Shown here: positions 1 to 18,909 of the stretch, piece after piece
Layout of the letters: each line of letters begins with the position of its first letter
Numbering within the stretch: position 1 is the stretch's first letter
Assembly: GCA_038279365.1 (NCBI GenBank)
Contig: JAYODI010000099.1
Span: 1-18,909 of the forward strand
Source of the DNA: Candidatus Latescibacterota bacterium
GTDB taxonomy: Bacteria; Latescibacterota; UBA2968
Length of the DNA stretch: 18,909 nucleotides
Direction: 5' to 3'
Program-made: the position numbers and the translations under genes
The notes under the pieces: model-generated
Seen by the model: the letters and a program-made list of their open reading frames with translations, nothing else
What the model was told of the DNA's origin: nothing
Database searches by the model: none

Positions 1-1
1 T

Positions 2-1057
2 AAAAAAGAGTTAGAAGAAAATGAGCTTGTGAGTTGTTTTGAATCTCAAATTTGCCAAAAAATTGGCGAGTTGCGTTGGATATCGGAAAATGCTCGTATT
101 GTAAGAGATGAGGAAGGGAATATTAAATATTATGAAGGTACGATTCAAGATATTACGCCGCGTCGGGTGGCACAAGAAGCACTTCAAAGAAACAAAGAAG
201 AATTAGAATTGGCCAATCAACAACTGAAGCAAACCCAAACGCAAATGGTTCACCAAGAAAAGATGGCGGGGTTAGGGCAATTGGCTGCTGGCGTGGCGCA
301 TGAAATTAATAACCCTGTTGGATTCATTATGAGTAATCTTGGTACGTTGCGGGAATATGTTGATACATTTAAAGCCTTTTTTGAATCTTATGGACAACTT
401 ATTGGCGCGGTTAAAAATAAAGATGCTCAACTATTAAGATTAAAAATAGAAGAGATTGAAGCACTTAAAGATTCTGAAGATTTAGATTTTTTACTTGAAG
501 ATATTGAACAGCTATTAAATGAATCTGTTGATGGTGCTGTGCGTGTTAAAGATATTGTTTCTGGTTTAAGAAATTTTGCGCGTTTGGATGAGGCCGAAGT
601 AAAAGAAGCTGATATTAATGAAGGTATTGAATCGACCCTTAAGGTAATTTGGAATGCCATCAAATACAAAGCGGAAGTGGTGAAAGAATTGGGCGATATT
701 CCTCATTTGCTATGTTATCCGGCCCAATTGAACCAAGTGTTTATGAATTTGTTAACAAATGCAGCACAAGCTATGGATGAAAGAGGCAAAATAAATATTC
801 GAACGTATGTGGCACATAAAAATATTTTTATTGAGATTAAGGACACTGGAAAAGGAATTCGACCAGAACATTTGGACAAACTGTTTGATCCGTTTTTTAC
901 AACCAAACCTGTGGGTACGGGTACGGGGTTAGGGCTTGCCATTTCCCATGGCATTATTGAAAAGCACAAGGGTAAGATTTCGGTGCAGAGTGAAGTGGGA
1001 AAAGGCACAACATTTACCATTTCATTACCCATTGAGGGAGGTGTTGAAAGTGAATAA
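2..1057 (+). CDS. PAS/PAC-containing sensor histidine kinase (NtrB/AtoS-like), 5' truncated by window edge
   Basis: Frame is open from nt 2. PAC-like WISENARIVRDEEGNIKYYEGTIQDIT, H-box AHEINNP, N-box QVFMNLLTNAAQAM, G1 DTGKGI, F-box FDPFFTTK, G2 GTGLGL. Confidence 0.95.
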   Translation, partial: KKELEENELVSCFESQICQKIGELRWISENARIVRDEEGNIKYYEGTIQDITPRRVAQEALQRNKEELELANQQLKQTQTQMVHQEKMAGLGQLAAGVAHEINNPVGFIMSNLGTLREYVDTFKAFFESYGQLIGAVKNKDAQLLRLKIEEIEALKDSEDLDFLLEDIEQLLNESVDGAVRVKDIVSGLRNFARLDEAEVKEADINEGIESTLKVIWNAIKYKAEVVKELGDIPHLLCYPAQLNQVFMNLLTNAAQAMDERGKINIRTYVAHKNIFIEIKDTGKGIRPEHLDKLFDPFFTTKPVGTGTGLGLAISHGIIEKHKGKISVQSEVGKGTTFTISLPIEGGVESE

Positions 1058-2231
1058 AGTTGTTTTGTGTGTTGATGATGAAGAAAACGTGTTGTTTGCA
1101 CTCCAACGTGAAATGAGTCGGGTGGCAGATCGGGTATTGATTGCTCAAAGTGGTGAAGAAGGTCTTGATATTTTAGGAGCTGAAGATGTATCTGTTGTGA
1201 TATCAGACATGCGCATGCCCGAAATGGAGGGTGCCGAATTTCTCAAACATGTGCGGCAAGGATGGCCTGATATTTATCGTATTATGCTTACAGGTTATGC
1301 AGATTTGTCTACGATTACGGCTGGGGTAAATGAAGGGGAAATACATCGTTTTTTGGCAAAACCGTGGGATTCTCAGGCGCTTAGAGTTGCTGTGGAAATA
1401 GGTTTTGATCGGGTGCGCTTGGTGCGCGAAAATCGAATCTTGGCCGAACAATTGGAAATACAAAATGTGCAATTGCAAGACCTGAATGACCATTTGGAGG
1501 AGCGTGTTGCTGAGCGTACAGAACAATTGAAACACGCTTATGCTGAGCTTGCCCATAGTGAAAAACTATCGGCGGTGGGGCGGTTGGCTGCAGGTGTGGT
1601 TCACGAGGTGCTTAACCCGCTTACGGTGGCTACTGGACGGCTTGAGATGATGAAGATGGATGAAAAACTCAGCGTGGAGCATCAACGAAACTTGGGTATT
1701 GGTGTAGAGCAAATATTAAAAGCCGTGAAAATTTTAGATAATTTACGTGATTTTTCAAAACAACGTCCACCCGAACGGAGTTGGTTAGATATCAATTTGC
1801 TCATTTCAGATTCTGTTGATTTGCTTTCTTATGAATTCACAAAACACAAAATCAAAGTTTCAAAACATTTAGGCATTTTGAAACAAATCCGTATTGATAA
1901 AGATCAAATGGCGCAAATTTTTTTAAACTTATTTGGAAATGCTTTAGATGCCATGCAAGACGAAGGTCAGCTCGTTGTATCAACGGAATGGAAAGAATCC
2001 GATGGTCAGGAAGGGGTTGAGATTTACATTTCAGATACAGGAACAGGGATACCCGAAGAAAGTTTGACACGTATTTTTGACCCATTTTTTACATCAAAAA
2101 AAAATGGTACAGGCTTGGGTCTTTCAATATGTCAAGGTATCATTGAAAATCATGGTGGTACTATTACGGCTCAAAGTGTGCTGGGTGAGGGTACGACATT
2201 CCAAATTTGGTTACCTATTGGAAATGAGTAA
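1050..2231 (+). CDS. Hybrid response-regulator receiver / histidine kinase
   Basis: Likely GTG start at 1050 overlapping the upstream TAA, with GAGGGAGG upstream. REC motifs VDDE, SDMRMP, LTG, KPW; coiled coil; H-box VHEVLNP; DTGTGI, FDPFFTSK, GTGLGL. Confidence 0.93.
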   Translation: MNKVVLCVDDEENVLFALQREMSRVADRVLIAQSGEEGLDILGAEDVSVVISDMRMPEMEGAEFLKHVRQGWPDIYRIMLTGYADLSTITAGVNEGEIHRFLAKPWDSQALRVAVEIGFDRVRLVRENRILAEQLEIQNVQLQDLNDHLEERVAERTEQLKHAYAELAHSEKLSAVGRLAAGVVHEVLNPLTVATGRLEMMKMDEKLSVEHQRNLGIGVEQILKAVKILDNLRDFSKQRPPERSWLDINLLISDSVDLLSYEFTKHKIKVSKHLGILKQIRIDKDQMAQIFLNLFGNALDAMQDEGQLVVSTEWKESDGQEGVEIYISDTGTGIPEESLTRIFDPFFTSKKNGTGLGLSICQGIIENHGGTITAQSVLGEGTTFQIWLPIGNE

Positions 2232-2245
2232 AATGAATCTCAGAC

Positions 2246-3184
2246 TTATTTGGGGTGATAATATGCCAGCAATTCGGTGAGGCCTTGTGTGAGTGTGTAG
2301 TCGGGGTGAAAACCCAATAGCGATTGTGTGTGCGAGATATCGGCCGATGAGTAACGAATGTCACCAGCGCGCTCGGGTTCAAATGTGGGCGCGATGTGTG
2401 TGCCTTGGATATTTTGAATGGTGTTGAGGAGGTCTAAGAGGGTAACGCTTTCACCTGTGGCAACATTAAATGCTTCGCCACCTTTTAGGTTGGGTGCATG
2501 CATGGCCAATAGATTGGCTTTGGCCACGTCTTTGACAAAGACAAAGTCGCGAGATTGTTTGCCATCGCCAAAAATGGTGATGGGATGGTTTTTTAAGACG
2601 CGATCTACGAATATTGAAATGACGCCCGAGTAAGATGATTTGGGATCTTGCCGTGGGCCATAAACGTTAAAGTAACGCAGTGCCACGACGGGTAAGCTGT
2701 AGAGTGTGGAGAAGATGTGTGCGTAATATTCTTTCCCGATTTTTGCAAGCGCATAAGGCGATTCTGGCTGGGGGCGCATCGTTTCTTTTTTGGGTAAGAC
2801 TGGATCGTTTCCATAAATGGATGCCGAGCTGGCTAAGACCACCCGTTTGACGCCTGCATTTTGGGATGCTTCTAATACATTGAGGGTGCCGGTTAAGTTG
2901 ATTTCGTGGTTGTCTCTGGGAAGCCTGACAGACTCAATGACCGATACCAGCGCGGCTTCATGAAAGACATAATCGACACCTTGCATGGCAGATGAAAGTG
3001 CATCACTGTCGCGTACATCGGCTTCGATGAAGGTGACGCGATTGAATAGGTGGGCAATGTTTTGGGTGTAGCCAGAAGATAGATTGTCGTAGATGCGTAT
3101 TTCATGATCACCCTCTTCCAACAAGGCTTCGGCAATGTGTGAACCGATAAAACCTGCGCCACCTGTAATTAAATAAACAGCCAT
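2246..3184 (-). CDS. NAD-dependent epimerase/dehydratase (extended SDR, UDP-glucose/UDP-GlcNAc 4-epimerase-like)
   Basis: TGGAGFIGSH Rossmann motif, ASSASIYG, YxxxK (YALAK), LRYFNVYGPRQDP, GDGKQSRDFVFV; GAGG RBS upstream. Confidence 0.95.
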   Translation of the reverse strand: MAVYLITGGAGFIGSHIAEALLEEGDHEIRIYDNLSSGYTQNIAHLFNRVTFIEADVRDSDALSSAMQGVDYVFHEAALVSVIESVRLPRDNHEINLTGTLNVLEASQNAGVKRVVLASSASIYGNDPVLPKKETMRPQPESPYALAKIGKEYYAHIFSTLYSLPVVALRYFNVYGPRQDPKSSYSGVISIFVDRVLKNHPITIFGDGKQSRDFVFVKDVAKANLLAMHAPNLKGGEAFNVATGESVTLLDLLNTIQNIQGTHIAPTFEPERAGDIRYSSADISHTQSLLGFHPDYTLTQGLTELLAYYHPK

Positions 3185-3337
3185 TTGACCTCACTTTTGT
3201 ATGTGTCGTTTTTGGTAAGGCTTCAAGATATAGATAAATGAATAAAAATCAATTCCTACGTTATACAGGGATTGATTTGTTATAGAAAATAAAATAGGGA
3301 TAAGTGGAAATTGTTGGTACAGTTCCTATGTTCTGTA

Positions 3338-3366
3338 TTGACAATAGAGGATGAAATGTTTACTGT
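3338..3366 (+). promoter_or_regulatory. Putative sigma70 promoter for leader ORF 1
   Basis: TTGACA (3338-3343), 17-nt spacer, TACTGT (3361-3366), about 40 nt before ATG 3409. Confidence 0.6.
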
Positions 3367-3408
3367 TTGGACACGTGTTTTAAATAGAAATTTAATTTGG
3401 TATGGATC

Positions 3409-3678
3409 ATGCGCACGCAAAAAAAACTTATCACACTTGCTGTTATTTTGGTTGTTTCGGCATTTTTCGGTGTCTATGGTCATGCGGTTTTAGATGATCA
3501 TGGTGCTGGAGAAGTGTGTGTTGTTTGTGTCTTTATGCAAACCGGTGGTGCACCCATTGGAGTTGTGTTTTCTCTCACATTGTTTCTCATTTCCTTCGCC
3601 TTGCGCGTTTCTGCTTTTTCCTTCCTTGCTGTTGTCCTTTCTATTGCCACACCTGGTCGTTCACCGCCTATTTCTTAA
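3409..3678 (+). CDS. Small membrane protein / leader peptide 1 with CxxC and C-terminal GRSPP (DUF2946-like)
   Basis: 89 aa: basic N-terminus, hydrophobic segment, GHAVLDDH then CVVC, second hydrophobic stretch, ends PGRSPPIS. Matches the DUF2946 pattern (N-terminal TM/signal, CxxC, C-terminal RxPP). Confidence 0.75.
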   Translation: MRTQKKLITLAVILVVSAFFGVYGHAVLDDHGAGEVCVVCVFMQTGGAPIGVVFSLTLFLISFALRVSAFSFLAVVLSIATPGRSPPIS

Positions 3679-3737
3679 TGTCACGTAAATGATGGTATTT
3701 GATACGATTTGCGTATGATGTTTGTGCTGTACGCAAC

Positions 3738-3767
3738 TTGACAATATGTACGTGTGTCGAGTAGACT
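3738..3767 (+). promoter_or_regulatory. Putative sigma70 promoter for leader ORF 2 and the metal-uptake operon
   Basis: TTGACA (3738-3743), 18-nt spacer, TAGACT (3762-3767), about 40 nt before ATG 3806. Confidence 0.55.
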
Positions 3768-3805
3768 TTAAGAAACTAAGGCTAAACGTCATGTTACCCG
3801 CTTCT

Positions 3806-4087
3806 ATGAACAAACAATCACTGGCCGTTAAGCTGGTGATGGTTCTGATGTTGTGCGCATTTTTTGCCGTTTCTTGGCATGGGTTTGCGGCAGAACATTT
3901 AGACCATGTCCATTTAACAGAACAATGCCAGATCTGTCATTGGTTGCAAACAGCCCTTTGGATAACTGTTTCTGCTACTGCTTTGTACGCGTGGTGTGTG
4001 TACGAACGCATACATATTTTTGCCTCTCTGTTGTTGCCTCTGTTTTCCCTCCAAAGTCCTTCTGGTCGGTCTCCTCCACGTTATTAA
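3806..4087 (+). CDS. Small membrane protein / leader peptide 2 with His cluster, CxxC and C-terminal GRSPP (DUF2946-like)
   Basis: 93 aa from ATG 3806 (alternative ATG 3791): hydrophobic N-terminus, WHGFAAEHLDHVH, CQICH, hydrophobic stretch, ends SGRSPPRY. Same architecture as 3409-3678. Confidence 0.78.
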   Translation: MNKQSLAVKLVMVLMLCAFFAVSWHGFAAEHLDHVHLTEQCQICHWLQTALWITVSATALYAWCVYERIHIFASLLLPLFSLQSPSGRSPPRY

Positions 4088-4176
4088 ATCTTTCTCTTAT
4101 TTTTTTGATAGGCCAACACACATAGTGTGTGTTGGGTGCTTGTGTACACCTGTACTCGGGAGAAGGTTTAATGATG
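4079..4176 (+). promoter_or_regulatory. Predicted mRNA structure sequestering the RBS and start codons of the outer-membrane gene
   Basis: 4079-4092 CGTTATTAAATCTT pairs with 4163-4176 AAGGTTTAATGATG (11 WC + 3 G:U). It encloses a perfect 10-bp hairpin CCAACACACA-TAG-TGTGTGTTGG (4113-4135). Confidence 0.55.
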
Positions 4177-5361
4177 AAGATCTTTCTATTTGTATTGCTC
4201 AGTGGGAGCATGTCTTCCATTTGGGCACAGTCTGTGGTGCCAACCCAGCAAGCATTGTCTGCGTGGTTGCAGACGCAAGGAAGTACAACTGCAACAGGTA
4301 CTTCAACGGCATTTAATCCAGCAATTAGTGTGAATGGTTTGTTTTTGGGGTTCTACACATCGTCGCCCTTTTTGCGCCCGCCTGCTTTTGGTGATGCACA
4401 TGATCACGAAGAGGAACTTGAGGAAGAAGGTCACGAGGGGGATCATGAAGAGGACGATGGGCATGCACATGCACATGGGTTGCCTGAAAGTTCGGGTCTT
4501 CAGGTACAAGAAGTGGAAGTGCGATTTAGCGCTGTTGTGGATGCCTATTTCAAAGCCGATATGACGTTGGCCATTCCGGGAACTGAGAATATTGAACTTG
4601 AAGAAGGTGTGCTTGAAACGATTTTTTTGCCCAGTGTGACGCTAAAAGCGGGTAAATTTTATGGCGCGTTAGGAAAACACAATAACCTGCATACCCATGC
4701 GTTTCCATTTGTGGATCCACCCATTGCCAACGAAAGGCTTTTGGGTGGAGAAGGGTTGAATGAGGTGGGGGTAGGGGCCAGTGTGTTGTTGCCTACAACG
4801 TGGTATTCGGAGTTTCAAGGGCAAGTGTTGAATGGTGATCACGCATTGTTTAACAGTACACGAGATCGCGATTTTGCGTATTTGGGGCGGTGGACAAATC
4901 TGTGGAATGTAAACGATAATGCAACGTTAGAGTTGGGTGGTTCTTATGTGTTTGGCAAAAATGAATTCACCAAATTTTCACAGGTTTGGGGTGGCGATGT
5001 GACGTTTAAGTGGCGACCTGCTCGACAGGTACGAGATCGCGGTTTGACCTTGCAGGCTGAGTATTTGCAGGCACGAGTGGATGATGGGGTTGATATTGAA
5101 AAAGTAGGGGGCATGTATGCACTGGTACAATACCAATTTGCCCGACGCTGGTGGGCACAGGCACGCTACGATGTGTTTGGTATCCCTAAGTTGGCGCCAA
5201 CACGTGAATATCGTGTAAGTGGCTTGTTGACGCTGGCACCCAGTGAATTTTCGGCCATTCGGTTGCAATACAATTTGAATCGTGAAGCGGGGCAAAGCGT
5301 GCATCAATTGGCTTTGCAATTGAATTTTACAATGGGTGCGCATCCTGCTCATGCCTATTGA
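4171..5361 (+). CDS. His/acid-rich outer-membrane beta-barrel protein, probable metal (Zn/Mn/Ni/Co) uptake channel
   Basis: GGAGAAGG RBS, signal peptide ending IWA-Q, tract HDHEEELEEEGHEGDHEEDDGHAHAH, QEVEVRFSAVVDAYF, KHNNLHTH, alternating beta-strand pattern, C-terminal GAHPAHAY; directly upstream of ZnuA/ZnuB-like genes. Confidence 0.75.
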   Translation: MMKIFLFVLLSGSMSSIWAQSVVPTQQALSAWLQTQGSTTATGTSTAFNPAISVNGLFLGFYTSSPFLRPPAFGDAHDHEEELEEEGHEGDHEEDDGHAHAHGLPESSGLQVQEVEVRFSAVVDAYFKADMTLAIPGTENIELEEGVLETIFLPSVTLKAGKFYGALGKHNNLHTHAFPFVDPPIANERLLGGEGLNEVGVGASVLLPTTWYSEFQGQVLNGDHALFNSTRDRDFAYLGRWTNLWNVNDNATLELGGSYVFGKNEFTKFSQVWGGDVTFKWRPARQVRDRGLTLQAEYLQARVDDGVDIEKVGGMYALVQYQFARRWWAQARYDVFGIPKLAPTREYRVSGLLTLAPSEFSAIRLQYNLNREAGQSVHQLALQLNFTMGAHPAHAY

Positions 5362-5370
5362 TGATTCGGT

Positions 5371-5405
5371 CATCAAAGTGGGGAGATTGTTTCCCAACTT
5401 TGATG
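5371..5405 (+). other. Intergenic stem-loop without U-tract
   Basis: CATCAAAGT (5371-5379) pairs with ACTTTGATG (5397-5405), plus an inner GGGAGA/TTTCCC stem. Possibly an mRNA stability or processing element. Confidence 0.5.
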
Positions 5406-5474
5406 GGACATTTGAATTTGTGAAACATAATGATGCCATTGTACTATGACTTTGTGATAATCAGGAGTGTGACG

Positions 5475-6386
5475 ATGAATCGCATGATTTTTGGGATTGT
5501 CTCATTTGTAATGATTTTAACTATGAATAGTGATGCAAAAATTCGGGTGGTGACCACCACGACCGATTTGGGAGCGATTGTGAAAGCTGTGGGTGGTGAT
5601 GAGGTGGATGTTGAGGTGATTGCAAAAGGCTATCAAGACCCGCACTATGTGCAGGCCAAGCCGAGTTATATGCGACTCATGAATCGGGCAGATTTGTTGG
5701 TGTATGTGGGCATGGAACTTGAGGTGGGGTGGTTGCCTCTTTTGATTCAGGGTGCGCGCAACCCCAATATTGTGCCTGGTGCCATGGGGCATTTGGATGC
5801 ATCGATTGGTATTCGACGCTTGGATGTGCCCACGGGGCAAGTGGATCGGTCGATGGGTGATGTGCATCCTGATGGCAACCCACACTATTGGCTTGATCCG
5901 CGAAATGGGATTGTGATTGCAAAAACTGTTGCTGAAAAATTAAGTGCATTGGAGCCCGACAAAGCCAATGTGTTTATGGCCAATTATAAAACTTTTCAGG
6001 CTGACTTAGAAGCGCGGATAGATACCTGGAAAAAGCAGTTGGCGCATTTTGAAGGACAAAAAATGGTCAGCTATCACAAGTTGTGGGTCTATTTATCTGA
6101 TTGGTTGCAATTTGAGGTGGTGGATCAAGTAGAGAATAAAGCGGGTATTCCGCCGAGCCCGCGCCATTTGGCTGATTTGGTGGCACGCATGAAGTCTGAG
6201 CAGATCCGTTTGATTGTGTGTTCGAATTTTGTCGATACAAAGATTGCTCAGCGTGTGGCCGAGCGGTCACAGGCCAAGTTGGTTGTTTTACCTGCATCTG
6301 TTGGTGCTGTTTCGGGTGTGGAGACCTATGCCGATTTGTTTGATTATATTGTTGCGCAGTTGGGTTCGGTGAATGAGGAGATGTGA
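5475..6386 (+). CDS. Metal ABC transporter substrate-binding protein (ZnuA/TroA family)
   Basis: AGGAG RBS, signal peptide, VVTTTTDL, QDPHY, ADLLVYVGMELE, HPDGNPHYWLDP, SYHK, GIPPSPRHL. Confidence 0.93.
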   Translation: MNRMIFGIVSFVMILTMNSDAKIRVVTTTTDLGAIVKAVGGDEVDVEVIAKGYQDPHYVQAKPSYMRLMNRADLLVYVGMELEVGWLPLLIQGARNPNIVPGAMGHLDASIGIRRLDVPTGQVDRSMGDVHPDGNPHYWLDPRNGIVIAKTVAEKLSALEPDKANVFMANYKTFQADLEARIDTWKKQLAHFEGQKMVSYHKLWVYLSDWLQFEVVDQVENKAGIPPSPRHLADLVARMKSEQIRLIVCSNFVDTKIAQRVAERSQAKLVVLPASVGAVSGVETYADLFDYIVAQLGSVNEEM

Positions 6387-7201
6387 TGAGTGATTTTTTA
6401 TTTTTGATGGCGGCCCCTTTTGTGGCATGTTTGATTTTGGTAGGTATTCATGCCTATTTGGGGTTGCATGTGCTGGCTCGTGGTGTGATTTTTGTCGATT
6501 TGTCTTTGGCTCAAATTGCGGCATTTGGCAGTACGCTTGCTTTTTTGTTTGGATATGATTTGCACAGTGGTGCAGCGTATGTGATTTCGTTGGTTGCTAC
6601 ATTTGTTGGCGCAGGCGTGTTTGCTCTTACGCGCTTGCGCCATGCGCGTATTCCGCAGGAGGCGATTATTGGCATTGTATATGCCGTGTCGGCGGCAGCG
6701 GGTATTTTGGCCATTGATCGGGCCCCACATGGTGCCGAGCATGTGAAGCAGATGCTGGTGGGGTCTATTTTGTGGGTGACTTGGGTAGATGTGGCCAAAA
6801 CAGCGGGGATTTATGCGCTTGTGGGTTTGTTTCACTGGGTGTTTCGCAATCGTTTTTTGGCCTTGTCGTTTGATGAAAACCGTGCGCATCGTGAAGGGTG
6901 GTCGGTACGTGGGTGGGATTTTTTATTTTATGCATCATTTGGTTTTGTGATTACCAGTTCTGTTGAAATTGCTGGGGTTTTACTGGTGTTTTCTTTTTTG
7001 GTGGTGCCTGCTGTATGTGCGGTATTGTTTTCAGAAGCAATCAGTACGCGTTTGTTTTTGGGGTGGGTCATTGGGTTTGTTGTGAGTGCGTTGGGGTGTT
7101 CGGCATCTTATGTTTTTGATTTGCCAACTGGGGCAACTGTGGTGTGTATGTTTGGCACTGTCTTGTTGGTATTGGCACTGTTTCGCAAAGTTTGGGTGTG
7201 A
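6383..7201 (+). CDS. Metal ABC transporter permease (ZnuB/ABC-3 family)
   Basis: Overlaps the upstream stop. Multi-TM protein with LGLHVLARGVIFVDLSLAQ, EAIIGIVY, LVGSIL, AGVLLVFSFLVVPA, DLPTGATVV. Confidence 0.93.
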   Translation: MMSDFLFLMAAPFVACLILVGIHAYLGLHVLARGVIFVDLSLAQIAAFGSTLAFLFGYDLHSGAAYVISLVATFVGAGVFALTRLRHARIPQEAIIGIVYAVSAAAGILAIDRAPHGAEHVKQMLVGSILWVTWVDVAKTAGIYALVGLFHWVFRNRFLALSFDENRAHREGWSVRGWDFLFYASFGFVITSSVEIAGVLLVFSFLVVPAVCAVLFSEAISTRLFLGWVIGFVVSALGCSASYVFDLPTGATVVCMFGTVLLVLALFRKVWV

Positions 7202-7289
7202 ATTTGTACTTGTTCAAGTAGGGTTGCTCGGTATATTAAATATGTGAAACGTTGCCACATATTTTGAACATTTTAAGGGGATGATATTT

Positions 7290-8015
7290 ATGCAACACGC
7301 ACATGGTGAAGGCAAAGAAGCATTGGATATTTTGGAACACGGGGCACCTGTTGATGGACAACCTCAAAGCACCGATCGACGGTTGTACATGCAATTTCAA
7401 GCGTTTACAGGGGTTACCGAAACCGATGAGGTGATTGCGGTATTGGAAGGCAGCGGTTTGGATGCAGCACTTTATGTGGATGCAAATGATCCTTATGGCA
7501 TTGGTGTGGTGTTTATGACCGAGTCTGCAGATGTTTTGGTGACCGATGTACGGGCACTGTTGAACAGTGAGCCATTTGATGTGTTGGATCATCGGCCTGA
7601 ATTTACGATGCTGGGGCGTACGTATGCAACGGGTTATGAACCCGACTTGGAACATGCATTAATTGAACGTCCTAAGAGCAATGTGCTCAACCCTGATTGG
7701 CCGTGGGGCATTTGGTATCCATTGCGTCGCAATGGTGCTTTTGCTGGGTTAGATCACAAAGAGCAACGCCAGATTTTGATGGAACATGCGTCTATTGGTC
7801 GCGCATATGGGCGAGCGGGTTTTGCACACGATGTGCGGTTGGCGTGTTATGGTTTGGATGCCAATGACAATGATTTTGTGATTGGTCTTATTGGTGCAGA
7901 ATTGTATCCGCTGTCGCGGGTTGTGCAAGATATGAGAAAGACACAACAAACGGCATTGTATGTCGATTCATTGGGGCCGTTTTTTGTGGGCAAGAAGATT
8001 TGGCAAAAGAAATAA
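7290..8015 (+). CDS. Chlorite dismutase / coproheme decarboxylase (Cld/ChdC/HemQ) family heme protein
   Basis: C-terminal domain WYPLRR...ILMEHASIGRAY...CYGLDANDNDFVIGL...LSRVVQDMRKT...GPFFVG. ATG 7290 is best spaced from AAGGGG (alternative 7281). Confidence 0.82.
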   Translation: MQHAHGEGKEALDILEHGAPVDGQPQSTDRRLYMQFQAFTGVTETDEVIAVLEGSGLDAALYVDANDPYGIGVVFMTESADVLVTDVRALLNSEPFDVLDHRPEFTMLGRTYATGYEPDLEHALIERPKSNVLNPDWPWGIWYPLRRNGAFAGLDHKEQRQILMEHASIGRAYGRAGFAHDVRLACYGLDANDNDFVIGLIGAELYPLSRVVQDMRKTQQTALYVDSLGPFFVGKKIWQKK

Positions 8016-8040
8016 TGTGACAATCGATAGGAGCATGATG

Positions 8041-8073
8041 ATGGAGTGGGGTTTTGACCTGCTCCATTTTATT
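8041..8073 (+). terminator. Putative intrinsic terminator
   Basis: ATGGAGTGGG / CCTGCTCCAT stem (with G:U pairs) followed by TTTATTT, 25 nt after the stop codon. Confidence 0.6.
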
Positions 8074-8126
8074 TGATAAATACCCCGTTTGGTTTGCAAC
8101 TAATTGTAGACTATGTTACACCTGAT

Positions 8127-8154
8127 GGCTTGTGACTTGTGACTTGCGACTGAA
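8127..8154. repeat. Short heptamer tandem repeat (GACTTGY family)
   Basis: GGCTTGT GACTTGT GACTTGC GACTGAA; the same family occurs at 12845 and 17464-17548. Confidence 0.7.
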
Positions 8155-8219
8155 TTTAACTTGACGCTTGCTGTATTTTCATGTTATCAATAATCCATAC
8201 TCTTTGACAAGGATTGATT

Positions 8220-9470
8220 ATGATTCAGCGTCTTGAAACACTTTATTATCAGTGCTTGCGCCATGTTGAGCAAGATTTGGCAAACAGTCAAGTGTTGGTT
8301 GGGCCCAATGGCAGTGGGAAAACGACTTTTTTGGATGCGATTGCCTTTTTAAGCGACTTGGTTCGCGGCGGGCTTGATGAAGCGGTTTATCAACGGGTGA
8401 ACGATGTACACGATTTGTTTTGGCTTCAAAAAGCAGATCGGTTTGAGCTTGCTGTGGAATTGGCAGTCCCCGAAGCCGAAGGCCGTTTGTTTGATGCACC
8501 AGAATATGTGCGTTGTCGTTATGAGGTTGCAATAGGCTTGATAGACGATACGGGCGAAGTGGGTATTTTGGGTGAAAAGGTTTTGTTGCTGGCCGATGCT
8601 GTGCGCGAAGAGGTGAGTGCGCAGGAGTCTTTGTTTCCGGTGGATGGACCCGCACCTAAGTCATTGTCTACACCGCGTGTGCGTGGAACAAAGACGATTG
8701 TGAATAAAGTGCCGGGTGGCAATGATAAATTTTATGATGAAACAGGTTCGGGGTGGGATCCTTCTTTTAAGTTGGGTGCGCGTCGATCTGCGTTGGCCAA
8801 TTTGCCAGAAGACGAAACGCGGTTTCCGGTTGCTACGTGGCTGAAGCGTTTGTTGATAGATGATGTGTTGCGTTTGAATTTGGATGCCGAAAAATTAAAG
8901 CGACCTTGTCCACCTGGTTATGCACGGTCATTGATGGCAAATGGTGCCAATGTACCGTGGGTCATTGCTACCCTTAAAGACAAAGCTCCTGCGGCACATT
9001 TGGCTTGGGTGAACCATTTGCGCCGTGTGTTGCCGAGCTTGGCAACGGTTGATACGGTTGTGAGGTCTGAAGATCGACACTGTTATTTGGTGATGCACGA
9101 CCAAAATGGATTGAAAGTGCCTTCTTGGATGTTATCTGATGGCACGTTGCGTTTGTTTGCGCTTACTTTGTTGTCTTATTTGCCTGATTTTTGTGGCATT
9201 TGTTTGATTGAAGAACCCGAAACGGGCTTGCACCCTGGGGCAGTTGAGACGGTTTTTAGATCGCTGAGTGCGGTGCCTCATGCACAGGTGTTGATGACCA
9301 CGCATTCGCCTGTGATTTTGAATGTGGCACAGCCCGATCAGTTGTTGTGTTTTGCGCCGTCTGAGACTGGCGCTACGAAAATTGTTTTGGGTGAGTCGCA
9401 TGAGAAGTTGAATGCGTGGCGCAGTCGCACAGATTTGAGTGCATTGTTTGGGGGTGGGGTTTTGAGGTAA
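8220..9470 (+). CDS. AAA_21/ABC-type ATPase resembling MADS defence ATPase MAD3
   Basis: Walker A GPNGSGKTT, signature-like LSDGTLR, Walker B/D-loop IEEPETGLHP, H-loop TTHSP. Start ATG 8220 (TTG 8214 alternative). MAD3 similarity is from recall only. Confidence 0.8.
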   Translation: MIQRLETLYYQCLRHVEQDLANSQVLVGPNGSGKTTFLDAIAFLSDLVRGGLDEAVYQRVNDVHDLFWLQKADRFELAVELAVPEAEGRLFDAPEYVRCRYEVAIGLIDDTGEVGILGEKVLLLADAVREEVSAQESLFPVDGPAPKSLSTPRVRGTKTIVNKVPGGNDKFYDETGSGWDPSFKLGARRSALANLPEDETRFPVATWLKRLLIDDVLRLNLDAEKLKRPCPPGYARSLMANGANVPWVIATLKDKAPAAHLAWVNHLRRVLPSLATVDTVVRSEDRHCYLVMHDQNGLKVPSWMLSDGTLRLFALTLLSYLPDFCGICLIEEPETGLHPGAVETVFRSLSAVPHAQVLMTTHSPVILNVAQPDQLLCFAPSETGATKIVLGESHEKLNAWRSRTDLSALFGGGVLR

Positions 9471-9474
9471 GGCA

Positions 9475-9551
9475 GGCAGACGGCAGATGGCAAATGGCAG
9501 ACGGCAAATGGCAAATGGCAGACGGCAAATGGCAAACGGCAAAAGGCAGAC
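9475..9551. repeat. 11 x heptamer GGCARAH tandem array
   Basis: Units GGCAGAC/GGCAGAT/GGCAAAT/GGCAAAC/GGCAAAA starting 5 nt after the ATPase stop. Confidence 0.95.
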
Positions 9552-9610
9552 GAACCAACTGTTATTTGATTGCGTGATTTATTGGTTTTTTTGTTTCACT
9601 GATTTTAAAG

Positions 9611-9659
9611 GTTTCACGTTTGGCGTTTCACGTTTGGCGTTTCACGTTTGGCGTTTCAC
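9611..9659. repeat. Alternating heptamer array (GTTTCAC GTTTGGC) x3.5
   Basis: Seven heptamers forming an exact 14-nt period. Confidence 0.95.
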
Positions 9660-9676
9660 TGCTTTTATAAAACCCG

Positions 9677-9705
9677 TTGACAGTGGAGATGTTGCAGGAT
9701 ATATT
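9677..9705 (+). promoter_or_regulatory. sigma70 promoter for riboswitch-purH leader
   Basis: TTGACA, 17-nt spacer, TATATT, just upstream of the riboswitch. Confidence 0.75.
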
Positions 9706-9728
9706 ATTTGCGTCAAATGACACAGCAA

Positions 9729-9806
9729 GCCGATGCAACTGGCGAATTCTCGGAATGAACCGAGGGGAAGCATTGGTGGTCAATATTAAGAGTCGGTCGC
9801 CTGGGC
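9729..9806 (+). ncRNA. ZMP/ZTP (pfl) riboswitch
   Basis: P1 GCCGATGC/GCATTGGT, conserved CAACTGGCG, P2 CTCGG/CCGAG followed by GGGAAG, linker, and 3' GTCGGTCGCCTGGGC able to form the pseudoknot; upstream of an AICAR transformylase, its classic context. Confidence 0.9.
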
Positions 9807-9837
9807 TCAATCCAAATTGTGGATTGGGTCTTTTTTT
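9803..9837 (+). terminator. Riboswitch expression-platform terminator
   Basis: GGGCTCAATCCA-AATTG-TGGATTGGGTCT then a T-run. The 5' arm overlaps the GGGC of the aptamer 3' domain. Confidence 0.85.
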
Positions 9838-9939
9838 GTTTTGGGAATCAGCCGTCAGCATTTAGCAATCAGTTAAAATCTAACCATTCAAATATTGATG
9901 GTGGAATAATGGGTCACTTTTTTAGAAAGGATTTGTTTT

Positions 9940-11115
9940 ATGCCACAGGGCGAACTCACATTGCGTTATGGTTGTAACCCACATCAATCATCTGCTCGGG
10001 TGTATCATGAATCTGGCACGTTGCCATTTGAGGTGCTCAACGGGTCTCCGGGGTATATCAATTTGCTTGATGCATTAAATTCGTGGCAGTTGGTGCGTGA
10101 GTTGAAGACGGTTTTGAAATTGCCTGCCGCGGCGTCTTTTAAGCATTTGAGTCCGGCGGGTGCGGCAGTGGCGGTGCCTTTGTCAGACACACTCAAAAAG
10201 GCTTATTTTGTCGATGATTTGGATCTTTCACCTTTGGCCACGGCTTATGCCCGTGCCCGTGGGGCAGATCGGTTGTCTTCGTTTGGTGATTGGATTGCGT
10301 TGAGTGAGGAGGTGGATGTTTCTACGGCCAAGTTGATTGGCCGCGAGGTCTCCGATGGCGTGATCGCACCGGCTTATGCGCCTGAAGCGCTTGAGATTTT
10401 GAGCAAGAAAAAAGGTGGGAAATATGTGGTGCTTCAAATGGATGAAGCATATACCCCTGCCAAAACAGAGAAGCGTGAAGTTTTTGGTGTGACGTTGGAG
10501 CAAACCATTAATGACAAGATGATTACGTCAGATCTGTTGAAGAATGTGGTTTCTGAGCGCAAAGATATTTCTGCCGATGCGGAACGAGATATGTTGGTGG
10601 CCACCATTGCGTTGAAATATACACAGTCGAATTCAATCTGCTTGGCATTGGATGGGCAGGTGATTGGCAATGGCGCAGGTCAGCAAAATCGATTGGCCTG
10701 TACAGACATCGCTGCAGGCAAAGCAGAAGCATGGTTTTTGCGCCAACATCCCGATATTTTGAACTTGAAGTTTAAGAAAGGGTTGAAGCGCCCTGAGAAG
10801 ATCAATGCGATTGAGGCGTATTTGCGCGGTGATATGACACAACAAGAACGCGAACTTTGGGAGGCCAATTTTGCAGAGGTACCCGAGCCCTTAACGGCAG
10901 AAAAACGACGTGAATGGTTGGATCAGTTGAAAGATGTGGTGTTGAGTTCCGATGCGTTTATTCCTTTTCGCGACAATATTGACCGGGCTGTAAAAACGGG
11001 TGTGGGATATGTGGTTGAAACGGGTGGGTCTGCTCGCGATGGCGATGTGATTGCGGCGGCGAATGAATATGGGATGGTGCTGGTGTTGACCGGTATGCGT
11101 TTGTTTCATCATTGA
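9940..11115 (+). CDS. purH: AICAR transformylase (PurH transformylase domain only, no IMP cyclohydrolase domain)
   Basis: Begins at LRYGCNPHQ; INLLDAL, SFKHLSPAG, ADRLSSFGD, KYTQSNS, GAGQQNR, LSSDAFIPFRDNI, GGSARD, C-terminal RLFHH. AGAAAGGA RBS. Confidence 0.92.
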   Translation: MPQGELTLRYGCNPHQSSARVYHESGTLPFEVLNGSPGYINLLDALNSWQLVRELKTVLKLPAAASFKHLSPAGAAVAVPLSDTLKKAYFVDDLDLSPLATAYARARGADRLSSFGDWIALSEEVDVSTAKLIGREVSDGVIAPAYAPEALEILSKKKGGKYVVLQMDEAYTPAKTEKREVFGVTLEQTINDKMITSDLLKNVVSERKDISADAERDMLVATIALKYTQSNSICLALDGQVIGNGAGQQNRLACTDIAAGKAEAWFLRQHPDILNLKFKKGLKRPEKINAIEAYLRGDMTQQERELWEANFAEVPEPLTAEKRREWLDQLKDVVLSSDAFIPFRDNIDRAVKTGVGYVVETGGSARDGDVIAAANEYGMVLVLTGMRLFHH

Positions 11116-11274
11116 TACACGGGTTTCGTGTGGTGTCCGTAGGGTTTTCTAATCATCGATTTGATTGGGTTTTTGCCTTTTTCGTCCGTAGAACTTTCCT
11201 TATCATAGCACTGGGATGTATTCCGGTGCGGTTGATTGAGTAATTGCCGAATAGTTGTGCTTAATCATTTTTTT

Positions 11275-11306
11275 AAGTCCTGCACATACAGTGCAGGACT
11301 TTTTTT
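11275..11306 (+). terminator. Intrinsic terminator downstream of purH
   Basis: AAGTCCTGCAC-ATACA-GTGCAGGACTT (11-bp perfect stem) plus T-run. Confidence 0.85.
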
Positions 11307-11314
11307 ATTAAAAC

Positions 11315-11384
11315 TTTAACGTAACGTTAAAAATGTGGTTGACTTTGACGTTACGTTAAAGTATATTTTTGACGTTGCGTTAAG
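11315..11384 (+). promoter_or_regulatory. Three palindromic TTTRACGT-N-RCGTTAAR operators overlapping a sigma70 promoter (probable MerR-family autoregulatory sites)
   Basis: Box 1 TTTAACGTAACGTTAAA (11315-31, perfect), box 2 TTTGACGTTACGTTAAA (11344-60), box 3 TTTGACGTTGCGTTAAG (11368-84). TTGACT (11339-44), 17 nt, TATATT (11362-67) brackets box 2. Confidence 0.85.
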
Positions 11385-11412
11385 GTTTATCTATCAAATG
11401 AGGTAACTTGTT

Positions 11413-11904
11413 GTGTCAGAAGAAAATAAAAATTTAATGCACATTGGCAAGTTGGCAAAAGCCGCTGGCACAACAACACGTACGGTGCGTTTTTATGAAG
11501 AAATGGGTTTGATCAAGCCCGAATGTCGAAGTGAAGGTGGGTTTCGATGTTATTGTCACGATCAGTTGACTCGGTTGCGTATGATATTGGGTTTAAAGGA
11601 GATGGCTTTTGATCTGGATCAGATCAAAGCCATTTTGTGCAAGCAAGATGTTCACGAAACAGGTGGTCAACTTGCACATTCTATTTTAGAAGATCTAAAT
11701 GTTCAGCTTCAAGATGTGGATGCACAAATTGCCCATTTGCAATGTGTGCGTGACAAATTAACCCAAACGATTACGAGTATATGTGAGTGTTTGCCCTGTC
11801 ACAGGCGTGTTGCAGAACGTCTTTGCACGGCCTGTTCGGTACTCAAAGAAACAAAATGTCAGTCTGTATCTTTCTTTCACCAGGTAGAACAAATAAATGG
11901 TTGA
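11413..11904 (+). CDS. MerR-family transcriptional regulator with Cys-rich C-terminus
   Basis: HTH IGKLAKAAGTTTRTVRFYEEMGLI..RSEGGFRCY, LKEMAFDLDQIK, coiled coil, CECLPC-x8-CTAC tail. GAGGT RBS, GTG start. Confidence 0.92.
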   Translation: MSEENKNLMHIGKLAKAAGTTTRTVRFYEEMGLIKPECRSEGGFRCYCHDQLTRLRMILGLKEMAFDLDQIKAILCKQDVHETGGQLAHSILEDLNVQLQDVDAQIAHLQCVRDKLTQTITSICECLPCHRRVAERLCTACSVLKETKCQSVSFFHQVEQING

Positions 11905-11955
11905 GTTTATTTAACGCAGTTAACTCAAACAAGCCGGTTTCGATTGGATAGAACC

Positions 11956-12807
11956 ATGGAAAAGAAAAATAGAGTAGAAAAGGTAAAACCCTTTCGTGAA
12001 ACAACAGACCTTTATTTGCGCGATATTCGAAAATACACACCGCTTTCGCGTGAAGAAGAAGCCAGCACACTCAATGCCGCTCGTAAGGGTGATGAACAAG
12101 CCTTGCACCATTTGGTGACGGCCAATTTGCGCTTTGTGGTGCGTGTGGCAGGTGAATATACGGGGCGGGGTTTACCGCTTTCCGATTTGATTGCCGAAGG
12201 CAATGTGGGTTTGATGCGTGCCACCAAAACATTCGACCCATCACGTGGGCATAAATTCATTACGTATGCGGTGTGGTGGATTCGACAGGCCATATTGTCG
12301 GCTCTTAATCGTCAAACACATCCTGTGGCATTTCCAGTGAATCAGTTGGATGATCGCGATGTGATTAACAAAACTGCTGGGGTTATGTCGCAACAATTGG
12401 AGCGCATGCCCGATGTGGAAGAAATTGCTGGTGCAACCGATTTTTCACCGCGCCGAGTACGCCGTGCTTTGGAAACCAGCCAAGCCTCCGTTTCATTTGA
12501 TCGCCCGGTGTATGATGATGGTGCGCGGTTATATGCCGATGTTTTCCCAGACGATGCACCCGAGCCCGATGAGCTTGTTCACTCGGCATATTTGCAAAAC
12601 CGTTTGCGCGAAAGTTTGGCCGAGTTGCCCGAGCGTGAGGCCGAGATCATCAACCGTTATTTTGGTTTGGATGTGGATGACTCTGAGTCGTTGGAGCAAG
12701 TGGGTAAACATTTTCATATCAGTCGTGAGCGTGTGCGTCAGCTCAAAGACCGCGCATTGAACCGTTTGCGTGAACACTTAGACTTGGAAGAGTCTTCGGT
12801 GGCATAA
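11956..12807 (+). CDS. RNA polymerase sigma-70 factor, RpoD/RpoS-like, lacking region 1.1
   Basis: Region 1.2 YLRDIRKYTPLSREEE, 2.1 LVTANLRFVV, 2.2 DLIAEGNVGLMRA, 2.3 KFITYAVWWIRQAI, 4.2 LEQVGKHFHISRERVRQL. Confidence 0.95.
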   Translation: MEKKNRVEKVKPFRETTDLYLRDIRKYTPLSREEEASTLNAARKGDEQALHHLVTANLRFVVRVAGEYTGRGLPLSDLIAEGNVGLMRATKTFDPSRGHKFITYAVWWIRQAILSALNRQTHPVAFPVNQLDDRDVINKTAGVMSQQLERMPDVEEIAGATDFSPRRVRRALETSQASVSFDRPVYDDGARLYADVFPDDAPEPDELVHSAYLQNRLRESLAELPEREAEIINRYFGLDVDDSESLEQVGKHFHISRERVRQLKDRALNRLREHLDLEESSVA

Positions 12808-12824
12808 GCCAAGCAGTTGCCAGT

Positions 12825-12880
12825 TTGCAAGTCAGAAGGTTTTCGACTTGTGACTTGTAGACCTGAGACCTGTGACTATT
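12825..12880. repeat. GACYTGW heptamer array with a short inverted copy
   Basis: TTGCAAGTC ... GACTTGT GACTTGT A GACCTGA GACCTGT GACTATT. Confidence 0.75.
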
Positions 12881-12918
12881 TTTTTAAATTTGAGACCTAT
12901 TTTTTTAATTGAAATACA

Positions 12919-12954
12919 GACGCCTCGTTCTATATTGGGAACGAGGCGTTTTTT
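12919..12954 (+). terminator. Intrinsic terminator after the sigma gene
   Basis: GACGCCTCGTTC / GAACGAGGCGTT 12-bp stem followed by a T-run. Confidence 0.8.
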
Positions 12955-12975
12955 ATTTTATTTGAGGAGGTAAAA

Positions 12976-13809
12976 ATGATTGTTGATACACATATTCATA
13001 TTTATGACCCCACGCGCCCACAGGGGGTGCCATTTCCTGAAAAAGGCGATGTGTTGTATCGGCGTGTGTTACCCGAAGATTATAAAGCATTGGCGGTGCC
13101 AAAAGGGGTAACAGGCACGATTATCGTAGAGGCCAGTGTGTGGCCTGAAGACAATCAGTGGGTGTTGGATGTGATTGAAGATGATCCATTTGTGTTGGGT
13201 TTGGTGGGCAATTTGGATCCGCGGTCAGATGATTTTGGCAATTGGTTAGACAAACTTGCACCTTCTCCGTTGTTTTTGGGCATTCGTCCACGGACCTATC
13301 CGTGGGAGCGCGAAAACTTGGATGTGATGACAAAGGCATTTGAAAAGTTGGTGGCTTATGATTTGGAGTTGGATTCGGGCATCAGTGAAGGCACGATTGA
13401 AATTGCAAAGCGTTTGCCCGAGTTGCGCATTGTGATCAATCATTGTGGCAATATTCCAGCAGATGGCAATCCTGTAGACCCTGAAGGTTTGAAGCTGATG
13501 CAACGGGCGGCAGCTTGCCCGAATATTTTTTGTAAAGTATCGGGCCTGATGGATTTGCGTTGTAAGGTGAGACCCGCCCCTACAGATGTGGCATTTTATA
13601 CACCCGTGTTGGATGCGTTGTGGGATATGTTTGGTGAAGACCGTGTGATTTATGGCAGTGATTGGCCCGTGCTGGATTATAGTGAGCGCACCTATGCCGA
13701 CGCACAGGATATGGTGCATGCTTATTTTGCACAAAAAGGTGATGATGTTTTGGAAAAATACTTTTGGAAGAATGCCAAAAAGGCATATAAGTGGACAGAT
13801 CGCAATTAA
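12976..13809 (+). CDS. Amidohydrolase_2 family protein (LigI / L-fuconolactonase-like)
   Basis: DTHIH, IIVEAS, GIRP, IVINHCG, CKVSG, FGEDRVIYGSDWPV, NAKKAY; GAGGAGG RBS. Confidence 0.92.
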   Translation: MIVDTHIHIYDPTRPQGVPFPEKGDVLYRRVLPEDYKALAVPKGVTGTIIVEASVWPEDNQWVLDVIEDDPFVLGLVGNLDPRSDDFGNWLDKLAPSPLFLGIRPRTYPWERENLDVMTKAFEKLVAYDLELDSGISEGTIEIAKRLPELRIVINHCGNIPADGNPVDPEGLKLMQRAAACPNIFCKVSGLMDLRCKVRPAPTDVAFYTPVLDALWDMFGEDRVIYGSDWPVLDYSERTYADAQDMVHAYFAQKGDDVLEKYFWKNAKKAYKWTDRN

Positions 13810-13828
13810 ACATATGGGAATGGACGAC

Positions 13829-14632
13829 ATGGATATTGTGCCAACGGGTGGGGCATTGGGCGCCGAGATTGTGGGTGTGGATATACGGCATGAATTAGAT
13901 GCTGAAACGGTTGCTTGCATTCGACAGGCGTTGTTGGATTATTGTGTGATTTATTTTCGCAACCAAACACTGAGTGATGTGGATCAAATTCGGTTTACCA
14001 ATTATTTTGGTAAGGCAGTTGAACACGTGCGCAAGCAACGTGAGCGTGAGCACAAAGAGATCTTTTTGATTTCAAATGTGAAAGAAAACGGTGAAGAGAT
14101 TGGGGCATTGGGCAGTCATGAGGTGTCTTTCCATTCGGATTTGTCTTATCTCAAACATCCCGGTACCATTTCGACGCTTTATGCAGTTGAGTTGCCATCG
14201 GTTGGTGGGGGCACGCAATGGTGTAATTGTTATGCGGCTTATGCGGCTTTGAACGCGGATATTAAAAAACGGCTGAAAGGTTTGCGTGCGGTTCACAGAC
14301 ATTATGTGGAAGAACAAAACCCACCTGAATGGATTGACCATCCTGTGGTGCGCACCCACCCAGAAACAGGGCGCAAGTCTTTGTATGTGGGACCCCATTT
14401 AACCAAATATATTGTGGGGATGGACCGCGATGACAGTGATGCATTGCTTGAGATGATTTATGACCATGTGTCTAAGCCCGAATTTTCTTGGACACACAAA
14501 TGGCAATTGGGTGATTTGGTGATGTGGGACAATCGGCCAACGATGCATCGGCGTGAACCCTTTCCGGATACAGAGCGCAGGTTGATGAAGCGCACGCAGG
14601 TGTTTAATGGAGATGATGTACCGTTTGAATAG
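13829..14632 (+). CDS. TauD/TfdA family Fe(II)/2-oxoglutarate dioxygenase
   Basis: LGAEIVGVD, IYFRNQ, HxD (FHSD), GGGTQW, HPVVRTHPETGRKSLY, WDNRPTMHRR, RLMKR. Start uncertain (13814, 13820 or 13829); the longer ORF-track start overlaps the amidohydrolase. Confidence 0.93.
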   Translation: MDIVPTGGALGAEIVGVDIRHELDAETVACIRQALLDYCVIYFRNQTLSDVDQIRFTNYFGKAVEHVRKQREREHKEIFLISNVKENGEEIGALGSHEVSFHSDLSYLKHPGTISTLYAVELPSVGGGTQWCNCYAAYAALNADIKKRLKGLRAVHRHYVEEQNPPEWIDHPVVRTHPETGRKSLYVGPHLTKYIVGMDRDDSDALLEMIYDHVSKPEFSWTHKWQLGDLVMWDNRPTMHRREPFPDTERRLMKRTQVFNGDDVPFE

Positions 14633-14719
14633 TGGGAAATGTTGTTGCTTGGATGGTTGGATTTTAGAATGATTGTCTGGCCATTGGATGGGGTTTTGGT
14701 CTCGTAGAAGACTGTAAAC

Positions 14720-14758
14720 AAAAAGACCGACGCTCGTATTGAGGGTCGGTCTTTTTTT
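14720..14758. terminator. Bidirectional intrinsic terminator between convergent tauD-like and phyH-like genes
   Basis: AAAAAGACCGAC ... GTCGGTCTTTTTTT, with A-run and T-run flanks. Confidence 0.88.
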
Positions 14759-14776
14759 ATCTTTTTGTTGGAATGA

Positions 14777-15670
14777 TTATACTCTGTGTAAACGTATGCC
14801 CTTGGCATTTTTTTGGTCGGTCACCCAACGCTTACACCATTGATCAAAGTCGTCTTGCACCGAAGAGGGGTTTTCTTTGCTTTGTACAATAAACTCTGGC
14901 CAAAATGGACGTCCGGTGGGTGTGCCTGTTTTTTGAAAGCGGAGATCCATGCTCCAACGTACTTTGTCGGTATGATTGGCTTGTCCACGATGAGGGGTGT
15001 ATGCACTCATAAAAAGGAGGTCGCCTCGTTTCATGACACAATCGATGGGTTCGATATGGGGCATCAGATCGGGTTTGATGCGGGTGCCCCCTTCGGGTTC
15101 GTGCTCCAATAGGCCCATGGAGACCACGCCGGGTAAGACTTGTATACAGCCTGTTTGGGCATCGACATCAACAAGGGGAATCCAGACGGTCAAAATTTCG
15201 GAGGCGTCGGCTTCTTCTTTGGTGACGCCTTGGTCTTGGTGCCAAGGCACTTGCATGGGTTGTTTGTCGCCCCGAATGGGCAGATATGGGCGAATGTGTT
15301 GAATGGGGCTAAGGGTGATTTCGGGGCCGACAATGCTTTCAACAGCAGACAAGAGGCGGGGGTTAAAAAAGAACTCGAACATGGGCTTGACACGGGCTTT
15401 CATAATGTCGAGTGTAGATGTGATGCGCCGAAAGTCATTGTAGACTTCATCACTGAGTTCATTGGCTATGGCCGCCAGACGATGGCTAAAAGGTTTGTCG
15501 TCATGGGTAGATTGAATGTGCCCTTCTTCGAGCAATTCTTGTGCTTTTTGGTTGATAAGTACATTGTAATCGTGTTCAACCGCATGAAAGTCTTCGTCTT
15601 TTAACGCGCCTTCGACAATGACGTATCCTTTGTCGCGAAAGTGATCAACTTGTTTTTGACTCAATGACAT
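14777..15670 (-). CDS. Phytanoyl-CoA dioxygenase (PhyH) family Fe(II)/2OG protein
   Basis: FRDKGYVIVEG, PWHQD, TVWIPLVD, GCIQVLPG, MKRGDLLF, TPHRG..N..DKVRWSMDLRF; AGAGGA RBS. Confidence 0.92.
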   Translation of the reverse strand: MSLSQKQVDHFRDKGYVIVEGALKDEDFHAVEHDYNVLINQKAQELLEEGHIQSTHDDKPFSHRLAAIANELSDEVYNDFRRITSTLDIMKARVKPMFEFFFNPRLLSAVESIVGPEITLSPIQHIRPYLPIRGDKQPMQVPWHQDQGVTKEEADASEILTVWIPLVDVDAQTGCIQVLPGVVSMGLLEHEPEGGTRIKPDLMPHIEPIDCVMKRGDLLFMSAYTPHRGQANHTDKVRWSMDLRFQKTGTPTGRPFWPEFIVQSKENPSSVQDDFDQWCKRWVTDQKNAKGIRLHRV

Positions 15671-15685
15671 GGTGTATTCCTCTTT

Positions 15686-16576
15686 TTATTGTAAACCTAA
15701 GACGCGCCCATAAACTTGGGTGGCGCGCATTTTCAGGGACGTGTTGCGATCTTTCATGGCAACTTCAAGATAGGGCAAACCTGCACGGTCTCTGACCAGC
15801 CCCAATGATTTGATGATTTCAAGTTTGACGCTGAGGTCTTTTTCTGTGGTATATGCCCCACCCAAATAACGAGCGACATCGCGTTCTTTTTTACCAATTT
15901 CACCCAATGCATCTGCGGCGGCTTTGCGAATGGTGATGTCTTTGTCTTGGTTGGGACCTGTGAGTGCATCTGCCAAAGGATTGACGCTAAATTGCGTGCC
16001 AATTTTGCGCAACATTCTTACCGCTTCGAGGCGCACGCCCACCACTTTGTCTTTTGGGCGGCCATTTTGGGCATCGCCATTGAGTGCCAGGGCGATGTAA
16101 GGTACGGCAAATACGGTTCCTGCCCACCGAAGGGATTCGACAACGCGCATGCGCACGGTTTGATCAGGATCTGCAACGCCCACACCTAAAACTTCGAGGG
16201 CTTGCCGACCGGCCACTTCGCCCAACCCAATTGCAGCTTCAATACGTACGGCGGCCACTTTTTCGGTGCTGTCGTCCATGGCACGAATGGTTAAGAGGGC
16301 TGCCATGGGCCCACCAGCCAAGGACAAACCTTGAACGGCCTTGATTCGCACTGCGGGGTTGGGGTCAAAAAGTTGCAAATGAAGGGGTTGTAATTCGATG
16401 GGAACACCACCTGGTGTGGATACGACTTGGTTGTATTTTGCCCAAGTAGATGCGATGAGCTCATCGAGTGATTGTGCCTGTATGGGGTGTATACACAGAA
16501 GTAACAGCGCTGTACTGTGCAGTAAGCGGAATAAAAACGGTATGTAATTTTTTTTGTGTTTTGAAGACATGATCAT
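15686..16576 (-). CDS. HEAT/PBS-lyase-like repeat protein with predicted signal peptide
   Basis: Repeated D...VR..A...LG units (DPNPAVRIKAVQGL, VRIEAAIGLGE, DPDQTVRMRVVESL, DKDITIRKAAADALGEIG). N-terminal basic/hydrophobic segment ending IQA-Q. Confidence 0.8.
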   Translation of the reverse strand: MIMSSKHKKNYIPFLFRLLHSTALLLLCIHPIQAQSLDELIASTWAKYNQVVSTPGGVPIELQPLHLQLFDPNPAVRIKAVQGLSLAGGPMAALLTIRAMDDSTEKVAAVRIEAAIGLGEVAGRQALEVLGVGVADPDQTVRMRVVESLRWAGTVFAVPYIALALNGDAQNGRPKDKVVGVRLEAVRMLRKIGTQFSVNPLADALTGPNQDKDITIRKAAADALGEIGKKERDVARYLGGAYTTEKDLSVKLEIIKSLGLVRDRAGLPYLEVAMKDRNTSLKMRATQVYGRVLGLQ

Positions 16577-16585
16577 GGTTTGTGT

Positions 16586-17299
16586 TTACGTTTGTGAAAT
16601 GACAATGCGTGCAACACCTTTGACATTGGCACAGCGGTCATTGTGTTCTGGGATGAGCAGACGCAATGGTCCGCCAAAACTTACGGGTAAGGGTTGTGCA
16701 TCTAATGCATAAATAAAGAGGCCTCTTTCTCGTACCAAAGACAGTGCAACGGATGAAGAAAACCGATCGTCATCGGCGTAGAAGGTTGCTTGGGCATGGG
16801 GAAGATCGGGAAGCAGAGCGCGTGCCCAAATGCCTTCTCCTTTGCGGTCGGGGATGATGGTGCTGATATCGGGAATTTGGTCTGATTGTATTTTAAAATC
16901 GTCAAAGTAAAGGGTTTTGATATCTTCCAAACCCTCTATGGTCAATATCGGCGTATTTTGTGTTCCCTTCAGTGCTGTTGATATGCGATCTTGCACCATT
17001 TCGATGAGGCGCGGGTCACAGCCCAAGGCATTGGCAAGGTGGATGCCCAGTTTGGGGTGTTGTTTTTGGACGACTTGAAGGCGCTTTTGTAGGTCTTTGA
17101 GTTGGTTGTCGGATAAGCCAATGGTGCAGGGAAAGACGATAATGTGTTCCAAATCGATGCAGGTGTGCAGGTGTTTTTCTATGTTTTGAAAATCACTTGC
17201 AATAACCCGCTGTGCCACTTGGTTTTCTTGCAATGTGTCGATAAATTGGTGCGATAAGGTTTCGCGGTTGTCGCTACAAACGATCAGTGCTGTTTTCAT
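16586..17299 (-). CDS. Fusion of a degenerate CbiX/SirB-like domain and a molybdopterin-oxidoreductase-like domain
   Basis: N-half MKTALIV...IIVFP...QHPKLGIHLANALGCDPRLIEMVQDRI resembles the CbiX/SirB fold. C-half YALDAQPLPVSFGGPLRLLIP...CANVKGVARI resembles Oxidored_molyb. Confidence 0.6.
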   Translation of the reverse strand: MKTALIVCSDNRETLSHQFIDTLQENQVAQRVIASDFQNIEKHLHTCIDLEHIIVFPCTIGLSDNQLKDLQKRLQVVQKQHPKLGIHLANALGCDPRLIEMVQDRISTALKGTQNTPILTIEGLEDIKTLYFDDFKIQSDQIPDISTIIPDRKGEGIWARALLPDLPHAQATFYADDDRFSSSVALSLVRERGLFIYALDAQPLPVSFGGPLRLLIPEHNDRCANVKGVARIVISQT

Positions 17300-17329
17300 A
17301 TTTAACAACATTCTTTCAGAAAGGGAAAT

Positions 17330-17467
17330 ATGCCACCCTTTGAATCTTTGCCGTTTTGGTATCAAACGATGTTGATCGTGTTTTCTGTGATCACGTTGGT
17401 GGTGGGCGGCTCTGTGTTTTGGCGTATGTTAAAGTCGGTTTTTGGTAAGGATAATGATAAGCAATAG
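17330..17467 (+). CDS. Putative 45-aa single-pass membrane protein (not in ORF track)
   Basis: GAAAGGGA RBS then MPPFESLPFWYQTMLIVFSVITLVVGGSVFWRMLKSVFGKDNDKQ*: one TM helix followed by basic residues. Confidence 0.6.
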   Translation: MPPFESLPFWYQTMLIVFSVITLVVGGSVFWRMLKSVFGKDNDKQ

Positions 17468-17548
17468 TCACTGGTCTACAGGTCGCAGGTTACAAGTCTG
17501 GATCTTTGTTTTTGGACCTGCGACTTGCAGACCTGTGACATGAGACAG
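17464..17548. repeat. Inverted pair of GACYTG heptamer arrays forming an imperfect hairpin between convergent genes
   Basis: Left arm ATAGTCACTGGTCTACAGGTCGCAGGTTACAAGTC (17464-17498); right arm GACCTGC GACTTGC A GACCTGT GACATGA GACAG (17515-17548). Confidence 0.75.
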
Positions 17549-17551
17549 TTT

Positions 17552-17806
17552 TTATTTGAGTTCATCTCGCATATAATCGATGGCCATGAGTTCAAGTGCG
17601 TTCATAAGATACACATCACGTACTTCGCCTTCGAGTACGTCTGCCATTTGTTGGGCCAGTTTGGGTATTTCGGCTTCGACTTCGATGCGGGCTTGGTGAA
17701 AGTCATTGATGTTGCCATGTTTTTGTCGGTAGCTGTTGAGGGCGGCTCGAAAGATGGCCATAGCCAGTTTACGTGGGTCGCCATCTAAGGTGATGTCATT
17801 TGCCAT
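17552..17806 (-). CDS. Hypothetical 84-aa helical protein
   Basis: GGAG RBS, ATG 13 nt after the thyA stop, protein-like composition; no recognised family. Confidence 0.7.
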   Translation of the reverse strand: MANDITLDGDPRKLAMAIFRAALNSYRQKHGNINDFHQARIEVEAEIPKLAQQMADVLEGEVRDVYLMNALELMAIDYMRDELK

Positions 17807-17819
17807 TGGGATGCTCCAT

Positions 17820-18659
17820 TTAGACAGCCATCATGGCTTTGATGGTGGGGTGGTGTTGGTAATTGATGAGTTCAAAGTCATCCATTTCAAAATCTTCTAT
17901 GGATGATTGCCCGCGGTCTTTGATGTGTAGGTGGGGCAACGGGTAGGGTTTGCGAGAAAGTTGCTCTTTAACCGCGTCGAGATGGTTGAGATAGATGTGG
18001 GCATCGCCAAGCACATGGATGAATTCGTGTGGCACAAGGTTGGTGATTTTGGCGACCATGTGGAGCAAGACAGAATAGGATGCAATGTTGAGTGGTACAC
18101 CTAAGAACATGTCGCAGGAACGTTGATACATTTGTAGGGAGAGTTTGTTTTCTGCGACATGGAATTGAAAGAAGTTGTGGCACGGGGGAAGAGCAACCAC
18201 ATCGAGGTCAATTTCGGCGGCATTCCAAGCGTTGACGAGGATGCGACGCGATTCGGGGTTGTGTTTGATGAGGTCGATGGCATCTTGGAGTTGGTCAACA
18301 ACTTTGCCATTGGCTCCTTGCCATTTACGCCATTGCACGCCATAAATGCGCCCCATGCTGCCGTCGTTTTCTTCAAGCCCTAAACGATCTAAGTAGTCTT
18401 GGTAGTTGCCATCCCAGAGGCGGTTGCTTTTGAGCAAGGCTTTGAGGTCGTTGATGTTGTCGGAGCCTGAGGCAAACCAAAGCAGTTCTGAGAGCATCGA
18501 TTTCCAAACCAAGCGTTTGGTGGTAACGGCGGGGAAACCGTCGGCCAGGTTGTAACGCGCTTGTAGACCAAAACATGAGAGGGTGCCGACACCGGTGCGG
18601 TCCCCTTTTTTTGTGCCGTGGTCGAGAACATATTGAAGTTGATCAAGGTAGGTTTGCAT
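17820..18659 (-). CDS. thyA: Thymidylate synthase
   Basis: GDRTGVGT, FPAVTTK, ELLWF, GRIYGVQWR, SRRILVNAWN, ALPPCH, YQRSCDMFLGVPLNIASY, GDAHIYLNH. Confidence 0.98.
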   Translation of the reverse strand: MQTYLDQLQYVLDHGTKKGDRTGVGTLSCFGLQARYNLADGFPAVTTKRLVWKSMLSELLWFASGSDNINDLKALLKSNRLWDGNYQDYLDRLGLEENDGSMGRIYGVQWRKWQGANGKVVDQLQDAIDLIKHNPESRRILVNAWNAAEIDLDVVALPPCHNFFQFHVAENKLSLQMYQRSCDMFLGVPLNIASYSVLLHMVAKITNLVPHEFIHVLGDAHIYLNHLDAVKEQLSRKPYPLPHLHIKDRGQSSIEDFEMDDFELINYQHHPTIKAMMAV

Positions 18660-18740
18660 GGAAATTCCTGATTTAAAAATGTTGCGATAACGCGCAGTGT
18701 GTGATAGGGGGGTGGAGGAGCTCTATGGGGAGGAGGAACT

Positions 18741-18780
18741 GCGAATCAGCGGATCAGCGGATCAGCGGATCAGCGGATCA
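18741..18780. repeat. 5 x octamer GCGRATCA
   Basis: GCGAATCA followed by 4 x GCGGATCA. Confidence 0.95.
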
Positions 18781-18787
18781 AAACCCG

Positions 18788-18821
18788 TTCGTCTATTCGT
18801 CTATTCGCCTATTCGTCTATT
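18788..18821. repeat. 4 x octamer TTCGYCTA (resumes at 18897 to window end)
   Basis: TTCGTCTA TTCGTCTA TTCGCCTA TTCGTCTA TT; TTCGTCTATTCGT again at 18897-18909. Confidence 0.93.
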
Positions 18822-18909
18822 ACTCGCTACGCTCGTGAACAGCAGGGCATCTACGGTGCGTTCTCTTCGAGAACTTGCGCTGCGCGCACCTGCAGGTTCG
18901 TCTATTCGT

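Follow-up and report, generated by a model that had tools for sequence, protein, structure and literature searches.

Tandem CxxC/RSPP leader ORFs upstream of a porin-ZnuA-ZnuB module: candidate metal-sensing arrest peptides on the edge of the DUF2946 family

Organization of the locus

The window analyzed here (18,909 nt of contig JAYODI010000099.1 from a “Candidatus Latescibacterota” bacterium, GenBank assembly GCA_038279365.1) carries, on one strand, two small open reading frames followed by genes for a porin, ZnuA, and ZnuB. The successive gaps are 112, 83, and 68 nt, and the last two genes overlap by 4 nt.

3409-3678, + strand: leader ORF1, 89 aa
3658-3669, + strand: RSPP codons of ORF1, CGT TCA CCG CCT in the sequence, with the Pro codons at 3664-3669
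3791-4087, + strand: leader ORF2, 98 aa
4067-4078, + strand: RSPP codons of ORF2, CGG TCT CCT CCA in the sequence, with the Pro codons at 4073-4078
4171-5361, + strand: outer-membrane porin of 16 strands whose residues about 76-102 form a disordered, His/Asp/Glu-rich insert, from AF2 and Foldseek
5430-6386, + strand: ZnuA-type periplasmic metal-binding protein (cluster A-I), PF01297, E = 3.4e-54
6383-7201, + strand: ABC-3 (ZnuB-type) permease, PF00950, E = 2.1e-34

The sequence confirms that these consecutive ORFs, as described in the initial annotation, share one architecture, with a hydrophobic N terminus, His residues, a CxxC motif, and GRSPP two residues before the stop codon; the Pro codons of ORF2 lie exactly where that annotation had placed them. 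ORF1 comprises a signal/anchor segment (residues 5-28), H24, H31, CVVC (37-40), a second long hydrophobic stretch (46-83), GRSPP (83-87, with RSPP at 84-87), and a terminal IS-stop. ORF2 has its signal/anchor at residues 9-33, together with H30, H36, H39, H41, CQICH (46-50, with CQIC at 46-49), GRSPP (92-96, with RSPP at 93-96), and RY-stop. The distance from CxxC to RSPP is exactly 43 residues in both. In a hydropathy window, the N-terminal hydrophobic segments come after Lys/Arg-containing N termini, as expected of a putative export signal or N-in anchor of the DUF2946 type. The little overall identity originally ascribed to the two ORFs was an understatement: they are detectable paralogues, since BLASTP aligns them with 31% identity over 94 columns (E = 4e-10). 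The in-frame ATG at 3806 is a poorer candidate for the ORF2 start, given that ATG 3791 has AAGG (3779-3782) 8 nt ahead of it. Across all six frames of the entire 6.03-Mb genome, 8 ORFs of 60 to 200 aa end in R[SAG]PP plus 0 to 8 residues; judging by their printed ends, only ORF1 and ORF2 among them combine CxxC with a hydrophobic N terminus. The CxxC/RSPP architecture of this pair exceeds chance.

The downstream assignments (a His-rich outer-membrane protein and ZnuA/ZnuB-like proteins) also held. The porin gene product has no Pfam match, and its AF2 model (pLDDT 79.9, pTM 0.75) contains 16 strands, so that the predicted fold is the 16-strand beta-barrel of general porins. Foldseek retrieved 230 PDB matches at E ≤ 1e-3, led by Omp38, PorB, OprO/OprP, and OmpF; the closest folds are general and OprP-type porins, with E values down to 2.7e-10 and TM scores up to 0.59. 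Among the ESM Atlas neighbors of this protein is a cluster with the automatic name “zinc-regulated ... outer membrane receptor.” The best solved relative of the window ZnuA is ZnuA from Synechocystis (2ov1/1pq4; E = 1.4e-18), and the His residues in its DPH, NPH, and xYH positions align with the three His of that protein.

Like the ZnuABC, TroABCD, and AztABCD importers, the module combines a cluster A-I binding protein (PF01297) with an ABC-3 permease (PF00950). It differs from them in that its binding-protein gene comes after one for a dedicated 16-strand porin carrying a His-rich insert, in that control is apparently exerted by leader peptides, instead of or besides a Zur-type repressor, and in the absence of an ATPase gene next to ZnuA/ZnuB. 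The ZnuABC arrangement, with the binding protein, permease, and cognate ATPase encoded together, is thus not seen in the window, where the gene after ZnuB (7281-8015) is chlorite-dismutase-like; nor was an ABC ATPase found among 34 scanned flanking proteins (of 57 listed) from 15 of the 17 porin loci described below. Contig C46 of the same genome encodes a complete second system, consisting of a binding protein, an ATPase, and two ABC-3 permeases, and it is our conjecture that this ATPase is shared with the ZnuA and ZnuB of the window.

A family of small CxxC/RxPP proteins

ORF1 and ORF2 belong to a family that carries no annotation in the databases searched. A full HMMER search of 1.84 billion representatives yielded 34 matches at E ≤ 1e-3, almost all of them 80 to 110 aa long; when these are aligned, four positions (C46, C49, R93, and P96) show no variation, and H30 and P95 are conserved at 90% or more. 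Both motifs are carried by 97 of the 103 distinct family members, and the CxxC-RxPP spacing is 40 to 44 residues in 91 of these 97 (42 residues in 47 members and 43 in 33), the members having been collected with a profile that itself encodes this spacing. In 91 of 102 members, RxPP is followed by 2 or 3 residues. The C-terminal motif (n = 102) is RSPP in 47, RAPP in 42, RGPP in 8, KSPP in 2, and RPPP, HAPP, and RTPP in 1 each. The spacer sequence is not conserved across the family and is not even hydrophobic in the loci labeled Nitrospinaceae. Orthologues of ORF1 show 88% (locus L082) and 67% (L065) identity; relatives of ORF2 show 90, 80, and 72% identity, with 59% in L082 and 40% in L065. 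The family is found in 36 of 41 genomes of the order.

In most relatives, a single family copy heads a TonB-receptor operon: a TonB-dependent receptor is encoded within two genes downstream in 12 of the 13 non-porin loci with scanned downstream proteins. In one family locus, an ABC ATPase/FtsX permease/DUF3299 set lies downstream. The survey of porin-ZnuA-ZnuB loci called for in the initial annotation revealed one or two small ORFs with RxPP-like ends directly upstream in all 17. Their depositor labels are Latescibacterota, Nitrospinaceae, Binatia, Deltaproteobacteria, Calditrichota, Ignavibacteriaceae, Cytophagia, and Gemmatimonadetes, and in 4 of the 17, CxxC is replaced by CxC or a single Cys. 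Leaders in tandem have arisen on at least three occasions.

Relation to DUF2946

Roy et al. [quoted passage not shown] The view of ORF1 and ORF2 as a DUF2946-like RSPP variant stands, as far as these hallmarks are described there: CVVC and CQIC provide the CxxC, the window spacing of 43 falls within two residues of the published 45 (42, the most common value in the family, falls just beyond that range), the ORFs stand at the head of a metal transport/homeostasis operon, and most of their relatives head TonB-receptor operons. RAPP three residues before the end is not found in either ORF, RSPP two residues before the end being a variant of the motif.

The suggested comparison with the DUF2946 profile came out negative, though narrowly so. 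Neither ORF matched PF11162 at E ≤ 1, and none of the 34 family members reached the gathering threshold of 23.7 bits; 8 of the 34 matched it weakly (best E = 0.013). Closeness to the family is nevertheless visible, as the best copy, from one relative, scored 22.5 bits over profile positions 47-117, and DUF2946 is the Pfam family that the members match most often. PF11162 was above the cutoff in none of the 151 genomes of the phylum and at E ≤ 0.01 in none of the 5 genomes holding porin loci. Among 30 ESM Atlas neighbors, DUF2946 is the sole Pfam-named set (score 0.92; 54% of the members of that cluster). By sequence comparison, the family appears to stand outside Pfam DUF2946, on the edge of the group that includes CruR and CutF.

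Predicted RNA structure at the ORF ends

The following RNA features were predicted upstream of and between the genes.

3339-3367, + strand: promoter-like site 5' of ORF1, TTGACA (3339-3344), a 17-nt spacer, and TACTGT (3362-3367), from conservation
3655-3683, + strand: 5' arm of the junction-1 helix, the GRSPPIS-stop codons plus 5 nt, from RNAalifold and a single-sequence fold
3723-3774, + strand: spacer element, an imperfect inverted repeat plus a promoter-like TTGACA-18-TAGACT (3738-3767) matching at 10 of 12 positions
3763-3790, + strand: 3' arm of the junction-1 helix, the Shine-Dalgarno AAGG (3779-3782) and the bases up to the ORF2 ATG at 3791, from fold predictions
4079-4096, + strand: 5' arm of the junction-2 helix, the last two ORF2 codons, the stop codon, and 9 nt beyond, from the MFE fold and RNAalifold
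4113-4135, + strand: internal 10-bp hairpin enclosed by the junction-2 helix, from fold predictions
4159-4176, + strand: 3' arm of the junction-2 helix, the Shine-Dalgarno GGAGAAGG (4159-4166) and the porin ATGATG start, from fold predictions

Upstream of ORF1, TTGACA is invariant and a TAnnGT hexamer follows at 17 nt in the window, in L082/L084, and in L065; a promoter consensus scan did not list this site, and the second hexamer of the window matches at only 3 of 6 positions. A contig from an RNA library begins at 3393.

Both closing helices, at junction 1 (between ORF1 and ORF2) and junction 2 (between ORF2 and the porin gene), are kept in the RNAalifold consensus folds of the window, L065, and L082, with 40 and 33 pairs, respectively, of which 5 and 3 have changes on both sides, the covariation coming from three sequences. 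At junction 1, 11.1 of the 18 start-site nucleotides are predicted to pair with the stall zone, a value reached by 1 of 100 shuffles of that zone, which keep mononucleotide content only. The junction-1 region as a whole folds no better than shuffles (z = -0.36; 67 of 200 equal it), and pairing of the first with the second upstream ORF (uORF) is predicted in only 2 of the 6 tandem pairs. The spacer element at 3723-3774 is nearly invariant in the three-relative alignment, where its conservation exceeds that of the coding parts; it may be a hairpin, an internal promoter, or an operator, and its promoter-like sequence could give ORF2 a transcript of its own. At junction 2, the MFE of 4040-4200 has a z score of -2.9 (2 of 200 shuffles fold equally well), and the stem of the internal hairpin is retained in L065 and L082 with a different sequence. 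The pairing observed there is matched by 28 of 100 stall-zone shuffles, its 5' arm being partly outside the 27-nt zone.

Such pairing recurs elsewhere. At least 6 of 18 start-site nucleotides are predicted to pair with the 27-nt stall zone in 14 of 18 uORF-to-porin junctions, with little pairing in the other 4 (L067, L068, L072, and L081). The same holds for 20 of the 30 TonB-type junctions analyzed, with little pairing in 10; the summed value is 189, versus a mean of 53 and a maximum of 73 for the shuffles. Some of this pairing is generic because Pro codons (CCUCC) are anti-Shine-Dalgarno by nature. In the sister genus, the ORF end GUC UCC UGA AU is the exact complement of the downstream AUUCAGGAGAC. 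Predicted pairing of each ORF end with the start site of the next cistron thus supports the control in cis that had been proposed for the downstream genes.

Plausibility of ribosome stalling

Arrest by CruR in vitro places the third-position Pro of its motif (Pro3) at the P site and Pro4 at the A site (PMC12992588). By analogy with this toeprint, the P and A sites would be occupied by CCG and CCT, respectively, in the ORF1 stall and by CCT (4073-4075) and CCA (4076-4078) in the ORF2 stall. The same paper describes RSPP as “partially permissive” in ApdA and ApdP, the two contexts tested in print, and as underrepresented in proteomes. Among the ORFs of at least 200 aa in the window genome, the observed/expected ratio is 0.44 for RSPP, 0.14 for RAPP, 0.10 for RGPP, and 0 for RDPP, compared to 1.02, 0.95, and 0.93 for the control tetrapeptides KSPP, ASPP, and RSPA; depletion is thus about 2-fold for RSPP versus 7- to 10-fold for RAPP and RGPP. 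As in arrest peptides whose stall site is placed to alter the structure of the control mRNA, the predicted helices 3655-3683/3763-3790 and 4079-4096/4159-4176 lie at the stall sites. Since the RNA of each ORF end is predicted to pair with the next cistron, at its ribosome-binding site and start, a ribosome stalled at RSPP would unmask that cistron.

Proposed mechanism and alternative explanations

The paralogues ORF1 and ORF2 are probably exported leader peptides that act in cis and belong to the RAPP-like arrest class, at the edge of DUF2946. We infer that arrest occurs, that a metal sets its duration, and that ORF1 relays to ORF2. The N-terminal signal/anchor would bring the nascent chain to the translocon, and once the ribosome has reached R-S-P-P, the His/CxxC site would be about 43 to 47 residues from the peptidyl-transferase center. 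With the first and second Pro codons occupying the P and A sites, respectively, the paused ribosome would cover the end of the ORF, from its last codons through the stop codon to a few bases past it, a stretch otherwise predicted to pair with the next Shine-Dalgarno sequence and start. During the stall, the next cistron could initiate, ORF1 opening ORF2 and ORF2 opening the porin gene, with ZnuA and ZnuB translated from the same message after the porin. Metal at the His/CxxC site, most likely Zn(II), would alter the duration of the stall. The sign of regulation seen in CruR is favored because the output is an import module: without metal, a long stall would keep the operon ON, and metal binding would release the stall, let the helix re-form, and turn it OFF. 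Placing the leaders in series would make the output depend on the product of two stall probabilities, and the switch would become tighter and steeper.

The same sensor could act through another output, in which Rho cannot load during the stall but, once the stall is released, ends transcription ahead of the porin gene; the helices would then be incidental or auxiliary. This is the route ascribed in PMC9426467 to CruR, the closest characterized relative, and it would suit the sister family of the order, where the gap to the next gene is approximately 250 to 320 nt and 8 of the 10 analyzed junctions have fewer than 6 paired start-site nucleotides. In the window, however, the helices take up most of the two gaps, which measure just 112 and 83 nt and show no visible C-rich or G-poor character, and complementarity to the Shine-Dalgarno sequence and start recurs across phyla, which makes this route unlikely here.

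We consider it similarly improbable that ORF1 and ORF2 encode stable small membrane or periplasmic metal-binding proteins acting in trans, for example, a chaperone or an accessory subunit of the porin-ZnuAB importer, with RxPP as a structural or sorting motif or a mere pause and with ordinary translational coupling. Beyond the signal, conservation is confined to a few positions (His, CxxC, and RxPP) with constant spacing, and elsewhere the mature part varies freely, even in hydrophobicity, although both ORFs do combine an export signal with a His/Cys site and the 46-83 stretch of ORF1 would fit a stable two-helix membrane protein. Strict colocation with transporter genes can be read as favoring such a protein; the family, however, heads unrelated transporter types (TonB receptors, porin-ZnuAB, and the single ABC ATPase/FtsX permease/DUF3299 set). 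P0002 shows a weak likeness to the NCBIfam model of the mycobacterial copper-homeostasis lipoprotein LpqS (E = 0.0038; 17.5 bits versus a cutoff of 35). The position of RxPP 2 or 3 residues from the stop codon and the avoidance of RxPP tetrapeptides elsewhere in the window genome argue against a stable product. Finally, that the two are noncoding chance ORFs in a long 5' leader, as might be thought from the lack of any name or Pfam domain on either in the protein collection searched, has a negligible probability, being contradicted by their paralogy (E = 4e-10), by orthologues of 40 to 90% identity with the frame kept, and by the occurrence of the family in 36 of 41 genomes of the order and upstream of all 17 porin loci.

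Comparison with known systems

[quoted passage not shown] CruR is longer (145 aa versus 89 to 98 aa), has a spacer of 45 residues rather than 42 to 43, and ends in RAPP rather than RSPP, although 42 of 102 family members have RAPP; the window ORFs also score below the Pfam threshold. CruR acts through a 162-nt region with Rho-dependent termination, whereas the window has short intergenic regions predicted to pair with the next ribosome-binding site, two leader copies in tandem, and a porin, ZnuA, and ZnuB as targets. CutF of Rhodobacter capsulatus, the DUF2946 regulator of cutO, resembles the window in its output wiring as inferred here: in CutF, as in SecM, a stalled ribosome unmasks the downstream cistron. 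CutF differs in carrying CxxxC and a PPP motif instead of R-S-P-P, in depending on EF-P, and in turning a detoxifying multicopper oxidase ON with copper, the opposite of the sign expected for an importer. More generally, the RAPP-like arrest peptides (ApdA, ApdP, SecM with its RAGP, and the Streptomyces lividans RAPP/RGPP peptides 5' of metal genes) have the same R-x-P-P core near the C terminus of a small secreted or membrane protein encoded upstream of the regulated gene.

RAPP-like uORFs were reported in PMC12992588 to be enriched upstream of genes encoding TonB receptors, YcnI, PCu(A)C, and PepSY proteins. As described there, that survey covered RAPP and RGPP only and dropped uORFs whose downstream gene was annotated as unknown, so that it would miss RSPP leaders before an unannotated porin; none of the terms “zinc,” “ABC transporter,” “porin,” and “tandem” occurs in its main text.

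A further-reaching interpretation is offered tentatively, as a possibility we hold to be rather less than even: that these peptides form a widespread metal-sensing arrest-peptide family outside DUF2946, in which the stall-adjacent codons serve as the anti-Shine-Dalgarno of the next gene, and that the relay from ORF1 to ORF2 to the porin gene acts as an AND-type/ultrasensitive or two-metal switch for an ATPase-less porin-ZnuA-ZnuB module. On this reading, the repeated and independent origin of tandem leaders would point to selection for a two-stage design. If the proposed mechanism is true, the twin leaders would be a variant of the recently described copper-sensing mechanism, recurring in many bacterial lineages.

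Architecture of the operon

The window contains five same-direction genes on the plus strand, at positions 3409-7201. These genes, together with a promoter-like sequence discussed below, are as follows.

3409-3678, + strand: ORF1, 89 aa, CVVC at residues 37-40, RSPP followed by the two last residues
3738-3767: promoter-like TTGACA-18-TAGACT, inside a conserved element at 3723-3774
3791-4087, + strand: ORF2, 98 aa, CQICH at residues 46-50, RSPP followed by the two last residues
4171-5361, + strand: porin-like gene, no Pfam match
following the third-last (porin) gene of the operon, + strand: ZnuA-type binding protein (PF01297, E = 3.4e-54)
following the ZnuA gene, + strand: ABC-3 permease (PF00950, E = 2.1e-34)

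Translation bore out the initial annotation, which had described the two upstream ORFs as sharing an N-terminal hydrophobic segment, a His-containing loop, a CxxC motif and a nearly terminal RSPP. The hydrophobic segments (residues 5-28 in ORF1 and 9-33 in ORF2) each follow a Lys/Arg-containing N terminus, His residues precede CxxC in both products, and the distance from CxxC to RSPP is exactly 43 residues in both. Given their 31% sequence identity (BLASTP E = 4e-10), ORF1 and ORF2 are paralogues and do not merely resemble each other. In the AF2 model (pLDDT of 79.9), the 4171-5361 product has 16 strands and a disordered His/Asp/Glu-rich insert at approximately residues 76-102, and resembles general and OprP-type porins.

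No ATPase gene is found 3' of the ABC-3 permease; the next gene, at 7281-8015, encodes a chlorite dismutase/HemQ-like protein (PF06778, E = 5.7e-11). Similarly, the 34 proteins scanned, of 57 listed, in the flanks of 15 other porin-ZnuA-ZnuB loci include no ABC ATPase. At locus L072, a 10-TM protein of the ArsP_2 type is encoded between ZnuA and ZnuB. The window's genome encodes a second, complete system on contig C46, comprising a ZnuA-like protein, an ABC ATPase and two ABC-3 permeases, whose ATPase might be lent to the porin-ZnuA-ZnuB module. Further downstream, a terminator-like hairpin at 8040-8068 separates the metal operon from a gene at 8214-9470 for a 418-aa AAA_21/AAA_15 ATPase (PF13304, E = 8.4e-29), a domain type linked by Pfam to AbiEii-like systems.

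The leader ORF family and its relation to DUF2946

Scans of ORF1 and ORF2 against Pfam and NCBIfam returned nothing usable: DUF6274 appeared only at E = 0.13, and LpqS, at E = 0.0038, fell far below its cut-off and can serve only as a lead. Word-indexed protein searches retrieved only 3, 4 and 16 relatives, all of them without a name or a Pfam domain. With an 8-sequence profile, HMMER run in full against 1.84 billion cluster representatives yielded 34 proteins at E ≤ 1e-3, nearly all of 80-110 aa. In their alignment, only C46, C49, R93 and P96 are invariant, with H30 and P95 conserved in at least 90%; the rest of the mature part is variable.

Pooling of search matches with genome copies gave 110 sequences (103 distinct), and 97 of the 103 carry both CxxC and RxPP. 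[quoted passage not shown] RxPP is followed by two or three residues in 91 of 102 members. The cores are RSPP (47), RAPP (42), RGPP (8), KSPP (2), RPPP (1), HAPP (1) and RTPP (1).

The hallmarks of CruR and other DUF2946 proteins, as set out by Roy et al. (PMC9426467), are an export signal, CxxC and an RAPP motif three residues from the end, with a CxxC-RAPP spacing of 45 that is constant within one or two residues; their genes come first in copper-related operons, often ahead of a TonB-dependent transporter. ORF1 and ORF2 match this architecture but not the PF11162 model: in the search against DUF2946 that the initial annotation had suggested, neither ORF gave a PF11162 match at E ≤ 1. Weak matches came from 8 of the 34 family members, none above the cut-off. 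No protein exceeded it in 151 genomes sampled from the phylum, where the best family copy reached 22.5 bits versus the cut-off of 23.7, over profile positions 47-117, and there was no PF11162 match in 5 genomes holding porin loci. Among the ESM-Atlas neighbours of ORF2, the one set with a Pfam name was DUF2946 (score of 0.92). We take the family to be a short, divergent branch on the fringe of DUF2946, although a convergent origin of the likeness is possible.

Genomic context and phyletic distribution

Members of the family are encoded in 36 of 41 genomes of the order, including the window's own; 40 loci from 35 of these 36 genomes were retrieved. The common layout is a family ORF followed by an unannotated protein (~155-210 or 300-500 aa) and a 730-860-aa protein. 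A domain scan that took in 52 neighbouring proteins of the 213 listed, drawn from loci L026-L045, identified the latter as a TonB-dependent receptor with an N-terminal CarboxypepD_reg domain at 12 of the 13 non-porin loci covered. Among the relatives' loci L027-L041, the family ORF in the sister genus precedes a conserved unannotated protein of ~155-165 aa starting with MFF(R/A) and a CarboxypepD_reg-containing TonB receptor; in the sister family, a ~416-aa protein starting with MFSMLKMK takes the place of the smaller one. Neither kind of protein, where scanned, had a Pfam match. One family copy (L036, genome G018, 13645-13920) lies ahead of an ABC ATPase, an FtsX/MacB-type permease and a DUF3299 protein, with no receptor or porin, so that this leader type heads at least three kinds of transport modules.

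Among the relatives' loci retrieved, the porin-ZnuA-ZnuB layout is found only in a same-genus genome, with a tandem pair, and in one genome of another genus, with a single copy. A chlorite dismutase/HemQ-like gene lies downstream of a family ORF also in the same-genus genome and at 10 sister-genus TonB-type loci (72-86% identity). Its retention beside different modules suggests that the transporter module has been exchanged at a conserved genomic position.

When 185,579 species genomes were searched by pattern with an alignment of three porin sequences, 17 loci were recovered, labelled by their depositors as Latescibacterota, Nitrospinaceae, Binatia, Deltaproteobacteria, Calditrichota, Ignavibacteriaceae, Cytophagia and Gemmatimonadetes. 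All 17 have the porin-ZnuA-ZnuB gene order and, as the initial annotation had anticipated for homologous loci, one or two small ORFs with RxPP-like ends directly upstream. These ORFs matched the family profile at E ≤ 1e-4 in 13 loci; the four weaker ones (6e-4, 6e-4, 0.2 and 0.4) were admitted by position and motif. Thirteen loci have CxxC, three have CxC and one has a single Cys, and the core variants include NKSPP, HAPP and RPPP.

Tandem pairs occur in the window, in 5 of the 17 porin loci, on three metagenome contigs and at one TonB-type locus of a relative (L062). In the window's clade, ORF1-type and ORF2-type sequences are ~30% identical, each type being conserved across three genomes, and identity within pairs is 67-75% in the Nitrospinaceae-labelled genomes and 69% at the porin locus L079. 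These pairwise identities indicate separate duplications in the window's clade, in the Nitrospinaceae-labelled genomes together with L079, and at another tandem locus, L077.

A second hydrophobic stretch, at residues 46-83 of ORF1, would also fit a stable membrane protein, a reading that we consider unlikely; at the Nitrospinaceae-labelled loci, the CxxC-RxPP spacer is hydrophilic. The reading of these ORFs as candidate leaders of the CruR/CutF kind is well supported by the comparative evidence, their arrest and response to metal being predictions.

Predicted RNA pairing and other elements at the gene junctions

At the ORF2-to-porin junction, the predicted fold of 4040-4200 pairs 4079-4093 (the last two codons of ORF2, its stop codon and six bases beyond) with the porin gene's ATGATG start and the tail of its Shine-Dalgarno sequence. 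Its z-score is -2.9, and 2 of 200 shuffles were as stable. RNAalifold on the window and two relatives' loci (L065 and L082) kept the closing helix 4079-4096/4159-4176 in a consensus of 33 pairs, of which 3 vary in both bases; an A-U pair, for instance, is replaced by G-C where Tyr, the penultimate residue, gives way to Arg or Cys. At the ORF1-to-ORF2 junction, 3655-3683 is predicted to pair with 3763-3790, the stretch containing the AAGG of ORF2, and both bases differ in 5 of the 40 pairs of the consensus; the junction region as a whole is no more stable than shuffles (z = -0.36).

Across loci, pairing was scored as how many of the 18 start-site nucleotides form predicted pairs with a zone of 27 nt that surrounds the RxPP codons, with three starts of second leader ORFs set by hand. 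At least 6 were paired at 14 of 18 leader-to-porin junctions, and at 10 of the 18 the observed value was reached by no more than 10 of 100 mononucleotide shuffles of the zone. For the window's own porin junction the figure was 28 of 100, because part of the arm falls outside the zone. Between tandem leaders, the value was 11.1 in the window and 10.5 in L065, versus 0.0-2.0 in the other four pairs. Among the 30 of 47 TonB-type junctions that had a confident downstream start, 20 had at least 6 nucleotides paired, and the summed pairing was 189 versus an average of 53 and a peak of 73 in shuffles. Pro codons of the CCU-CCN form are inherently anti-Shine-Dalgarno, so that the motif itself accounts for some of the pairing seen across loci. 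In the sister genus, whose loci are close kin and hence not independent, the ORF end ...GUC UCC UGA AU (last codons and stop) is the exact complement of the downstream Shine-Dalgarno sequence AUUCAGGAGAC. An Rfam search of 3000-8300 at E ≤ 1 returned only a chance mir-2 match (E = 0.62).

Metagenome runs of several studies, from estuary, salt-marsh and marine settings, contain DNA nearly identical to 3300-5400 of the window. In one of these runs (X5), a ~95%-identical strain has many changes within ORF1 (3415-3640) and none in the ORF1-to-ORF2 junction arms (3655-3683 and 3763-3790) or in the ORF2-to-porin junction (4064-4182).

The nearly invariant ~50-nt element at 3723-3774, between ORF1 and ORF2, is more conserved than the flanking coding sequence and contains an inverted repeat that is perfect in L082 (CTTGACA-N11-TGTCAAG). 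It may act as an operator, an internal promoter or, in the RNA, a hairpin; as a promoter or operator, the 3738-3767 sequence could uncouple the two leaders. A conserved TTGACA-17-TAnnGT is found upstream of ORF1. A consensus promoter scan did not rise above shuffles (8 sites found versus 8.9 expected), and a consensus terminator scan placed terminator-like sites inside the ORFs. Inspection of 3185-3408 by eye for a Zur/Fur-type operator revealed only GTTATA repeats with the wrong spacing. Window-identical contigs from RNA libraries (3393-3569 and 5092-5242 in one run, 3519-3655 in another) cover parts of ORF1 and the porin gene at low depth, bridge no junction and could stem from DNA carry-over; they establish neither transcription nor co-transcription.

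Proposed mechanism

According to PMC12992588, RAPP-type cores arrest elongation, and in CruR arrest in vitro the P site is occupied by Pro3 and the A site by Pro4; RSPP (Ala to Ser) is "partially permissive" in ApdA and ApdP and rarer than expected in proteomes. In the window's genome, with ORFs of at least 200 aa as a crude proteome stand-in, the observed/expected ratios were 0.44 for RSPP, 0.14 for RAPP, 0.10 for RGPP and 0 for RDPP, versus 1.02, 0.95 and 0.93 for the controls KSPP, ASPP and RSPA.

A ribosome stalled at 4073-4078 would cover the mRNA roughly up to 4088-4090, which is the part of the 5' arm predicted to pair with the porin start codons, and one stalled at 3664-3669 would cover nearly the entire arm of the first junction. 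Because the 5' arms would lie under the stalled ribosome, we propose that sensing as in CruR, where metal shortens the stall, is joined to an output as in CutF and SecM, where the stall unmasks the next ribosome-binding site. Such a combination would turn uptake on under metal scarcity, and two stages in series would sharpen the response. An output of the Rho type, acting in place of unmasking, is judged improbable, to the same degree as the stable membrane proteins.

Our best guess for the metal sensed is zinc. Three His residues of Synechocystis ZnuA, presumably its metal ligands, are aligned in the window's ZnuA; Mn or Fe would also be compatible, since an Asp lies near the position of the fourth ligand. 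The genes adjoining other porin loci give a mixed picture (ZIP, NikR, a Fur-family protein, MerC and ArsP_2).

Biological implications

That a nascent exported peptide can sense metal is a recent discovery (CruR in 2022, CutF in 2023-25) and, to our knowledge, has been studied for copper only and in two proteobacteria. The principle as such is already known from CruR, CutF and the RAPP/RGPP survey. We found no literature description of such leaders before ZnuA/ABC-3 or porin genes, or in tandem, and "zinc," "ABC transporter," "porin" and "tandem" are absent from the main text of PMC12992588; such cases could be listed in the source data and supplements of that paper or in PMC9426467 (Table S1 and Fig. 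7).

The principle would thus extend to a short family that Pfam does not detect, with a core that is most often RSPP, which the published survey of RAPP and RGPP did not include; to an importer of the zinc type that has a porin of its own; and to lineages whose labels name at least seven phyla or classes outside the proteobacteria. The RNA wiring would be unusually clean, as in the sister-genus ORF end and its Shine-Dalgarno complement, and the recurring natural two-leader layout could reveal how serial arrest peptides shape a dose-response. The family profile could also be used to annotate many "hypothetical" ORFs of 80-110 aa and to flag metal-regulated uptake operons in uncultured bacteria.

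Follow-up and report, generated by a model that had tools for sequence, protein, structure and literature searches.

Gene organization of the locus

The window, by which is meant the whole stretch of Candidatus Latescibacterota DNA that was analysed (18,909 nucleotides), carries two short upstream open reading frames, uORF1 and uORF2, followed by genes for a barrel-like outer-membrane protein, a ZnuA-type metal-binding protein and an ABC-3 family permease (Table 1). The uORF, the barrel gene and the genes for the binding protein and the permease all lie on one strand, and uORF2 is separated from the barrel gene by 83 nt.

Table 1. Features of the leader and cassette region, with positions counted from the first nucleotide of the window.
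Feature	Positions	Strand	Basis
uORF1, 89-residue paralogue of uORF2	3409..3678	+	sequence comparison
Sigma-70-like promoter match (TTGACA-18-TAGACT) upstream of uORF2	3738..3767	+	10/12 consensus matches only
uORF2 ("leader ORF 2"), 98 residues	3791..4087	+	ORF, family alignment, hydropathy
CxxC codons of uORF2 (C46, C49)	3926..3937	+	invariant in 50/50 family members
Pyrimidine-rich stretch within uORF2, candidate back-up anti-SD	4029..4049	+	folding with 4058-4088 blocked
RSPP codons CGG TCT CCT CCA, presumed arrest motif	4067..4078	+	sequence; R, P, P invariant in family
5' arm of masking helix (last two codons, TAA, CU-rich tract)	4079..4098	+	sequence and folding
Perfect 10-bp hairpin with 3-nt loop, inside the loop of the helix	4113..4135	+	sequence and folding
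TGTGTACACCTGT: palindromic GTGTACAC overlapping TACAnnTGTA	4141..4153	.	in-place conservation, four related junctions
3' arm of masking helix: GGGAGAAGG (SD) and ATGATG (both candidate start codons)	4158..4176	+	sequence and folding
Outer-membrane barrel-like protein, 396 residues	4171..5361	+	profile and sequence searches
ZnuA-type (cluster A-I) metal-binding protein, ABC importer	5430..6386	+	PF01297, E 3.4e-54
ABC-3 family metal importer permease	6383..7201	+	PF00950, E 2.1e-34

The two leader peptides share a common layout. uORF2 consists of a hydrophobic N-terminal segment (residues 9–27, with 15-residue hydropathy windows peaking at 2.65), a His-rich stretch, a CQIC motif and a second, moderately hydrophobic stretch, and closes with GRSPP, the residues RY and the stop codon, the last two codons and the TAA occupying 4079–4087. 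uORF1 has a hydrophobic N-terminus and a CVVC motif which is followed by 43 residues, RSPP, the residues IS and the stop codon; the distance from CxxC to RSPP is thus 43 residues in both. A ribosome stalled at the RSPP of uORF2 would presumably, as in the RAPP peptides, have its P site at 4073–4075 and its A site at 4076–4078. The promoter-like sequence upstream of uORF2 is nearly identical in a same-genus relative (L002).

The barrel-like protein has an N-terminus that resembles a signal peptide, an acidic stretch rich in His and a C-terminal GxHPAHxY that is conserved. The preliminary description of this DNA had called it a porin, a name which is weakly supported: Pfam gave no match for the protein of the window, while weak matches to Porin_O_P (5/48) and BBP2 (3/48) were found among 48 homologues. 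Profile searches for a relative of solved structure returned none that was convincing. Its neighbours in the ESM-Atlas bear the automatic names 'zinc-regulated ... outer membrane receptor family' and 'putative porin', to be taken as leads only, and its His-rich stretch resembles the zinc-binding PA4063 (E 0.011). By sequence, the cassette as a whole looks like an importer.

Contigs from the RNA libraries of two metatranscriptome runs are identical to parts of uORF1 (3393–3569 and 3519–3655), RNA-library contigs not being in themselves proof of transcription; none of them covers the junction between uORF2 and the barrel gene. A 37-nt RNA-library piece that matches 4092–4128 was rejected as coming from another locus, since it has 6 mismatches and unlike flanks.

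The leader protein family and its cassette

A profile built from eight leaders was searched against 1.84 billion representative sequences (E up to 0.001) and returned 47 clusters, all of about 82–137 residues and all having a CxxC motif and, a few residues from the C-terminal end, R-[A/S/G]-P-P. In an alignment of 50 leaders, C46, C49, R93, P95 and P96 are the only residues that are invariant (50/50); H30 is conserved in at least 90% and the mean column identity is 20%. The Pro-Pro motif that the preliminary description had placed just upstream of the helix is therefore a conserved, RAPP-type feature of the family, with R, P and P present in 50/50 members. The spacing from CxxC to the arginine is 41–44 residues in 36 of 38 distinct CxxC-bearing relatives. 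Among 64 distinct tails, the motif reads RAPP in 49, RGPP in 7, RSPP in 6 and RPPP and RDPP in one each, and its position is fixed at 2–6 residues before the stop. A second leader class, found in 26 of the 64 tails, carries LPLHFH...KEC[S/G]C in place of CxxC. As judged from these alignments, RSPP appears to be a natural and conserved variant of the stall core in this family.

Neither of the window's uORFs has a Pfam match at E up to 0.01, and DUF2946 (PF11162) is not among the matches of uORF2 at E up to 1. When the whole genome was searched in six frames for DUF2946, at E up to 10, nothing was found at the locus and one weak match on another contig. Among the family members, DUF2946 is the commonest weak match (13/50, best E 0.0027). 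The family of uORF2 can thus be described, from its sequences, as one of unannotated proteins of about 95 residues which seem to have the anatomy of the CruR and CutF metal-sensing leaders.

Alignment scans with the barrel protein identified 17 related loci in genomes and 80 in metagenomes. In 71 of these the sequence extends 500 nt or more upstream of the barrel gene, and in 67 of the 71 an upstream ORF ends with R[ASGDP]PP plus 2–6 residues, the exceptions being L020, L050, L083 and L087. The distance from the stop codon of this ORF to the start of the barrel gene has a median of 89 nt and is between 66 and 105 nt in 56/71 loci. A ZnuA-type gene directly follows the barrel gene in 86 of the 97 loci; of the 11 that lack one, 10 are on contigs that end just past the barrel gene. 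The MAGs with the cassette are labelled Latescibacterota, Nitrospinaceae, Binatia, Gemmatimonadetes, Calditrichota, Ignavibacteriaceae and Cytophagia. The cassette thus appears to be regularly headed by a Cys/His leader with a putative stall motif. No account of a ZnuA-type cassette with such a leader was found in the literature searched, the main text of key papers included.

A predicted helix masks the ribosome-binding site of the barrel gene

The nucleotides that directly follow the RSPP codons are the antiparallel complement of the SD and both start codons of the barrel gene. On reading the sequence, 4079–4092 (CGUUAUUAAAUCUU) and 4163–4176 (AAGGUUUAAUGAUG) form 14 contiguous pairs, ten of them A-U or G-U and three of these G:U (4080-4175, 4082-4173 and 4089-4166). 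The second ATG of the barrel gene is the position that aligns with the ATG of the same-genus relative. The helix and the perfect hairpin within its loop had both been put forward in the preliminary description, and both are exact, the coordinates of the helix included. The hairpin has no T-rich tail, and no terminator is called for it.

The folding calculation proposed earlier for 4040–4200 bears the helix out: with ViennaRNA it is found in both the MFE and the centroid structure (z −2.90; 2/200 shuffles as good), and the same is true of the shorter segment 4067–4180 (z −4.53; 0/200 shuffles as good). The ten pairs between 4167–4176 and 4079–4088, which lie over UUUAAUGAUG, have probabilities of 0.93–1.00, while those of AAGG (4163–4166) are 0.54–0.83. 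An extension had also been suggested in which, past a 1-nt bulge, 4094–4098 (CUCUU) would pair with 4158–4162 (GGGAG). Its inner part stands, with 4161–4162 pairing with 4094–4095 at a probability of 0.69–0.73, but 4158–4160 favour a local partner, 4149–4151, in a small hairpin (0.52–0.55). The palindrome at 4141–4153 is a possible protein operator or small hairpin.

The burial of the SD and both ATGs that had been proposed is likewise found in the calculations. Opening the 16-nt SD/start zone of the barrel gene costs 15.4 kcal/mol. At 16 further start sites of the window the cost is 2.3–9.3 kcal/mol, so that among the 17 sites tested the one of the barrel gene is the most deeply buried. The duplex between the two arms has an energy of −18.5 kcal/mol (z −2.76; when the 5' zone is dinucleotide-shuffled, 3/200 are as good), and none of 264 other windows of the same locus pairs equally well with this ribosome-binding site. 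The share of the pairing of the ribosome-binding site that goes to the stall/stop zone is 0.86; 2/20 shuffles of the zone score higher, so that the pyrimidine-rich composition explains part of the signal in the window.

An Rfam scan of 3200–4400 at E up to 1 found no riboswitch or leader family, the single below-threshold match being a chance one to a nematode snoRNA. Among the strain variants in public runs, the sole diverged strain (X7) is unchanged across 4023–4209 and thus carries no covariation data.

A corresponding arrangement between the two leaders was considered and rejected. The MFE structure pairs the tail of uORF1 with the SD of uORF2, but the fixed-zone duplex is unexceptional (−8.3 kcal/mol), 49% of 300 windows of the same locus being equal or better.

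SD masking among the relatives

Fifty dereplicated junctions were folded, each segment starting 60 nt ahead of the motif and including the first 30 nt of the barrel gene. The stall/stop zone was defined as beginning at the first Pro codon and extending about 10 nt beyond the stop; it makes up 16% of the available bases. The median pairing probability of the SD/start zone is 0.70, and a median of 63% of this pairing goes to the stall/stop zone; the partner seen in the window thus holds for most relatives. The share is at least 0.5 in 33/50 loci and at least twice the expectation in 41/50. When the stall/stop zone is dinucleotide-shuffled the median share is 26%, the observed share exceeding the shuffle median of the same locus in 43/50 and at least 19 of its 20 shuffles in 13/50.

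Duplex energies point in the same direction. The mean for 5' zones with the SD zones of their own loci is −16.4 kcal/mol, compared with −12.95 kcal/mol for mismatched loci (0/20,000 permutations as low), a contrast that is inflated in part by shared G+C content. The window's own 5' zone is the best of the 50 as a partner for its SD zone. Against composition-preserving shuffles the mean z over the 50 loci is −1.24, with only 15/50 individually within the best 5%, and 10/50 loci are within the best 1% of windows from the same locus. Much of the family-wide pairing signal is pyrimidine-rich composition.

The check for covariation, which had been asked of relatives at the outset, came out divided. 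The core helix persists in the same-genus relative (L002 = L006), with a double change of A4083-U4172 to G-C and three one-sided changes, and the terminal pair is lost; the six-sequence alignment of the window's subfamily is unaligned at the 3' end, and this pairwise comparison is limited to the window and L006. In contrast to these pair-preserving changes, RNAalifold gave no masking-helix consensus for the 19 alignable junctions of the second leader class, a sister subfamily; its consensus there has 5 pairs, between the 5' arm of the inner hairpin and the SD (−0.46 kcal/mol). Two versions of a fixed-column helix gave 63% and 57% of paired cells in these 19 junctions, and 68 and 64 of 500 shuffles, respectively, were as high. 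Since fixed-column helices fail against shuffles, the position of the anti-SD varies among loci: in some it is CCUCC, supplied by the Pro codons themselves, in some the tail together with the stop codons, and in some an arm of the inner hairpin. This argues for a design in which the SD is masked by a pyrimidine tract located at the stall site or immediately downstream of it, rather than for one conserved helix.

Predicted effect of ribosomes on the masked site

A ribosome with its P site at 4073–4075 would cover the mRNA to about 4088, and with it approximately 10 of the 14 nucleotides in the 5' arm. For several states of the leader, the energy needed to open the SD/start zone was calculated in a 194-nt context. 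For free mRNA with no ribosome it is 15.4 kcal/mol, and this is lowered to 11.8 kcal/mol by one ribosome stalled at RSPP, to 8.6 kcal/mol by a stalled and a trailing ribosome, and to 11.7 kcal/mol by a ribosome terminating at the stop codon. In a longer context the cost with a stalled ribosome is 8.8 kcal/mol. A residual cost remains with the stalled ribosome because the SD pairs again with 4029–4049 inside uORF2, the partner predicted for the SD/start zone once 4058–4088 is blocked. This stretch is part of a region poor in G and rich in C.

The proposal that an arrested ribosome would free the ribosome-binding site is thus borne out in part: the cost drops from 15.4 to 11.8 kcal/mol, but only about 10 of the 14 arm bases are covered and 4029–4049 pairs anew. 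In silico, the opening of the site by a stalled ribosome is partial. As a terminating ribosome opens it equally (11.7 kcal/mol), arrest is not needed for opening. Among the 50 junctions, the opening cost falls by at least 3 kcal/mol with a footprint at the stall site in 20/50, with one at the stop in 18/50, and with one 30 nt upstream in 2/50.

Comparison with known arrest leaders

The preliminary description had likened the locus to the SecM and MifM switches. Both systems have in common with the design proposed for the locus the stall-dependent opening of an SD-occluding structure. Their downstream genes, however, are secA or yidC, the stall is released when export or insertion pulls on the chain, and they have no metal-binding motif. 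The logic of stall-dependent control does have direct precedent in the literature, but in CruR and CutF and not in SecM and MifM.

CruR (Bp2923) of Bordetella pertussis, a member of the DUF2946 family, is described as having CXXC, 45 residues, RAPP, three residues and the stop, with a CXXC-RAPP spacing that is constant to within 1–2 residues; copper acting through the CXXC relieves the RAPP arrest, which leads to Rho-dependent termination before the uptake gene (PMC9426467). Toeprinting of CruR placed its two Pro codons in the ribosomal P and A sites (PMC12992588). The leaders of the window resemble CruR in the N-terminal export or membrane signal, the invariant CxxC, the fixed spacing (43 residues here and 45 in CruR), the R-x-P-P and the tail of 2–3 residues. 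In both cases the leader stands first, ahead of the gene for an outer-membrane protein of metal uptake (a putative one here), and the same polarity is expected, with metal relieving the stall and uptake switched off. They differ in that the motif is RSPP here and RAPP in CruR, that the spacer is 83 nt here and 162 nt in CruR, and that the uORFs of the window fail the Pfam DUF2946 profile. The cassette is also different, with a barrel of about 400 residues and a ZnuA-type ABC importer here versus a TonB-dependent transporter and a PepSY protein. The output of CruR is Rho-dependent, and an SD-masking helix is not described for CruR in the accessible text of PMC9426467.

In CutF of Rhodobacter capsulatus, a stall at a C-terminal proline motif is reported to allow time for the melting of a stem-loop in which the SD of the following gene is shielded (PMC9973294). 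The window shares the C-terminal proline motif of the presumed stall and an SD-shielding structure within reach, in silico, of a stalled ribosome. uORF2 further has the traits by which CutF-like proteins are recognized in that account: it is shorter than 150 residues, has PP within its last 15 residues (95–96), a hydrophobic N-terminus and a same-strand gene within less than 1000 nt, and its spacer is below 100 nt, as in most CutF-like cases (PMC9973294). It differs in having CxxC and RSPP where CutF has CxxxC and PPP. Copper is described as inducing the CutF stall, which turns on a detoxifying oxidase, whereas the cassette here resembles an importer, for which the opposite polarity would be expected. 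None of the words ZnuA, porin, zinc and ABC occurs in the main text of PMC9973294. 'CutF-like' proteins are also treated in bioRxiv 10.1101/2025.02.05.636593.

The RAPP-type class (ApdA, ApdP and the RAPP/RGPP small proteins) has in common with the window a near-C-terminal R-x-P-P in a small exported protein upstream of the regulated gene (PMC10951233, PMC10987492, PMC12992588). In stalled ribosomes of this class, the P and A sites are occupied by the two Pro codons. The Ala-to-Ser change to RSPP is reported to be 'partially permissive' in ApdA/ApdP as regards arrest, and proteomes contain this sequence far less often than expected (PMC12992588). ApdA and ApdP are described as monitors of Sec/YidC, and RSPP is a mutant form there, while here it is natural (6/64 tails). 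Taken by analogy, the locus would thus be CruR-like in its context and expected polarity, and CutF-like in the masking of the SD.

Proposed mechanism and competing interpretations

We consider it probable, with some reserve, that uORF2 is a regulatory leader of the CruR/CutF kind, in which metal sensing and arrest at RSPP are coupled to the masking of the SD of the barrel gene. The peptide would be short and either exported or lodged in the membrane. Its Cys/His motif would sense metal during synthesis, before the chain leaves the ribosome, and its C-terminal R-S-P-P would stall the ribosome two codons before the uORF2 stop. In free mRNA, the bases after the stall motif would pair with the SD and starts of the barrel gene and shut off its translation. 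A ribosome at RSPP or at the stop codon would occupy or unwind the 5' arm, so that a new ribosome could load on the barrel gene, and the length of the stall would set the time for which the site is open. Because the cassette looks like an importer, we infer that the polarity is likely that of CruR: when metal is scarce the stall would last and uptake would be on, and when metal is bound the stall would be relieved, the helix would re-form and uptake would be off. Of this scheme, the analysis itself bears out the helix, the burial of the site, the conservation of the motif, its spacing and the cassette, and the statistical bias of the site toward the stall/stop zone; arrest at RSPP, its modulation by a metal, the identity of that metal and the polarity are inferences.

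An unlikely alternative, but the one with the closest characterised model, is that the output is transcriptional, as in CruR: the RSPP stall would mainly shield the transcript from Rho between uORF2 and the barrel gene (with an intrinsic terminator in place of Rho in some relatives), and the SD-masking helix would be auxiliary or incidental. CruR is anatomically the nearest of the characterised leaders, and a Rho output is what the available text of PMC9426467 reports for it. The 3' part of uORF2 and the beginning of the spacer are C-rich and G-poor (C/G 1.9–2.3 in 78-nt windows starting at 4000–4040), like the 'C>G bubble' of the rut region of cruR as described there, and a hairpin with a T-rich tail lies 20–43 nt before the start codon in 11/50 related spacers. 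The spacer of the window itself, however, has no terminator-like site, and this explanation does not account for the most deeply buried ribosome-binding site of the window, nor for the stall/stop zone being its partner in most loci. A Rho output and SD masking are compatible and not exclusive.

It is distinctly improbable that the arrangement is one of plain translational coupling, in which uORF2 would be a working small membrane protein, binding metal or serving as a chaperone, and the finishing ribosome would unwind the helix with no regulated arrest. The near identity of the opening costs for terminating and stalled ribosomes (11.7 and 11.8 kcal/mol in the window; medians of 8.0 and 8.1 kcal/mol over the 50 loci) is what such coupling would give, and uORFs of about 90–100 residues with conserved His, Cys and hydrophobic segments could encode such a protein. 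Yet with only five invariant residues and a mean identity of 20%, the family fits a sensor-plus-stall peptide better than a folded protein. Coupling also makes it hard to explain why R-x-P-P, described as among the most avoided bacterial tetrapeptides unless used for arrest (PMC12992588), is fixed 2–6 residues before the stop in 64 distinct tails.

That an AU/CU-rich tail should be complementary to a purine-rich ribosome-binding site by chance, or that the palindromes at 4113–4135 and 4141–4153 are DNA operators and the helix has no role, is scarcely credible: ten of the 14 pairs are A-U or G-U, 2/20 zone shuffles reach an equal or higher share and a TGTGTACAC-type sequence is kept in four related spacers, but the fold is exceptional (z −4.5, 0/200 shuffles), 0/264 windows of the same locus pair equally, the same-genus relative has pair-preserving changes and there is an excess across the family.

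Within the preferred reading of a metal-sensing arrest leader that masks the SD, a more elaborate version may be imagined, which we regard as improbable. The two tandem RSPP leaders would then act together as a nascent-chain sensor in two stages, responding to some metal other than copper, with uORF1 gating uORF2 and uORF2 gating the barrel gene. Sensing would take place on the loop between the two hydrophobic segments, where metal binding would alter the pulling force that releases the stall. Zinc is the obvious candidate, in view of the ZnuA-type importer and the His-rich barrel. If it were true, this would be the first case of arrest-peptide control of a ZnuA-type importer.

Implications

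Experimental dissection of metal-sensing arrest leaders is confined to two proteobacteria (CruR and CutF), and both leaders respond to copper. The same leader anatomy is found here and in about 70 relatives, before a different and unannotated cassette of a barrel protein, a ZnuA-type binding protein and a permease. The leader family is missed by the Pfam model for DUF2946, and RSPP appears, from its sequences, to be a natural stall motif in it. The locus joins an uptake context of the CruR type to a predicted SD-masking output of the CutF type, and its junction of about 110 nt offers a compact and testable system for how the duration of a stall becomes translation of the next gene. Leaders of this kind stay unannotated or 'hypothetical', and the genes downstream of them are easily mistaken for constitutively expressed ones.

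Tandem leaders and strain variation

uORF1 shares the design of uORF2, the small leader protein gene that follows it, and forms a second leader in tandem with it. Leaders with an R-x-P-P motif are also found in tandem at the related loci L006 (from a relative of the same genus), L009, L011, L058, L060, L064, L067 and L072. In the minimum-energy fold the tail of uORF1, CCU AUU UCU UAA, is paired with the ribosome-binding region of uORF2 (3769-3793); in the fixed-zone duplex test, this pairing was not above that of random windows.

Comparison of the window with a diverged strain in the public sequencing run X7, over positions 3386-4318, shows 18 differing positions and one deletion within 3386-3953, and no differences in 4023-4209, a segment that runs from the last part of uORF2 through the spacer into the beginning of the barrel-protein gene. 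Contigs identical to parts of uORF1 (window 3393-3655) are present in two metatranscriptome runs from different studies (X15 and X19). One of these contigs is a fragment of 137 nt bordered by adapter sequence.

Palindrome in the spacer and neighbouring genes

The spacer contains a palindromic element whose dyad presumably resembles operators of the CopY/BlaI type. Allowing at most two mismatches, TGTGTACACCTGT has 3 matches in the window against 0.65 expected, and 9 of 200 shuffles also attain 3; similar sequence lies at the same position in three related loci (L006, L007 and L027).

Features of the window and loci with the second leader class
Feature	Position or loci	Remarks
Palindromic element TGTGTACACCTGT	4141-4153; also 3366-3378	includes the palindromic sequence GTGTACAC together with a TACAnnTGTA-like dyad
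uORF1	3409-3678
uORF2	3791-4087
Barrel-protein gene	4171-5361
Chlorite-dismutase/HemQ-like gene	7281-8015	PF06778, E 5.7e-11; next gene after the cassette
MerR-family regulator gene	11413-11904	about 4 kb downstream of the cassette
Second leader class, upstream ORFs	L010, L030, L032, L035, L037, L038, L040, L045, L046, L049, L051-L054, L057, L061-L063, L066, L070

No ABC ATPase gene was found adjoining the binding-protein and permease genes (window 5430-8015). The HemQ-like gene follows the cassette in L006 as well.

In the alignment of the barrel-protein family (A6), H174, H176, H391 and H394 are invariant, and the C-terminus carries a GxHPAHxY motif. Family members show weak coiled-coil-type matches to SlyX (9/48) and DivIC (7/48). 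The stretch after the signal peptide appears coiled-coil-like by eye in many relatives; at this place the window protein has an acidic, His-rich stretch.

A second leader class and hairpins in related spacers

The same cassette is also preceded by another class of leader, which lacks the CxxC motif and features LPLHFH, then KEC[S/G]C, then RTQ, ending in [IS]RAPP plus 2-5 residues. CxxC is absent from 26 of the 64 distinct leader tails, and the majority of these 26 belong to this second class.

In 11 of 50 related spacers (for example those of L010, L035, L037, L057 and L066), a G+C-rich hairpin followed by a T-rich tail lies 20-43 nt upstream of the start codon, an arrangement that looks like an attenuator. 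The G+C-rich spacer hairpins are frequently of the form CCCUCCC...GGGAGGG, and the arrangement supplies a decoy ribosome-binding site together with a second anti-SD sequence.
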